A stretch of 64,000 bases of DNA from positions 1,550,001-1,614,000 of the forward strand of contig NC_135771.1 of assembly GCF_052425735.1 (NCBI RefSeq), read 5' to 3'. The DNA is from Oculina patagonica (taxonomy: Eukaryota). Positions 1 to 64,000 of this stretch are shown in pieces (within the stretch, counting starts at the first letter, position 1; every line of letters starts with the position of its first letter). The translations under genes were made by a program, and so were the position numbers. The notes under the pieces were generated by a model. The model was not told where the DNA came from, ran no database searches, and was given only the letters and a program-made list of their open reading frames with translations.

Positions 1-362
1 ATGGCAAATGTGTACATGTGAAATTATACAAGAACTGAAAAGTTCTTGTGTGCTCAATGATTGAAATTATGGCTGTTAAAAGTACAGACCATAAAAATGA
101 TGTAACCTATAATGCAATGTAAGGCATACTTTGGAAAACTTGATAAAATACCACAACTTTTCCAAAAACAGGATCCAGGAAGTTGTAGAACAACAACTGG
201 AACATTTAGGAAAACATTTTCCACAAATCTTGCATTTGTGCACTATTTAGCACTGATTTACCAACTAATTTGCTGGTAAATTTTCCATATTATTGCATAT
301 GCTCCACACTCTTATAAATACTTATAGAGTAAGACCATGGAAAATGTGGTTTATTTGTTAAA

Positions 363-551
363 TGTGCAGTTCCAGAAAATATCTATACACACCCCATGGA
401 AATTCATTGGAAATTCCGAGAGGGTGAGGGGTCTCAAAAGCCACATTTTTAAAGGAATGTTTGAGGCTTAATTGGAATTTCTTAAGGGGTGGGGAAATTC
501 AATCCAAAGAACTTTCTTTGGAAGAGGTATGAAAATTTCTTGAAACAACAC
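363..551. mobile_element. Abundant MITE family (TGTGCAGTTCCAGAAAATATC...GAAAATTTTCTTGAAACAACACA)
   Basis: Degenerate TIRs. Related copies lie at about 42243-42420, 43207-43390, 55287-55558 and 59017-59176. Confidence 0.6.
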
Positions 552-807
552 ATGTCTACATGTAGATTCACTCTCTTTCAAAGCTTCCAGAATCTAGGCC
601 CTTTCCAGTCTGTGTCTGAATTTCAAAAATTTTGTATGAAAAGAAAGGAAAGAGCATTCACGCAGGTTTAATATATGTATTTGTCCTGCCAATAACAGCA
701 TTTTTAGACTGACAACCTTTTCTAGACATTCCCACACATTAACTGCATCCGTAAAGCAGTATAGGTTATCTGTAAGTTTAATTTTTAATCAGCACTGGAA
801 CATTTAC

Positions 808-2991
808 CTTTGTTGTGTTCTCCTGGGCCTGATGATTTCATCTTTTTAACAAAATCTTTAGTTCCACCACCATCACTTAGTTTTCGTTTCATGGCTTTGC
901 CGCTGTCAAATTTTCCTTTTCCAGTTCTACTTTGTGATTCCTTGTTATTTTTTTGAAAATGTTTATCACTTTTCTTGTTTTCATATTCCTGTTTGGAGTG
1001 TCCTTTCTGTGGGCTTTCTTGTTCACCTTTCCACTTCTTTGCTTTGAACTTCTTCTGTTTGTGATCATCTACATTACTAGCTTTCCTTTTTTGTCCCAGT
1101 GAAGCATCTCCTTTAAAATCTTTGGAAAATGTTTTTGGCTTAACCTTCAGTTTGATGTCATCACCCTTCCCTTTGAATTTCTTCTTGAAACTCTTTGATC
1201 CACTGGAAAAATTAACAAGAAGCATATCCAGATGAAGAGAATTTATCTAATGTAGTAATATTACATTCTTAATTAACTCTCATACATGTGCTTGGACGGA
1301 TACAGATTGACACAGGCTGACTTCAACATTTCACAAAGGGGAGAGGGGATGGAAGGCAGATGCATCACTTTGATGAGCTATTGCGTTAGTGTCCCAAGAG
1401 TATTGACCAGGGTTGTAGTCTTGCCTTGTTTCTTGACTCTACAGCTGAGACACTTTCTCATTGTTTATATAACTTTGCCAAAATTTGCTTTGTACCTGAT
1501 TAAGCTATTTGCAGCTGATATCATGTTTAAGGGAAAAGCAGAAACTAGAAACAAGTACACCAGTAGGAGAAGTGCTTCTAACAAATAGATCTCAAAATAG
1601 AACGACCCAAAAATTATTGCAAAACAGGACGCAAGTAAGATTGACATTACTTAAGCTTAGTTTATCTCTGTTATCTGGTCAAGGAGAGCTATTCCTTCTC
1701 GTATATACTGTTATTTATTGTCTAATAAACTGTTTTATTGCGTTCGACGAAGGAGAGCGCAAGCCTAATTTTGCATTTGTGTCCTGTGTCTTTTGAGTTG
1801 GTATGCCTGTGTACTGTTATGCGGAACGAATCGAGCCGTAATGCGCGCGCATATGTATGGACACCAGATTGGCCGCCCCGATTGATTTTTGCAGGGGCAA
1901 ATCTTGGCCGGGAAACTGGTAGCCACAAATGGCCTCGATTTCATGCAAAACAAGATGGCGTCCCAAACGGAGCTTAGAAACATTATTTTGCTTGAAAAAA
2001 AAGGGTTAAAAACGTGTTGCCAAAATTTTAATTTTGCCAAAAATGTCATGGAGAACACTAGAAGGTTATCATCCAAGGTAGCAGAGTTCTCTTCAGCCAC
2101 CAAACGTCATAAAAAGAGTGGAAATCGAGTAAGTCGATGCGTAGTTTCATACGGAGTTCGTTCGTAGGTAAACCAGCGTATTTTCCTGCAATTATATGTT
2201 GCACAAAACTACAAATTGTTAGAATTAAATGCATCGAGAGTGGGTATAATACGGATCGAAATTGTTTTATCACTTTTTTGAATTTGTGATATATTGTTAT
2301 TCCTAGAAACACTAGACGTTTTGACGAAGAAATCGTTGTGTGAATGTAATATGCGTGTAGTGGATTACTGTGTGAATTATGTCTGTGGAATTTTAAATCG
2401 AAGTGAAACTATTTTCAGAAGTTTGTGGAAGTTTAAATCTCGTTTAGTGCCAAACGATAACAAGTCAAGTGAAATAAATAATTATTTTTGTGTAAATAAT
2501 ATTTCATTCATTCTATCTTCTTTTGGCTCGTCACACAATCTTTCTCACACTTATCCTCCTCGCCTTTAGTGAGGTATAAGCATAGTAACTAACTTTGACA
2601 TAAGGCGTACTACAAGTAGGCCGACCATGTCGGTTTTTTTGCCACTGCCTGCTTACCTTGGGTCTATTTTACCTATAGGTCGAACGCACTCCCCTAATCT
2701 CTGATTACTACTAGTCTTACTGTTAATGATTCTCGGGTTGTTTACGTGGATTCTTTGTCATTAGTACCCGGGTTTTAGTTTACATTTACACTAACAAAAC
2801 AGATGATGCACTACGAACAGTCTTGAATAATAGGAGACGTTTGCTAAATAAATAGGACATGACGGCCTTTTCATTCTAATGATATTTGCTGATGTAACTG
2901 TGTCGTTGAAAGAATGAAAAGGCGGTCGAAATCCAACATTTAAAGGAACAAAACGAAGAAAATACCTTTTCTTTCGCTCAGCGTCCGCCAT
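808..2991 (-). CDS. 5' part (exons 1-2) of a Lys-rich protein, possibly Pumilio homolog 3 (PUM3/Puf6-like); continues beyond the left edge of the window
   Basis: Exon 1 is 2991-2966 (ATG GCG GAC GCT GAG CGA AAG AAA AG|gtattt). Exon 2 is 1202-808 (ttttccag|T GGA TCA ... AAC AAA G|gtaaat). Phases join in frame (AG+T=Ser). The product MADAERKKSGSKSFKKKFKGK... is low-complexity and K-rich, so the PUM3 identity is tentative. Confidence 0.6.
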
Positions 2992-3107
2992 ATTGAATAC
3001 CCACGTGCAAAATACCTGAGCCAGCTGTTTTTCTATGTCAGCGTATTGTTTTTCGTTCCCAGTCCACTAGCTTCAACTCCATAAAATTACTCTTCCATAA
3101 CCTCAAG
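2992..3107. promoter_or_regulatory. Bidirectional promoter region between divergent start codons
   Basis: Only 116 bp separate the two ATGs. An E-box CACGTG lies at 3002-3007, and a YY1-like ATGGCGG overlaps the minus-strand start. Confidence 0.65.
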
Positions 3108-6100
3108 ATGCATTCGATGCGGCGTCTTCGCTTGATTCGTGAAGTTTTATCCCCCATCAAGCAGATCCGTCAAATTCATTTATCAAGCATGTCGTCGAAA
3201 CCAGTACGTGCTCTGATCATGGGCCCACCTGGATCGGGTAAAGGGACTGTTTCTGAACGCATTGTAAACACGTTTAAGGTGACACACTTGTCTAGCGGAG
3301 ATGTTCTCCGTTCACAAATAAAAGAAGGCACTGAAGTTGGTTTGAAAGCGAAGGCGATCGTGGAAAAGGGAGGACTTGTACCTGACGATATCATGGTAGA
3401 ACTTATATTGAACAAAATGAAGGAGTTATCTGGAGGCAGTTGGCTTTTAGATGGTACCTGTCGTTTTATTATGTTTTGCCTTATTTTTCTGATGTTTTGC
3501 AATGCTGCATAGACTATATTTACAAATGTACTGTACAGATCTGGGCGGAGTTGATTCGAAATCATATGTTAGCTATTGGACCTAATATTTTGGCAGAAAA
3601 TATGTTCATATTTCTTTTGAGAGAGAAGTAAATGCTTTAAGCTTTCTACAACTGTTTTTGCAATAGCACAAAATTTACAGTAGTAAACAGACGGGATAAA
3701 TTAAAATGATGAAGAGAGAATATAAAGGCTCAAGTGCACATCGTGAGGACTGCAACAAACAATATGTACCTCTTGTCTGTTAGAAAGAAATAATGTTTCC
3801 AAATTCTGCAATGATCATTGTTTACCAGATGTGTTTTGAAAAAGGGAAAAGGTGTTTGAATTAACATTTTTTGCAATTTCTTTGTTTCTATTCTGGTCGT
3901 AAACGGTAACAGTGGCTGGGTTTGTTGCGGAATATCTGTGGAATTGATCGGAAGGAGACATAAAACAATAGACTCTATTCTTATTCCATGAGATGCAAAA
4001 ATAATTGTTTCAATCAATCACTGTCACTTCTTAACAGAGTCAAATAGTAGTTATCAGTAACACAAGTTGCTATGAAATTTATTTACAGGTTTTCCAAGGA
4101 CTGTTATTCAGGCTGAAAAGCTGGGCGAGAGGCAGCAGCTTGATGTTGTTGTTAATTTAGATGTGCCCTTTGAGACCATTATTGATAGAATTTCAGTAAG
4201 TTTGATAACTGTAATCATTGTTTTTCATTAATTATTGACCTGGGGGACCCTCTTGTGAAAGGACTGGGGATGACAGTGTTTTAAAACTTTTTTTGCCTGC
4301 AACCCTAAAAGATACCTTCATGAGTAAAAAACTTAAGCATTTTGCCCTGAACAACCCAAGTGAGACAAAAATCGGCAATTTGCACCCCTAGTTGAGACAA
4401 TCAACACCCTGTCTCTTCCCTTTCACAGGGAGTCCCACCCCGGGGATTCGTTACTATGGTGGCCTAGTCGTCTTAGTCTTAGTCATCTTAGTCTTCTTAG
4501 TCTCAGTCCTATTCATCCCAAGTCGTTTTCATATAGCACATGGCAAAGGGAGACACATGCGAGGTGGGGGACCCATCTATCCCTGCGCTGTACTCCCTGC
4601 GCTGTATGAAGACAACTGGGGATGAGTCAGGGGCCGATGCACCTAGATAACTGTTAGTCCAGCAACATTTTAAATCTACCTACACCACCCCCAAAGGAGC
4701 TTGGGAGAACCCCTGAGCTGAAGTGCAAGGTTGTTACGAGAGAGTTCTGAACATGTTTTTGTTTCTTGTAGAAACGGTGGATTCATCCAGCCAGTGGTAA
4801 GACGTACAACTTGGATTTCAACCCACCTAAAGTACCAGTAAGTCGACAGTATTATAATAATATTCATAATAACTGTACAAGATGTTTTATTAGATGTATC
4901 AGTCCATCTCTTTACTGATTTCTTTACTAATTGTCATACTTTTTTTACTAGTCGGCTGAGAAATTGGTGGTGCCAATGGTGGATTTCGGGGTGGATCCCA
5001 AGTGGTCCAGGTCCCCCTTTTGCTGACAAATAAATAGCCTGAAGGGTGGAAAATCCCCACCCAATATTGGAACAAGAAAGGGGCCACACTCACTCTGAGG
5101 CCTCTCTGTTTTGAGCAAAGAGGGGCAAATTTTCATTTTGCCTCTTTGCCCCCCCCCCCCCTTCTTTTAAGCACCTCTCGATTGGCCACTGTTACATTCC
5201 AGAAATGAAAAACACTATAAGCAACGTAAAACAGCAACAACAGTACCTTACCCGAGTCAGAACTGAAACACAAAGGGGGAAGGAGGAGGGATGTGAACCA
5301 AAGCCGTACCGAACCAACCTGAACCGAAAATGTTCTGAACACACCTATCCCCCCCTCCCCCCAGTGTGTTTCAGTTCTGACAGGGCAGGCCAAGTCGAAA
5401 CTGAAACATGCAGCCACAGTGTGATTCACAACTGACATGGCCCGGGCCATGTCAAAAATGTAACATAGTTGTTTTGTTACTGTGTAAATTTTGGATCTGC
5501 TTTGGGAATTAACAGTGGCACCATAATAAGTTTGTGTTATTGTATTGGGGCAGATCCTCCCCACATAGTCCACTAAAAGGAGTACCTCTGCTGGGTGTAT
5601 ATCCCCTAAATAGAATGCTAGGCTGTCACAGGTTACTTGCCATCATTTTGTCAGATTGCGCTGACAATTTACTATCTCTTAATTTGAAGTTCAATACATT
5701 AACCAGGTTATTTTTGTCGGCAGGGGAAAGATGATGACACAGGAGAGGATCTTGTTCAGCGAGATGATGACAAGGTCAAATTTATATATATTATTTTTGT
5801 CTCATTGGGAAAATAAAAATGTCAACCCTCTTACATGGCAGAGAGTTTTCAGTAACTTCAGATGCATAGGGCTCTGAACACCTTCAATTTGTTTTTTATT
5901 TTAAATGTTCACCACTGTCTATTTTGCCAACAAATGATCACATGTAAATGCATACTTCCAGCATCATTTCATTATTTACTGTATTTTGTATACAGCCTGA
6001 GACTGTGCGGCAGAGACTGAAGCAATATGAAGACATGACAAAGCCGCTAATTGATTTTTACACGTAAGTACAAACTGTTATACATAAAAAGAGCTAACTG

Positions 6101-7092
6101 TAGCTACAAAGCCCCTGCATGCATTGCTTGCCTATTATTGTCCAGTAAGACAGTAATGCATGCCGAGGACTACAACCTGTCCTTCTGCACACATTGCATG
6201 CCTATAATACTAGTGTGATAGGCCTGCAATGTGTGCAAAGGCCTACAGCAACATAGCCCTCTGCACACATTGCATGCTCATAAAACAATAATAAAGGCCT
6301 GCAATGAGTGCATGTAGTCATATTTTATGCAAGGCCTCTTTTGATACCAGTCAAGTGCTGGTTGGCCTCCTGCCTAAATAAAGCTAACTTGACTTGACTT
6401 GCAAAGAGCTACAGCTACATGGCCCTCTGCACGTATTGCATGTCTATGAAGCTCTGTATTGTTATTGGAGCTTTTAATGAGTCAAAATTGTGTTTAAGTC
6501 TGAGGAGCTTGAGCTTGATAACTGCCTGACTTGCACCTGATAATCTCTCATGAAAAATAAATGAGATGCATTCTTCACAACATCCACCTTTATGCTGTGA
6601 TTTTCTTTATGGCATGTGTTTTTTGGCCTTTTGTATTGCATAAGAAACAGCAGAAACAAGCTGCTTATACCTTTATGAGCTAGTGGTACGTTGAGAGCAT
6701 TCAGAGGTCTGCATTCAAGACAAGACTGGGATCAATGTGTTCTTGGGCAAAATACTTTATTCTCAGAGTACCCCTTTCCCCAAGTAGTATACATGGGTAC
6801 CGGTAAATTGTGAAGGTACCCAAATAAAATGCTTTGGCTAACCTCAGATGGTTTAAGCTTGGGTTATTAAACACTTGCTCCAGGGATTGGGTAGCAATCC
6901 CTTGGTTGGAACACATTAACCATTTCATGTTGCTATTCAGTAGTGATAACGTACTTATGTGACTTGTTATTTCACTTTATTTTATATTTTAACAGGAAAC
7001 AGGGTACACTTAAGTCATTTTCTGGTACAGAAACCAATGTGATATGGCCCAAGGTCAAAGATTATCTCGCTGAGAATTTCTTCAAACAATAA
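3108..7092 (+). CDS. AK3: GTP:AMP phosphotransferase, mitochondrial adenylate kinase 3
   Basis: Exons 3108-3453, 4089-4195, 4772-4837, 5724-5774, 5996-6063, 6996-7092, all GT-AG and in phase. Motifs: P-loop GPPGSGKGT, WLLDGFPRT, LID RWIHPASGKTYN, QRDDDKPETV, C-terminal SGTETNVIWP typical of AK3/AK4. Confidence 0.95.
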
Positions 7093-7212
7093 GAAATATC
7101 AATATCCTGGATGCATTTTCATTCATATATAACATGAATACTGCAGAAAATGTTTATATAATGTACTGAGGTACCAGTACATTATTTTAAAATATGTGTG
7201 ATATAGGTAGTT

Positions 7213-7384
7213 ATTTCTATGGTATGTTTGATTATTCACATGGTCAACTTGACTTTTTTACATGGTAAACTGAACTTTTATGTGGTCAACTTCAATTTTG
7301 ACTGTAGAAAAGGTATCAAGTTGACCCTAAAGAAGTGCAGTTGACCAAGTTGACCATGTGAAAAGTCAAACAGACCATAGAAAT
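7213..7384. mobile_element. MITE downstream of the AK3 stop codon
   Basis: ~37-bp imperfect TIRs ATTTCTATGGTATGTTTGATTATTCACATGGTCAACTT / AAGTTGACCATGTGAAAAGTCAAACAGACCATAGAAAT with internal GGTCAAC repeats; AATAAA follows immediately. Confidence 0.7.
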
Positions 7385-8259
7385 TAATAAATGGAATATT
7401 GACTGGTTTGTCACCTGATAGTTGTTAGTTTAAATATTGTGGGAATGGTATGTCAATTGTAGGTGAATGGAAAACTTTAAATTGTGCATGGAATGGTTAA
7501 TTCTTCTTAATGACCGGCAAACATTTCTTTTAATGCTAGGTCTAAGAATTAATGGTAGTACATCAAGACAGTATTTTCTGGGAGACTATTTTCAATGTAA
7601 TTGCCACTTGCCTACAAATGTAACAAAAAATTGTGTCAATATTAGGAAATACGTAATCAATTGGGTTATAGTAGTAGTTAGCAATCTGTATGAAATTGGT
7701 ATTTTTTAGAGAAATTAAATGCAATTTAATTAATAAATTATGTTACATGTAAATAGTGTGCTCATCTTTCAGTCTTTGAATTAGTGGGAGAGAACAATGA
7801 CAAACACCACCATACAATAACAAATGTGTTAGTTAGTTTTGTACTTTCAAATGCTCAATTAATGAATAAAATAAGAATTATAATAAACGATTTTGTGACT
7901 ATTTTACGAAGTGTTAGTTTTGTGTACGCTGAAACCGGAAGGGGCCCTTACCTTAAGCTTATAAACTGAAAAAAGAAAAACAATCTCCGAAAGAAACCTT
8001 TTATGTAGAATAAAATTTAGACGCAGGTTGCCTTGAGGAATAAACTTAAAAATAGTTTTAAAAATAGCAATTAATAAAACGTCGCCAAACCTATGAAGAA
8101 ACTGTCCGGGAAAAGAAAGAGTTTAAAAATAATGTCGGAACTAAAATTTGGGTCAAAAACGTTTGATGTGATCCCGAAGATTAATCCCGAAGATAAGATA
8201 TCAGACGGGATTGATCCCGAAGAGGAAACATTGGACGATTGATAATGAAGATAAAACTA

Positions 8260-9212
8260 GTAAATAATAAAGATGGTAAATTTTAAGCTCGGTAATAAAT
8301 AATGAAGATGAAGTATTCAACATGACACGAGCATGGGACAAAGAAAAATTCTGAGTCCCCGACGGGAATCGAACCCATGGCCTCCCAGATACCTGTTGGG
8401 CGCTCTAACCAACTGAGCTACGAGAGACTCGTTGTGAGCTGGGCCATTTTTTACTAGGTTAATAAGTGACACGCGTCCTGCATACTGCTAGGATCAGCAA
8501 TGTCGAATTCATCAAGTTTGTAGTAAATAATAAGGATGGTAAATTTTAAGCTCGGTAATAAATAATGAAGATGAAGTATTCAACATGACACGAGCATGAG
8601 ACAAAGAAAAATTCTGAGTCCCCGACGGTAATCGAACCCATGGCCTCCCAGATACTGGTTGGGCGCTCTAACCAATACGAGAGACTCGTTGTGAGCTGGG
8701 CCATTTTACTAGGTTGATAAGTGACACGCGTCCTGCATACTGCTAGGATCAGCAATGTCGAATTCATCAAGTTTGTAGTAAATAATAAAGATGGTAAATT
8801 TTAAGCTCGGTAATAAATAATGAAGATGAAGTATTCAACATGACACGAGCATGGGACAAAGAAAAATTCTGAGTCCCCGACGGGAATCGAACCCATGGCC
8901 TCCCAGATACCTGTTGGGCGCTCTAACCAACTGAGCTACGAGAGACTCGTTGTGAGCTGGGCCATTTGACTAGGTTGATAAGTGACACGCGTCCTGCATA
9001 CTGCTAGGATCAGCAATGTCGAATTCATCAAGTTTGTAGTAAATAATAAAGATGGTAAATTTTAAGCTCGGTAATAAATAATGAAGATGAAGTATTCAGT
9101 ATTCATCAAGTTTCAAGTTTCGAACCCATGGGAGACCATGGGTTCGATTCCCGTCGGGGACTCAGAATTTTTTTTTGTCCCATGCTCGTGTCATGTTGAA
9201 TACTTCATCTTC
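8260..9212 (-). mobile_element. Tandem array of ~260-bp tRNA-containing retroposon units with an inverted end and a 12-bp TSD
   Basis: Units 8261-8523, 8524-8778, 8779-9039 and a partial unit 9040-9097. Inverted fragment at 9130-9212. AAGATAAAACTA occurs at both 8248-8259 and 9213-9224. Confidence 0.85.
8352..8430 (-). ncRNA. tRNA-like cloverleaf within repeat unit 1 (also 8870-8948; D-arm deleted in unit 2); not a canonical tRNA
   Basis: A box TAGCTCAGTTGG and B box GGTTCGATTCC. D, anticodon and T stems can all form, with an extended acceptor GAGTCTCTCG/CGGGGACTC. The anticodon loop lacks U33 and differs between units. A T5 run follows. Confidence 0.7.
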
Positions 9213-10695
9213 AAGATAAAACTACTTCTCGCATGAACACCATCGTTGTCAGTGCGTATCAAGCAAACTAACGTTATAACTGCAGCTTGGTAATCGTTAA
9301 GCTGAACTCAAAATTTTGAATGAAGGTGAGAAGGAGTAGTTGTGTTACACACCTGGGGACTCCAGAGGGGCCAGCCACCACCAAGTTTTTGTGTAATGTC
9401 AGCAAACGACATTAAACAAATAATTCCCTTGTATGTATATTAATAGTTTAAAATGAATTTCAGGTCAAAATGATTTGAACTACAACCCTCGTCGAAAGTG
9501 TTGGCACGATTTCCAAATTCATTCCTTTTCTCCCCCCTCCCCTTCTCAATGTTGAGCTCCCTAACATATGCACAGACAATCCTTAGCCACGAAGGATTCA
9601 ACATTGAAAGGGAAGGGGGACCTCCAAAATGTTTGCACGAGACATCGAGAAACTTTAAGCATAAGGTATTCACATTTTTTTATCTCTTTTGCGTTAATTT
9701 AACAAAGAAAACTAAAAATTAAATTAAAAGAAGTTGAAACGCTTAAAGGTGATGTTTAATACACAAGACGATTTTTAACTCAACATTGCTCGCGCAATCA
9801 GCTTCGCGCAGCTACGTCAGCAAATTGCGCTAAAAGTTGACGGTGAAGGTGTTACACGAACCAACTCCGACAAATTCGGGCAACAACCTTGTCGGTATTT
9901 GAAACGCTTTCAAATCCTGCAACATGTTACCGCAACAAAATGATGCGTTAAAACCCTCTGTCGCGTAACATGGCGCGCCGGACGGTTTTAACGCAACAGT
10001 GCTACAGCAATATGGTAATTAATCCGGAACAAAGAAACTGCAAATCAAACTGGTTTAAAATCATTTTGACCGGAAATTCATTTTATACTACAACATGTGT
10101 CTGAAAATTACCAAATGTGTTAAAAACTTTTTGATCTTCGATAGATCTAGTTAATTGAATGCCTTTTAAACCATTCCTCGGTGTAATTAACAATTCACCG
10201 CATATCAATAGTAAATTCTTGCCGATGAACCACAGAGTAGCTTAGCAATGAGTGCCATCAATAGCTAGCAATCCACTACCGGTCTGTTTGGATACTGGAG
10301 AATCGGTTTATTTTGCACGGAAAGAATCAAACAGTTTATGTTTACTCCACGAAGGATTAATATCGTCAACATTTACCTCTAATTTTTGCTCACTGGTTGA
10401 CAGAAAAGTTCTACAGCTAAAGTACTACATCCAACTTTAAAAAAACCCTGAGGTGAGGGATATTTCAGTTTATTTTTAACTCCAATACATAATATTAAAT
10501 TCTGCTACTTTACCGACCAGTTTGTCAAGAGCTTACCGGCTACCACTCCGAGCTGAGGTTTTGTGAATAGTATCATTTGGTAGAAAAGTAGACCGAAGTA
10601 GTAGAAATAGTGGTTTCCATCGCGAAAGATGCGTTCCTTTTATCCTTCCTTCTTGCTCATATCTATAAAAATCTTTTTCAGTTGCGTAACAAATA

Positions 10696-11070
10696 CAGTG
10701 AAAACCCGCGAGTAAGAACCTAGTTTTCCCAGGTTAGCCTAAACAGGTTCTTTCATAAATGGTAGTTATTGTTGCTAATCGAACTTTTAGTAATATTCAG
10801 CCTAGTATTTGTATAAAATTTGCATACCAAACAAGTATTATTGTAAAAATGAAGCACTAACCATTCAGAACATGACATTGTGTACATGTACAGTAAAGCC
10901 TTGTCCAAACTTATTTTCCCAAAAGTAAACATTTTTAATCCTAAATCTTAAAAAAAAAACGTGTTTTTAAATTTTAGGCTAAATAGGCTCCTATAAAAAT
11001 GGGGTCTAATTTGCAAATTTTAGCCTAACAGGTTCTTAAATGTCAGGTTCTTACTCGCGGGTTTTTACTC
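10696..11070. mobile_element. Tc1/pogo-type MITE
   Basis: TIRs CAGTGAAAACCCGCGAGTAAGAACCT / AGGTTCTTACTCGCGGGTTTTTACTC, flanked by TA. Confidence 0.8.
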
Positions 11071-11374
11071 TATCTCAAGCTTGCTCTGGACCTTTCTGGG
11101 AGAGTATTGGCCCTCGGTCTGTTCTAACGGAGCTCGCTGCATTCGATCTGTAAACACCGCGCGCTGACATTCTCTCAGTAAGGAGAGTAAGGCCCTTGCA
11201 CATATTTATTTTCATTAGACATTTATGGTGTCGCTGCCCATTTTTACTCGTCATCTGTTTTTTGACCAGTCCAACAGACTCGTAAAATAAACAGTTTAAA
11301 AAAATAAGATGATCCCAAGTCAAACTTGGCAGTGCTAGCCGTTCGCGAAGCGGAAGATGTATAGTACTACAATA

Positions 11375-11800
11375 CCGTATTTACTCGAATAAGCGCCGCC
11401 CCCAAATTAGCGAAACCGTCGGATAAGCGCGCGCCGCAGTCCCGATGCGGTGCTTATTCGAGGGATTCCGTTCAACTAAAAAACAGAACTACAAAGCAAC
11501 TCTAAAACAAACTTGGACATTTCTTTCCATCAAAAGCGATGTTTTGCAGTTCAAAGAGATTGTTTTACCGCTCTCCCTTTAGTTTTCTATCCAGTTTTTC
11601 TTTAGTTTTCTGTAAATGTTGTGAAGGTCGCGAACTTTTCTAGGACAGCTAGCACCACTTCACTCTTCAGCAAGAGACGAATACTGACAATCAAAAGACC
11701 CTGCGTAAAAGATTAAATTCTTTGCGGCGTCCAAATTTTAAATAAGCGCCGCCCTCGAATAAGCGCCGAAAAAAATAAAATAAAATAAAGGTTAATACGG
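11375..11800. mobile_element. pogo/Tigger-type MITE
   Basis: TA|CCGTATT...AATACGG|TA termini with repeated AATAAGCGCCGCC. Confidence 0.75.
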
Positions 11801-14800
11801 TAAGCAAATTTCCGTCACGAGTTGAGTATTGTTTCGCTCACGGAATGTAAATCATTATTTACAGTTTTATTAGCAAGCGATCATTTTCAGAGTCGACGTG
11901 TTTCATGACAAAACTTTTAACAAAAGCAAACTTGGATCTCTATCACAAGTAATAAAAAATATCATAATATATCTTTTTCTGGCATTTCTGTCAGGGAAGC
12001 CGCATAATAAAAGCTACTTTGATCGGGGCACTGATTTTATTGTTCAACCAACAATTAATTTTTAGTTTATTCCTGTTAGAACCCCTCAACGTTTCCTAGA
12101 GTGGTGATTTAAAAAATTGATTTTCTCAAAGTCCTTTGACAATAGAGGGCGACTTGGTGCAAGTCTATTTAAAACGACGCTGTGACTAATCAAAATCTTT
12201 TAAGTTTGTAGTATAGTAAAAAGTGTAAGAAGAAGGAAAGAAAAAATTAATGAATCCAGTAACGATATTACTTCCTCTCTTCTTCTTAATATATACTGAG
12301 TTAAAATTGAAAAATTGTTTTTATGCAAATATACTCTTTTCACTAAATAAATAGCACCCTCTGGCTTTATTGTAATCAGTTTAGTTTTTATTTTAAGCCA
12401 AGGTAATGAAATTCATGGCGTTTTTAACACTAATTTTTTGGCTTACATATTATGTATTGAAGCAGTATACAAGAAAAAATAATCTCAAAATAAGATGCGT
12501 TCAAAACCTCTTTCAAGCACTGTAGTCCAACACCTTAGGCGGGAATCAATTGCTTAGGCCTCTTTAAAAACAACCATTCGTGAACAAAAGAACTGATAAG
12601 ATGACATGCATATATTAATAATTTTAAGAATAAAAACGAAATACGTGAAAAATACGGTACAAATGTAAATGTTTCAGGATTGTTTGGCAATTCAGTCGTT
12701 CATTCTCCATTTCACTACTGGAGGAACACGCCGCAGGTAAGTCTGGCTTATTCTTTGTCCATAATATTTTCCATTTCCCAATTTGTAGTAGTTATAATTA
12801 AAGCGGTTGTATATTCTCAATTCAAATCATTTCCTCGGCTACTGCACCCTTCTATTTTATTTAAAGGGTTAAATCGAAATGTGATGAATTTTTTCTGTCT
12901 TTCATTTGAATGTTCAATCCGGCGCATCAAGTTTTGTCAGAGCATAGAACACAGCTGGGAATATTTTGTCTTAAACCGTCAGTCTAAAGTTTTGTCAGTA
13001 GCTGACCCAAGCCTTTAATTAAATAATATTTATCATGATCGCATTTTAAAAAACCGAAATGCAGAACAGCCCGACATTTTTTTTTTTTTAAAACTGAATT
13101 GAATGATGTTATCACGGAAGGTTGGCGTGTGATGGTGTTTTTCTCCTAAAACACATTATTTTTAGTACGATCCACAACAAACGGCGGAAGAAAATTGAAA
13201 ACTCTCGATTGTAAAAATACCCGGTGAGAGCAAAGGAAAATTAAATAAACAACGATTCACGACGGGAATGACAGCAGAACTAAGAACTGTGATATCAGAA
13301 GAGAGAAACAATATCGCTTAAAATCTACACTGATACCTCTAGCCTTTCAGTCCATCAAATTATTCTCTCTGTTAAATTATAGTCCAAGCCGAAAGTCAAA
13401 TATAAAAGCAGTGCAAGAGCAGCTGTGTGTACATCAATCAGCTTGCCTATAAGTTTTCACACAAATTACCTTAAAGAACACAAAACAGAGAACTACGTAG
13501 TATAGAGCGGTGTTTAAGCTCCATTAAAAAGAACTAAAAGATGCTAATATACCATTTACGCTATCCTTTTGCCAACTGACTTACCGCGTCGGAGCTTTTA
13601 AACGTGTAAACATTACAACTTTAGTTCTACACCTGATTCTACATTCGTCCAAAATACTTGCTCGGAAATCAGACGCGCGTCAGTACAACATCACGGCGTT
13701 TGCCTCAGAACTCCCTCAGCTGAATGCATCATGGCCTGTTGCCATCTTAGTCTTTCACAATAGCACCGAAGGTCCCAAAAAGGACGACTGAATTTATTCT
13801 GTAAGTTGGTTAGTCATTCTGTAAGAACTTATTCTGCACGGGTCGTTGACTAATTGGGAGGGGGGGGGGGGGGGGGTGTCCTCAGGAACCAGGGAGCGAG
13901 CCGACGGAGATGCGTGAAGGCCGTTTTGAAGTTTGGGCTTGAAACTTTTGATCTAAGGACTAGAAATTTTGTGGAGAATTTCTTCAGGGTGAACGAATTT
14001 GGGGAGGGCTTTTTGGGGGTTGACAAAAAGCGTAACCCAGGGTTCTCATTTTTACGTCAAACTATTTTATCACTTCCTTTTCAAACGTAGACTACATGTA
14101 AACAACAAAGAGAATCCGTGAGAGGTCATGTTACAGAAACACGAACTAGAAAACATATTTTTTTATTCTTTTAGAAAGGGATTTTTGGCGCTACGTTTTG
14201 GCCACTGGACTGTTCAGTTTGGGGTCTGGTTTTAGCCTAATAGGGCCTTTTGGGGGTCTGGGGTGATTTGCACCTCTCATCACTAGTATACTTGAGTACT
14301 CTTTAAGCGCGCGCTACAAATAACCTTTTTTTTTAACAAACACAACTTCACTTTTAACAACAGCATTATAACGAGAGTCTAACTAATTAATTGATGGCCC
14401 TATTTACCGGGAAACCAGAAAATACGTCCGAGACGCCGTATCGTACAAATAGCTAGATAGATAGGGAAATAAGCATAGTCAATATATAAGACGACGTAAA
14501 CGCTTCACGACCTTTACAACTTTATGCGTTTGGGAGACGTGTGCAGGAAACAGAAGTATTGCTCATTTGAAATTCTTAATACATCTTGACAAATACGGTA
14601 CGCTCAAAATAGACAAAATAAATTTCCTGGTTCAATGTCCGAAAGTTCCATATGGGTACTAGAGGTTTTTTTCTCGCGAGCCGCCGACGGAATGCTTCGG
14701 GCCGGACTTGATAGAGACCCGGAAACCGCGCAACAAAAGCCTCTGACACCCAGGATGTCCTTTTAGTCAAGGTGGCAAAAGACTGTTTAGAGAAATGAAA

Positions 14801-14821
14801 AGAACATCCCTCTAACTCTAA

Positions 14822-15045
14822 AGCCTGGTTTCCCCTAGCGACGCAAGCGCAAGCGCAAGCGCAAGCGCAAGAACGCAAACAGTAAAAAAATGACCATTGT
14901 GCTTGTGCTTGACACAAGTTCAAGCATAAGCATCAAAATTCAATGTGTTTGTGCTTTTGCTTACGTCGAGGCCGTATTCACGGTGAAATTATTTATAGCT
15001 GTTATTCTTACGCTTGTGCTCGCGTCGCTAGTGAAAACCAAGGCT
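14822..15045. mobile_element. PIF/Harbinger-type MITE
   Basis: TAA|AGCCTGGTTTCCCCTAGCGACGC ... GCGTCGCTAGTGAAAACCAAGGCT|TAA; internal (GCAAGC)n. Confidence 0.75.
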
Positions 15046-15729
15046 TAACTCTTGATGAATTTGAATGCAAAGTAGAAGCTTTATGTCTTTTAAATCTCTT
15101 TTGACGATCATAATTTTATAAGTGTTATTTGTTTTTCTAGATAAATACGGATATCATCATTACTATTATTACTTTTATGTAAAAGCTAATTTATTTTTTA
15201 GGACAGCAAGGTTATTAGTTTTTTTTCTTGTTAAGTGCTACTCTCGTAAAAAAGCTTATCTTATCTTTCAGTATACAAACTACTTATAGAAGAAATTGAT
15301 TTCCGCCTTAATTTCCATATGTATGAAGGAAGCATCTAAACCTGTATTGATTCTCCCTGTGGGTATTTCTATTCAAGAACCTTTGAAAGAAGGGCTTGTA
15401 AGACTGACGGAGAGCTTATTAGTCATATTAGAAATCGTAAATAAGTTGTTGTACAAAGATTTGAGGTAGGGTTAGGGCGTTCAGTTCAGCCTTATGCTTT
15501 GTCAGGCAACGTTCTACCTCAGAACAACAATAAGAGAGAGATTTAGAACATTGTTGATGTGTAGTCGAATCGTCTGTCTAAATAGGACATCTGCTTCGCG
15601 GTCTTGTGATTTTGTTTAACCACTCCACTCAGTCCTATTACCATTATGAGTTGTCCTCGACTCATTCCAATAACTATCAGAAAATAAATTATGTACGGTA
15701 CTAGGAGATATGGAATTTATCGTCTTTCG

Positions 15730-15781
15730 ATCATCATCATCATCATCATCATCATAATAATAATAATAATAATAATAATAA
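15730..15781. repeat. Compound (ATC)n(ATA)n microsatellite at the Penelope insertion site
   Basis: Read directly; its right end overlaps the left TSD copy. Confidence 0.95.
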
Positions 15782-15866
15782 CATTTATGTCCATAATATT
15801 CGCTTTATAAAATATATACTATATACAAGGCTAAAAAGAGTTAAAATGGTAAAATTAATATGATAA

Positions 15867-15903
15867 AACCAAACGTTTTCGGCTGTTTGCCATCATCAGG
15901 GTT
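15867..15903 (-). ncRNA. Minimal type I hammerhead ribozyme (Penelope pLTR), copy 1
   Basis: AACC-CUGAUGA-uGGC aaaca GCC-GAAA-ACGUUU-GGUU: conserved core, 4-bp stem I, 3-bp stem II, palindromic stem III AACGUU. Confidence 0.85.
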
Positions 15904-15935
15904 GAAGAGACCGTCCGCACGCATGCATTTATATC

Positions 15936-18275
15936 TTATGTAATTCCCGTTGGGAAAAGTTTACTGACATAAGAAATGACTTGTTTGTTCAAACTGGGGC
16001 GGAATTGTTGGATCATTAGACCCTCAACGATTCTACGCTTGTGGAATGTCTGTGCTGAAGAGAGAACACGCCAGGTGAAAGAATGCGATGGGTTTTCCCG
16101 CAGGTGTTTTGCAGGTTCAGAGGTGTGAGCAGGATTTGAATGTTCCGCAATTCGCACTTCTAAATTTCGCACAGTCTCGCCAATGTAGTCAACCCCACAA
16201 GAACAATCTCCTTTGTAAACAACTTTGGATCTGTGAGTGTTTTTGTCTTTGTTATTAAAGAGGCTTTTGATGCGCCTTGTTTGCCACAGGATTACAAAGA
16301 TGAAGTTGAAATTAGTAAACTTGTTGAGTTTAGCAATAAACGTTTTACTAAGTTTTTCGTTTTTGCCGCAAAACGGGAGCTTGATGAAAACTTTCTTACG
16401 TTCTTCGAAGAGAAAATCTGGAATGATGTTGTCGTCTTGTGATGAGTCGGTTAGGAAGTTGTTGATTGTATGCGAGATAAAACGTTTCGGATAACCTGCT
16501 TCGATGAAAGAAGTTTCTAAAGTTTTAATGTCCTTCTCAAAATCGGTGGAGATTCGTTTGGCTCTATGGAGTGCGCCAGTGATGCAATTCCTTTTCCACT
16601 TGGTAGGGACCTCAGATTTCCAATGTGTTGGTAATTTCCCCGGTTTCTTAAAGACGCTGCAATTGAACTTGTTGGTGTAACTAAAGGCAGTATCAAGAAA
16701 GTGGTCGGGGTTTTCTTCGACAGTGAAAACAATGTTAGGGTGGTAGCGATTTAGGCGTTCAAGTAGAGCATCAGGCTCGCCCTTTTTCTTCTTAGAGAAA
16801 CAATCATCAACATATCGATCATAGAATGGTGGGTTGAAAGGTCGGACTACATCAGCTTCTAGTTTGGCCATGAAAATGTTAGCAAGGACTGGAGATAGTG
16901 GGTTGCCCATGCCGCATCCATCGATTTGTTTATAAAGCTTGTCGTTAAAACTGAAAACTGTATTCTTGGTGACATTACAGAGAAGACGTCTAAAGAGTAA
17001 CTTTGAGCTGAGTTGTGGTAGCTTGTTGTTGGTGTAGATTTCATTTATGATGTGGTCGATGGTTTCATCGAGCGGAACTTCAGTGAAGAGAGAGGACACA
17101 TCATATGATACCAAGACTTCGTCATCATCAACAGTTCTATTAGTTAGACGCTCAGCGAAATCGGTGGTAGTTTTGATGCTGTATTCATTCTCAGTGAGAG
17201 GGAGTAAGTAAGAGGCTAGGAATTTAGCTGTTTCGTAATAAAATGTTCCACAAGTGCTGACAATCGGTCGAAGTTTCAGATTGTCCTTCGTAATTTGCTC
17301 AGGGTTCTGGAATTTATGGGTTTTGGCAGTCCCATAAAGGAAAGCAGGCTGGTTTGATGTCGGCTTGATCTTATCCAAGGGCAGAGATGACTTGAAGTTT
17401 CGGGTCAGAAAATTTTGAAAAGATTTAAGGTCTTTTAGTGTGTTGTCGTCAGTCTCAACGTATTTACCGTTAGTTATGCCTTCTTGGATCATAGTTTCAA
17501 GTTTGTTGACGTAATCAGCACGTTGCATAATGACGACTGATGAATCTTTATCGCCGGAGAGGACCACTAAGTCGGGATCAGATGTTAGTTTTTGTAAGAC
17601 TTTGAAAGTGTAATCAGGAGTGTTGTGAATGTTTTGATTGAAGAGGTTAGAGTGGACGCGGAGGAAGTGTTTGAAATCTTCATGTTGGCAATCAGGAACG
17701 CTTGAGCTGACTTGGTTCAGAAGAAGTTCAAACTCCGACAGGAGGTTAAGTTTCACGTGCCGGTTCTTGTCGATGAAACTGTGGTTGAGGCCAAAACGTA
17801 AATAATGTAAAGTAGCATCCGCGATGACTTGACTTGAGAGGTTAATAATAGGTACTGAAAAGTCCTTCGGCTGATGTTTACTTCTCAGAAGTTTGGAAAG
17901 CTTTTTGTTCTTAGTGCAAAGAGAATCAAAACGTTCACGACGGAGGGATTTTGATACCATGCGATGTATAAGTTTGAAGGCGCCTGTTCCATGTTTAGAC
18001 ACGAAAGCCGTCCGGAAGGTTAAGAGGTCAGCATTGACACGGCGAAGCTTGAGGCTATGCTCTTGAAGGTTCGCTTTAAGGATGCTCTTTACAGCGGTGT
18101 AACGGTGATCCTCTGATGCGAAATTTCCATTCACTATGGCGAAAGTTGGTGTGCAGCGGTTCCACAGTGCTTTCTGTACAAATCCAATGCTAGCAGCGGT
18201 CCTTTGAAGTTTAGATGTTAGGTACTTCAATGTTTGATATGAAAAAGCGATGCCTTGAGGTAAAGGGATGTCCAT
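15936..18275 (-). CDS. Penelope-like polyprotein: reverse transcriptase + GIY-YIG endonuclease (779 aa)
   Basis: Motifs GDKDSSVVI, LYGTAKTHK, LRPIVS, SYDVSSLFT, QIDGCGMGNPLSP, RYVDD; GIY-YIG VVYKGDC...YIGET...RIAEH. The frame is uninterrupted. Confidence 0.97.
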   Translation of the reverse strand: MDIPLPQGIAFSYQTLKYLTSKLQRTAASIGFVQKALWNRCTPTFAIVNGNFASEDHRYTAVKSILKANLQEHSLKLRRVNADLLTFRTAFVSKHGTGAFKLIHRMVSKSLRRERFDSLCTKNKKLSKLLRSKHQPKDFSVPIINLSSQVIADATLHYLRFGLNHSFIDKNRHVKLNLLSEFELLLNQVSSSVPDCQHEDFKHFLRVHSNLFNQNIHNTPDYTFKVLQKLTSDPDLVVLSGDKDSSVVIMQRADYVNKLETMIQEGITNGKYVETDDNTLKDLKSFQNFLTRNFKSSLPLDKIKPTSNQPAFLYGTAKTHKFQNPEQITKDNLKLRPIVSTCGTFYYETAKFLASYLLPLTENEYSIKTTTDFAERLTNRTVDDDEVLVSYDVSSLFTEVPLDETIDHIINEIYTNNKLPQLSSKLLFRRLLCNVTKNTVFSFNDKLYKQIDGCGMGNPLSPVLANIFMAKLEADVVRPFNPPFYDRYVDDCFSKKKKGEPDALLERLNRYHPNIVFTVEENPDHFLDTAFSYTNKFNCSVFKKPGKLPTHWKSEVPTKWKRNCITGALHRAKRISTDFEKDIKTLETSFIEAGYPKRFISHTINNFLTDSSQDDNIIPDFLFEERKKVFIKLPFCGKNEKLSKTFIAKLNKFTNFNFIFVILWQTRRIKSLFNNKDKNTHRSKVVYKGDCSCGVDYIGETVRNLEVRIAEHSNPAHTSEPAKHLRENPSHSFTWRVLSSAQTFHKRRIVEGLMIQQFRPSLNKQVISYVSKLFPTGIT

Positions 18276-18347
18276 AATATTCGCTTTATAAAATATATAC
18301 TATATACAAGGCTAAAAAGAGTTAAAATGGTAAAATTAATATGATAA

Positions 18348-18384
18348 AACCAAACGTTTTCGGCTGTTTGCCATCATCAGGGTT
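18348..18384 (-). ncRNA. Minimal hammerhead ribozyme, copy 2
   Basis: Identical 37-nt motif, 2481 bp from copy 1. Confidence 0.85.
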
Positions 18385-18561
18385 GAAGAGACCGTCCGCA
18401 CGCATGCATTTATATCTTATGTAATTCCCGTTGGGAAAAGTTTACTGACATAAGAAATGACTTGTTTGTTCAAACTGGGGCGGAATTGTTGGATCATTAG
18501 ACCCTCAACGATTCTACGCTTGTGGAATGTCTTGTGGAATATATTTTATAAAGCGAATATT

Positions 18562-20901
18562 ATGGACATCCCTTTACCTCAAGGCATCGCTTTTTCATAT
18601 CAAACATTGAAGTACCTAACATCTAAACTTCAAAGGACCGCTGCTAGCATTGGATTTGTACAGAAAGCACTGTGGAACCGCTGCACACCAACTTTCGCCA
18701 TAGTGAATGGAAATTTCGCATCAGAGGATCACCGTTACACCGCTGTAAAGAGCATCCTTAAAGCGAACCTTCAAGAGCATAGCCTCAAGCTTCGCCGTGT
18801 CAATGCTGACCTCTTAACCTTCCGGACGGCTTTCGTGTCTAAACATGGAACAGGCGCCTTCAAACTTATACATCGCATGGTATCAAAATCCCTCCGTCGT
18901 GAACGTTTTGATTCTCTTTGCACTAAGAACAAAAAGCTTTCCAAACTTCTGAGAAGTAAACATCAGCCGAAGGACTTTTCAGTACCTATTATTAACCTCT
19001 CAAGTCAAGTCATCGCGGATGCTACTTTACATTATTTACGTTTTGGCCTCAACCACAGTTTCATCGACAAGAACCGGCACGTGAAACTTAACCTCCTGTC
19101 GGAGTTTGAACTTCTTCTGAACCAAGTCAGCTCAAGCGTTCCTGATTGCCAACATGAAGATTTCAAACACTTCCTCCGCGTCCACTCTAACCTCTTCAAT
19201 CAAAACATTCACAACACTCCTGATTACACTTTCAAAGTCTTACAAAAACTAACATCTGATCCCGACTTAGTGGTCCTCTCCGGCGATAAAGATTCATCAG
19301 TCGTCATTATGCAACGTGCTGATTACGTCAACAAACTTGAAACTATGATCCAAGAAGGCATAACTAACGGTAAATACGTTGAGACTGACGACAACACACT
19401 AAAAGACCTTAAATCTTTTCAAAATTTTCTGACCCGAAACTTCAAGTCATCTCTGCCCTTGGATAAGATCAAGCCGACATCAAACCAGCCTGCTTTCCTT
19501 TATGGGACTGCCAAAACCCATAAATTCCAGAACCCTGAGCAAATTACGAAGGACAATCTGAAACTTCGACCGATTGTCAGCACTTGTGGAACATTTTATT
19601 ACGAAACAGCTAAATTCCTAGCCTCTTACTTACTCCCTCTCACTGAGAATGAATACAGCATCAAAACTACCACCGATTTCGCTGAGCGTCTAACTAATAG
19701 AACTGTTGATGATGACGAAGTCTTGGTATCATATGATGTGTCCTCTCTCTTCACTGAAGTTCCGCTCGATGAAACCATCGACCACATCATAAATGAAATC
19801 TACACCAACAACAAGCTACCACAACTCAGCTCAAAGTTACTCTTTAGACGTCTTCTCTGTAATGTCACCAAGAATACAGTTTTCAGTTTTAACGACAAGC
19901 TTTATAAACAAATCGATGGATGCGGCATGGGCAACCCACTATCTCCAGTCCTTGCTAACATTTTCATGGCCAAACTAGAAGCTGATGTAGTCCGACCTTT
20001 CAACCCACCATTCTATGATCGATATGTTGATGATTGTTTCTCTAAGAAGAAAAAGGGCGAGCCTGATGCTCTACTTGAACGCCTAAATCGCTACCACCCT
20101 AACATTGTTTTCACTGTCGAAGAAAACCCCGACCACTTTCTTGATACTGCCTTTAGTTACACCAACAAGTTCAATTGCAGCGTCTTTAAGAAACCGGGGA
20201 AATTACCAACACATTGGAAATCTGAGGTCCCTACCAAGTGGAAAAGGAATTGCATCACTGGCGCACTCCATAGAGCCAAACGAATCTCCACCGATTTTGA
20301 GAAGGACATTAAAACTTTAGAAACTTCTTTCATCGAAGCAGGTTATCCGAAACGTTTTATCTCGCATACAATCAACAACTTCCTAACCGACTCATCACAA
20401 GACGACAACATCATTCCAGATTTTCTCTTCGAAGAACGTAAGAAAGTTTTCATCAAGCTCCCGTTTTGCGGCAAAAACGAAAAACTTAGTAAAACGTTTA
20501 TTGCTAAACTCAACAAGTTTACTAATTTCAACTTCATCTTTGTAATCCTGTGGCAAACAAGGCGCATCAAAAGCCTCTTTAATAACAAAGACAAAAACAC
20601 TCACAGATCCAAAGTTGTTTACAAAGGAGATTGTTCTTGTGGGGTTGACTACATTGGCGAGACTGTGCGAAATTTAGAAGTGCGAATTGCGGAACATTCA
20701 AATCCTGCTCACACCTCTGAACCTGCAAAACACCTGCGGGAAAACCCATCGCATTCTTTCACCTGGCGTGTTCTCTCTTCAGCACAGACATTCCACAAGC
20801 GTAGAATCGTTGAGGGTCTAATGATCCAACAATTCCGCCCCAGTTTGAACAAACAAGTCATTTCTTATGTCAGTAAACTTTTCCCAACGGGAATTACATA
20901 A
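18562..20901 (+). CDS. Penelope-like polyprotein, second identical copy (779 aa from MDIPLPQG)
   Basis: Translation is identical to the minus-strand copy. The extra 35 N-terminal residues in the ORF track (from 18457) come from reading across the inversion junction. Confidence 0.97.
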   Translation: MDIPLPQGIAFSYQTLKYLTSKLQRTAASIGFVQKALWNRCTPTFAIVNGNFASEDHRYTAVKSILKANLQEHSLKLRRVNADLLTFRTAFVSKHGTGAFKLIHRMVSKSLRRERFDSLCTKNKKLSKLLRSKHQPKDFSVPIINLSSQVIADATLHYLRFGLNHSFIDKNRHVKLNLLSEFELLLNQVSSSVPDCQHEDFKHFLRVHSNLFNQNIHNTPDYTFKVLQKLTSDPDLVVLSGDKDSSVVIMQRADYVNKLETMIQEGITNGKYVETDDNTLKDLKSFQNFLTRNFKSSLPLDKIKPTSNQPAFLYGTAKTHKFQNPEQITKDNLKLRPIVSTCGTFYYETAKFLASYLLPLTENEYSIKTTTDFAERLTNRTVDDDEVLVSYDVSSLFTEVPLDETIDHIINEIYTNNKLPQLSSKLLFRRLLCNVTKNTVFSFNDKLYKQIDGCGMGNPLSPVLANIFMAKLEADVVRPFNPPFYDRYVDDCFSKKKKGEPDALLERLNRYHPNIVFTVEENPDHFLDTAFSYTNKFNCSVFKKPGKLPTHWKSEVPTKWKRNCITGALHRAKRISTDFEKDIKTLETSFIEAGYPKRFISHTINNFLTDSSQDDNIIPDFLFEERKKVFIKLPFCGKNEKLSKTFIAKLNKFTNFNFIFVILWQTRRIKSLFNNKDKNTHRSKVVYKGDCSCGVDYIGETVRNLEVRIAEHSNPAHTSEPAKHLRENPSHSFTWRVLSSAQTFHKRRIVEGLMIQQFRPSLNKQVISYVSKLFPTGIT

Positions 20902-20933
20902 GATATAAATGCATGCGTGCGGACGGTCTCTTC

Positions 20934-20970
20934 AACCCTGATGATGGCAAACAGCCGAAAACGTTTGGTT
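20934..20970 (+). ncRNA. Minimal hammerhead ribozyme, copy 3
   Basis: aaccctgatgatggcaaacagccgaaaacgtttggtt, 32 nt after the ORF stop. Confidence 0.85.
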
Positions 20971-21100
20971 TTATCATATTAATTTTACCATTTTAACTCT
21001 TTTTAGCCTTGTATATAGTATATAATAACATTTATAGTGCGCAAGTTTCATAAAGTGTTCAAATGCGCATTACAAGATTAAAAATGGAATAAAAAAAGGT

Positions 21101-21206
21101 AAAAGCTAAAATTACAATTAAGAGTAAACTTACAATGAATTTAAAAAGCTAAAATTACAATTAAAGGTAAACTTACAATGATTTTAAAAAGCTACAATTA
21201 CAATTA
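21101..21206. repeat. ~43-bp tandem repeat, about 2.5 copies
   Basis: aaaagctaaaattacaattaagagtaaacttacaatgaattt repeated with few changes. Confidence 0.85.
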
Positions 21207-23225
21207 TTAAAAGTAGAATACATTACTGACCATCCCACCAGTGAGAGCACAGAGCTTTATTCAATGATGTTGCCCATTGGTGAGTTCCGCGGCTCATTCA
21301 CCGTGGGAAAGTGATCTCGCTCAAGCTGGTCACACAAAGCACATTTTTAAGAAAGGAAAGTGAAAAGGTTTTTCATGATAATACAACTGATTTAAGTTTA
21401 AGGGAAATTCGTGCACAGAATGTACTAGCTGACGGCCCGGTCTCACAACTGGCTTCTTCTTAACTCAAGAAACATCGAGTCGCAAAGCGGTAAAAACGAC
21501 GGCTTAAATTCGCTTTTAAGAAGAAAGAAAACGTCTGGGAACATGTAAGTAGCTGAGTTTTCCGCACGCACACGTCATGATAAACACGTGGGAACCTGGA
21601 AACCTCAAAATAATAGTTTTCTAAGGCAGAACTGAAAACATCAAAGAAGTGCTAATCAAGGATGGTTACGGTTGAGAAAGATTAACACGGATTACAGGGG
21701 CGTAACCAGTTATGCTGCTTTTTTTGGATCAAGACTCTCGAAACCGAACGACCTTCACCTTCATTTTGTGCTGATGTTATGTGTATTTTACAGCACCTAA
21801 ATTAAAATATTTTAAAGGAAGGAATTGCGCCAGTTTTCACTCATTCCAAAGTGAACCGTGAAATTGTCTTTTCCGGCGCATGCAATTGTGCGTTTGTCTG
21901 TCGCCTGGCTAGTCTAGAAGGATCCCGAGTTTGCAGTTCAGTGCTAGATGATCTCATCGCGAACGGGTAGTTTCGAAATATATAATGCTAAGGTACGTTA
22001 CAAATGTCTTTCTATTTCATCTTGAAAGCGTTTCAGCCTGAATTTTTTTAGTCGTACCTTACGGTCTTTTCAAAATACGAGCGGGTCGAAAAATTTGTAG
22101 GCCCGAGCCTACGGGCCTGAAGGCTAGCTACGCCCCTGGTACAAACAGGACAAACTTGAAAAAATTGGCCAATCTTTTCAGGACGCGCTATCCGTGACGT
22201 GACTAGCTGTAACTTGCTCCTTCAAAGAACGAGCGTGATGGTAACGAAACACTCAGTATGTTCCGAACGAGCGACTGGGACCGAAAGCGGACATCAAAAA
22301 ATCTTTTTGTCAGTAATGTTACTTTTTGGGCCGTTTGGATAAAGAATTTCGTTAAACAGTTCGTGTTGGTTTTAAACTATGTGCATAACGATATTTACTG
22401 TTTATAATTATATAAACATCGATGTTAAACTCTTTTTGTTATTCAAATTTTTACCACAATTACCCAATAGATCTCAGGTTGTCAAGGCAAATATCGCCAT
22501 TGAAAATGTTGACGGTTTTAAAATAATAGGAAATTCTATTTTTACTGTTTCGGCAGTGATAACGATTGAAAACAATTTGTTATGCACGGAATTTAAGATC
22601 GAGGTTGAAAAGCAAATATCACAATCACGAAAATACTTTGCAAATGAAACAGAACAAAAGAAGAAATTTTTGTAATTGTTAGTGGAGGTCTAAATGAAGA
22701 AATATTGGTTAAGCTCTTTTCTTTGTTGATAAAAAAAGAGAAGACAATATTTTTACATCTGGACTAAACAAGCATGATTAATTAGATTTGTCATATGTTT
22801 CTTACATATAAAAAGGCCAGGACTTGCGCCAGCGGTTCAGATGAAAGCAAGTGCACATTTTGATTTAACTGGTCCGTGCGGGAAGCAGAAAAACGATGCT
22901 TCTTTTCGGCTGTACGTTGTTCCACTTTTTAGACTTCTATTATTTTATGTGTCTTGAGAAATGACTACTTTAACAAGAGGTTACTGTTCCTTTTATTGTG
23001 CCACGCTTTAAGTTTTATTTCACATTGAGCTGGGAAGGGCTGAGAAGTCTAAATGTTTCCAGTCTGGTGTTTACTTTGTAATCAAGTTTTCCGTTTGCAC
23101 TGGATTTAGAGAAAAATCGATGGGCTATCGACTTAGCAAGTCACCATTGTAACATTGAAATATAATCACTAATACATGCTTTATATTTTACCAGGAGCAA
23201 CTGATAACTCTGACGGAAGGTAAAA

Positions 23226-25361
23226 ATGGCGCCATGTGACAAGAAAGCGCGAAGAAGGCTTCGAAGCATGGACTTGCTCAAACTAGCCTTGATTGTAATC
23301 ACTTTCTCGGGTGTTTATTTATTTATGATGGTACATCGGATAGAAAATCCATTCATGCAGGCGGATCTGTCGCTACCAGTAAACTTTGAACCTGACTTGC
23401 AGTGGAATGACTCGTACATTGAAGGAATGGGCAAAACAGAAGAAATTTCCGATCACTTGGAAAATGACGATACTTTAAATGATCTGTTCAACTTTCACAA
23501 AGATTCTACAAAAGAAAATACATCTTCATCTCAACATTCATTCCAGCGCAAATCCAATTTCAGAAAACGACGAAATTTATCTAAGTCCAGGCGCATCTCC
23601 AAAATGAGGAGTGAATTAAACAGGCGAGAAACTTCGGATTCTCGGAACCTGTCAATTTCCGAGCAAAAACTGGCGCCGACTGCGTCACGACGTTTCTCCG
23701 ACGATCATCGGAAGTCGGTGGAGTCAAAAGTAGCACATCAACAGTCATTCGAGTCTCAGTCGGATCCCGAACGACAGCCTGAAACAACAAATTCTTCCCG
23801 AAGGTTTAACAATGATCACCCGACGAATCTTGGAAAGGAACTTTTTAAGATTGGGTCGAGAGAGAAAGAGCAACAGTCAGAGTCATTACACTTATCCAAC
23901 GATGACATGAAACAGTCGGAACCATTATATTTACCAAATGATGAATTAAAACCCAAGCAAACAAAACGCCAGGAATCAGATTTTCCTGAATCTCATGCTG
24001 AGTCGCACCAACAAAAGAAGCACAAAATTCCGTCTTCAAGCCATGCAAATAACTCCAAATCCAGTAGAAATTTCACGACTTCTGATGGTATCGATGGTGG
24101 TAAATTAGAAGAAAAATTCAACGATCGTTCTCTAGCGGATAATCGAACTGTCTACAGTAAAGATACATCATTTCCAGATGCCAGCATTAAGGGATCTATA
24201 GCTAAACCAAAATTTTCAAATACTCAAGACTTTGCACTGAATCAGTTGCAAAAAGCAAGTTCTAATATTGAACAGCACTCAAGCAAAGCTGCTTTGAATC
24301 CCCAAGGTAACTGGCCTCCAAAAAGCTTGAATAATAAGCAGGATTCCGAGCCGCTTCCGAAGACATCTTCGGGGAAACGAAGAAGCCTCCTTATCTTCGG
24401 CGACGATCGTTCCGGAACAACCTTCGTGACTAAGATGTTTGCTGCCGATCCTCAAATGTTTACAGTATATGAACCACTATGGGTTACAAAAAAGTGGTTC
24501 TCACAACTCAAGTTAATGGATTATCACACAAAAGTCAAATTCACAGTGGATGTGGTAAATGCCTTGTTATCTTGCCAATTCACACGTTCAAAGGCAGGTA
24601 AAACCTTTCTTGGCTACACGTCTGAATCATGGGTTGGTCCTCGCGTATTCGAGAAAAACGTTTTCAGGACTGCTCCGTTTGCAAACAAAACAAAATCAGG
24701 AAGAAGAACTTGGCCTAATCTTTATCGCAAACCGGAATTCGCTGAACAAGTTTGTCTAAACCAATTTAACCACAGTGTAGTCAAAGTAGGACAGATTCGC
24801 GTTCCAGGTGAAAGTCTTTCAGTGTTTATTCCGCGTGTGTTTCGAGAGAACCCAGACACTGATATCCGAGTTCTTCAAATCGTACGCGATCCGAGGGGAA
24901 GTATCAACTCACGAATAAGGGCTGGCTGGATTTCTGATTTCACTTACACGGAATTTCCCAAACTAGCGGAAAAGTTGTGCGCCAAAATCGAATCAAACAT
25001 AGAGTTTGGTAGAAGCTTAAAAAGTGAATGGCTGAAAGAACGATATATGGAGATCAATTACAGAGAGATTACTACAATGCCTATTACTACGGCTAAGAAA
25101 ATATATAAATTTGCTGGCTTTGAAATGACAGACAGTTTGATTGATTGGATTGTCAAGAGCACGAATCCGGAACAGGATCAACTGCAACAAGCCTTAACTA
25201 ATCCATATTCTCACGTCAGAGATTCTAGCAAGAACAACCTAAAGTGGCGTAAAGAATCTCCGATAAAACGCGTGCGAATTATCGAGAAACAATGTAAGAA
25301 CCTGTTAGACTTACTTGGACTCGATGCAGTTGCTGATGAAATGGAAATATTATGTTCTTAG
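23226..25361 (+). CDS. Golgi type II carbohydrate sulfotransferase-like protein (CHST1-7 / Gal-GlcNAc 6-O-sulfotransferase-like), 711 aa
   Basis: Short basic tail, TM helix at about aa 16-35 and a long polar stem. Catalytic motifs: 5'-PSB IFGDDRSGTTF, VYEPLW, 3'-PB IVRDPRGSINSR, INYREI, and WR near the C-terminus. A splice acceptor ttttaccag ends at 23194, just before the ATG. Confidence 0.88.
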   Translation: MAPCDKKARRRLRSMDLLKLALIVITFSGVYLFMMVHRIENPFMQADLSLPVNFEPDLQWNDSYIEGMGKTEEISDHLENDDTLNDLFNFHKDSTKENTSSSQHSFQRKSNFRKRRNLSKSRRISKMRSELNRRETSDSRNLSISEQKLAPTASRRFSDDHRKSVESKVAHQQSFESQSDPERQPETTNSSRRFNNDHPTNLGKELFKIGSREKEQQSESLHLSNDDMKQSEPLYLPNDELKPKQTKRQESDFPESHAESHQQKKHKIPSSSHANNSKSSRNFTTSDGIDGGKLEEKFNDRSLADNRTVYSKDTSFPDASIKGSIAKPKFSNTQDFALNQLQKASSNIEQHSSKAALNPQGNWPPKSLNNKQDSEPLPKTSSGKRRSLLIFGDDRSGTTFVTKMFAADPQMFTVYEPLWVTKKWFSQLKLMDYHTKVKFTVDVVNALLSCQFTRSKAGKTFLGYTSESWVGPRVFEKNVFRTAPFANKTKSGRRTWPNLYRKPEFAEQVCLNQFNHSVVKVGQIRVPGESLSVFIPRVFRENPDTDIRVLQIVRDPRGSINSRIRAGWISDFTYTEFPKLAEKLCAKIESNIEFGRSLKSEWLKERYMEINYREITTMPITTAKKIYKFAGFEMTDSLIDWIVKSTNPEQDQLQQALTNPYSHVRDSSKNNLKWRKESPIKRVRIIEKQCKNLLDLLGLDAVADEMEILCS

Positions 25362-25408
25362 AGTTCTTAGCTGCAGTTATTAGATAACGAGCGGGAGAAA
25401 CCCCCCCT

Positions 25409-25987
25409 CCCCGGGGGGTACCCAACAAAGTTTTATACAGGGAGGCTCCGCCCCTTGGTCCAGACCCTTGCCCTTTTATATACTATTTTTGACAGAAAAG
25501 GCAACCCTTTCTTATACCTTCCGTAGAAAATGATACCCTTCTTACATATCTATAGTGGAAATACTGTATCCCTTTTCTAAACTTAGAGAAATCAGCTTAA
25601 GGGGCTCTGCTCGAGATGTTTCAAAATGAGGGCCATTTAAGATGGGTTCCGCTCAAGGTTCGAGCAATAAGTGCTAAAATATGGAAAACTTCAAATTCGT
25701 TTTTCTCTCGCGGGGCAAGCTTGAGAGCTAAAATTGCGATAGGTTCTTCTTAACTGAATTAAAACTGTGCTCTTGCTATGAGGTCTTTTTTGTAACTTTC
25801 TCTTTGCCTTTATTGCTCGAATATTCAGCCGAAACCGTCTTAAAATACCTAAATTGCACTTCTCCCTAACCTTTTGTATTCTTCAGCTCGTGAAATCCAT
25901 ACATTTTATATACCTCCAACCAGAAAAAAGGTACCCCTCTAAGGCGGAGCATCCCAGTATAGTTCACTATAGGGAGTACCTCCAGGG
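25409..25987. mobile_element. CCCGGGGGGGTAC-type non-autonomous DNA element
   Basis: Same family as 61292-61708 (GGGAGGCTCCGCCC and GGGAGTACC motifs), but degenerate. Confidence 0.6.
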
Positions 25988-27475
25988 AGCAAATCAAACT
26001 AATTTCAATCATTAATTCCTCTCTTCTCAACGACAAAGGAGAAAAATGTGCGTTTATCTTAAAAGGGGAAAGGACACAGTAATATAGTTACTAATATAAG
26101 CAACTATTATTGTCAAAGATGTAGAAAGAAACTGAAACCTAACAACTGACTGAGGATGGTTGAGGTTGTAGAACATTAACAAGGATTGCTAACGGCGGAC
26201 TCGAAAAAAACGTTGTGAGGTTCTGGTGGCGTCTTAAAGTAAAAATCGAACGCTATCATTGATTCAATATACGAATTGAGTTAGTACCGGTAAAAACCGA
26301 AAACAAAAACAACAATTAATGAAATCGTCCTCTCTATGAAGCTCTGAAATCAATTCGAAGTCAAACGGACACACATTATACTAAGTAGAAAATCATAAAA
26401 ATTGGAATGATAAAATAGTACAAATAGTATTTATTTATTTTTAGATCGTTTTAACAGATTCAATTGTCGACAAGGTATAAGAATAAAAATAAAGGGAAAC
26501 ATTTTTGGACAACTTATGCTCCAAAGTTGATTTCAAAGCTTGTGCTTTACAGGGTTAAAGGGGCTAGGTCACGGAACTTAGGTAATTTTCTTTAATTAAA
26601 AACTCTAAACTTCAAATTGGCAGAGTAAAAGTCGTTCTCCCAAACTTTCGCCTATTTCTCTAACTCGGTAGAAAAACGAAAAATGTCATGAACTAGCCTT
26701 GGCCCGGGCTTTCAAAGTTTACTAATCTTCAAAAAGGCTTATTATGTAGTTTTTAGGGTTGCGTTAAATTGCACCAGAAAGTCTAAATAATTATAAACTA
26801 AGTTCCTTATAAGTTAACCTGGCCTAAGGTAGTTGCCGACTACACCAAAGACCTGAATATGCAACAGAAGGTATCTCTCTCACCCGCAGAGGCCTCTTTT
26901 ATTTTTTTAACGGGCTATGGCAAAGGGGAGACGTTAAAAGTAAACTTGTGCGCGGAGCCTCGCGCTCCCCCAGTTTTCATTTTTCGTGTTTTTTTCGAAT
27001 TTTCCCCTCCACTAAAAGAGTCTCTGCGCCTGCTGCGGATCGGAGGAGTGAGAGTAGCCTGCGAACAGGCTTTCAGGAGATTTCCGGAGAGCGCTCGGAC
27101 GGTGCGAAGCGGCGGAAAACGGCGCAAAGCGCCGGCGACGAGGCGCGAATGCCTGTTCACAGGCTTGAGTGGGATTTAGAGAAACTGAGAGAAGGCGTGG
27201 AAACATGATCCTGGTCCTCCCGACTTTGACAATCTTTTCACAGGCATCAATATTTTACCAGGTATACGTTACGAAAAAAAATGAATGATTTGCAGGCTTG
27301 GGATATTTTATAAATCAAATCTTTATGAAAATTTCTCTTTCCCGTCAGGGGACTGGAAAGGAACAGTCCCATAACTCCCTGGGTGCAAGGTAATTTTCAA
27401 AATGGCAGACGAAAAGTAAGCTTTTGTTTCCGAATATATATGAACAGTAAAATTGATCTGATTGATGTGTAAGAA

Positions 27476-30400
27476 ATGGCGGAAAAATTCTATTCCGTAG
27501 TGCTATGTGTTCTAGCTGCTGCTCTTGTTCGTTGGTGTGTGTCCATTAGTTCATATTCAGGTAAGATTGAATTTTTCATGTCCAGGATCGAATTTTCTAG
27601 TCAAAGGCTGATGCCCCGCGCCGGGATGTTTTCAAAATGTACTGCGGTTTTGTTGGATTGCTTATATTTGTTTACAGGGAAGGGAAAGCCACCGATGTTT
27701 GGAGATTATGAAGCGCAGAGGCACTGGATGGAAATAACTTACAATCTACCAGTTGATGAGTGGTAAGATCACCAACTGAGATTAATAGCAATCTTCTATC
27801 AATGTTAAGCGCTGCCGCCGCAGGAGGGGGAGGCCGGGCATATGCCGGGCATTTGAACTAAGCTGAGACTGTCTGTTCAAATGCCCAACCCCAGAGCATT
27901 TGTGGATGTTCAAAAGAGTCACTAAACTTCAATAAAATGTTGTAAGAAAGTCCATTAAAACGGTGAAAAGTCCCCACTAAGGGGCATCCCCTGCCCTATG
28001 CCCGGCCTCCCCCCCAGCGGCTTAACAACGCACCTTGACAAAACCGTTCCAGATGCGGCACTGAACATTAACGGAATGAAGTTTGTAAGACTCGATCGAA
28101 AAAGACGAAAGGGTGGTGGTTGTGTACTTTATTACGCGGAACACTTGAAGGCAATCCACCGAAAGGATTTGTATAATGATGGTCTTGAAGCCATCTGGTT
28201 ACAGGTTAAATTCCCAAGTAACTCTGTATTGTTCTCAGTTATTTATAGGCCACCCGACGCGTGCGATTTTTTCGACCGCATCGGACCTACGCTCGAAAAG
28301 GCTTGGCTAAAATCATCAAACATCATTTTACTGGGAGATTTTAACTGCGACCTTTTAAACAGAGGCAGTCTGGAAATTCCTGCGAACACAAATGCAGAAA
28401 AACTCTGCTCTGTTTTCGACCTGTTTGGGATGCAAAACGTCGTACAAGAGGCGACAAGAACAACTATTACGTCGCGAACTCTAATTGATCTTATTGTCAC
28501 TACAAGAAAAGATCTTATTAGCATTTCAGGCGTCTTTCCATTGGGTATCTCGGATCATGATCTGATATACGCAACTATACGACTAAAGAACAAAAGGCCG
28601 CCACCAAAACATATCAGAACAAGGGATTATAAGAAACTGGACCCAGAGAAATTTAGAGGCGATATTGAGTCTGCACCATTCCATGTTGCATCAAAATTCG
28701 AAGACGCAAATGACATCCTTTGGGCTTGGCAGAAGCTTTTTACTGACATCTGTGACGACCACGCTCCGTGGAAAGAAGTTAAAATAAGAAGTTCATGTGC
28801 ACCATGGATAACAGGTGATATTCGATTTAAAATGAACAGACGATACAAATTATTCAAGAAGGCAACTACGACCAAATGCCCCCTACTTTGGCAAGAGTAC
28901 AAAAAGGTCAGAAACGAAGTTACTTCGGATTTAAGAAAAGCTAAAGCGTCACACTTCTCTAAAATGTTTAAAGAAGTAAAGAACATGACCCAGTATTAAA
29001 TGGAGTCAAGTCGGAACACTCGCAGGTTTCCTTCGGCATTCCCCAGGGTTCGGTGTTGGGACCGACTTTATTCACGCTATTTACAAACGACCTTCCTGCT
29101 TCAGTCAGCTCTGGGTCCTTGTACATGTACGCAGATGACACAACGGCGTACTGCATAGGAGACTCGATAGACATCGCTATTGCGCAGCTAAACAAGGCCC
29201 TGAAGGAAGTATACACGTGGTGTCTAACAAATCGCTTAACACCTCATCCAGGAAAGAGTGAAGTGATGTTACTCAGTAAAGGAACCCTTACAGGGCCACA
29301 TACACCAATACAACTAGGAACCTCAATTCTTAGATGCGTCACAAAAACGCGCCTGCTGGGTATAACTGTCGACCGCAATCTAAGCTGGGTACCTCATGTA
29401 CTAGAGACCAAGAAAAGTTTTGCTAATAAACTGAACTTACTGAAACGATCCAGATTTCTCCCAAAGGGCGTGCTAAAGGATTTTTATTTTAAAGTGATAC
29501 TACCTTCTGTAAAATATGGTTTAGTCTTATGGGGATCGTGTTGTAACTCTGATATGCTAGACTCTATAGAAAGACTACATTGTAGGGCGGCAAGAATAAT
29601 TTTCAACTTGCCCAAGGACATGCCGTCAAATGATGTGCTCAAATATGATCAGTGGTCTACCTTTTCCCTGTATTATAAGCTCGATATCCTTAGGCTATTT
29701 TATAAGGCAAACAACGGCAGCCTGCCCGAGCCCCTGACGAAATCGATACTAGACAACTCCAGTCATGGCTATTCGCTCCGAGGAAAACAACTATCTTCGA
29801 TACCAAGATTCAACTCGCGATTCATAAAGGATTCACTCAGATACAAGGGATCTGTTCTTTGGAACATTGTTAAATACCACAATCAACAGAAGAGTTTTTC
29901 AAGTTTTTTAGAGCTAAGAAAGCATGTTGTAAATAGAGCATATTTTAAAGATTTTAATTTTAACGCGCTGTCGGCTTCAACAACCCGCCACAGACACAGT
30001 GATTTTATATATAATTAGTTTTTAGTTAGTTAATTGTAATCATTTAGTATACATAGCAACAGTCTAGTTAGTATTTAATTAAATAATTAATTTTACTGTA
30101 AATATAAGAATTGTAATTTTAATCTTAGCATAGTTAATTTAAATACACGACCCCACAAGCTTTTAGCTTTTACTATTATCGTGTCAAAATAAAGTTTTAC
30201 CTTACCTTACCTTACCTAACATTGATAGGTGCATTAGTTAAATTAAGGCAGTCTAACAAAAGACAGTCTAAGTTAAATTAAGACAGTGATTATTAAAGTA
30301 AAAAGGTTGTTGACTGAAGGTTAAATTATCCCAAGGCAAATAAATAAATTATGTGTATAAGGGGTATTTAAGATGTTGATCCCAAGGTGCATTACAAGCA

Positions 30401-33400
30401 AAGCTCACGCCAAAGATTTGTCAAGTATAAGCCAAGATTATAAAGCATTTTATTGAGAAAAGCAAAGTTCCACACCGATTTGTAGCCTGAATTTCAGACA
30501 TCCCTCTGTGCTCGCCTACTCGCCAGAAGGGACGTCTGAGCACATCTGGCCCTAATGCCGTCCGGTGAAGTCACTTTAATTCATGCAGAAAAGTTTCTGT
30601 CGAGGCCATGAAATTGTGAAAGAAAAATGTGTATGTGAAACAGGATCACAACCCCTTTGCCACCCTCCTGAAAGTACTTTTTAAAATTAGTACTATGTTG
30701 TGAATGCAAGCTTTTAACAGTATATAATTCCAACTGTATAATTATTTGTTGATCTTCAGGTACACTAATACAACCAACAATGACTTGATGTACTGGGGAT
30801 TGGATTATCCCCCATTGACTGCTTATCACAGTTGGATTTGTGGATTTATGTAAGTACTTTGACAAGGCTAATAAACTTCAGAACATGACCCAGTATGAGC
30901 TACTGCCTCCAGTCTGTTTCTCCAATCAAACACTACCGTCTCTAATGCCCGTAATGGGTTTTATGGGTTTAATATTTCTTCCACCCACATTCTAACTAGA
31001 TGAATTAAGTCTACATGTTAGACCTTCCAATTAACAATTGTTTTGTTACTGACTTCAGAGCCAACAAGATAAATCCAAATTGGGTGGCACTTAACAAATC
31101 CAGGGGACATGAAAGCCATGAACATAAGCTGTTTATGAGATACACAGGTAATCTGATATTTTTTTTAATTTTTACCATATTCAAAATTGTTTTATTTTCA
31201 TTTCATTTAATTTATTTAATAAGCTAAAACAGCTAATGTCTACTAGTAGTAGAACTAGTTTAAAATAATTTTGTACTTAATATACACTGTCTTCATTTTT
31301 TCACAGTTCTTATTGCTGACTTACTGCTATACATTCCTGCAGTCTTTGTATTTTGTTTTGTCTGCTTGGGAAGGAAACCAGCCTTAAATAAGGTAACAAG
31401 ATTATTGTGAACTTTGTACAAAGAAAGTTATTAACACACAAAAGTAATCCTCCTGTTACCACTTTGTTTATGACTTTTCTTTATGACCACTTTTTCTTTT
31501 TTGTTGGAAGTGAAGCTCTAATGGTCAACCATTTAATACAAAAATTCAAACACCTACACCCAGACTTTGGTGGCCCTTTGGGAACCAGAAATATAATAAC
31601 TTTAAGAAAACAATCTTAAGTTATGGACTGTCAATGCACGTTAATTTGGAATATTACTTGGGAGGCGTGGCAGCCTAATGGTTAGGGTAATGGACTCTGG
31701 ATTGAGTGCTCCAGGTGTGAGCTCTGGCCAGGGCGCTGTGTTGTGTCCTTGCACAAGACACTTTACTCTCATAGTGTCTCTCTCCACTCAGGTGTATAAA
31801 TGGGTACCGGGGATGTGGGGTGTAACCCTGCAATGGACTAGCATTACATACTCCTAGTCACTTCATGCTACAGAAACCAGAATAAGGTCCAGCCTGATGG
31901 GCCACAGACTTAACGAATATCTGACTAATACTTAGTCATTGTATTTTTTTTTTACTTTCAGTTGCCATCTTGTTATCATAAATTTCTCAATCAATTATTT
32001 TTTTGTTACATTTTTCAGGTCCTTATTGCAGCTGCTATATTATTCTATCCTGGACTAATTCTCATTGATCATGGCCACTTTCAGTATCCTTTGTTCAGTA
32101 GTGGCTAAAAGGGTATTTTTAGCATTACTAACTATGATGTGAGGAGACAGAGTAATAAATTGTTAATTTACTTATTTTCCAGCGAAGTAAACCAAACTAA
32201 CTTCTATAACCTTTAATTAATGAATTCTTCTCCTTAACAGTTTAATTCAGATACAATGCAATAAGTCTTGGATTAGCGCTGTGGGGAGTTATAGGACTGG
32301 CTTGTGATCATGATCTGCTCGGCTCAATTGCTTTTTCACTGGCTTTAAATTACAAACAGATGGAGCTTTACCACGCTCTGCCTTTCTTTTTCTATTTGTT
32401 AGGAAAATCATGGAAACAAAATTCATGGTAAGATTGTTTTAAAAATGCCAAGTCTTGTGTTTGTACCAAGGGTGTTAATCCATCGCAGGTTACCTCATGT
32501 TTCCCAAGTTGCTATAGTGGACTATATAGCATAGGCTGCAGATCAGAGAGGGGAGGGGGGAGTGGTTTGCTCAGTGACTTCAGTAGGATCGTTTGAACTG
32601 CCTAGTTGTACGTTGTCACAAATCCATTACAGACACACCGGACACTGTTAAAGACATTTTGAAAATTTGAGTAGGGGGATGCATCCCCCTCCTGGGGGGG
32701 TATGCACTTGGCTTGGAGTATGATGGGACCCCCATGTACAGGGAGCCTCTGCCTGGAAGGGGTACATTTTTCAGGCCGTAGGTATGTGAAAGGGTAGGAT
32801 TTTAAGGAGTTGAAGTATACAAAAGGGATTAGGGAACACTGTCATTAATTACAATTAAAAAAAGAAAATAATATCTTGAACAGACCCACCAGATGGTCTA
32901 TTTAACTAAGGGGTTATTCAAGTGAGAAATTATAAAAAGAGATGCAATATCGTAACAGATCTTTGTTGATTTTTCACAGGATTTCAAGAATATTTAAGAT
33001 TGCCAAACTAGGAATTGTTGTTGTGGTAACATTTATCTTGTGGTAGGTATGAATTACTATTCCTTAAAGATTTTGAGTTTTCAAACAAACAGGAGAAAAT
33101 AATTTTGATGTCATCTTTTCTTGTTGCATTAATTTCTAGTTGGTTGCCATTCTTGACTGGTTTACCAATGATTTTACAAGTTATCCACAGACTATTTCCA
33201 TTTGCAAGAGGTCTTTTTGAGGTAACTATTAAATCACAATAAATTTAACCAGAACTGTTCACTTTCTTACAGGGGCTATTTGCATTCCAAAATGGTTGTA
33301 ATGAAAAGTTCTAATCATGCCAGGAGATCATTTATACAATAGAATCCCAGGGAGGGGGGATTGCTATTGGTAGATTAGAATGATATCTTTTCTGTGAGCT

Positions 33401-36400
33401 CCAGACCTTTTTAGCCTTGCAAAAGAAGTTGAGACTCTGAGAAGGCATCAAAGAAAAAATTCAAGATGATGAGAAACCCTGACATTTGGCTTAAACTTTG
33501 CGAAACACATTTTTTGAAGGACCATTCACCACCCCTAATCCTGATTTCTTGAAATCTACAAGGGAAATGGAAATTGGGAGTTTCAAGAAACCAAGGGTTC
33601 GAGAAAATGGGATTCTAATGAAATTGTAGATAAATTTCCGAGATGAGGCCTTTAATATGCAATTGGGACTGAAATTTCACCAAAAACCAAACAATAACTA
33701 CTGTAAGTTGTAGTTGTATTTGCATGATTTTTGTGTGAGCAATGAACACATTTTCTCTCTCCTTCTTTAGGACAAGGTGGCAAATATGTGGTGCTCACTC
33801 TCTGTTTTAATTAAAGTGAAAAACGTTCTATCTCAAACACAGATTATTAAACTCAGGTAAAGGAAACATTATAATGTCTTTTTGTAATTAGTCATTGATA
33901 ATATACTCACAACTGCACCATCCTTGTTCTCCTGGGGGAGGGGCAGGGATGGCACAGTGGTGAGAGTCTCACCCCCCACTAATTTGGTCCGGTTTGATTC
34001 CAAGACCCATATTAGATGTGGGTTGAGTTTGTTGTTGGTTCTCGTCTTTTTTTCATCCAGTTTTCCTCCCTCCACAAAAACAATTTGTTCTGGTAACAGT
34101 GGACAAATGGTCACACTGTGGATGAGCTGCTGTAAAATATTATTTATTTGTACTTGTAAAGTAAAGATCCCAGACAGGGCTCAGCCCTACTCTCATTCCA
34201 TTATAAGCAGTAGTAAATATTAAAAATTATTTTCAGAGAATGTACTCCCAAATGATTTGAATATCAGTGTTTTTAGTTAACTCTCTGATCTTCTTTCTTC
34301 CCATAGTACCTGGTCAACACTCACTGCTTGTTTACCTTCATCCTTGAATTTGTTAAAGAATCCAACAATAGATCGTTTTGTTTTGGCTCTGGTAAGATTT
34401 ATAGTTCAGCTGTACAGTCATGTACTTTATGAAATAAACTTCAAAAGACTGTGATTGGCTATTCAGGAAAATATATTCTGTCACATGCTTATGGTGGCTT
34501 GCTGTAATTTAAATTTCAGGTGAATTCTTCACTGGCATTTTTCATTTTTTCATATCAAGTTCATGAAAAATCAATCCTGCTAGCAGCACTGTAAGTAAAA
34601 ATATACTGTTCCTTAAATCCATGCGTATCCAATCGAACGTTCGGTAATCAAACCCAATTGTTCGATTGGGTATAGTAATCGAACATAATCAAAACTCACA
34701 ATAAAAATTTGGTCTATAGAACAAAATCGAACGTTTGATTACCGAACAGTAGACAATCAAACAAAATCGAACGTTGATTACCCAACAGTCGAACTCCTGT
34801 TAGTTTATATTGCGGACAATATTTGGACAGTGCACCGTCCCCCTCATTAGCCCTGTGTGATTTACTTAATATCAAGATGGATTCCAAACAAAATAGAGTC
34901 GGATTGAATTCGATCGAGTTTGATTGAATTCGATTGATTCGAAAATTGAACTCACAGCAAAATGGATGTTCGATTTTGTTTGATTACCGAACCCAATCGA
35001 ACGATTGGTGTTTGATTGGGTTCAATTGATTTTCAGTCGATTTTGTTCGATTGGATATGCTGGGTTAAATGCACACAATGTATGTGGATGTCTTTCCAAA
35101 CAAGCTAAGGTTTGATATATATTTTAATTTTAAAATACTTTGTTGAATCTTTTAAAAGTCCTTAACTTTATTTATACTGAGACCTATACGTGATTATAAA
35201 TTTACTCTTGTTTTCAGTCCCGTCTGTCTGTTGCTACACTACAAACCTTTGGAGTGCATGTGGTTCTTAGTCATCTCCACTTTTAGGTTGGTAGAAATCA
35301 AATTTTTTTAATTTCAATTAAAAAAAAATTAAATTGTTTGGCTCTTTTGGGTCATGTCTACACATCATTGGCCTCTTATGCAGTGTTTTTTTGTGGCTTG
35401 CCCAAACTTTCCTCTCCACAAATATTTCATAAGGGGGAAAGATTGACAAAACATCAAGATGATATCTGTAAAGGAGGCCAACCAAACATTTGCAAGGTTA
35501 ATATTTTTGTCATAAATTTTGAAGATCTAAATAAATGTACAATATCCAGTTTGAAACCAAAAATGTCTTCTGTGGAGGAAGTATGGATAATTATTTTCTA
35601 GAACAACACAATTACCAGTGGTGGGAGGGTAGGGGGTCTTGAACCCCCCTCCACCCCTTTCCTATAAAAGCAATGACAACCATGGAAAGGGTGTGGATAT
35701 TTTCTGGAACAAAATAATGTAATGAGAAAGATAAATCTACCATGCTAGGTCCACAATGCGTGCAAAGAGATTGAAAACCTTTTTTACACTTACAGCAGAA
35801 CTTTGTAAATGTTACCTTGCTACCTTAAGTTCCTACAAGATTAAAACTAAATCAACGTTTTTTGATTGTAGCATGTGGCCTTTACTGTTGAAGGACGGCC
35901 TTTCTCTGCCTTATGTTTCCTGTATGTTGTTGTTCTTTGCTGTTGGTTATCACGTATTTGATCTGAGGAGCACCAAACCACTAAAACAAGCTTTGGTAAA
36001 TATGTTATATTAACACGATGTATGGTTCTCAAACTTATTAATACTAAGTTGTGGTTTTAGTGAAATGCAATGTCTTTTCTTATCCACTTATGTCCAGGAT
36101 TGAATGCAAGTTTTCTTTAATAAGTACGTCATGTTTGACAGTGTTATTTGGCATTTCCATATTACTTTATATTTGACAAAAATTTGGTGTGTTTTGGTGA
36201 ACTTTTATGCCTGGCCTACCCGACCTCTAGTTCAACATAGATAAGTGCATTAGTTATAAGAAAACTCAGTTTACAGCTTCTAAGTTGTTTTCTTGTTCCC
36301 AATCTTTTTCAGTTCATTCTGTCAGTGGTAGGAGCCCTGGGTCTACACACAGGATCAGCTATTGTTCAGCCTCCCAGCCGGTACCCAGACCTCTGGCCAG

Positions 36401-36516
36401 TACTCATCTCGCTGTACTCCTGTGTGCATTTCTTAGCATTTTTCTGTTATTTTAATTACATTCAATTTACTTTACCATACACTGTAAGGCCTGTAGCAAA
36501 GGAAAAGAAATCCTAA
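27476..36516 (+). CDS. ALG6: Dolichyl pyrophosphate Man9GlcNAc2 alpha-1,3-glucosyltransferase
   Basis: 15 exons: 27476-27560, 27678-27762, 30760-30849, 31059-31147, 31307-31392, 32019-32083, 32251-32427, 32980-33042, 33140-33221, 33771-33856, 34307-34391, 34520-34590, 35218-35286, 35872-35995, 36313-36516. Motifs: [71 protein letters not shown]; C-terminal di-lysine KEKKS. Confidence 0.97.
27795..28027. mobile_element. MITE in ALG6 intron 2; its right TIR is split by the LINE (remainder at 30217-30236)
   Basis: CTATCAATGTTAAGC...GGGGGGAGGCCGGGCATA / TATGCCCGGCCTCCCCCC...GCTTAACA[LINE]TAACATTGATAG. Confidence 0.75.
28028..30216 (+). mobile_element. 5'-truncated, internally deleted non-LTR retrotransposon (CR1/L2 group)
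   Basis: APE motifs ([31 protein letters not shown]) lie in the 27998-28999 frame. RT C-half motifs ([17 protein letters not shown]) lie in a second frame ending at 30018. The RT N-half is missing. AATAAA is followed by a (CCTTA)n tail. TAACA is duplicated at 28023-28027 and 30217-30221. Confidence 0.9.
31659..31912 (+). mobile_element. tRNA-derived SINE, degenerate
   Basis: tRNA-like head plus body CAAGACACTTTACTCTCA...TAAATGGGTACC. Related copies at about 6677-6830, 38351-38488 and 49165-49910 (interrupted). Confidence 0.75.
32084..32250 (+). other. U12-type (minor spliceosome) GT-AG intron of ALG6
   Basis: 5' site GTATCCTTT; branch point TCCTTAAC at 32231-32238, 12 nt before the 3' end; splicing restores HFQ|YN. 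Confidence 0.92.
33943..34150 (+). mobile_element. tRNA-derived SINE, second family (another copy at about 40260-40430)
   Basis: GCAGGGATGGCACAGTGGTGAGAG head, a B-box-like GGTTTGATTCC, and a GTGGGTTGAGTT body. Confidence 0.6.
34613..35068. mobile_element. MITE with AATCGAAC subrepeats in an ALG6 intron
   Basis: TTAAATCCATGCGTATCCAATCGAAC ... GTTCGATTGGATATGCTGGGTTAA inverted ends. Confidence 0.7.
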
Positions 36517-37363
36517 ATAGCAGATTTCCCTTCACTACACTAGAACCAAGTAGGCACAAAATTTTGATTTTAAATTAATCTTTTCAGGGTTTAGCTCTGG
36601 GTTATGTTTACATTACAGGGGTGTGGTAGATCCATCCAGGAGGGGTGCAGCACCAAGTACCGGTAATAAAGTTACTAACTATTTTCGCAGAATACGTTGT
36701 ATTAGAAAGACACAGGTCATCTTGGGGGGAGGGGGTGCACACCCCCTGCACACTCCCCCTACATGTACATGTAGATCCGCCCCTGCATTAATTGAATCAG
36801 GATTAATCATATCAGAGCTTTGCCAGAGAGTATAAATTATGTAGTAATTAAAGGTAGCAGGGGCAAGGAGGTCCAGATCATGTTTCATGCAGCAAAAATC
36901 AGTCAATTCACATTTTATAGTACATCATGTGTTGAATTATGTCTAATTGACAACATTTACAAACCCAAGGTGACCTGTCTGAGCCGTAGCAAAAGTGACA
37001 ACCCTCACTATTTTTATGTAAAATTTAAGACTTCTCCTGACCAATATTTCACAGATGTACAAGAGTGAATGAAGCTGCCATTATTTTCACTGCTTGTCTT
37101 TAAGATGAAAAGGATAAAATTTCTTGTAGACAAGTCTAATATATTACTTTTTATCAGAACAGAGTACATGACTTTGTACAATTGATTAATATTATAATAT
37201 CACCTTTGGATGTAGTAAGGGTCATCAAAAACACAATCAGATCAGTTTGATACAACTTGTTGTATGTTATTTTTTATTGGTTCTTTCTAAGCAAGATACA
37301 TTTGCAAAAAAAGTTATTAGTTTCTTATTAACTGGAAGTTACTTATTAACTGGAAGTTAATAA

Positions 37364-37432
37364 GAAGCTGACATTTTGACTGTTAGCCTTTCGTCTTTGC
37401 TCTGACGAAGGTCTAACACTTGAAACATTAGC
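37364..37432. mobile_element. Degenerate hammerhead-bearing Penelope/retrozyme-type remnant (two inverted copies)
   Basis: Plus strand: GCT-CTGACGA-AGG tctaaca CTT-GAAAC-att-AGC (37399-37432). Minus strand: GACGAAAGGCTAACAGTCAAAATGTCAGCTTC (37395-37364). Confidence 0.65.
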
Positions 37433-37452
37433 CTTTCAAAATTTGCTACAAC

Positions 37453-37599
37453 TACCCTGGGTACCAGAGGGTTTTTCTCGCACATGGTGGATACTTCGGC
37501 GGCCGAGTGGCAAAGCCGCGAAAAAATAGGGGGGGGGGTCACAATAGAGACATGATCGACACCGGAAACTGCACAAGAAAAGCCTCTGGCACCCAGGGT
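37453..37599. mobile_element. Short palindromic MITE (ACCCTGGGTACCAGAG.../...CTCTGGCACCCAGGGT)
   Basis: Clear TIRs; a related copy lies at about 14653-14755. Confidence 0.7.
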
Positions 37600-38492
37600 T
37601 AACTTCCACCCATTTGATAATCAAATATTACTTTCAAAGGTTCACTACTTTGGGGATTTGCTTACAGCTATGACTTTTTTGTCTGTCAATAGTTTTGGAG
37701 TGTCTTTACTCTCAAAACTCTATGGTTTATTACTTTGATATAAATAATGTACTTATTGTAACTGCTCAATAAGAAGAACAATCTACCCGGTAATAAAAGA
37801 GTACTTCACAAGGAACGTTGTTGTGGTTGATCTTTGAAGGAAGAATCAAAAAGCATTACAACACTCAAACTGTAAAAACTTCAATATTATTACAGTTTGG
37901 GTCTTGCAAGTTTTAATTCTCAAGTGATCAACATCTTTCCTGTCCTTACAGTAGTCTACAGGGTTCATTCTCTTCTTCACAAACCATTTTCCAGGACTTT
38001 TCCAGAACTTTTCAAGCACTTAGATTGATTTTTCCAGAACTTCAAAATTCACATTAACCCATTCACTCCCAATATCTTAACGTCTATTAATTCTCCTTGC
38101 TGTCTGAACATTTCTTATAACGTTGGTTTCAGAGAATTCAGTTTTTACTTTATGTTAACAGATTTCCAGAACTTTCCAGGATCAGTAGTCTTTTTCTAGG
38201 ACTTGTCAGTTCTGGAAAGTGCCACAATAAAATTCCAGGTTTAATTTCCAGGACCCGTACAAACCTTGAGTTTAAATTATATATTGTCATGCAGGCCAAA
38301 AGACTATATATATAGAACATCATGAACTAGGTGATATTTGTCTTACTATATGGGAGGTATTGTGGCTTAATTGTTAGCTCACTGGACTTCAGATCCAACC
38401 GTATGGGTTTAATTTGGGCCCACGCTGGGATCAATGGATTCAGTGTATTTTTGACCAGGACACTCTCAAAGTGTGGGTACTGGCGCATTTAA

Positions 38493-38836
38493 AGATGATT
38501 TCCAGTCCGTACTGCGCAGACTCAGGGTTTGTTTTCATTTTTGTTTTGAATTCGTTGAAACGTTACACTTCGGTGATAGCGTACATGAAGTTTTTTAGTT
38601 CGCCATTACGGATCGTTTCGTTCAAGAATTCACGATGAGCTAAAACGTCCATTTGAAATACTGTCGAGCTTCTTTTACTCATTATTATTGTTTTGCAAGG
38701 ATATCTGGCGTTAATAATGAAAAAAAAAGGTAAGTTTTGTCCCGGAATTTTTATTTTTGCTAGTAAACATTCTTCTGTTTGTGAGGCTCACAAACATTGC
38801 AGGCGGAGATTGCGCAGTACGGACTGGAAATCATCT
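38493..38836. mobile_element. TTAA-targeting (Kolobok-like) MITE inserted in a SINE
   Basis: Perfect 26-bp TIR AGATGATTTCCAGTCCGTACTGCGCA, with TTAA on both sides. Confidence 0.85.
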
Positions 38837-39245
38837 TTAAGATCCAGCCTGACTAATAAATAACTAGGAATTAGGAATAAATAATTTATTCCACATATTA
38901 TTATATAACAACTTCTCTCACTTCTGTGAAGTTTAGGATCTACATAGACCCAAAAGATCTACAAAATCTACTTGTACCCAAAAGATCTACGAATCTTTAC
39001 ATGTATGTACCAATTAACATACTGATTTGTTCACAACTTTGTCTAAAAGGTACATATAGCAAAAATCATTAAATACAGTTGAAATATGTAAACAAGCTAA
39101 TACATTATTATTCAATATATTTCCAAAATCTACCTAATTAAGGACTTTAAATAATGTATTTTTAAAATACTTATTACAAGTTGCATTAACTGAAACGATT
39201 TCAGTTCTTTTCCCTTAATTAAAATATAAGGGAAACTATAACAAT

Positions 39246-39538
39246 CTACATCTACATCTACATCTACATCACTTTTTTTACCCTCGGATTTGAAGAGTAG
39301 CTTATACAGCTAATATCTCCGAGCATTTCACAGTAAGCACAGTACAAGGGGCAAAGACCAGACCACAACACCGGGAACTCCATGCCCTACTCTTTACGAT
39401 GAGTGTGTGGGTTCTTTTACGTCCCCTGCTGACCATGTAACACTGAAGATGCAGGAGACGGGGCCTACGGTTTATCGTCCTTATCCGAGAAGACTAGAAT
39501 ATCTAACCATTTGCAGATGTTATTGCAAAGGCAGCATA

Positions 39539-39579
<41 letters not shown>

Positions 39580-39602
39580 TGGGACTCGAACTCGAGACCT
39601 CC
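39246..39602 (-). mobile_element. 5'-truncated SINE with Nin/Deu-like domain and (TAGATG)n tail
   Basis: B-box remnant at about 39580-39600, a GGGTTCTTTTACGTCCC domain, and a (CTACAT)n tail on the plus strand. Confidence 0.7.
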
Positions 39603-39729
39603 TTACATTTTATTTTAATTACCCCACATTAATCACATTCATTGTTATTTTGACACCCTGTTATCTTATGCCTATTTAATGTTTATAAAATTATTGTTTT
39701 TCACTATAATAGCAATAATTAGACTGTCT

Positions 39730-42700
39730 TCAAACACGGCAGTTCTGTATGTTGAATGTCACAATATCATGAGCACAAATTTCTACAAGGAGAGAAAAAG
39801 AGTATTCTAAATATATTAAATTTCTAGTATATTAATCAAGTGTCATTTTGTAGCAACTGCAGTGTAGATTTCTTTGAAAATGGAATTGTTGATCTTCATT
39901 GTCCAAATATGATAATTATCGTTGTCAGATAAGACAACGTTTGATCATGATGACATGGACATGGGCTTTACCAATATTCTCAATTATGCAGATGCAGATA
40001 TTGTGTTGATGAATATGACTCACAATGAAAATAATGTAATGCCAACAATTGAAGTGGTTTATACCCTTGCACATCAACTTACCCTCTAGTTTGTCTAGTA
40101 TGTGATTCTCTTCTTGTTGAAGTATCATGGACTGAACTGCTACCCAGTCACTGTCATCCAAAGGAGAAAGTGTAGCAGACCTCTGAACATAAATCAGATC
40201 AAGAAAAACATTACCCTCACTGGTAACTCACACAAGAGACCTTTGAGAAGCTAGGGGACAGATATGGCAGGGTGACAAGAGCACTCACCTCCCACCATTG
40301 GGCCCCAGGTTCAAATTCCACACCCCGAATCATATAATGGGTGGAGTTCGTCCTTGCTCTGATGGTTTTTCTCTGTGTTCTCCGACCCAGTTTTTCTCCC
40401 TCCACTAAGAGCCAACACTTCTAACTTGGGAATACACAACCCACATGCTTCTAGCTTAAAACACAACTGAGCATACAATCTGCTTGTTTTGTTTTTGATT
40501 TTAATTAAAAATAACAAGTGTCAGTCATTCTTCTTACCTTTCCAGGAGTTATTTTTAGTGCTTTTGCAAGATTTGTCCTTTTCACATTGTATTCAACCAT
40601 TACATATCTAGCCAAAAAAAAAAAAAAAATTAAACCAAACAAAAATATAACATTAAAAATGAAACTTATTTAAAACATGCCTCAGAGCAAAAGGTACAAG
40701 GATTAGTTCTATCAAGTACTCTTAAAAGTCTGACGTTGAGTTACTTTAGAATGAATTTATTATTGATGGATAACAATTAATTACATAATAAACAAACAGA
40801 AATTATATATATAATTGAATAATAATAAAAAAGGAAAGTCATGATACAAACTTGTTTGCATTGATGATTCCTTCAATTCGTGATTTTATAGTCTTAATCA
40901 CATCCTGCAGGTTGAAAAGTGTTGATAATTTGATGAATAGAAATGTTCTCTGACCATTCAAACTTCAAAGCAAACATCTCAACTGTCTGTTCAAACATTT
41001 GGTACCATAAGATTGCATTTTATTTTTCTTCAGTGAATTGCTTTCTTTATTCAATTTTAAGGTGGCTCGTACCAGTTTTTCTTATGTGGGAAGTCTGGTG
41101 ACTAGCGCGCGCGTCACGCTTCATCCATGGATATCCACGAGTCACGCGTGAGACTTGAAAAGGAAAACAAACATGGCGGCCCAGTGCGAGGTTGCTTTTC
41201 CTCAATTGAAGAAAAAATTCCGCGTTCAACTGAAGTTGTTTCAACAAGAACATTTTAAGTAAACTTAATGTTCGTCAATCAAATTGTTTTCGGATCTCAC
41301 TGCTCGAGTTACAAAAGCAAATTCGCATGTGCCTGATGTGCTACGATCGATCTTGTCGGAGATCGTGAGTCAATTCCACTTTTTTCGTTTCAGCTTATTT
41401 GAGTTCGCTGTCAAACACATGATTATTCAGACAAAGAAATACTTGAAAGTAAGACCTAAGAAGCTTAAGCACAACTGGCGCCAACTGAAACTGGCTAAAT
41501 CCCATGAAATCCTGAGCCGAAAAGTTTCGCAGACAAAGCGAGGGGAAGTCCACGCGTGTTGCGCGCGTATGTGCCCGCAAAGATCAGCGGTAGTCAGAAC
41601 TGAGCATGAGTAAATGCCAAACATATAAAATCGAAATTTTGAAGTGCGCGGAAACGCGCGTGGGAATTATCGAGTTCGCGAAGGCTTTAGCAAGAAAACT
41701 AACCCGATGACCCCTATTTTTTATTGCCCTAATATTTTCCTTTTATGTAAAGGAAACGTCAGAAAAAATCTAAAAAAATTCTACGAAAGGAATTTTTAAC
41801 TACTTACAAATTGCCCTTTTTTGCATTTGCAAAAAATCCGCTTCGTAGAATTTTTTTAAAATCATTATTAATACAGTTTCTTTTTCAGATGCCAAAAGTT
41901 ATCATGAGAAAAAAAATTGGGGTCATCGAGTTAGTTTTCAAGATATAAGCACCGGAAGCTGAAAAAGGGTCCTGAAAATCATTGGCTATCGTTGCCATGG
42001 TAACCACTGATGACGTAATTATTGGTATTTTGGAACAACAACACAATGGGTTTTTTAATCATACAAAAATTTTGTTACGATCTTTAATTGATTTTTTGGT
42101 CATTTTCTTCCAAAGGTCGCACAGTCAAAAACCTGAAAACTGGTACGAGCCACCTTAAGTTCATTTTTTGGATTATTGATGATTGATTTTTATTGGGCTA
42201 TTCTGAGCCCCAGGTTCTCAGAATGGGCACAGGATAATAATGTGTTATTTTGCAAGGTTTTTGGCTTGAATCCCCTTACGCCACTGGAAATCCCTGTTAA
42301 GCCATATATACCCTCCTTTAAAAATTTTGCCTTTTGAGACCCCCCCCCCACACACACACACACCTTGAAATTTCCAATGACCTTTCATGGTGTGGGAATG
42401 AATATTTTCTGGAACTGCATGCACAATGTACAAGAATATCTATGAACTGTCAACATTAATAATAAAACATACTAACCTGGAAGTGAGTATTAGGGTTTGC
42501 AATGAGCACAGCCTGTAAACAAATGTGAGAAAAAGAGTTAACTATTTTAACTACCAATCTATACAGAGGCCCTGCCAGGGGGGGTCCCCGTGTCGCTTGT
42601 CTAAATTTTAAAATGTGCCGTGTCGCTGTTTTATCAAACTTTGCGTCGCTGTCGTTACTTGTTCTTGTCGGAATTTAAGTTTTTCCAAAAGGGTTGTCGT

Positions 42701-45700
42701 TTGCCGCAATTTCATTTTACGTGCTGTCGCTACTTTTTGGACCATGTCGCTTGTCGGAATTTACCCTGGCAGGGCCTCTATACAGGGCCATAAGCAGAGG
42801 GGTGTGATCCATGGGTGCATCTGCACCCACTCACTGGCCACAAAGGTCTGCCTAATCGGGATGTGAGAGTTAAAATGTCTCTCAGAATGCAGGAAATGAA
42901 GAATTAATCAACTTTATTTTTCAAAACTTCCCGGGGGAGAATACCCCTGGACTCCAGAAGATGCTCATGCCTCTGGCCCACCCCTTCAAGATCCTGCCTA
43001 CGGCCCTGCTATAGCCTGCAGTTTCTTTACTACATGTATTTGTTATGACTTGAAGATACTAAGACATTTTTGCACCTCTGTCTCCAAAATTTCAGAAACT
43101 ACTTCAAGGCCAGCTGCTCGCATAGTGTCTCCAGTTTCAACAAGATCAACTAGAAGATTAAAAAAGAAAGAAAGATTAAAAAGAGTTTTTTGTAAAAAAA
43201 AAGATAATTTCTTTATGTGCAGTTTAAAAAAAATATCTATACCCACCACATGGAAGGTCATTAGAAATCAAAAGCCAAAATTTTAAAGGAAAGTATGGTG
43301 CTCAACTGGAATTTCCAGTGTGGAGGGGGGATTCAAATTTATTTAAAAAACCTTCTGTGGGAGGGGTATGGATATTATCTGGAAAACACAAGACAAAGAG
43401 ATGAATGAAGACACACTACTCACCAATGCCATCAGCAACTCCAAGGTTGCAAGCAACCTAAAATGCAATCAAATATTATTTTACTACCGGTACTAGTTAT
43501 AAACAGTAGCTTGTACCTGCCTCAAATTCTTTCCACTTCTTTCTTAGCGATTTAACAAATACGAGGAATAAAGGATACAATAATATAGCCTAATATATAA
43601 TTAAACTAACTCGAGCTCCACTTTTCACACAGTGGATGAACATTGAAGTTGTGTACGGTATATAGCTGCAGTTAAGTTTTGTTTTTACTTTACTTCCAAA
43701 TTTGGGTATGAATCAGTTTACTCAGTCGCCTGCGTGCTTGCACACAATTCCAGCAAGTACGTTTTTAGATAATTTAAACCTGGTCATCTTTAAAGACCAA
43801 TGGCAAACAAACACTTGAATTAAGCCACAATCAATAAAAATAATGAGCCCATGAGGTTCAGCAATATAGGAATACAAACAATTCACAATATAGGAAATCA
43901 TGCTTACCTCGACTGATCCACTGACATAATTTATTTTCGTTGTGTTTTGAGGATCAAATTGCTGTGTTAAAAAATAAAATTAAATGTATATGTTGTTGTT
44001 TGAAATAAATTTTGGTATTAACAACTTAAAAGTAGTAAAATCTCTTTTAATCTTTTGTCAGCAACATTAAAAACTCAGATTTATATAATACCCGTAATTT
44101 ATTTTACTTACAGCAAAGTACTTTCTTGCTACATTTGGAAATGATGTAACTATTCTCTTTCCTGTGGGGAGATTATAAATAAATTATAAATATAAATAAA
44201 ACAATGAATGAATGAATAAATAAACCATAAAAAACATAAATTAATTTTTGGTCCTCCCTTGTTTGATTTTATCAAGTTTCAATTCTACTTTTCTTTTAAC
44301 ATGCAAAATGATGCAGTTTGCTTGGATTAGGGGCGTTTACGTTCTCCTTGTATAGCAATTTCATTACACCACTTTCAGTGTTATGTACATAGCGGCTTTC
44401 TATGGACATCCATCTTTTGATGTGCTAATTAAACAAAAAAACATGGATCGAAATCTGCCAATCACAGCCAACTAACATGACCTTCTGACCTTGTGTGCTC
44501 ATTTGCATGAAAGGTGAATGCAGAAAGAAAGCTATGCATGTAACACTGAAAGGGCATATACTAAAACCCGAAACAACGAAACGAAACCACCGAAACGAAA
44601 CCACCGAAACCACCGAAACGAGCGAAACGAAACCGCCGAAACAAACGAAACGGCCGAAACGAGCGAAACGAAACGAAATCACCGAAACAAGCAAAACTTC
44701 AAGATTTTCGCCACTTACCGTACTATACACCCCGTTTAGCCTACTATACACTCTGATTACACTACCAATCTTAGTTCAATGAAAAACCCATGAATATCTC
44801 GTGGAAACCCCATGAACCCATTTTCATGGTCATGAAAATGGAGATTGTCAATTTCATGGTGTTTCTGAGCCCATGAATTTTCCGTGAAATATGAAGTAGT
44901 ATTTTTCATGACCCATGAAAAAAGATTTCATGGCCATGAAAAATGTTGAAAATTCCTAAGTCAGATTTCATGGGCATGAAAAATCCATGAAATCAAAATA
45001 AATGAAATTCACAACCCATGAAAAAACTTTCACGGCCATGAAAATTGGTAACAGACGGAAGTTGGTTTTCATGGCCATGAAATTTCAATGAAATGTAAAC
45101 ATATATATTTCATGACCCATGAAAAGCTCTAATATTCTGTAGATTTTGAATCGTATATTTTCTTGCACTGGGTCACATGTACACCTGTCATATGAAAGTT
45201 ATTTATGGGGCATGCACACAAACATTAGTAATATTCCCATGAGTTATCCAAGAATCTTTGGACACAAAAATAATGGTAAGAAACAACATATTAAGAGGAA
45301 ACTTGCGTATTTAATTTGCTACTTTTAGTGGTGAGCAAAATTTCACTATTGTGACCATATGTCAACTAGTACTGGAAACAAGTTTCAATTCACAAATTAT
45401 CCAAAAAATCTGTTCTCTTAAAATGCTGATTGACCATCTGACCAACATGATGAGCTATATTCATATGAAATTTCTATGAAATCTGAAGTGACCTGTAGAA
45501 CACACCAAATTAAAGACTGATTTTATGGGGCATGAAATTTCCATGAAATTTAAACTTACAATTTCATGACCCATGTAAAAGCATATATTCTTTTGGAGTT
45601 ATGAATTTCATGGATCGTAAATTTCCATGAAAGTATTGCTTATAATTAAGACATGACACCATGAAATATTCTTAACGCCTTCATGAATTATGGGTCATCA

Positions 45701-48700
45701 ATTAAGAAAACTACAACAGCTGAGCGGTATCTTGGCTTACATAAGTTTGAATCGATGAGCTTTGTTTGTATTCTATTGAAAATATACATATTTTTGCTGT
45801 TCTGAACAACCTGCATTTGTGTAAAATAATGCCAAATGACACCATTTAGCCTTGTGTACAACTAGTTTAATAAAATCACACAAGTTTCTTTAGTTTTGGA
45901 ATCTATTAAGTGGCAAAACAGTCTTATCCTGTTTATGTTGACATTCTCTCTTATATTGCCCATAAGCACTGCCTTCGTCCTGAAATTAAAAAGATAAAGA
46001 TAATTGATTTCGGAAGTTTGTTACCTTAGTGTTATGAATAAAATGCGGCTGTTACAGCTATAATTGATTCACCATTTGGATTTGCATTATTGCTCCTGTG
46101 CGAGTGTCTGATCTAGTACAAGAAACTCACCATCCTAGCCTTTGATGTTAATTTAACGCTTAAAATCGTTTCTAGCATCAATAGGTTTAACAAATTTTAT
46201 AATTTAAGGCGCAAAGATTTCTGTTTACCTGCTGAAAAACTGCAGGGATTGGCCTGTAAAAGTTGTGTGGACTGCAGCACCGCATATTCTTGGTTGATCA
46301 TTGTCTTGCCAACGAAAATCCAAACTTTTCAACCTTTCAGAATTTGAACCGATTGGAATAACCAAGGGCATCTTGATTTGTGGCTACATGTCCAGCTTTA
46401 TAGTACAAGCGTATTATAAACTAAGTAAAACACTGTGTTTCTCTTCTGAAAATCGAGTACAGCAACACTCCGCCATGTTGAATCCATCCCATGATGCTTT
46501 GGGAATTATGTTAAAATGGTACTTTTGACCAGCGGATTGTCATTCCAAAAGTCGTTTTTTTCTGGCGGTAATGTTGAATCGATCTGTCTCTGGCAATTCT
46601 GTTTAGTTGTATTTATCATGAGATTCCCTTCAAAATTGCACGTAAAAGATCAAGTAAGGATCGTAAATGTTTCAGAGAATGGAAAGCAACTACGGGCAAG
46701 TAAGTATTAGTGTAGTTCAAGAAGAAGACCATCAAATCCTACCCAGCGATAGAGCACTTAATTACGTAACTGAAGTTGATCGTCGACTTAAGCTTACATT
46801 TGTAAAACAAACTTTTAGCTTATATCAGCACTGATTTTTTGATATATTTATTCAGCTGAAAAACTAAAAGAAAGCTACTGCTCCTTGAATGTTTTGAACA
46901 CTTGTAACTTACGAAATTCGTATACACAATCACTGGTGATGCGCTTTTCTAAAGACTTACAAGTAAGATTATTACCGACCTTGTATGTTGCTTTGTATTT
47001 TATTACAGCTTTTGAACTTCCAATGAAAGCAGGATAGCTTGAAAAAAACAGAGTTACTCAATGAACGCTAAGTGTAAAGAATGTTATGTTATGTTAAAAC
47101 AAGGTTATAATTTTTTTTTTATATATATGAATCAGCTGTAGAATATTTGTGAATTAAGTCTTACGTCTGTTTAGAGACCCTTTCTTTTCATGTTTGACAC
47201 ATTTGGTATGAGCTGAGCTTTTAATTGCAATGCAGTTGTATTTTGTGTTATTGTTATAGAAATAATACATTGTTGTTTAACATTAAACATTTCAATGAGA
47301 AAATGAATGTAACTTGTGAAACAATATCTGACTGACTTTAGAGAATTTTGGTATGTTTCTTTGTATAATTTTATTGTTTATGGACTATATATTGATGGCA
47401 TATTCATGGGGTGCAGCAGTGATTATTCACCCCATGAAAGTAACGGAGGGCCGGATTTCATGGGCCATAATAATGCTGTGAAAAGGCCATGAAAGTAGTG
47501 GGAAAATTTTCATGGGCCATTAAAAACTCCCCGTTCAGGGGTTTTTCATGGGCCATGAATTTTGTATCCCATGAATTTTCACACCATGAAAATCTGGTAG
47601 TGAGTTTCATGGCTTTGCTTTCTAAACCATGAAAATCTCATGAAATTAATTAATGGCATTTTCATGGATTTTTAATGACTTTTCTTTTCAGACTAGAAAT
47701 TTCATGGCCATTAAACGGGAGTTTTTAAGGTGATTTTCATGGCATTTTTAATGGTAATTTCATGGGTCCACTCCATGAAAAACCCCTGAATTTAAGCCAT
47801 GAAAAAGCTGTTAAAAAGTCATGAAAAACCTGTGATTTTCCCATGAAAATATTCACAGGATTTTAATGGGTTTTGGTTTCCTAGTGTTAGCCTACTATAA
47901 ACCCTGGTTAGCCTACTATACACTCCTGTTAGCCTACTACACACTCCGGTTAGCCTACGTTTCACTTAGGTTAGCCTACTATGCACTCCGGTTAGCCTGT
48001 TTACGGTTAGCTCTCAATAATTGTAATGGGTTTTGCTTGTTTCGGTGATTTCGTCTCGTTTCGCTCGTTTCGGCCGTTTCGGTTGTTTCGGCGGTTTCGT
48101 TTCGGTCGTTTCGGTGGTTTCGCTCGTTTCGGTCGTTTCGTTTCGGTGGTTTCGTTTCGTTGTTTCGGGTTTTAGTACATGCCCACTGAAAGCGGGTGTA
48201 TTGTACCTGATTTTCACTTCTTTATACAGTACTATATTATAAAAAAATCCCTCCAATAAAAATGATAATAATATGGATATCCATACCAACAAGTTCCTCT
48301 GCACTTGTAATGTTTGATGTAACAGCTGCCTGTTGGTAAAAAAAAAAAAAGAATTGACTGAAATTACCAGCTCATTGAATATCTACAGTAAACTTAACTG
48401 ACAACAATCAGGCAACAGTAAGCTGGGGATGTGAAAGTGATGAGGCAAAAGTTATTTGGTATCTGCAGAAAGAAGGTGATCTGTGGAGTTAAGGAAATTG
48501 ACTTCAGACTGACAAGGTAAAGGTCACAACCACAAAGAAAGGGCGACCTTTGACTGCTGATCAGAGAGGATTCGTAAATTGTCCCATTACTAACCTGTAC
48601 TGCAAGTTTACACTTGCCAAAACCAAGCTTTAAAAGTTCATGAACTGAAATAAAAAAATGCTGATCAATAACCAAAAGTCTTGTTTAAGTATTTACAAAG

Positions 48701-51700
48701 TGTTTACAGTGCTTTAAGCATTGACAGCTGACAAAAAGCGTTGGCTTCTTTTGCTTTACTTTGCTTACAGACGTCAGCTACTTTTTCCACAAAATTGAAG
48801 TAAAAGTACTGTTTCAAAAGGTTGATTACTCTGCTTAGTTGCCTACTTGTCTGAACTTTAATAATGTAAAACCCCTGCGTTTATTTTAGGCGAGTGCCTG
48901 TAATGTTGTAAAGAGGAGTTCATCCGTATAATAAAAATAATTTATTGTAAAATAAGGTAATGGCACCTTCTCCTCCACTTTCTGCTACAACATCTTGTCC
49001 AGTGATACCCAAGTCAATTCTGATGAAAAAGTTTGTGACAATCATAATAATTAGAAACTCTTATTTATAACTGCTGCTTTTGAAGTTGAGAAAAGAGAAA
49101 TTGACCCTAATTTCTTCAACCCACAGATTTTAGTGAGCTTAACACTCGTGCACTCAGGCATGAAGCAGATGCGGTAGCCTAATAGTTGGCATGTACTAAA
49201 ACCCGAAACAACGAAACGTAACCACCGAAACGAAACGACCGAAACGAGCGAAACAACCGAAACGGCCAAAACGAGACGAAATCACCGAAACAAGCAAAAC
49301 CCATTACAATTATTGAGAGCTAACCGTAAACAGGCTAACCAGAGTGCATAGTAGGCTAACCGGAGTGGGTAGTAGGCTAACCAGAGTGTATAGTAGGCTA
49401 ACCGGGGTTAATGGTAGGCTAATTGGAGTGTAAAGTAGGCTAAACGGGGTGTATAGTACGGTAAGTGACGGAATTCTTGAAGTTTTGCTTGTTTCGGTGA
49501 TTTCGTTTCGTTTCGCTCGTTTCGGTCGTTTTGTTTCGGTGATTTCGTTTCGTTTCGCTCGTTTCGGCCGTTTCGTTTCGGTGGTTTCGTTTCGTTGTTT
49601 CGGGTTTTAGTATATGCCTAATAGTCAGTGCACTGCACTCCGGATTGAGTGGTCCAGGTTCTAGTCCTGGGTAGGACCGTCACTGTGTTGTGTTCTTGGG
49701 TAAGACAATGTACTCTCACATACATGTAGTGCCTCTCTTCATACAGGCATATAAATGGGTATTGGTGAAAAAAAAACCTTCTGGGTTTAACCCTGCAATA
49801 ACTAGCATCTCATCCAGGTGAAAGTAGAAATACTCCAAGTCATTTTATGCAACTGAAACCAAGATATAAACTCCAGCGCAGTAGGCCAATTGCCAGAATG
49901 CCAACTTTACTTTATCTACTCGGGCTTCAACCTTTTTCAAGTGACGGCAAGAGATGGCATGAGTATTGCTACTACCACCCCCTCCCCCCAACCCCACCTC
50001 CCATTTTGTGAAGATCCCCCAAAAAATTCACCAAAACCCTTTTATACCTCTGAAAGGTGAGAAGCACTCTGGAGGTCTATAACTTTAGCCACTTGGCTGC
50101 CAGGTTTTCCACATGTACAAATCAGGCTTTTATTTAATTTGTTAACTGACCTTCCCTGACTAACATAAAGAGCAATGTCCGCAGCTGGGAGGAAGACAAG
50201 AGCCACTGGAAAAAACAAACAAACACAAAACAAAAACAGTCACTGTGGTAACAAAAATGAGCAATAAAATCTTGACAGCCTTGACTTGCTGGGCCTTGAG
50301 CTATTTTTGTACAAAATGTTATGTACATGTAGATTGATTTAATTTTAAACACAACAATTTTTTTAAGCTAAAAACCTACTGTTGAGGGAGGTACAGAGAG
50401 CCAAATCTAAGCGTGATTTCTTGCGATACTGAAAGAGAGAGAAGGAATGTTTCACTAAAATCATCAACTTTTTAACCCTTTAACCGGCAGATTTCTGTGA
50501 CTTTCTAACGGTTTTTTCTGGGCTTATATATTCTGTAGAACTTCGTGATTGCATATAAGAAGTTCAAGTAAAAATGTGTGCTGTTTCGAAACACCGAGGG
50601 CTCAGATTTTTATTGTGACGTCAGTAGTCGGCAGTTGCTTCTTTCGTAGGCGAGCTGTTGGGCTTGGATTTGGCTCGTTTTGTGTTTATAAGTGATTTTT
50701 CGAGTCATTTTTCACTGCAGAAGCCCCCAGGCTGGCATCATTAAGCTAGAATGGTGGGTAGAGGCCAGCATCTGAAAGAAACCAGAGGTGAGAGATGATT
50801 TTGTCTTGATTGGAACGCCAAAAATATTCGAATCGAAAGATGGCGGTTCATGAGTAAAGTTGTCTCTCTGGCCGTTCTGTGGGTGGCTTCCGAGACCTGC
50901 CAAGGCAATTTGGACGAGTTCTGACTTCAAAAGAATGCAATCGGTGCAACATTTTGCCGGCAGGATTGGGTGGCTCGACACTTATAAAAAATATATGGAA
51001 TAGAGGTAGGTAGCCTTTCATGCCGCCGCCATGACTGTTTTTCCCAGGCATCCCTATCGGTCACCAATGAGGAAATTACAGGTTTGCAAGCATAGCTCTA
51101 ATTGAATAGTAATTGCCGAGTCTGCTGAATGATTGATGGGAAATTTCCTTGGTGAACGGAAAGGAATAGGGTTGACGTTTGCTGCAAATGTATATTTTTG
51201 AAGTCAGAATTATTTTTTCATTAAAAAAAATGGAGGCAAAGATGTGTGTTTTTTGTTGTTGTCCTGTTACGTAGAAAACGGGCATTTTCAGATTTGCTGC
51301 TGAACAAACAACCATATGCAACAGAAATCAAGAGTTGTAGTCAGTTAGTTGGCTTTTAAAGCTATGAAAATTATCACTTTGCCATAAAAAGCAGTCATTA
51401 CTATCATGTGCCCAGATATGTAAAAGCTAGAGATTTTTCAATCACTGCTGGTGTTTATCGTACACATATGTACGATTGCCGGTTAAAGGGTTAAAATAGA
51501 ATATATGAGGCAAAGAAACAGCTCGGGCATTGCCTCAAAATGGCTTCAAGTCTTGGATGCAACTTTCAAATCATGAACAGGATAATCATTCAACTAAAGC
51601 ATATTAATGCTAATAGTGTCTTTGCATTATCAAAGTTAAATGTTGTTTTATTTTTTGTACTAGTAATCTTTACCCTTATAGCTACTGGAGTAAATTTGCG

Positions 51701-54133
51701 ATGATCATGAAAGAAACATTTTCAAATTAGAACTTGCAAAAAAATTATACCACCATGATAATACAGTCAACTCTCGCCTTGCAGGCACCTCGCTATTACG
51801 GACACCCTGTTATTATGGACAGAAGTTGAAGTCCCGGCGAATAAGAATAACTGAAAATTACTCTCACTACAGTACAGACTTCCATTATTATATTACGGAC
51901 ACAAAATTGTGGTCCCAAAGGTGTCTGTTATAGAGTGGAACCCCGATATATAACGATCTTCGATATAATGATATTCCCGATATAACGATGATTATTATTC
52001 AACAGATGCGCGCGCTGCCCATATATGGTCAAAAAGTTAACGATATCTGTCATCCGTACATAACAGATATCCTGCGGTATACGTAGGTTGCGAACAATCG
52101 TCCGAAATTTTGTAAAGCGCTGCATAATTACCGTTTTTCTTTCTGCAAAATGTGTTTCGTTGACAATTTGTCGAATAATAAAACAATTATCCTGCTCAAT
52201 CTTGCGGAATATCGTCTGATTTTAGCCAACTCGGCCTACGGCCTCGTCGGCTAAGTATCAGGCGATATTCCGCGCGATTTCGCAGGATAATTGTTAAATA
52301 TTCTACATGTATGTCCCGGCAAAAGTTACAGTAAAATGTATGGGACGGAACCCCAATATAAGGATCTTTGATATAACGATATAATGATGAGAATTTAGAG
52401 GACCGAACATAAAATCTTTCCCGATATAACGATATTATCAGTACACAGTCACAAGACATAACAATAAACTATTATTATTATTATTATAGAATTTAATGCA
52501 GTAACATTAACATAATCGAGTAATCTCTAATGTTTCTGTAAACAGACTTGTACGATGAAATACGAAAATGATACTGTGTTCTAAGCCTCCTATCAACTTT
52601 ATTCCCTTTATCCTCCTTTAATATGCAGTAAAAAGTACTTGTTAGGTTGACCCCGATATAACGATATTTTCGGTTCTTTTACGGCCATATCGTTATATCA
52701 GGAGTTTCGATATAACGATTCCTTGATATAGCGATATATTTTTACTGCTCCCTTGGCAAATCGTTAAATCAGGGTTCCACTGTATAGGGAGTTGACGGTA
52801 CCTGTATTCCAGCTCTTTCCAGCATAGAAATACACTGATCATAAAGTCTTCCCTTCTTTGGAACAGCCATCAGCATACGTCTTTTTAGCTGCTCATCACT
52901 GATATGAAGTCTAAAGAAAGAACATAAAAATGCTAGTGATGACAATTAGCCTCACCTTTTCAATCATACTGTAAATGATCTAAAAAATGCCTGGGGCGTC
53001 TATTAAATTATAGGGGTCCTGGAGGGGGAGGGGGCATTAAATAAACATGAGGCGTGTATTAAAGAGAGGCATTTATTTCACTTTAACTGTAACAATGTAA
53101 ACAAAGCAAATACTGGTACCGAAAGCAAAGCAACTACCATAATCTTTTTATTTCACGAGAGTGGTTTAACGAGCTACGGCTCCTAAGCTCTTCGTGGATA
53201 AATATATTATGTCTATGTCTATGTCTAATTTAGTTTGTTCACATAGTAAACAGACAACTCTCTTTCAACGGACACCACTATAAGATGGATACCTGATGTT
53301 GGTCCCATCCCTGGCATGGGAAGCAGGAGGTTCAGATCCCCCTGCCCCCCCTTCACCTCCCCCTCCCCCCAACAAACATAATTTTGTAACAAGACTCAGT
53401 GTTGTGTGACACTGGTCTGCCAAGACCCAGACAAGAGGAAGGTAGTGGGGGCAGGGGGGTGGTTGCCCAGGAAAATAGGTGAGAGAGGGGTAGGGAGTGC
53501 AAGAAGAAAGGGCTAAAAGCAGGAGGAGCTGGGGTGGGAGTGGGTGGGATTGGGGAAAATTTACCAACATTTTGCAACATCACGTAATAGCATGCAGTAA
53601 AATAGCACAAAAAGGCAGGAACAAAAGAGTAAATGGCATGCATGGGGAAAGGAGGATTAAATAAACAAAAATGTTTTCATAACTGGTTTCTGTTTATTTG
53701 TTTTATAATTTTCAGATATATTAGAATGTCTCTTGAAGTTTATCTTAGGAGGTATCATAACACTGTAGCAATGCGAAAGTTATGTACGAACTTCCTCTCT
53801 AGATCTAGTACCCACCTCTCCCCCTACTCCCCGGTACCCGCACAACTCTCTAATGGCGTGGTGCAACTCTGTTAATTTGCCGCGTTATACAAAGCAACAG
53901 AGAAAATTAAAACTCTCGACTTTGGTTTTCACCCCTGTTAACACCTTTGAGGTCTCTAAAGGCGCCCGCAGCCATTTCTCAGGACACGTGTTCATGTTTA
54001 TATAATAAGTAGTGCCGTGGAAACACCGAAATTAGATAAAACTCACGCTAAAATAAACGAGCTAGGGCGACGTTAAAACACCTTACCTGTTACACCGTTC
54101 CTCAGTAGATGAGTCTGCTTGAATGCTTGCCAT
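39730..54133 (-). CDS. hisG: ATP phosphoribosyltransferase (long-form HisG, fungal HIS1-like), 309 aa, first step of histidine biosynthesis
   Basis: 16 exons: 54133-54087, 52910-52802, 50428-50380, 50205-50151, 49019-48967, 48644-48595, 48329-48287, 44161-44112, 43961-43908, 43457-43424, 43149-43076, 42512-42477, 40904-40852, 40607-40538, 40182-40083, 39782-39730. Total 930 nt, all GT-AG and in phase. Motifs: AVPKKGRL, FLPAADIA, DLGITGQD, LGFGKCKL, RIVTSFP, SGSVEVAC, DLVETGDTMRAAGL, ITPGKRSATLSPL, C-terminal NCRV. Confidence 0.96.
41061..42154. mobile_element. Kolobok-like non-autonomous DNA transposon
   Basis: TTAA|GGTGGCTCGTACCAGTTTT ... AAAACTGGTACGAGCCACC|TTAA. Confidence 0.88.
42564..42780. 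mobile_element. hAT-like MITE with TGTCGC subrepeats
   Basis: CAGAGGCCCTGCCAGGG / CCCTGGCAGGGCCTCTA. A second CAGGGCC...GGCCCTG element is adjacent (about 42783-43007). Confidence 0.7.
44553..48183. mobile_element. MULE/Foldback-like MITE with (CGAAA)n-rich long TIRs, interrupted by a CACTA element
   Basis: GGCATATACTAAAACCCGAAAC / GTTTCGGGTTTTAGTACATGCC; 9-bp TSD CACTGAAAG at 44544-44552 and 48184-48192. Confidence 0.88.
44760..47886. mobile_element. Non-autonomous CACTA/EnSpm-like element
   Basis: TTA|CACTA...TAGTG|TTA (3-bp TSD). Dozens of subterminal CCATGAAA/TTTCATGG motifs at about 44780-45690 and 47400-47870. Confidence 0.82.
49188..49618. mobile_element. Uninterrupted copy of the (CGAAA)n MITE, in opposite orientation, inserted in a SINE head
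   Basis: Same TIRs and internal TAGTAGGCTAACC repeats; flanks TAATAGTT/TAATAGTC. Confidence 0.88.
50476..51490. mobile_element. piggyBac-like non-autonomous element
   Basis: TTAA|CCCTTTAACCGGCA ... TGCCGGTTAAAGGG|TTAA. Confidence 0.88.
51764..52798. mobile_element. Nested TA-targeting (pogo/Tigger-type) MITEs containing a ~114-bp hairpin element
   Basis: Outer element CAGTCAACTCTC...GGGAGTTGACGG. Inner element GAGTGGAACCCCGAT...ATCAGGGTTCCACTG (about 51932-52782). Hairpin at 52182-52295. Confidence 0.75.
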
Positions 54134-55786
54134 TTTAGGAATGAAAACTCGCTTTTTCACAAACTAGAAATTATAAAAACTCGCACCGAGTGTTCTCACC
54201 GAGACGACAGAGTTTTATTTGCGAGCGTGGAATCCCATGAGCACCCGCGGGGAGCACTAACCGGGGTGGGTACGGGCACGGAACGGGCACAGCCTCCAGG
54301 GTCACGCAACACCAGGGTCTGGAAGGGTATTTTCGGGATCCGGGATTTGATTAAATTACGGTGCGGGATTCGGGAAAACGCAAGATATCTTGACGGGATT
54401 TGGGATTCCGGTTGTCCACGCTCGCAGGAAGTGTTTAAACCAAAAATGCGCAAGACTTGTGTTAAATAAAATACGAGTCGATAAACTTGGAGGATGGCAA
54501 TTACTATTTTAAATAAAATCTCTAGCCATATGCATAATAAAAAACCTTTATTCATCTGTACTCAAAAGTACTGTAATCAACATATTACCTTCCCACTAAA
54601 TAATACAATAAACTTCAGGGGACCCTGAAGGGTTTGCTGAGAACTCTCAGAATTCCTGCCCAGGTATAATTTAAACTATAGCAATTCTTGTAAATAATTT
54701 ATCAACAGAAAGGAGGAATAAATTATTGATTGACTGGTAAACTTTTGGCTACCCCCCCCCCCCCCACAAAAAAAAATTGTTGTTGAAATGTTTTTACCTT
54801 TCAGAATTTTCGAGATCCGCTCCTGTGCTTTCTCTTTCACTCACCCCTAGTATGACAACAAGAGTAATAGGGATTGAAGCCAGCCATCCTGGTCTTTGCC
54901 AATTTGCCTGGGTGGGTAAATCGATGGGCCTATCAAAATGTTTTATAAAAGATGCAGTGGCAGATCCAAGCCTTTGGGTAAGTGTTGGGTCCCGATCATC
55001 AAAACCCTGAAATAAGAGGGGGCCCACTTTTTGACAATTTTTGGTTTGGTTTCTAATAGGGCTCAATGCCCCCCTCTTAATAACATGTATCGTTAATTTT
55101 CTATAATAAGGTAGCTGTTTTCTGTTGTTTTATTAAGTTCTAAGAAAGGAGAGAGACCCTGGGAACAAGGTTGGCAGTCAATAGAATCTTACATGCAAAA
55201 CAAACAAGACCCGGATTAAAGCATTTTTATTGACTGCCTAATGTTTTCTTCTACTTTTATGAAACAGACGGTTTTGCAATAATTGTATTGTTCCAAAAAA
55301 TATCCATACCTCCCCCATGGAATAATTATAAAAAACAATAATAACAAATTTGTAGAGTGCTTTTTCTCAAAAAATCCAAAAGCACGTATTTTGGTTTGAC
55401 CCCTCTCCCCCCAACCCCCCCAGAATTCATATTTTTCTTTAAAATTTTGGATATCAGACCCACTCCACCCTTGGAATTTCCAGTGACCTTCCATGGGGTG
55501 GGTAGCCACTAGCTTGAACCCTGGGGGGTGGGGTATGGATATTTCCTGGAATTACACATTCTCATGAAGCTTCATTAAATCAGTGACCTAAAAATAGTGT
55601 GATTTTGACCCGTCAGCACCTGTCTAGAAAGAATTTACATTATACACATCTTTTAAACCTATGCTACCAATCAAGAAAAAGATAGTATGAACCAATCAAG
55701 AAAAGGATGCTACCAAAAGGATAGTTCACATTTTTTTTATTTATATCAGTTCAATTGCTACCATCAGTTACATTATTTGTCAAATT

Positions 55787-56547
55787 CAGTAAAAACCTGC
55801 GAGTAAGAACCTGCATGAGGGGGACGTGGAGGCACCCTGAACACCACAAAAATAATACACAAACACCGCATCACCGCAAGAAAATTTGATGAAACACTGT
55901 CACCGCAATATAATCAAGTTACTTATGAATGAAAACGGCTTGCTATTGGCAGCTTAAGCATATTAATGATCAACTAGACAATATTTTACTGTATTTTGTT
56001 AATTAAACAATATGGTATTTGCCGTATATGCAAGTATTATAAAGGACAGGTTAACGAAGAGAGCAGAGCTAAATTTAGTTCTGAAAGTGTCAGATAATAA
56101 ACCGTAACATCGCCAATAATTTCGTTTCACCGAACACCGTAGGTTTAAAAACACAAACATCGCACACTGGAGGGTTTGAGATCACCGCAACACTACAAGA
56201 TGGGATTTTATTCCCTGCAACACCCCATAACAAATTAGCAACACTGCAAACCCCCATGCCACATCCTGCATTCTCCTAAATTAGCCTAAACAGGTTAAAT
56301 TATGGTAATTTTCAACATTGGCATTTACATTGCTACTGAAGTGATTGGCTCCTAGGTGTCTCCAAAGAGGAAAAGGAATCTTGACTTAACTTAGTTCCCT
56401 AAAAGTACACACAATTTTAATCAATTTTTGAATTATAAGAACCTATTTCCAAATTTTTGGGTAACTTTGAGGTTCATAATAGAAGGTGTAAAAATGGCAC
56501 ATTTTAGCCATAGAGTTAGGTTAATTCTTACTCATGGATTTTTACTG
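55787..56547. mobile_element. Degenerate copy of the 10696-11070 MITE with a nested insertion
   Basis: CAGTAAAAACCTGCGAGTAAGAAC / TTCTTACTCATGGATTTTTACTG. The insert is flanked by CCTGCAT at 55810-55816 and 56265-56271. Confidence 0.65.
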
Positions 56548-59238
56548 TACTGTTGTACAAATCAAACTATTTCATTGGGTGCTCTCTGATATGATCTTGG
56601 AAAATTTTGTTAGCTGCTTGAAATTATGTTAAAAATAGCTGACGATAACCCATTATCTACATCTCTTACAATCTTACATTGTAATATATTACAATTTAAC
56701 AATATTTTCCTTGCAAATATTTTAATAATTATTTTAAATAATTACAAATTGATAAATATATCTTGAATCTCAAAAATACAACCTTTTTGACACCTTGAAT
56801 TAATTAGTATAACATCATACTACTGTAGATAGTTACTAGTAGTCTTAAAATAATTAATACTTTTGCTCTGCCCCTATTCAAAGTTAGCAAAAATGGAAGA
56901 GTGTGAACATTATAATCACTAGTATCACTCAGATATTTGATTCAAAATTACTTCCATTAACTACAAATTACTGCTGGCTATCATGAAACAAGTACAATCA
57001 GCAACAATACACCAGCCAAAGTAAACCCCAAGCTCACATTTCCCTGAGGGATATAGTCATCCCTGGGGATAAAGTACGTATTATATTGATGACATTTTGT
57101 GTCCCAGCTAACGCTAGTGATCAACACATTGATATATGAGCTACATAGGTATGTGCCGCTATGAAGGCTATGGTTTTCAAGCAGTTTAGTCTGGGATAGG
57201 GATAGATATTTAATGCTAATGTTAGCCGGCTGCCTGGCTCCACCCCTATACTACCCCCTATGGTTATTCCAGGCAGCCAGTACTCTATTTAGTTTCCTTC
57301 CTGTATTAGGGAAGTGCAAAAGTACAGTAAAGGTTGTTGTTATTTGTAGGGTATAGAAATCAGAAAGTTTTGGTCTACAGAAACTGAAAAGGGTATCATT
57401 TACCAGGAAACTGATCAGTGGAGAATTAAGTTCAGAATAGAAATATATACTTTGAAGAGAAAGAGGCTGTCCTAAACGTAAATAATATTGGGGCAACGTT
57501 GCTGACAGATGGTTTTCCATTGCAAACACTAATAGTGATACGGTTCAAAAAAAAGAAAGCCTGGGATAGCGTAGGGATTTCGGTGTCTAGTTTAGTATAG
57601 GTCGGCAAAATCAGCTGAACATGGTCTGGTATAAGGTAAGGGTTTTCAGAGTACCAACAGCACACCCTCGCCCCAGAATATCATATGCCCAAGTGGTTAA
57701 GCATTTGTTTGGGTTACGAGGGGGGGTGAATAGGGGTATGCAAATCCGCCGATCCGTCACAATTAAATGACCGAATCCGTCGATCCGTTGTAATTTATGA
57801 CCAAATCTGATTGAAGGATCCGAAAATCTGTTTAGAAATTTGCTCTGAATCCAAAATCCGGGCCAATATATTATAGTCAAAATCCGTCAATCCATTTTCC
57901 TATTCACCCCCCTCGGTTACCTATGGAGCTTTATTATTACCCTGCCTAGACCAACTTTCATACAGATGCCTTGTATTTTCCTCCCATGTCATAAAAAACG
58001 TTTTTTCACTTTTCCAAAACATTAGCTGGAGACATCTGCATTGAGACTATGCTCAGATATCAGTTCTGATGTGCTATCAAGTACAAACCAATTCACCTCC
58101 CCCCTATAATATTCCAAAAAACATCCACAGACCAACTATTTCCAAAAAGACATTAAGTGAAATTTTAAAAGTACTGCAATAATCACCCCTTTACATGTAG
58201 GTAGAGAAAAGAGGCTCTTGGGCTTTATTTTGACTGGTGCATAACAATGAACAAGCTAAGAGAGGTACATTTGTAGAGTTAGAAGTCTCAAACGCTTTTT
58301 CATAAAAGCAAAAGAGTCCTTACAGAAGGGTGCAGAATTTAAGACAAAACAGGGGCAATAAGTCACAATGTGTGGGTAAAATGAAGATTTCCTTGGATAA
58401 ATGATAAGTACAAGCCAGATTTTTTTACTGCAAATGTTGATCCCAATAAGACACCAAAGGGGGTACTCCGGCTTGTAAATGACCGGTATGATCAAATGGA
58501 GGCAAAACTCAGGACCCAAAAAAATCCCTAAGCCTTCCGACATTACCCAAAAAATCCCTGGACCAAAAATAACCCCCCAAAAAATCCCTTGTCAAATTAC
58601 CCCTAAATTGCCAGGAGGGGCAATAACATAACACAAAGAACGCTGGTTTTGTTTATTCATCATAAATAGGCCAAGGCCGCACCAAGGCACTTTAGCTCGT
58701 TTTTAATACCCCAAAAAAATCCCCTATCTAAATCAAGTCACCCCAAAGAAAATACTTGCCAAATTTTCCAACTCCAAAAAATCCCAGAATCGAAAATTTC
58801 AAACCCAAAAAAATCCTTTGATAATCCCCGTCATTAACAAGCCGGAGTACCCCCCTGGGATAAGACAGTGGAAAGGATATCCAAGAGTGAATAGCAGTAG
58901 AAGCATAATTTGAATTTTGGATCACAAATGAGAGATGTATAACAAATTAGTCCCCCTCCCTCTCCTCCCACTCCACTTACCCTCACCCCATCTCCCCACC
59001 TTGGTCCAGTGCATTAGTCCAGAAAATATTTATAGCCATTCCATAGAGGGTCTTTTTGGTTTGAATCGCCACCACTCTGGAAATTAAAAACTTTGGCCTT
59101 TGAGACCCCCACCCCCACCCCCACAAAATTTCTAGTGACCTTTGATGAGGTGGGTATGGATGTTTTCTGGAACTGCAAAATTAATCCAAATGTTGAAATG
59201 CCTATTGCAATTTACAAGCAGCAATAATGGGTAAGAAA

Positions 59239-60597
59239 TTAGAATTGTTTTAGAGGAGAGAATAAAAGATACCTGATCAAGTGAGCTGGAAGTGGTAACT
59301 GGGGAATCTCCCGGGCAGGAACATGATTAATTACAACCAATCTACACATGTGCTGAAGATTTAAAATTAAAGGGAGCTGCCAAACCCTGATTCGTCCATC
59401 TTTGTAACCGGCAGCAATCTGTTGGCACGTTCGTGTAAACGCCAGGCAAGAAACTTCTGTGTTCTGGTACCAAGTTCTTAAACCATCTGGTTGTTGGTGC
59501 GCATTGAGGACAAATAATACATGTAAGCTCTCTGAATTCAAAGCTAAGACTTTGGAATCCGAGGTACCTACTGCAAGCATTGTGCCATCAGGGGAAAAGG
59601 CGGCAGATCTTATCTTCTGCCATGGAGTCTGCAGCGCATAAGCAAACTGAATGCAAGTCAAGCCAGGTTCATCCGCAGCAAGAGACCACGTCTGTATCGT
59701 GCCATCCTCAAGACATGACGTCAAGTACTTATGACCATAGCGAGGATCAAATAAATACCAACATTGTAAGTGAGAACTAAGTGATCGGCGACTTGTGTGA
59801 CGGAATGGAAGGCACAAACACGTGGACGACGTCGAAGAATCTAAGTCGAGACTACTATGGATGTGAAAATTCTGAGTGTCGAAAACAATTAGCTGTCCAG
59901 AAGTACATGACACGGCTAAGAACAAACCATCAGGGGAAAACACACACGATCTCGCGTGCCCACGAATCTTTGAGCTTGAATTCGTTGCCGATTTCATTTT
60001 TCTCACCATCTTCTTGGTAGCAATGTCAATAATACAGATATGATTTAAATCTCCTGTTAATTTAGATGCCACGACAAGCGAGCGACCATCCGGAGAGAAC
60101 GAACAGCACATTAAAACTCCTCGTCTCTTTCGCCAAAATCTTCGCATGTGAACAACTTCAGCGCTGGTAGTTTTCCACGATCGCATTCGTACCAAAGCGA
60201 GAGAATCCTCGCTAAAAATGCAAACGACCATTTGCCCATCAGGTGAAAAATCACACGATCTAAAAGAGCGCGGAAAATCAGCCAAAAATCCAGTGTTGAT
60301 TTGCCTTCGATTCAGGTCCCATAATCTTATCGACGAAAATTCGCGATTATGGCGTAAGAAAGTCGTTTGTTCTACTTTGGATGCCGTTAAAAGTACGCTA
60401 TCGTCGTCGCTTGGAAAGAAACACGAATAAATGTCCTTGTCTTCGTGTTTTAGTTGAATAACAACGTCGAATAGGTGTTCATGACGATTTTCTGACGGCA
60501 ATGAACGATGTGATCTGCCCGACAAGCGAGGCACAGCTGCACGGTTCGAGAGGGAAAATTCTTCCGCGTGCCGTAAATTTGAAGCATTTGTTCCCAT
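59239..60597 (-). CDS. WD40-repeat and SOCS-box protein (WSB-like), intronless CDS, 452 aa
   Basis: Several CxFSPDG repeats and WD-type blade ends (IRLWD, IQTWS, IRVWQ); C-terminal SOCS box LQHMCRLVV...LPLPAHLIRYL. Confidence 0.9.
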   Translation of the reverse strand: MGTNASNLRHAEEFSLSNRAAVPRLSGRSHRSLPSENRHEHLFDVVIQLKHEDKDIYSCFFPSDDDSVLLTASKVEQTTFLRHNREFSSIRLWDLNRRQINTGFLADFPRSFRSCDFSPDGQMVVCIFSEDSLALVRMRSWKTTSAEVVHMRRFWRKRRGVLMCCSFSPDGRSLVVASKLTGDLNHICIIDIATKKMVRKMKSATNSSSKIRGHARSCVFSPDGLFLAVSCTSGQLIVFDTQNFHIHSSLDLDSSTSSTCLCLPFRHTSRRSLSSHLQCWYLFDPRYGHKYLTSCLEDGTIQTWSLAADEPGLTCIQFAYALQTPWQKIRSAAFSPDGTMLAVGTSDSKVLALNSESLHVLFVLNAHQQPDGLRTWYQNTEVSCLAFTRTCQQIAAGYKDGRIRVWQLPLILNLQHMCRLVVINHVPAREIPQLPLPAHLIRYLLFSPLKQF

Positions 60598-61040
60598 TTC
60601 AGCGAAAAATAACCGAGAACATCACAGTTTTCTTCTTTTGGATTTTTTCATCCTCCGCGACGTTTCTTTTTAAGTGAAGAATTTGTTTTTCTCAAGAACG
60701 AATTATTCAACACTGAATGCAAAGACACATTTCTTGTTTTGATACTCTCCTGCCGTGCAGCCTGGCCTCTTTTATTATGGCGGCGCTCGTGATCTTTGGG
60801 GGTGGGGTGGGGGGGGGGGGGGCTTTGTATTGAAAGGCACACTCTGTTTGTGGTCGACACCAAAAATTGGTAAATCAGCATAGTTGCTGATGAATTTGCT
60901 GTTCTTTTGTCCGATCAGGATCAGAGATCGACTTTCAAAAAGTTCAAGGCTGATCTAATTGCTGAAAAGGGTTTCTTTTCGATTCACCTTCAATCATTTG
61001 GCCAATCATTAGGCAAAACTAACCCGACTGGGAAAGTTTC

Positions 61041-61082
61041 TAGCCTGTGAGCAGGCTCACCTTGGGGCACGCTCGCAGGCTA
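61041..61082. mobile_element. 42-bp miniature TIR element (TAG...CTA termini, 9-bp TSD; AcademH-like)
   Basis: GAAAGTTTC|TAGCCTGTGAGC...GCTCGCAGGCTA|GAAAGTTTC. Confidence 0.8.
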
Positions 61083-61291
61083 GAAAGTTTCGTAAAGAAT
61101 AAGCCTTCCAAACCCTTGATAAAGGTTAGTTTTGTCTATAAACTGGAATTCGAAAAGTTGAAGTTTAATAGAAAACCACACAAAGACAAAAAACACAAAC
61201 AAAAACATCTTTAAATAATTTGAATACCCAAAATTTTAAAGAAGTTTCCTGAACAAGGGTAATCAGTAAGACGAATGATCCGTCTAGAATA

Positions 61292-61708
61292 CCCGGGGGG
61301 GGGGTACTCCCTATAATGGCCTATACGGGGAGGCTCCGCCCGAAAGGGGTACCTTTTAAGGCTCCAGGTATATAAAAGGGTAGGGATTTCACAAATTTAG
61401 GTATATGAAAGGGTATGAAACTGCGATAATGATATTTTAAAAGGCCGTTACATTAAATATTTCGAGCAGACGCAACTTTTGGCTGTATCATCTTAATTTA
61501 TTAAGCGCTACATAAAAATGACAAGAAAACTTTCCGTCTTTGGTAAATGTGATGAAGTGTAGGTATATGAAAGGGGTGCCTTTTTGCAATAAAAGGTATA
61601 CAAAAGGGGTACCTTTTCTATCAAAATAGTATATAAAAGGGTAAGGGGTTGGACTCCGGGCGGAGCCTCCCCGTACAAAACTTTTTCGAGTACCCCCCCC
61701 CCCCCCCG
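61292..61708. mobile_element. Non-autonomous DNA element with 8-bp TSD
   Basis: CTAGAATA|CCCGGGGGGGGGGTACTC ... GAGTACCCCCC..CG|CTAGAATA. Confidence 0.85.
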
Positions 61709-62083
61709 CTAGAATAGCCAGTGATGACCTTCAGTAAGTGGGCGCCCCGATCATCCAGAACCTGGACTACGAGGGACCCACTCTCGAAAATAATTGTTCT
61801 CGGCCCTGCAGACCTTGTTTTGCCTAAAAAATAAGGTGGGGATTCAGGCCCCTACCCTAAATCCGCCACTGAAAGTATCGTCCAGATCCTAAAAAGGGTT
61901 TCAGGTCTACAACACCTTTTCAGCCAAAACTAGATAACTTTTTTGATAGAGCGCGTTAAACGATACATTAGTTTATGAAGACCCTGGAAATGAGTTTGGT
62001 AAAATGTAGGCACGTTCACATATTATGTTGCTAAGAAACTTTCGCACGATGTCAGTTAAGGTGAATTTTCACTGACGCGTTTT

Positions 62084-62340
62084 ACGCTGCAAAATGTAAT
62101 AATGGCCGCAAAATGTAATACTAACGCAAAATGTAATAACAATCGCCGCAAAATGAATAATAACGCGAAATGTAATAACAATCGCCGCAAAATGTAATAA
62201 TAACGCAAAATGTAATAAAATGGACGCAAAATGTAATTAAGTTGTTAACTCAAATGTAATATATCATTTTAACGCAAAATGTAAAAAATTTTCTAACGCA
62301 TAATGTAATAACGCAAAAAGTAAAATGTAATAACGCTAAA
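62084..62340. repeat. Array of CGCAAAATGTAATAA repeats, probably the subterminal region of a DNA element
   Basis: About 12 degenerate copies read directly. Confidence 0.75.
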
Positions 62341-62408
62341 ATAACATGGCGGTCTCATAACTTCATTGGATTGCACTCAATAATTTACCTCGTGTAAGTT
62401 TATAAGGA

Positions 62409-62770
62409 CAGAGATTCCAACCCTCCCGATTTGATCGGGAGTCTCCCGATTGATGCGTTGCCTCCCGCTCTCCCGATTTATATCAGATTCTCCCGATTTA
62501 TCAGAATCTGAAAACAAGAGAAAAATTTTTTTAGTACTTTTTGCGGTCTGAGTGTAGCAAAAGTAGAGAAAAGTACCAAAAATGTTTGTGAAAATAATAA
62601 AGACCTTATAGAATAACTCAGAAATGATGTCAAAATGCCGGAAATGGCACTTGAGAGAACCTAAATTTGCAAAATTTCCCCGTAGAACATGCTTCTAAAC
62701 CCCCCTAGAGGCGCACACCTTTAGCGCTAAAAATACTCCCTTTTTCCTTCAAAAAGGGTTGGAATCTCTG
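62409..62770. mobile_element. hAT-like MITE
   Basis: Perfect 15-bp TIR CAGAGATTCCAACCC; TAAGGA on both flanks; CTCCCGAT subrepeats. Confidence 0.8.
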
Positions 62771-64000
62771 TAAGGACCAAATGAAAACTGCCCCTCCCAG
62801 ACCTATTTCTTTCTAGAATTTACCTTGTTGAAGTCAGGGAGGAATAAGGGAGGAGATGGATCCTTGACTCTTGCCTGTTTATAGGCTGGGTATGTCTTGA
62901 CATTAAGCAAAGAACCTAGTGTGTTTTAAAACAATAGGCAAAAACTATAGCCTCTTAGCATATGATACAAGTGTAAACAGATAGGGGTGGATTTAGCTGC
63001 GGCTAATACGCCCACTCCCCAAAAATCTGTCATAATAGAAAACAATTGTAAATGGTCTTCGTTCTCAAAAGTATGCCATTTTTGTCACCTACTAAAACTT
63101 GAACTTTAAGGCGTGCCTATGTTTTAATTTATTATCACATTAGATAATTATTGCTCACAGTTATTAATCTCCTTCGCACCAATGCTTTTCAAGAGAACTT
63201 TTTCTTTCACTATGCAGCCAAAACCGCGCATGCGTTAGCAAATGAAAAGGGCGCGCATTGTAGACGATGACTGTATTGGCTTTCAAGAACATGGACATGC
63301 GACATAGGCAAGACTCCTTGAACTGCGTTTTGAAGAAAGGTGTGATTTGCGCCGATAAAAAGGAGAAATCTTTACCCGCCCGATGGTACACGTTCGTTGC
63401 AGCCTGCATGTGTACCCCCGCCCCTCCCTCCCTCTGTTGGCTCTCTGACTGGATCACAGATGCCAAATGATGCCAGGGGCGCATTGCTAACTGCAAAATA
63501 TCGTATGTGCCGTGTAGAGATGTGGTAATAAAGGGTAAGCTAAGCGCTGAACTGCACACCAGCTATTAGAAAGACAGAGAGGGAGAGAGAGAGAAATCTC
63601 AATGTCAGGTGCTCAACCAACTGAGCTATATCAAGCCATGGGTCATAAATTTAAAATAATTTAGAATGGAAAGCCCCTAGCTCGTCACAATGTTGAGCTT
63701 GGGGTTTGAAGCAAGGTTTGACAGTCTAATAGAACATATTGTAAAACGAAGGGGAGAGCCCTGGAGGAAGAAATTTGGAATTGATGAACATTTTAATTTT
63801 ATAAGAGGTAAGGGTAGAAATATCTCAAGAGTTTTGCCCGCAACTGTATATGCTTAACCGCCACATGATTCCCCGATCAACAAACAAGTCACTACTTTGC
63901 TATATGCTATTTTTTCTATCCGACATTTCTTTGTTTATTTTTTCATGCAGTGTGGTACTTCTAGGCGAAGAAATATACGAACAATCGTCAGAACCGTGAA

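Follow-up and report, generated by a model that had tools for sequence, protein, structure and literature searches.

Positions 8248-9224 of the window, by which is meant the whole 64,000-nucleotide stretch of Oculina patagonica DNA that was analysed, probably represent one insertion of a high-copy, non-coding and non-autonomous retroelement, with the enzyme of a Penelope-like element (PLE) as its likeliest copier. The element family is abundant, young and ribozyme-free, bears a tRNA-like module and carries insertion scars of the PLE type. An earlier note on this DNA had described a non-autonomous retroelement with tandem and inverted, PLE-like architecture, as opposed to a tailed monomeric SINE that begins at its tRNA head, and this description is upheld by a census of approximately 60 further loci of the O. 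patagonica genome.

Structure of the insertion in the window

That the segment 8248-9224 is an insertion is shown by its target duplication together with an empty site in a related coral. The duplication, of 12 bp (AAGATAAAACTA), surrounds the whole insert, as had been noted earlier (Table 1). In the contig of the related coral (X15 record 1), the counterpart of 8117-8229 is joined to that of 9257-9368 with 49 nt between them, where the window has 1,027 nt, and both flanks are single copy in the O. patagonica genome.

The array at 8258-9098 was reported by Tandem Repeats Finder with a period of 255, 3.2 copies, 95% matches and a score of 1573, and the start-to-start spacings of its units are 263, 255 and 261, confirming the 3.2 head-to-tail units of the earlier note. 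The inverted terminal fragment (9129-9213) is 98% complementary to 8303-8387; its presence had been correctly recognised, with the length now corrected from 83 to 85 nt. The junction between the two arms is indeed composed of short re-copied pieces, with AGTATTC and CAAGTTT each occurring twice, 9101-9113 being the reverse complement of unit positions 1-13 and 9120-9131 that of unit positions 138-149. From its sequence, this filler (9099-9128) may be read as a template-switch scar.

Table 1. Features of the insertion and of its surroundings in the window (unit positions refer to the 261-nt reference unit).
Feature	Position	Strand	Remarks
Left 12-bp target-site duplication AAGATAAAACTA	8248-8259		Direct repeat; flanks joined without insert in related coral
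Unit 1 (3′-most in element sense)	8258-8519	-	98.5% identity to unit 3
End of unit 1 = unit position 260, A terminus (...TTATTTACTA), adjoining duplication	8258-8519	-	
Unit 2, 255 nt, with a 6-8 nt deletion in tRNA-like module and four more private changes	8520-8774	-	
Unit 3, 261 nt, reference unit	8775-9035	-	Rare variant 124A common to units 1 and 3
Fourth unit, 5′-truncated (unit 199-261), 5′ end of direct arm	9036-9098	-	100% identity
Junction filler: unit 13 to 1, doubled CAAGTTT, unit 149 to 138	9099-9128		Re-copied short unit pieces
Inverted 5′ arm (unit 131-215); outward end = B terminus, 43 nt short of A	9129-9213	+	
Right 12-bp target-site duplication AAGATAAAACTA	9213-9224		Direct repeat
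Cloverleaf of unit 1 (unit 90-165)	8353-8428	-	ARAGORN, Rfam
Cloverleaf of unit 3	8871-8946	-	ARAGORN, Rfam
Hairpin module (unit 16-52), present in each unit	8468-8504	-	MFE structure
Penelope-like element, two identical inverted copies and partial tandem	15775-21035		Context, separate from the 261-nt unit

Content of the unit

The cloverleafs of units 1 and 3 in the window are called by ARAGORN as Thr-GGT of 76 nt on the minus strand, and the Rfam tRNA matches on the same strand reach 37.8 bits, the gathering score being 29. No cloverleaf was found in unit 2 by ARAGORN or Rfam, its deletion being situated inside the cloverleaf. Across approximately 55 loci, a cloverleaf is called by ARAGORN in most units. 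The A box (TAGCTCAGTTGG) and B box (GGTTCGATTCC) of the tRNA-like module are intact, its anticodon loop is without U33, and its acceptor stem is extended via GAGUC/GACUC. The module thus occupies unit positions 88-167 of 261, which agrees with its earlier placement in the middle of the unit and not at a 5′ head.

There is a conserved TTTTT at unit 174-178, 9 nt after the cloverleaf, where Pol III should terminate, which argues against read-through of the unit; the proposal that the cloverleaf is the Pol III promoter of the whole unit is accordingly disfavoured. The related suggestion of RNase P/Z sites in place of a ribozyme is not supported by the termini of the element (unit 257-261 and 213-226), which differ from the cloverleaf ends at 88 and 167. 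In our opinion, the tRNA-like module most likely functions as a folded RNA element, in stability, in recognition or in RNase Z-mediated 3′ processing, and not as a whole-unit promoter.

Among copies, variation along the unit is lowest in the hairpin at unit 16-52, with a minor-allele fraction of 0.011 at unit 21-40. The predicted MFE fold of the unit is neither exceptional nor rod-like (z -1.16). No hammerhead or other ribozyme was identified in the unit with Rfam at E<=10, the only matches being to tRNA. As Rfam overlooks the minimal hammerhead of the PLE in the window, a core-pattern search was added, which picks up the hammerhead core of that element and finds the CUGANGA...GAAA core on neither strand of the unit, the sense strand of which is devoid of any GAAA. 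The earlier remark that the unit has no hammerhead is therefore supported by both searches. A genome-wide Rfam Hammerhead_3 search gave zero matches among the 68 of approximately 80,000 candidates that were scored, with controls also missed.

Genome-wide census

The element is present at approximately 2,000 loci, as estimated from its 3′-end motif. This motif has 2,847 occurrences in the genome, the 261|1 junction motif 1,151 and the T-arm motif 3,677, with 0 for the reversed control in each case. The loci of the census come from two ascertained samples, one of loci that match the full unit and one of loci that contain an exact 3′ 23-mer.

Approximately 80 3′ ends, with unrelated flanks, fall into two tight classes which lie 43 nt apart, namely unit 257-261 (A) and unit 213-226 (B, mostly 215-222). 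No A-run, simple repeat or other tail is present at any of these ends, and the element is tail-less as had been stated. The start points of the arms (85 5′ ends) vary widely along the unit, with no clustering at the tRNA head (unit 88). A majority of tailed monomers starting at the tRNA head, a pattern which the earlier note had set against its own reading, was not found among the approximately 60 loci. Inside the cloverleaf, 5′ ends are scarce (14 observed, approximately 26 expected), seven lie at unit 1-7, and recurrent ones are found at unit 53, the 3′ base of the hairpin (four independent cases), and at unit 168, which directly follows the extended acceptor stem (three independent cases, two of which carry C-rich filler). 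The depletion in the cloverleaf and the stops at 53 and 168 may be signs of a folded RNA template of the element strand. The three independent ends at exactly 168 are also the sole hint for processing by RNase P/Z.

Within the sample of 40 loci selected by the exact 3′ 23-mer alone, 29 cross the 261|1 junction. As most copies cross the unit junction, the template probably already had head-to-tail units. Arrays extend up to 4-5.5 units, the longest seen being of approximately 5.5 units, and it is the entire arrays which are flanked by target duplications, these measuring 9-15 bp at more than 20 independent loci.

Inverted insertions constitute 15 loci of the same sample of 40. In 21 out of 21 such insertions the minus arm precedes the plus arm, so that the 3′ ends face outward, and the same outward orientation is found for opposite-strand pairs in two coordinate lists (9/9 and 10/10). 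Their termini are paired as A/B in 16 cases, A/A in none and B/B in one, copies with two B ends being under-counted, like short copies, as a result of the ascertainment. The arms abut with an overlap of 1-2 nt. The unit also has two similar 19-nt motifs, at 209-227 and 243-261.

Variation within arrays and duplicated loci

The units within one array are not identical. One rare variant is common to units 1 and 3 of the window and missing from unit 2, similar a-b-a patterns exist in other arrays, and homogeneity of arrays at birth, as predicted for rolling-circle copying, gave mixed results across arrays. Paralogous copies of one insertion possess 1.2 and 2.2 units, a difference which means that arrays also change at the DNA level. 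Some array growth is thus post-insertional, or the template was mixed. The earlier note had named array growth by DNA duplication as a case against its reading; this applies in part, in that the paralogues differ in unit number.

A canonical form of 79 nt plus one unit was rejected, as the six loci concerned (L006, L007, L009, L012, L022, and L028) all go back to a single insertion within a larger repeat. Similarly, L056 and L059-L061 have common flanks of more than 1.6 kb and were counted as one event. No ORFs of at least 90 aa with an obvious function were found in the larger repeats carrying duplicated loci.

Penelope-like elements in the window and genome

The PLE of the window encodes a reverse transcriptase (RT) with a C-terminal GIY-YIG nuclease and bears the minimal hammerhead core mentioned above. 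Its insertion has a 14-bp duplication (ATAATAACATTTAT), arms of 2,486 nt that are 100% complementary, a partial tandem of 239 nt, CTTGTGGAAT repeated at the joint and a 26-nt extension at one end only, which bears out the likeness in architecture to the neighbouring insertion that had been pointed out earlier. PLEs are intact and recently active in the O. patagonica genome, in which 2,692 first-look candidates were counted, several being 99-100% identical with open frames. The inverted pairs of genomic PLEs are also arranged as minus then plus (10/10).

PLE insertions have been described with an extension of 30-40 bp, or 'tail', often at one end only (PMC8557442), and the same picture of the insertion signature is found in PMC8969392. 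The 261-nt element shows a fixed 3′ end with frequent 5′ truncation, tandem (pseudo-LTR) or multiple copies inside one target duplication, an inverted 5′-truncated copy adjoining the 5′ end and a one-sided extension in the form of its A and B termini. The pairing of A with B, 43 nt apart, corresponds to this one-sided tail. Searched against the remainder of the window, with its two PLE copies and its LINE, the unit gave no similarity (word size 7, E<=10). The PLE situated 7 kb away, which had been put forward as helper, thus shares no sequence with the unit, and the assignment to a PLE enzyme is based on architecture. This PLE is, by analogy, a possible candidate for the type of helper.

Proposed mechanism and alternative explanations

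Given the PLE insertion signature and the presence of intact, recently active PLEs in the genome, a PLE enzyme (RT plus GIY-YIG) is the most likely copier. Under this explanation, sense RNA with units already joined head to tail would be reverse-transcribed at staggered target nicks, the template being a multimer, a circle, or monomers linked by end-to-end template jumps of the RT. The cDNA would start at one of two internal sites, at unit position approximately 260 or 218, with microhomology of 1-3 nt. Priming at both nicks, in approximately one third of events, would give rise to a pair of arms whose 3′ ends face outward, one for each site, and which would then be joined in the middle of the insert by an overlap of 1-2 nt or by patchwork filler. 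A further proposal, possible though doubtful, is that the tRNA-like fold has replaced the ribozyme, with the host's tRNA-processing enzymes defining the template through an RNase Z cut at unit 168, making this the first tRNA-derived 'SINE' of PLEs. If that were true, PLE-type reverse transcription would need no hammerhead, and the rule of one long and one short end would mean that the two nicks prime at fixed sites 43 nt apart in one RNA-protein complex.

A rather unlikely variant based on the earlier note, which would refine the PLE explanation and not exclude it, sees the element as a ribozyme-free analogue of retrozymes, transcribed by Pol III via the cloverleaf, cut by RNase P/Z into monomers of approximately 260 nt that are circularised, and copied by a PLE in rolling-circle fashion. 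The intact A and B boxes and the retention of the cloverleaf in most units would suit such a transcript, although the conserved TTTTT 9 nt past the cloverleaf should stop Pol III. Crossing of the unit junction at most loci would be expected of a circle, and hammerhead retrozymes of 220-245 nt do circularise in a stony coral (PMC7229834). However, the fold of the unit is not rod-like (z -1.16), arrays contain unit differences that one circle cannot yield, and the seven 5′ ends at unit 1-7 hint at linear monomers. With regard to processing, three 5′ ends lie at exactly 168, two with C-rich filler as if the RT had reached the end of an RNA, whereas RNase P/Z would be expected to leave ends at approximately 88 and 168 instead of at the unit boundary, and there is no 5′ cluster at 88. 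The products of RNase P/Z carry a 5′-phosphate and a 3′-OH and would be unsuitable for the RtcB-type ligase implicated for retrozymes.

It is improbable that the element is an ordinary tRNA-derived SINE moved by a LINE, with twin-priming inversions and later tandem duplication of the DNA. LINEs do exist, for example with endonuclease and RT ORFs at 27998-30018, but the unit has no similarity to this LINE of the window, approximately 80 ends are without a tail, and the tRNA module is internal, with no accumulation of 5′ ends at its head. LINE-type target-primed reverse transcription would also account for the 5′ truncation and for duplications of 9-15 bp; the outward end of the inverted arm, however, is fixed at two sites where varying internal positions would be expected, and its A/B pairing (A/A 0 in 21 cases) also speaks against this origin. 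As for the tandem units, their number can shift after insertion, yet 29 of 40 loci cross 261|1, and full units joined exactly at 261|1 cannot arise by later duplication of a 5′-truncated copy of less than one unit. An origin at the DNA level is very improbable, whether as a MITE or DNA transposon with 19-bp imperfect terminal inverted repeats (GTAGTAAATAATAAAGATG / GTAATAAATAATGAAGATG) or as a satellite borne by rolling-circle elements. The 19-nt motifs at 209-227 and 243-261 do face outward in inverted insertions, but the B ends (213-226) fall inside the first motif and not at its end, and most copies are single-armed with an arbitrary 5′ start. Cut-and-paste transposons produce target duplications of fixed length and Helitrons none, whereas those of this element vary from 9 to 15 bp. 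Long arrays, moreover, were not seen, the maximum being approximately 5.5 units.

Significance

To our knowledge, hammerhead retrozymes are the only recognised PLE passengers of animals, and a central role has accordingly been assumed for the ribozyme. A tRNA-derived passenger of PLEs was not described in any of the open-access papers and preprints searched. By analogy with known PLE insertions, it appears that PLEs can copy a tRNA-derived passenger, from which it would follow that the tandem, inverted and tail signature is due to the enzyme rather than to the hammerhead, and the concept of the SINE as a small-RNA-derived passenger would reach a third class of retroelements. PLEs are the least understood class of retrotransposon, and how their insertions come to be tandem or inverted is an open question (PMC8557442). 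The approximately 2,000 short and readily aligned insertions would offer material for deducing the rules of priming, including start sites 43 nt apart, A/B pairing, microhomology joints and stops at RNA structures.

Comparison with known systems

Stony corals are among the known hosts of metazoan non-LTR retrozymes (Cervera and de la Pena 2020, PMC7229834; Li, Clavereau and Pollet 2026, bioRxiv 10.64898/2026.07.22.740005). Like retrozymes, the coral element has small (150-450 bp), non-coding, AT-rich units in dispersed short tandem arrays with target duplications of more than 4 bp, and, as is proposed for retrozymes, it is probably a PLE passenger. However, each retrozyme unit has a type I hammerhead which cuts multimers to monomers that are then circularised, whereas the coral unit is without a hammerhead core, bears a tRNA-like module in its place and has no stable rod among its predicted features. 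Canonical PLEs as well as animal retrozymes possess a hammerhead in their repeated part, and its lack in the coral unit counts against the PLE reading. Non-autonomous PLEs without a ribozyme do exist, namely MRC1 and other non-autonomous Chlamys elements of Chlamydomonas (Craig et al. 2021, PMC8557442). These belong to green algae with no small-RNA-derived module reported, unlike the coral unit with its tRNA-like module. Non-autonomous PLEs resemble an autonomous PLE, usually at the 3′ end, whereas the coral unit, compared with the PLE of the window alone, shows no similarity.

With tRNA-derived SINEs the element shares a module of tRNA origin in which the A and B boxes are intact, a non-autonomous nature, high copy number and target duplications. 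It differs from them in the internal position of the module, the T5 run right after it, the lack of an A-rich or LINE-derived tail, and the multimeric insertions with inverted arms and two alternative termini. Small-RNA-bearing non-autonomous LTR elements are also known, namely Cassandra, Helenus, and Ajax (Kojima 2024, PMC10886601). They have LTRs, a primer-binding site and a polypurine tract, whereas the coral element has neither site and forms target-primed, 5′-truncated insertions. Cassandra, Helenus, and Ajax nonetheless show, as a precedent, that a module derived from tRNA or 5S RNA can occur in the repeated part of a non-autonomous passenger that is not LINE-dependent.

Structure of the insertion

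Window 8248-9224 is an insertion. In record 1 of run X15, a contig from a related coral with flanks ~90% identical to those of the window, only 49 nt separate the sequences matching window 8117-8229 and 9257-9368, against 1,027 nt in the window. Both flanks of the insert are single copy in the O. patagonica genome, and the contig is therefore the empty orthologous site rather than a paralogue. The structure described in the earlier note, namely tandem units, a tRNA-like cloverleaf, an inverted piece, a patchwork junction and a 12-bp target site duplication, holds in every detail (see table). The strand bearing the tRNA, minus in the window, is taken as sense. In this orientation the order from 5′ to 3′ is target duplication, inverted arm (running from unit 215 down to 131), filler, unit 199-261, three more units (the last stopping at unit 260) and target duplication, unit positions being those of the third unit (1-261). 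The units are spaced 263, 255 and 261 nt from start to start, and the middle unit possesses a deletion within the cloverleaf and four private substitutions.

Another repeat adjoins the insert, with contig depth in the thousands in four runs; this may be a small fold-back element.

Positions of features in the window and at further genomic loci of the tRNA-bearing family
Feature	Position	Strand	Remarks
Target duplication	8248-8259, 9213-9224		12-mer AAGATAAAACTA on both sides of the whole insert
Tandem units	8258-9098		Period 255, 3.2 copies, 95% matches (Tandem Repeats Finder)
19-nt motifs (window example)	8293-8311, 8259-8277	minus	
tRNA-like cloverleaves	8353-8428, 8871-8946	minus	ARAGORN and Rfam, each; Rfam score 37.8 bits (gathering score 29)
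Filler between the two arms	9099-9128		Patchwork of short re-copied unit pieces
Inverted arm	9129-9213		85 nt, 98% reverse complement of unit sequence
Adjoining repeat	9402-9674		
Long hairpin	9526-9629		Weak sub-threshold matches to miRNA-precursor models
Penelope-like element (PLE)	15775-21035		
PLE hammerhead cores	20938	plus	Minimal core in 3′ region, palindromic stem III, CTGATGA..GAAA
	18380, 15899	minus	
ORF, 711 aa	23226-25361	plus	Sulfotransferase domain
LINE fragment	27998-30018	plus	Two adjacent ORFs, Exo_endo_phos (AP-type endonuclease) and reverse transcriptase (RT)
ORF, 452 aa, intron-less	59239-60597	minus	WD40 repeats and SOCS box
Hammerhead cores in flank repeat	L036:466, L055:352	plus	Canonical-looking, CTGATGAGTGTGGA...TCCATACGAAAC
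Filler before 5′ end at unit 168	L047:2094-2118, L059:1906-1930 (also L060)		C/G-rich, e.g., 12 C

Family size and sampling

The host, a stony coral, has a genome of 529 Mb. Searches allowing up to two mismatches, for which reversed-pattern controls gave zero, found 2,847 matches to the 3′-terminal 23-mer of the unit, 1,151 to the 23-mer across the junction of unit positions 261 and 1, and 3,677 to a T-arm 23-mer, and in at least 40% of cases a unit end leads straight into another unit. The first 100 exact 3′-motif matches on one chromosome fall into 74 loci, which scales up to roughly 2,000 loci in the genome. Two samples were taken, these being the 30 best-matching loci and 40 loci chosen solely by an exact 3′ 23-mer, and the census of architecture covers about 60 independent insertions. 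Six loci (L006, L007, L009, L012, L022, L028) are copies of one larger repeat, all with one shared insertion consisting of unit 175-261 and a full unit with a 12-bp duplication (ATTTTAAACACT). Sequences related to the unit but older, at 72% and 81% identity, lie 400-800 bp away in this repeat.

Ends, arms and joints

The 3′ ends in the census form two tight classes separated by 43 nt. The A terminus is at unit 257-261 (about 50 ends, mostly at 260) and the B terminus at unit 213-226 (about 28 ends, mostly at 215-222). The flanks past the two termini are mutually unrelated, and no A-run or simple repeat was found at any of these A and B ends. The unit also has two similar 19-nt motifs, CATCTTCATTATTTATTAC (209-227) and CATCTTTATTATTTACTAC (243-261), 34 nt apart; the A terminus is the end of the second and the B terminus lies inside the first.

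Twenty-one inverted insertions were identified, 15 of them among the 40 sampled loci, and in all 21 the minus arm precedes the plus arm, with both 3′ ends pointing outward. Opposite-strand pairs in the coordinate lists, whose loci partly overlap the census, are likewise minus then plus (9/9 and 10/10). The end pairs are A/B in 16 cases, A/other in three, B/other in one and B/B in one, with A/A absent. This absence does not derive from sampling, since A ends are commoner than B ends in single-arm insertions and ascertainment favours A also. The two arms usually abut with an overlap of 1-2 nt, while some joints carry patchwork filler, that of the window among them. Target duplications measure 9-15 bp, mostly 12-14 (>20 loci).

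The 85 arm 5′ starts are scattered across the unit, the pattern expected of 5′ truncation, with no clustering at the tRNA head (unit 88). Fewer lie inside the cloverleaf than expected (14 against about 26), and ends recur at unit 53 and unit 168, the 3′ bases of a hairpin (four independent loci) and of the extended acceptor stem (three independent loci), respectively. This pattern is consistent with an RT travelling 3′ to 5′ along folded sense RNA, and is only suggestive as it was noticed post hoc. Two of the three ends at 168, the independent insertions L047 and L059, are preceded by C-rich filler, which resembles nucleotides added without a template once the RT had reached an RNA 5′ end. Such RNA ends were perhaps made by RNase Z.

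Contents of the unit

As the earlier note had stated, the unit lacks a hammerhead. No ribozyme family was detected with Rfam at E<=10 and no hammerhead core on either strand, GAAA being wholly absent from the sense strand. The RNAs of coral retrozymes are rod-like (PMC7229834), whereas the predicted fold of the unit is not unusually stable (z -1.16). A repeat common to the flanks of two unrelated loci (L036 and L055) does possess hammerhead cores and probably represents an ordinary family of coral retrozymes.

The A and B boxes of the cloverleaf are intact, its acceptor stem has nine pairs and one bulge (unit 88-167), and its anticodon loop lacks U33. A conserved TTTTT lies 9 nt past the cloverleaf. 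Runs of T terminate Pol III, which would therefore be expected to stop there with a product of only ~90 nt. Across 55 full units, variation is lowest in the hairpin at unit 16-52, with a minor-allele fraction of 0.011 at unit 21-40.

Form of the RNA template

Of the 40 loci chosen by the 3′ motif, 29 run across the junction of positions 261 and 1, and the longest arrays reach 4 to 5.5 units. Full units with this exact junction could not arise if a truncated copy of less than one unit were duplicated later, so the template units were already joined head to tail. Unit number also changes after insertion at the DNA level, as it ranges from 1.2 to 2.2 among L056, L059, L060 and L061 (one chromosome, 17-19 Mb), which are copies of one larger repeat (about 90% identical over the >1.6 kb shared to either side) with one insertion in common.

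The template may have been a multimeric transcript, a circular RNA copied over several rounds, or linear monomers linked by end-to-end template jumps. A single circle sits poorly with the window array, where units 1 and 3 share the variant 124A, found at about 3% of family depth, and unit 2 is without it. Similar a-b-a patterns occur in other arrays, and units within a locus are 94.8% identical, barely above the 92.2% between loci. Linear monomers are hinted at by seven 5′ ends at unit 1-7. Of the steps proposed in the earlier note, a circular RNA, transcription driven by Pol III and processing by RNase P/Z found no support in what was testable.

Comparison with Penelope-like elements and other relatives

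PLE insertions are strongly truncated at the 5′ end and display partial tandems (pseudo-LTRs), an inverted 5′-truncated copy adjoining the 5′ end and a 30-40-bp extension, often at one end only (Craig et al., 2021, PMC8557442), and Goubert et al. (2022, PMC8969392) agree on these features. The inverted 5′ copy and one-end extension are absent from LINE-type insertion (PMC8557442). The 43-nt difference between the A and B termini, one of each being used, matches the one-sided tail of PLEs.

The PLE of the window has a 14-bp duplication, two 100% identical inverted arms whose 3′ ends face outward, a partial tandem of 239 nt, a stuttered joint and, at one end only, an extension of 26 nt. Each of its copies has an intact ORF (779 and 814 aa) coding for RT plus, at the C terminus, a GIY-YIG domain. 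Its hammerhead core was undetected by Rfam. In the genome, 2,692 places pass a first look with the PLE protein, several of them have open frames and 99-100% identity, and 10/10 inverted pairs are minus then plus. Accordingly, PLEs are active in this genome with the same layout as the tRNA-bearing element; the earlier note had called for this comparison. No sequence is shared between the unit and the window PLE or LINE; 3′ ends of published non-autonomous PLE derivatives are usually common to a helper (PMC8557442). The proposal that the element is a non-autonomous passenger of a PLE-type RT is well supported by insertion architecture and is likely to be correct.

A full-text search of open-access papers and preprints found no description of a tRNA-derived passenger of PLEs. 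The thousands of short insertions and their strict two-terminus rule are material for working out the priming mechanism. Hammerhead retrozymes are present in stony corals (PMC7229834) and have recently been argued to be PLE derivatives (bioRxiv 10.64898/2026.07.22.740005), ribozyme-free non-autonomous PLEs such as MRC1 occur in green algae (PMC8557442), and non-autonomous LTR elements bearing small RNAs are further relatives in kind (PMC10886601). The present element suggests that the Penelope insertion signature is independent of the hammerhead.

Follow-up and report, generated by a model that had tools for sequence, protein, structure and literature searches.

How two complete copies of a Penelope-like element (PLE) come to stand head to head within one target site is the question raised by a locus of the coral Oculina patagonica, which lies in the window analysed here, i.e., the whole stretch of 64,000 nucleotides at positions 1,550,001 to 1,614,000 of contig NC_135771.1 (assembly GCF_052425735.1). 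Published proposals on how PLEs integrate, and on why they form both tandem and inverted repeats and carry a tail on one side only, include self-priming and resolution by the endonuclease. The coral family provides a clean natural data set for these questions, with dozens of young insertions bracketed by target-site duplications (TSDs), an empty allele and one locus at which both arms are full-length. We conclude that the window locus likely arose when an active, canonical PLE with a C-terminal endonuclease retrotransposed once, with both target strands acting as primers.

Structure of the inverted pair

The whole locus is a near-palindrome of 5.25 kb holding two intact ORFs (Table 1; positions within the element unit carry the prefix u). 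The inverted pair described from the sequence alone is real. Its arms, 15813-18298 on the minus strand and 18539-21024 on the plus strand, are 2486 nt each, 100% complementary and separated by 240 nt, and the alignment of the arms, which had been named as a check, showed the left and right units to be 100% identical. The spacer of about 240 bp proposed in the sequence-only reading stands as a distance but not as unique sequence, because 234 nt of it is a partial element unit. The stretch 15787-16051 is repeated exactly at 18268-18532 with a spacing of 2481, so that 18299-18532 is an extra partial unit in left-arm orientation, the pseudo-LTR (pLTR) of the left copy. The filler at the head-to-head junction forms, together with its neighbours, a repeat of the 9-mer TTGTGGAAT, whose other copy lies 12 nt upstream, and this repeat would be a scar of template switching or stutter. 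The outer ends are asymmetric: the left copy is 26 nt longer, and the right copy ends 5 nt into the next unit.

Identical arms are not resolvable with short-read contigs, and none of the contigs listed in the comparison with one arm, the centre and the right flank bridges the centre. The right junction is spanned at 21001-21084 by an 84-nt short-read contig of run X1 with 0 mismatches, of which only 24 nt lie on the element side.

Table 1. Coordinates of the paired element copies, their coding and motif features and the target site within the window
Feature	Position	Strand	Remarks
Compound (CAT)n(AAT)n microsatellite, left flank	15730..15782		Read directly; insertion at its 3' edge
Left TSD copy ATAATAACATTTAT	15775..15788	+	Direct 14-mer; last 2 nt may be tail
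Tail	15787..15817	-	31 nt, u1-31 of next unit; ends 5-7 nt beyond ATG; left arm only
Left full unit	15818..18298	-	2481 nt, period 2481; 100% identical to right unit
Minimal hammerhead-like motif, copy 1	15869..15905	-	AACC-CUGAUGA-stem II-GAAA-palindromic ACGUU-GGUU
779-aa ORF with RT and very likely GIY-YIG, left arm	15936..18275	-	Intact
pLTR of left copy	18299..18532	-	234-nt partial upstream unit, u2248-2481; bulk of the "spacer"
Minimal hammerhead-like motif, copy 2	18350..18386	-	Within pLTR
Filler TGTGGA	18533..18538		6 nt, head-to-head junction; sole non-element part of the "spacer"
Right arm	18539..21024	+	Full unit u1-2481 plus 5 nt (u1-5); without tail and without direct pLTR
779-aa ORF, right arm	18562..20901	+	Intact and identical; arm 100% identical to left unit
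Minimal hammerhead-like motif, copy 3	20932..20968	+	From motif search
Right TSD copy ATAATAACATTTAT	21022..21035	+	Direct 14-mer; first 3 nt may be element

Encoded protein and hammerhead-like motif

That the locus carries a PLE with two intact and identical coding units, as had been claimed, is borne out by the RVT_1 match, the homologues and the layout of pLTR, tail and TSD. The right-arm ORF was listed as 814 aa (18457-20901) owing to an upstream in-frame ATG in the centre. RVT_1 was the only Pfam match for the whole ORF (E=2.3e-7, 31.2 bits with a cut-off of 29.6), and the C-terminal piece gave a GIY-YIG match below the cut-off (E=0.0022, 18.7 bits with a cut-off of 22.6). By sight, the C-terminal part shows the motif VVYKGDCSCGVDYIGET..R..EH..H...E...N (VVY...CxC...YIGET...R...EH), and the 779-aa protein, to judge from its residues, very likely contains a GIY-YIG domain. 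The homologues numbered 192, many of them of 780-830 aa with RVT_1; the full-length ones are 780-811 aa at 99-100% coverage, and more distant ones bear PF01541. Homologues with RVT_1/GIY-YIG domains come from corals, ctenophores, fish and others. The Penelope/Poseidon clade, as distinct from Neptune, Nematis and Hydra, has no CX2-5CxxC linker upstream of GIY-YIG and retains the CCHH residues (two Cys within the endonuclease core, His after it). Read by eye, the coral protein has only one Cys in the linker region and shows a CxC...H...H pattern, which would argue against Hydra, where CCHH is missing, and against Neptune, where the CX2-5CxxC linker occurs. The complex prediction for two copies of the N-terminal residues 1-330 (score 0.00, pLDDT about 53) speaks neither for nor against a dimer.

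The hammerhead-like core consists of CUGAUGA, a stem II of 3-4 bp, GAAA, a palindromic ACGU replacing helix III and a helix I of 4 bp. It was found by motif only, since the Rfam scan of 15000-22000 at E<=1 returned no family. The core is kept in element copies down to about 70% identity and appears to agree with the description of the min-HHR (PMC4209133).

Target site, empty allele and age

The element inserted where an (AAT/ATA)n microsatellite ends, in agreement with the sequence-only reading, and the target can be written as (AAT)n-ACATTTAT. The true duplicated target is 9-14 bp because 2-3 nt of microhomology is present at each junction. The earlier claim that one 14-bp TSD surrounds the pair was supported by the empty site, which has a single 14-mer and not both. 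This site is on contig C1815 of the same Oculina patagonica assembly, where (ATA)n is followed by a single 14-mer and then by the right flank, which is 96.6% identical; the contig starts within the microsatellite and is taken as allelic to the window locus from the right flank only. Its (ATA)n is longer than the microsatellite at the filled locus. The same empty-site arrangement was seen in a contig of X25, an independent sample (RNA by guess only), whose loose end has ATAATAATAATAATA directly before 21022. Inspection of the centre and the junctions showed no internal TSD flanking either arm alone. An empty site with one 14-mer indicates that the insertion was a single event and is polymorphic.

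All 12 differences that set the window arms apart from the remaining full-length copies are common to both arms, and paired arms with the same haplotype point to a shared source. Seven of the window's substitutions (u280, 290, 694, 714, 813, 1253 and 1254; five non-synonymous) are private, being in both arms and absent from every other copy covering those sites. Short-read contigs show only the majority haplotype at the seven sites, which is uninformative because contigs drop minor variants. A very recent insertion, as the sequence-only reading had it, is plausible rather than proven, since these shared private substitutions also fit an older insertion whose arms have been kept identical by arm-to-arm gene conversion between the 2.5-kb inverted repeats. 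Such an origin would also agree with the divergence of 3.4% in the flank between the filled and empty haplotypes within the assembly, which makes them old enough for an old polymorphic insertion. We nevertheless regard gene conversion as unlikely: no unconverted difference is left in the 2 x 2486 nt of arm sequence, the two copies of the TSD are identical, and a source sub-lineage missing from the haploid assembly accounts equally well for the private variants. The arms of two other pairs (L014 and L021) are also 100% identical, as expected of a recently active family, and those of L039 differ at only 2 sites.

Horizontal transfer was considered from the comparison of organisms A and B, which differ by about 0.45% in the element and about 4% in the flank, and was rejected because the organism's own haplotypes already differ by 3.4% in that flank. 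As the sequence-only reading proposed, the palindrome might give rise to dsRNA that feeds small-RNA silencing, and might be a fragile site. A small-RNA run of a related organism (X21) is uninformative on small RNAs: of its 6.9 million reads only 2 matched, and these are 75 nt long and run into unlike letters, probably untrimmed adapter.

Family-wide pattern

The genome of Oculina patagonica shows the same layout at more than 20 independent loci, which are spread over 12 chromosome-scale contigs plus one that is unplaced. Head-to-head pairs with both 3' ends outward make up about 24 of the 25 resolvable insertions, and a TSD of 10-16 bp brackets the whole pair in 19 of the 20 tabulated pairs. 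Of the 25 resolvable insertions, about 24 carry a tail of 27-34 nt at one end and none at the other, where independent site choice would give about half (P <1e-6). The arms range continuously in length from about 18 nt to full; the 3' end is kept in all of them, and 5' truncations are frequent and independent within pairs (e.g., u2305 vs u276). One further locus combines a full-length arm with an arm of about 2 kb, another copy has a pLTR of 512 nt, and intact ORFs are present at at least three loci. The pair centres show either overlaps of 0-9 nt or fillers of 6-36 nt copied from both adjoining arms. ATT follows the TSD directly in 8 of 19 oriented targets. An apparent asymmetry of the target strands (C before the TSD in 9/19, G after it in 1/19) was rejected, because maximal extension of the TSD biases those positions. 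The arm without a tail is the longer one in 14 of 20 pairs, not a significant excess.

The view of the inverted full-length arm as an oddity among PLEs, put forward in the sequence-only reading, has to be given up, because the inverted arms form a continuum in this genome and the inverted-copy layout has already been published (PMC8557442, PMC3846280). The window locus has the ordinary PLE layout of inverted copy, pLTR, ORF and tail, with an inverted copy that lacks 5' truncation. It is an extreme form of the known inverted-pair architecture and not a new kind of structure.

Origin of the inverted pair

Under priming from both target strands, the reaction would start with a staggered break of about 11-14 bp at the edge of the (AAT)n, and both 3'-OH ends would prime reverse transcription of element RNA, on one RNA molecule or on two. 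The top-strand end would begin the left arm at the tail site (about u29-31, just beyond the ATG), and its cDNA would comprise the full unit and 234 nt of the preceding unit. The bottom-strand end would begin the right arm at u5, some 26 nt further upstream in the RNA, and copy one unit. The cDNA ends would then be joined head-to-head at the centre via microhomology or a template switch, leaving the 6-nt stutter. Neither cDNA would be truncated in this order of events, and for this reason the near-palindrome holds two intact ORFs.

The inverted arm might instead have been made by snap-back, in which a single cDNA folds back or an antisense template primes itself. Self-priming from palindromes at inverted junctions has been argued for the Penelope elements of rotifers (PMC3846280), and the nearly symmetric arm ends of pair L014 (u1436 vs u1422) could be read in the same way. 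This mechanism predicts a common inner endpoint and a second arm truncated at its outer end, but both arms always reach the 3' end of the element, the inner endpoints lie up to 2 kb apart, the outer ends fall at two separate, fixed sites, and the centre of the window locus is asymmetric, with its 234-nt pLTR on one side only. We consider snap-back very improbable; the pattern across the family argues against it and for two fixed RNA sites at which both strands of the target act as primers. Two successive insertions, the second copy homing in opposite orientation to the pLTR or 5' end of one already in place, would fit the cutting of their own pLTR region by PLE endonucleases in vitro (PMC11167929) and the documented nesting of PLEs (PMC3846280), but can hardly be maintained when there is no TSD per arm, when the 14-mer bracketing the whole pair is single in the empty site, and when a one-tail-per-pair rule not expected of independent events holds at about 24 loci. 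An assembly artefact, from a collapsed repeat or from a long read that is chimeric or folded back, is just as hard to believe in, even though perfect palindromes are a known class of artefact and short-read contigs cannot resolve such arms, because the flanks are two different unique sequences with a common TSD, the centre and outer ends are asymmetric exactly as in real PLE insertions, more than 20 independent loci have the same layout, and the X1 contig matches the right junction exactly.

With two-strand priming as the preferred origin, the pair of two full arms may, more tentatively, represent the complete product of a concerted two-ended reaction, in which one PLE ribonucleoprotein would use each start site of reverse transcription (u5 and about u29-31) once, one per target strand. 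The ribonucleoprotein would possibly be a protein dimer on one multimeric RNA. If so, the inverted dimer would be the default integration product of PLEs and the commonly seen forms its truncations, and the one-tail-per-pair rule, together with the identical haplotypes of paired arms, would be the first in-vivo constraint beyond the in-vitro data. Perfect 5-kb palindromes of this type should be treated in annotation as genuine PLE products, and not as artefacts for removal.

Comparison with known systems

In the twin priming of L1, reportedly described by Ostertag and Kazazian in 2001, both ends of a staggered break prime and leave an inverted 5' segment in one TSD-flanked insertion. Annealing of the second primer is internal to the same RNA, which makes the two segments neighbouring parts of a single copy without redundancy, and L1 relies on an APE endonuclease and poly-A priming. 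The coral pairs would resemble this process in the priming by both break ends, the one TSD and the microhomology at the internal junction. Unlike L1 segments, the coral arms are fully redundant and both start in the 3' region of the element, with internal initiation proposed and, very likely, a GIY-YIG endonuclease; L1 and the coral element belong to different classes. Since the arms are redundant and both reach the 3' end, the coral pairs are no case of twin priming of the L1 type, although the proposed mechanism is analogous.

PLEs typically have a pLTR, an inverted copy with 5' truncation and, on one side, a tail of 30-40 bp (PMC8557442, PMC3846280). The window locus shares with a typical EN+ PLE insertion (Pen2a_Av of Adineta vaga, PMC3846280; Fig. 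2 of PMC8557442) a single ORF with RT and, very likely, C-terminal GIY-YIG, the pLTR, the inverted copy abutting the 5' end, a one-sided tail of about 31 bp, a TSD of 8-14 bp that encloses the entire structure, a candidate hammerhead-like motif in the pLTR and AT-rich or microsatellite targets. The inverted part there is pLTR-sized and 5'-truncated, whereas the inverted arm of the window locus comprises an entire unit whose ORF is intact, so that two coding copies are present. The coral unit is also short (2481 nt), and its tail ends just 5-7 nt after the start codon.

In vitro, the purified protein of PAc, a Poseidon element of Anolis, cuts both strands of the target and extends them, with a preference for AT-rich/ATT sequence (PMC11167929). 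Its reverse transcription begins at two neighbouring internal sites of the RNA that are some 30 nt from each other and mark the limits of the tail. The coral layout fits this reaction: the family would likewise have two start sites that delimit the tail downstream of the hammerhead-like motif, and it has AT-rich/ATT targets. The start sites of PAc lie 111-118 nt into the ORF, whereas in the coral u5 is 19 nt before the start codon and u27-34 are 3-11 nt into the ORF. PAc uses its start sites in vitro without strand preference, but in the coral genome the two ends of an insertion use different sites, one each.

Structure of the head-to-head pair

The pair of identical Penelope-like element (PLE) copies at 15787-21024 was delimited by a repeat scan, which gave two inverted arms, 100% complementary and separated by 240 nt, and a direct 14-mer, ATAATAACATTTAT, at the two outer ends. 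The sequence-only reading had described two arms with the same intact 779-aa ORF, bracketed by one 14-mer, and the repeat scan, ORF list and translation agree on this; the right-arm ORF is listed as 814 aa because of an in-frame ATG upstream, in the centre. Its ~240-bp spacer, on the other hand, proved to be part of the element, as 15787-16051 is an exact repeat of 18268-18532 at a spacing of 2481. When unit coordinates (u) are set with u1 at window position 18539 and a period of 2481, the spacer consists of the 234-nt partial unit, i.e., the pseudo-LTR (pLTR) of the left copy, and a stutter scar, TGTGGA, whose 6 nt are the sole non-element letters between the arms and, with neighbouring letters, form a second copy of a 9-mer located 12 nt upstream. 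The outer ends of the pair are asymmetric, with a 31-nt tail (the start of the next unit) on the left and u1-5 on the right. The ORF occupies u24-2363, and the tail therefore ends 5-7 nt beyond the ATG.

Features of the PLE pair and neighbouring repeats (window coordinates)
Feature	Position	Strand	Length	Remarks
Inverted arm, left	15813-18298	-	2486 nt	
Inverted arm, right	18539-21024	+	2486 nt	
Left side		-	2746 nt	u2248-2481 (partial upstream unit, pLTR) + full unit + u1-31 (tail)
Right side		+	2486 nt	u1-2481 + u1-5
14-mer, left	15775-15788		14 nt	
14-mer, right	21022-21035		14 nt	
Left-arm ORF	15936-18275	-	779 aa	uninterrupted
Right-arm ORF	18562-20901	+	779 aa	identical frame
Stutter scar	18533-18538		6 nt	
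Minimal hammerhead-like core	20932-20968	+		by motif
Minimal hammerhead-like core	18350-18386	-		by motif
Minimal hammerhead-like core	15869-15905	-		by motif
Right-flank repeat	21036-21220		~185 nt	at least 10 further genomic copies, 92-95% identity; 43-nt tandem duplication at 21101-21186
Repeat	14819-15050		~230 nt	>40 copies, 78-89% identity; ~50-nt ends match in both orientations, MITE-like
Dispersed repeat	21720-22140		~420 nt	at least 25 copies, 75-83% identity

Identity of the element

The ORF protein matched RVT_1 in Pfam (E=2.3e-7), and GIY-YIG scored below threshold on the C-terminal 149 aa (E=0.0022); the pattern VVY...CxC...YIGET...R...EH is clearly visible in the translation. Among the homologues returned are full-length proteins of 780-811 aa that align over 99-100% of the query; RVT_1 is present in many of them and GIY-YIG in some. 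The best named match (99%) was an Oculina patagonica protein. CCHH is present and the CX2-5CxxC linker absent, and by this motif pattern the element looks more like the Penelope/Poseidon type than Hydra or Neptune (types as in PMC8557442). No hammerhead was reported by Rfam; a motif search found a minimal core, AACC-CUGAUGA-UGGC..GCC-GAAA-ACGUU-GGUU, which is retained in element copies down to ~70% identity and matches the min-HHR with palindromic helix III known from PLEs (PMC4209133).

Layout of the family in the genome

The genome was searched with one arm as query and 40 loci were tabulated, which shows that the layout in the window is the rule for this PLE family. About 24 of 25 resolvable insertions, including a relative at ~70% identity, are head-to-head pairs with both 3' ends outward and unrelated 5' ends (e.g. 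u2305 vs u276), and single-arm insertions (L003, L008) are a minority. A TSD of 10-16 bp surrounds the entire pair in 19 of 20 tabulated pairs. The tail (27-34 nt) is found at exactly one outer end and the opposite end terminates at u1-5; with independent choice at the two ends, mixed pairs would make up about half, and the probability of all being mixed is <1e-6. The sole exception is an old, decayed event in three copies with the same flanks (C1:12104431, C10:13317379 and C4:26802323), and thus copied within a larger repeat or duplication; it alone has an atypical tail, of 17 nt. Inverted-arm length ranges from ~18 nt to full length, and one other locus, C4:39469643-39474224, combines a full-length arm with a ~2-kb arm. 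Pair centres show overlaps of 0-9 nt or fillers of 6-36 nt assembled from pieces of both adjoining arms. Tandem duplications of one arm's inner end, of 134 nt (C4:21831922-21832977) and 67 nt (C4:39472152-39472218), lie at two head-to-head junctions and are a larger version of the 6-nt stutter in the window. The targets are AT-rich, two or three being (ATA)n repeats, and ATT directly follows the TSD in 8 of 19. At the window locus, the (ATA)n may be part of the right-flank repeat.

Origin and age of the pair

The junctions at the window locus show no separate TSD for either arm alone. A second assembly match to the right flank lies on the 2944-bp contig C1815, which reads (ATA)n, one 14-mer and the right flank at 96.6% identity, and begins within the microsatellite, so that the left unique flank is not included. 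The empty site thus holds one 14-mer rather than two, which upholds the earlier claim of a single insertion. In addition, C1815 has a 1259-bp insertion (1602-2860; window equivalent ~22558) that is absent from the window, and the contig therefore looks like an alternative haplotype without the Penelope pair; the 3.4% flank difference indicates high haplotype divergence here. Likewise, in another sample of this organism (X25), a contig has ATAATAATAATAATA immediately before 21022.

The arms match at all 2486 nt, and there is no difference between the TSD copies either. Intact full-length copies are also present at two other loci, C4:51463603 and C4:39469643; they are mutually identical, and 12 sites separate them from the window haplotype (7 non-synonymous, 4 synonymous, 1 UTR). 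At 7 of these sites both arms carry an allele that no other copy covering the site has, which shows that both arms derive from one source lineage. These shared private alleles would also be compatible with an older pair whose arms were made identical by arm-to-arm conversion. The "very recent" insertion first proposed is likely but not proven. Near-identical element copies (18539-21024) were seen in runs labelled as three other organisms, B, C and D (0.5-0.73 of 31-mers shared), and a 1552-nt contig among these data has 7 differences from the window element, mostly matching the majority haplotype of the O. patagonica genome, which marks this as a young family common to close relatives.

As to how the inverted arm arose, self-priming (snap-back), as in PMC3846280, predicts common inner endpoints and variable outer ends, whereas the family shows the opposite; we therefore favour two-ended target-primed reverse transcription. 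In Frangieh et al. 2024 (PMC11167929), both target strands were cut and extended by a purified PLE protein; reverse transcription began at two neighbouring internal sites of the RNA, which bound the tail, and AT-rich/ATT DNA was preferred.

An assembly artefact is argued against by different flanks sharing one TSD, by the PLE-specific asymmetries of the pair and by the recurrence of this layout at >20 independent loci. The check drew on Logan contigs and a single small-RNA run: an 84-nt contig from the best DNA run matches 21001-21084 with no mismatch, and no centre-bridging contig was among the Logan contigs listed, which cannot span identical arms. Two reads of the small-RNA run, from a related organism, matched; its 75-nt reads run into unlike letters, probably untrimmed adapter.

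Comparison with known PLEs

The palindrome noticed in the sequence-only reading is real and well resolved; its interpretation was partly right. For EN+ PLEs, Craig et al. 2021 (PMC8557442) and Arkhipova et al. 2013 (PMC3846280) described just such a layout as typical: a pLTR formed by partial tandem insertion, an adjoining inverted copy truncated at its 5' end, a tail of 30-40 bp confined to one end, and a TSD enclosing the entire insertion. The window locus has the same architecture, but neither of its cDNAs is truncated; it thus lies at the far end of a continuum already known, as a further and maximal instance of PLE architecture.

Follow-up and report, generated by a model that had tools for sequence, protein, structure and literature searches.

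An intron-dense gene, very probably HIS1 for a long-form ATP phosphoribosyltransferase, in the nuclear genome of the coral Oculina patagonica

Gene structure of the HIS1 locus

We analysed a window of 64,000 nucleotides from the genome of the coral Oculina patagonica, whose minus strand carries an intron-rich gene that we assign, with high confidence, to HIS1. Rebuilt from the raw sequence, this gene runs from 54133 to 39730 in 16 exons and 15 introns, with a coding sequence of 930 nt (309 aa) opened by an ATG at 54133, closed by a TGA at 39730 and free of internal stops. The exons measure 34-109 nt (mean 58 nt), and all 15 introns are of the GT..AG type, with pyrimidine-rich acceptors, consistent phases and 30 of 30 splice dinucleotides intact. 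The exon count, coordinates and GT-AG introns proposed by an initial annotation were reproduced exactly by this reconstruction, and its description of an intact and very intron-dense HIS1/hisG gene is upheld, the encoded enzyme being of the long form, with both HisG and HisG_C. The gene is present as a single copy in the genome, and its motifs include FLPAADI (50174-50194), EICAHDI (39763-39783, with a Cys codon TGT at 39777-39775) and NCRV (39733-39744).

Features of the window (C14 is the contig that holds the gene; L016, L017 and L018 are other coral contigs; X15, X18 and X20 are sequencing runs presumed to be RNA):
39730..54133, minus strand: predicted HIS1 / ATP phosphoribosyltransferase gene, start to stop codon; rebuilt model, single copy, blastp to E. 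coli HisG E 3e-35
54087..54133, minus strand: exon 1, 47 nt, Met1 to first two bases of codon 16; ATG 54133, donor GTAAGG
52802..52910, minus strand: exon 2, 109 nt, aa 16-52, with AVPKKGRLY; length and AG/GT boundaries conserved in L016 and L017
50380..50428, minus strand: exon 3, 49 nt, aa 53-69; gene model and coral-contig conservation
50151..50205, minus strand: exon 4, 55 nt, aa 69-87, FLPAADI; gene model and coral-contig conservation
48967..49019, minus strand: exon 5, 53 nt, aa 87-105, DLGITG; Pfam HisG profile 13-30, 14.9 bits
48595..48644, minus strand: exon 6, 50 nt, aa 105-121; Pfam HisG profile 31-56, 16.4 bits
48287..48329, minus strand: exon 7, 43 nt, aa 122-136; phase-constrained AG..GT scan, conserved in L016 and L017
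44758..47889, minus strand: 3.13-kb repeat element in intron 7; 100% identical copy at C14:377594-380725
44112..44161, minus strand: exon 8, 50 nt, aa 136-152; Pfam HisG profile 65-86, 18.3 bits, exon-only depth in X18 and X20
43908..43961, minus strand: exon 9, 54 nt, aa 153-170; gene model and conservation, exon-only depth in X18 and X20
43424..43457, minus strand: exon 10, 34 nt (smallest), aa 171-182; phase-constrained scan, conserved in L016, L017 and L018
43076..43149, minus strand: exon 11, 74 nt, aa 182-206, PRPP loop DLVETGDT; Pfam HisG profile 106-133, 26.6 bits
42477..42512, minus strand: exon 12, 36 nt, aa 207-218; gene model and coral-contig conservation
40852..40904, minus strand: exon 13, 53 nt, aa 219-236; gene model and conservation, missed by the published Fungia model
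40538..40607, minus strand: exon 14, 70 nt, aa 236-259, where the regulatory domain begins; Pfam HisG_C profile 3-26, 24.2 bits
40083..40182, minus strand: exon 15, 100 nt, aa 260-293; Pfam HisG_C profile 27-59, 29.7 bits
39730..39782, minus strand: exon 16, 53 nt including the stop codon, aa 293-309, EICAHDI...NCRV; X18 and X15 contigs link it to exon 15
59242..60597, minus strand: upstream neighbour, single-exon WD40-repeat and SOCS-box protein, 452 aa; Pfam WD40 76.6 bits, SOCS_box 31.5 bits

Splicing, conservation and selection

The predicted junctions were compared with RNA-type data, consisting of assembled contigs of runs guessed to be RNA and spanning exons 8-16 only. Within that reach, exon-only depth or spliced contigs from X15, X18 and X20 supported exons 8, 9 and 13-16, where the DNA run X1 is even. 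One X18 contig fuses 39782 to 40083, exactly the exon 16/15 junction as predicted, and the numbering gap between the exon-14 and exon-16 pieces of an X15 contig is 100 nt, precisely the length of exon 15. In addition, depth in intron bins was 0 in X18 and X20, versus 34-92 in X1. The gene is therefore spliced at the predicted junctions wherever RNA-type contigs cover them; exons 10-12 fall in depth bins swamped by repeats, and junctions 1-7 are supported by conservation and published protein models.

Searching exon 15 alone against a representative library of 1.84 billion proteins returned four genomic ORF fragments and nothing else, which gave handles to orthologous contigs. In the other coral contigs (L012-L018, from five assemblies), exon lengths and AG/GT boundaries were identical at every covered exon, with no stop codon; L016 and L017 cover exons 2-16. 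HIS1 is under purifying selection among corals, with dN/dS values of 0.11-0.19 against the other coral assemblies. Lineage-specific changes amounted to 8 synonymous and 2 non-synonymous for the window and to 6 and 3 for L016, the codon test leaving unscored a Gly-to-Cys change that would bring the window's non-synonymous count to 3. Non-synonymous change thus shows no excess in the window lineage relative to L016.

Family assignment and predicted function

Pfam HisG matches were distributed over exons 5, 6, 8 and 11, with profile positions rising in genomic order, and were followed by HisG_C matches in exon 14 and then exon 15, colinear and in frame with the catalytic exons. Three exons exceeded the curated cut-offs singly (25.5 bits for HisG, PF01634, in exon 11; 23.5 bits for HisG_C, PF08029, in exons 14 and 15), and the colinear exon matches cannot be due to chance. 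The spliced protein aligned by blastp with HisG of E. coli K-12 (residues 27-306 versus 6-296, 31% identity, E 3e-35), with its PRPP loop DLVETGDT (residues 183-190) facing DLVSTGAT of the bacterial enzyme. Exon 15 matched the M. tuberculosis ATP-PRT chains 5u99, 5lht and 1nh7, and exon 16 alone had no match among PDB sequences. A whole-genome Pfam HisG search of the window's own genome returned no match, a false negative, as six-frame matching misses exons this short.

The presence of HisG_C on the same polypeptide separates the long form of the enzyme from the short, HisZ-dependent form. We consider it very probable that the locus is a coral nuclear gene for long-form ATP phosphoribosyltransferase (HIS1/HisG-L, EC 2.4.2.17, K00765), orthologous to the gene of robust corals. 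The same domain order is found in E. coli P60757, with which the alignment runs end to end, and in M. tuberculosis Rv2121c (1nh7/1nh8, 5lht, 5u99), although these bacterial long forms are much more distantly related and their genes have no introns.

Judging by homology, the protein would condense ATP and PRPP into phosphoribosyl-ATP, the first committed step of histidine synthesis. Catalysis would take place in a two-lobed HisG domain encoded by exons 2-13 and holding the PRPP loop, and histidine bound at the C-terminal HisG_C domain (exons 14-16) should shut the enzyme off, as in other long forms. For the coral enzyme, we infer activity, hexamer formation and histidine feedback alike.

Relation to published coral and fungal enzymes

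A K00765 gene and a full fungal-like histidine pathway were described in robust corals by Ying et al. in 2018 (PMC6214176), as the initial annotation had noted for this clade. That study covers the gene, its introns, synteny, a phylogeny placing it as sister to fungi and the complete pathway, and its authors note that no coral ATP-PRT has an enzyme assay or labelling result (PMC6214176). Because our gene matches theirs, the finding of HIS1 itself is already known.

The published coral K00765 proteins, read from supplementary file 6 of Ying et al. and compared by eye, correspond to the window protein in their N-terminus (MASIQ...), in every sequence block and in their tail (...AHDIVTFNIQNCRV), and the published gene likewise contains introns and lies in a coral chromosome, alongside the other genes of the fungal-like pathway. 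On visual comparison, the window protein runs colinear with Stylophora_pistillata_8185 over all 309 residues, gapless, and is identical to Goniastrea gasp1.m3.565 from EERCN (exon 1) to DQCI (exon 2), 33 residues across the junction; it also shares the C-terminal tail of the Goniastrea protein except at Cys295. The exon 1/2 junction (MASIQADSS...EERCN followed by R) agrees with the published Fungia and Goniastrea proteins, and exon 7 is present in those of Stylophora and Fungia. By contrast with our complete model, gasp1.m3.565 lacks exons 7 and 8 (93 nt), and the Fungia model ffun1.m4.9038 lacks exons 13 and 14 (123 nt).

Fungal HIS1 proteins (S. cerevisiae P00498, Y. lipolytica Q99145 and others) are, like the coral protein, long forms of ~300 aa with HisG and HisG_C. 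Motifs common to both are AVPKKGRLY, LVFLPAADI, DLGITG, VDLVE(S/T)G(E/D)TMRAAGL and the tail NCRV, so that the resemblance first noticed in FLPAADI and NCRV was confirmed against fungal sequences. Relative to fungal HIS1, the coral protein bears a 26-aa N-terminal extension and its gene is interrupted by 15 introns.

For an animal to synthesise histidine de novo is remarkable, and it bears on the reliance of corals on algal symbionts for an "essential" amino acid, a point already made in 2018 that this locus confirms in one more robust-clade genome. What we add are only details: a complete 16-exon map, validated across species, of a gene whose mini-exons of 34-109 nt had not been captured in full by two of the three published models; purifying selection on HIS1 across coral lineages; a Gly-to-Cys change (Cys295) as one candidate regulatory-site substitution; and the linkage of HIS1 to a HIS4-like gene.

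Pathway partners and evolutionary origin

The HIS4-like gene, with PRA-CH and Histidinol_dh exons, was located at C14:836.9-845.0 kb, 745 kb from HIS1 on the same chromosome-scale contig. On C1 we detected an intronless IGPD gene (29.987 Mb, 215.8 bits) and His_biosynth exons (13.62 Mb). The partner search left aside the aminotransferase and the phosphatase, whose families are too generic.

An alternative history is that an early coral or hexacoral ancestor acquired HIS1 horizontally from a fungal or other eukaryotic donor, with the 15 introns arising afterwards, as opposed to vertical descent from the opisthokont ancestor with loss in other animals; the identity and function of the gene would be unchanged, and its history alone would differ. 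Such a transfer would fit the fungal best Swiss-Prot matches of the coral enzymes (mostly fungal, at 40-60% similarity) and the fact that no other animal group is known to hold the pathway (PMC6214176). It would also fit the intronless IGPD in the same genome and the intron density of 16 per kb of coding sequence, which greatly exceeds that of cnidarians (on average ~5-7 exons per mRNA, at 220-355 nt each) and might mean an unusual intron history. However, the coral proteins form a separate clade that is sister to fungi and does not fall inside them, complex corals show conserved synteny around the vacant locus, and pathway genes occur in corallimorpharians (PMC6214176). In addition, the pathway genes are scattered over C14 and C1, and several independent transfers would therefore be needed. 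We regard transfer as unlikely; Ying et al. favour ancestral retention with losses (PMC6214176).

A cysteine in the predicted histidine-sensing domain

Residue 295 is Cys (TGT) in the window and Gly in all eight other coral sequences compared (three published proteins and five coral contigs). This bears out the earlier remark that EICAHDI holds a Cys in place of a usually conserved Gly, the Gly being kept in most HisG proteins; HIS1 of S. pombe has His at this position. A possible G/T polymorphism at 39777 was also considered: the X1 DNA contig, which may come from the source sample, carries the assembly letter, with no alternative among the letters listed. An exact-product look-up of two ORFs overlapping or adjacent to exon 16 found nothing on record for the Cys allele in other samples, and an exon-16 pattern with N at the variable base had no match in JGI metagenome contigs. 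Over 151 nt of exon 16 and its 3' flank, the spliced X15 contig differed at a single letter, which we take to mean that it comes from this species or a very close one.

Cys295 aligns to G270 of M. tuberculosis ATP-PRT, three residues before the A273 match (Asp298) and five before the L275 match (Val300). The Gly position lies at the turn that precedes the final strand of the predicted histidine-sensing domain. The histidine pocket of the M. tuberculosis enzyme comprises D216, D218, T238, A249, L253, A273 and L275, and was mapped by eye, using the primer sequences of PMC13018310 together with the exon 15 alignment to the M. tuberculosis ATP-PRT structures. On this mapping, Thr263 and Ala274 are kept (T238 and A249), whereas the coral protein differs at the other positions, among them Asn243 (D218), Met278 (L253), Asp298 (A273) and Val300 (L275); Asn at the D218 position is also found in Corynebacterium, and Asp at the A273 position in fungi.

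Cys295 could impair folding or regulation in this species. That it is fixed in the species and not neutral, altering feedback inhibition or making the first step thiol- or redox-sensitive, is a faint prospect; if true, it would give this coral a differently regulated histidine supply from that of other robust corals.

A related reading is that HIS1 is becoming a pseudogene in this species, Gly295Cys disabling the regulatory domain before the frame is broken, as might be suspected from a residue seen in one of the nine coral sequences compared and lying close to the M. tuberculosis histidine-pocket positions. Yet the frame and the 30 splice dinucleotides are intact, the window lineage has no non-synonymous excess over L016, and the X15 contig is spliced, with its single difference. 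Furthermore, the His of S. pombe suggests that Gly may not be indispensable here, and the M. tuberculosis A273G variant, altered at a nearby pocket residue, remained active and histidine-inhibited. Ongoing loss of the gene thus appears highly improbable.

Genomic context

HIS1 lies inside C14, which extends over at least 19.8 Mb, and its upstream WD40 and SOCS-box neighbour has a metazoan-type architecture. Penelope-type and LINE-type elements occur elsewhere in the window. Repeats in the HIS1 introns are found in tens of copies across many contigs of the genome, up to 100% identical. The animal-DNA setting proposed at the outset is thus borne out, C14 carrying both an animal gene and coral repeats.

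Contamination by fungal, algal-symbiont or bacterial DNA assembled into a coral scaffold, which the fungal-like motifs and the occurrence of FLPAADI in symbiont HisG proteins could suggest, is effectively refuted because the gene occurs once, on a contig of several megabases, beside the WD40 and SOCS-box gene, with introns filled by young coral transposons (including the 3.1-kb repeat with its 100% identical copy), and also by the Penelope-type and LINE-type elements of the window, by the identical exon-intron structure in independent coral assemblies and by the tail NCRV, shared by corals and fungi, versus NTRM in Symbiodinium.

The 3.13-kb repeat of intron 7 has further copies, at 95%, on contigs C11 and C1199. 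It is nested within a short element of ~0.5 kb with inverted ends, whose halves lie at ~44550-44765 and 47887-48187 and which counts at least 30 copies at 97-100% in the genome; the orthologous intron 7 measures 130 nt in L016 and L017.

Gene model and exon architecture of HIS1

Stop-to-stop translation revealed a string of short HisG-like peptides on the minus strand (54400-39600), and the boundaries of the HIS1 exons were set by requiring AG/GT signals and continuity of phase, the two smallest pieces being located by a phase-constrained scan.

Exons of HIS1, numbered from the ATG (all limits set by AG/GT and phase)
54133-54087, minus, exon 1
52910-52802, minus, exon 2
50428-50380, minus, exon 3
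50205-50151, minus, exon 4
49019-48967, minus, exon 5
48644-48595, minus, exon 6
48329-48287, minus, exon 7
44161-44112, minus, exon 8
43961-43908, minus, exon 9
43457-43424, minus, exon 10
43149-43076, minus, exon 11
42512-42477, minus, exon 12
40904-40852, minus, exon 13
40607-40538, minus, exon 14
40182-40083, minus, exon 15
39782-39730, minus, exon 16

The 16 exons measure 34-109 nt (mean 58 nt), each of the 15 introns has GT..AG ends and a pyrimidine-rich acceptor, and the joined frame of 930 nt encodes 309 amino acids with no internal stop, in a window free of N bases. This rebuilt model reproduced exactly the exon and intron numbers and the limits of the initial annotation. By contrast with these 15 introns in 930 nt, eight cnidarian genomes average 5.3-7.4 exons per mRNA, with mean exon lengths of 219-355 nt.

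Protein identity and the published coral pathway

Run one by one against Pfam, exons 5, 6, 8 and 11 matched HisG (profile positions 13-30, 31-56, 65-86 and 106-133) and exons 14 and 15 matched HisG_C (3-26 and 27-59), in strict genomic order, three of them singly above the curated cut-offs. In a local-script alignment, residues 27-306 of the spliced product shared 31% identity with residues 6-296 of E. coli K-12 HisG (E 3e-35), the PRPP loop DLVETGDT lying opposite DLVSTGAT, and exon 15 alone matched the M. tuberculosis ATP phosphoribosyltransferase (ATP-PRT) structures 5u99, 5lht and 1nh7. Together, these matches identify HIS1, as judged from its sequence, as a long-form ATP phosphoribosyltransferase with catalytic HisG and histidine-sensing HisG_C on one chain, the Pfam and E. 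coli matches supporting its initial reading as HIS1/hisG. Through this predicted activity, it very probably serves as the enzyme that opens a histidine pathway encoded by the coral itself.

The gene has been known since 2018, when Ying et al. (PMC6214176) reported that three robust corals (Fungia, Goniastrea and Stylophora) have a complete fungal-like histidine pathway, as the initial annotation had mentioned, and that complex corals and sea anemones lack it. That study designated the HisG+HisG_C coral protein K00765, described introns in all coral pathway genes but IGPD and conserved synteny around the pathway loci, and recovered the coral proteins as their own clade beside fungi, away from Symbiodinium, plants and bacteria, arguing for ancestral retention and losses. 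On the question of origin (vertical retention versus old transfer followed by intron gain), we follow this published analysis (PMC6214176); a literature search found no later paper taking the coral ATP-PRT further. Read against the supplementary FASTA of that study (file 6, PMC6214176), the window protein is colinear and gap-free with Stylophora_pistillata_8185, has the start MASIQ... in common with the Fungia and Goniastrea proteins, and is identical to the latter over 33 residues (EERCN to DQCI) spanning the exon 1/2 junction. These correspondences place the host in the robust clade and show the gene to be the one already described; the modest novelty here lies in the exon map and in Cys295.

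Two published proteins differ from this map: Goniastrea gasp1.m3.565 jumps from exon 6 to exon 9, missing exons 7 and 8 (93 nt), and Fungia ffun1.m4.9038 from exon 12 to exon 15, missing exons 13 and 14 (123 nt). Neither skip disrupts the frame, as is typical of gene predictors faced with mini-exons; both are most likely annotation slips, and less likely real isoforms.

Conservation and splicing

Searching a representative protein library with exon 15 returned four short ORFs in genomic sequence of other corals, on contigs that contain orthologous HIS1. Two contigs of one assembly (L016 and L017) carry exons 2-16, and other coral contigs carry exons 10-16 (L018), 12-16 (L014), 14-16 (L013) and 15-16 (L012). 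Every covered exon keeps its length and its AG and GT, while intron sizes vary widely (intron 7, 4125 nt in the window versus 130 nt in L016 and L017; intron 9, 450 nt versus 1848 nt in L016). The orthologous frames contain no stop and show 84-94% amino acid identity to the window, with Nei-Gojobori dN/dS of 0.11-0.19. Across exons 10-16, with L018 as outgroup, private changes number 8 synonymous and 2 non-synonymous in the window lineage and 6 and 3 in L016; these similar counts give no sign of relaxed constraint on the window gene. The Gly-to-Cys change described below is a third non-synonymous window change, unscored by the codon-based test.

Transcript evidence was compared over 39600-45500 (exons 8-16), as contigs rather than reads, from runs X15, X18 and X20, whose RNA nature is a guess; the junctions of exons 1-7 are based on cross-species conservation and the published proteins. 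Within this scope, one initially annotated junction was recovered in RNA-type data: an X18 contig (1046 nt) covers 39641-39782 and then, without gap in the record, 40083-40182, which is base-exactly the predicted exon 16/15 join. An X15 contig (608 nt) aligns to 39632-39782 and 40538-40895, the 100 record letters between its two pieces equalling the length of exon 15. Depth of X18 and X20 is 0 in four intron bins (39797-39993, 40191-40387, 42161-42357 and 43540-43736) where the DNA run X1 reaches 34-92. The small X18 depths of the remaining bins are those expected from one depth-10.5 contig over exons 8, 9 and 13-16 only, exon 8 being included.

The X15 contig is unbroken over 40538-40895 yet spliced at introns 14 and 15; as it runs across 40608-40851, intron 13 is retained in some transcripts.

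A cysteine at a usually glycine position

Codon 295 (exon 16, 39777-39775), in EICAHDI, is TGT in the window versus GGT or GGC in all six coral contigs. Glycine also stands there in the three published coral proteins, four of five fungal proteins, Symbiodinium, plants and bacteria, and histidine in S. pombe (supplementary FASTA, PMC6214176), bearing out the initially flagged replacement of the usual Gly. Mutagenesis primers give the M. tuberculosis histidine-pocket stretch as I-G-A-K-A273-I-L275 (PMC13018310), so that Cys295 corresponds to G270, three residues ahead of the A273-matching position and five ahead of that of L275. The fully conserved T238 (Thr263 in HIS1) and A249 (Ala274) are both kept. 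At 39777, where a G/T polymorphism had been envisaged, the contig of one DNA run (X1) carries the same letter as the assembly.

Genomic context and pathway partners

The 529-Mb assembly has one copy of HIS1; all other genome matches to the 3' part of the gene are to a repeat in intron 14. Two further genes of the window are:

59242-60597, minus, single-exon WD40-repeat and SOCS-box protein (452 aa), directly upstream of HIS1 and in the same orientation
23226-25358, plus, single-exon ORF (711 aa) with a C-terminal sulfotransferase domain

The rest of the window includes an adenylate-kinase exon and a LINE-type element. Contamination, initially judged unlikely, is ruled out by the single copy, the intron repeats dispersed through the genome and the WD40 and SOCS-box neighbour.

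Most of intron 7 (44162-48286) is a nested insertion, in which a ~0.5-kb element (inverted ends; at least 30 copies, 97-100% identical) is split by a 3.13-kb element without long ORF. An identical (100%) copy of the 3.13-kb element lies 1.2 Mb off on the same contig (C14:377594-380725), which makes its insertion in intron 7 very recent. Further copies are:

C11:14883602-14886686, 3.13-kb element
C1199:27719-30803, 3.13-kb element

Two partner genes were located as follows, and His_biosynth exons are present on C1:

C14:836933-845045, minus, HIS4-type multifunctional gene (PRA-CH and Histidinol_dh exons)
C1:29987123-29987554, IGPD (HIS3-type), whole Pfam profile in one intronless 215-aa open frame

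The HIS4-type gene and HIS1 share contig C14, of which the window covers 1550001-1614000, and lie 745 kb apart, a linkage that means the same chromosome and not a cluster; pathway genes have been described on different scaffolds (PMC6214176). IGPD is intronless as in other robust corals (PMC6214176), in sharp contrast with the 15 introns of HIS1 in the same genome.

The repeat in intron 14 (40183-40537), at ~40246-40467, is dispersed over many contigs, with at least 40 copies of 69-79% identity. Introns 4 and 7 share a short tandem repeat (~49300-49620, 48020-48220 and 44500-44780), which reads ...ETTETKRPKRAKRNEITE... in translation of the gene strand, or FVSFRSFRPFR... in that of the reverse strand, and coincides with DNA-run depth peaks of thousands.
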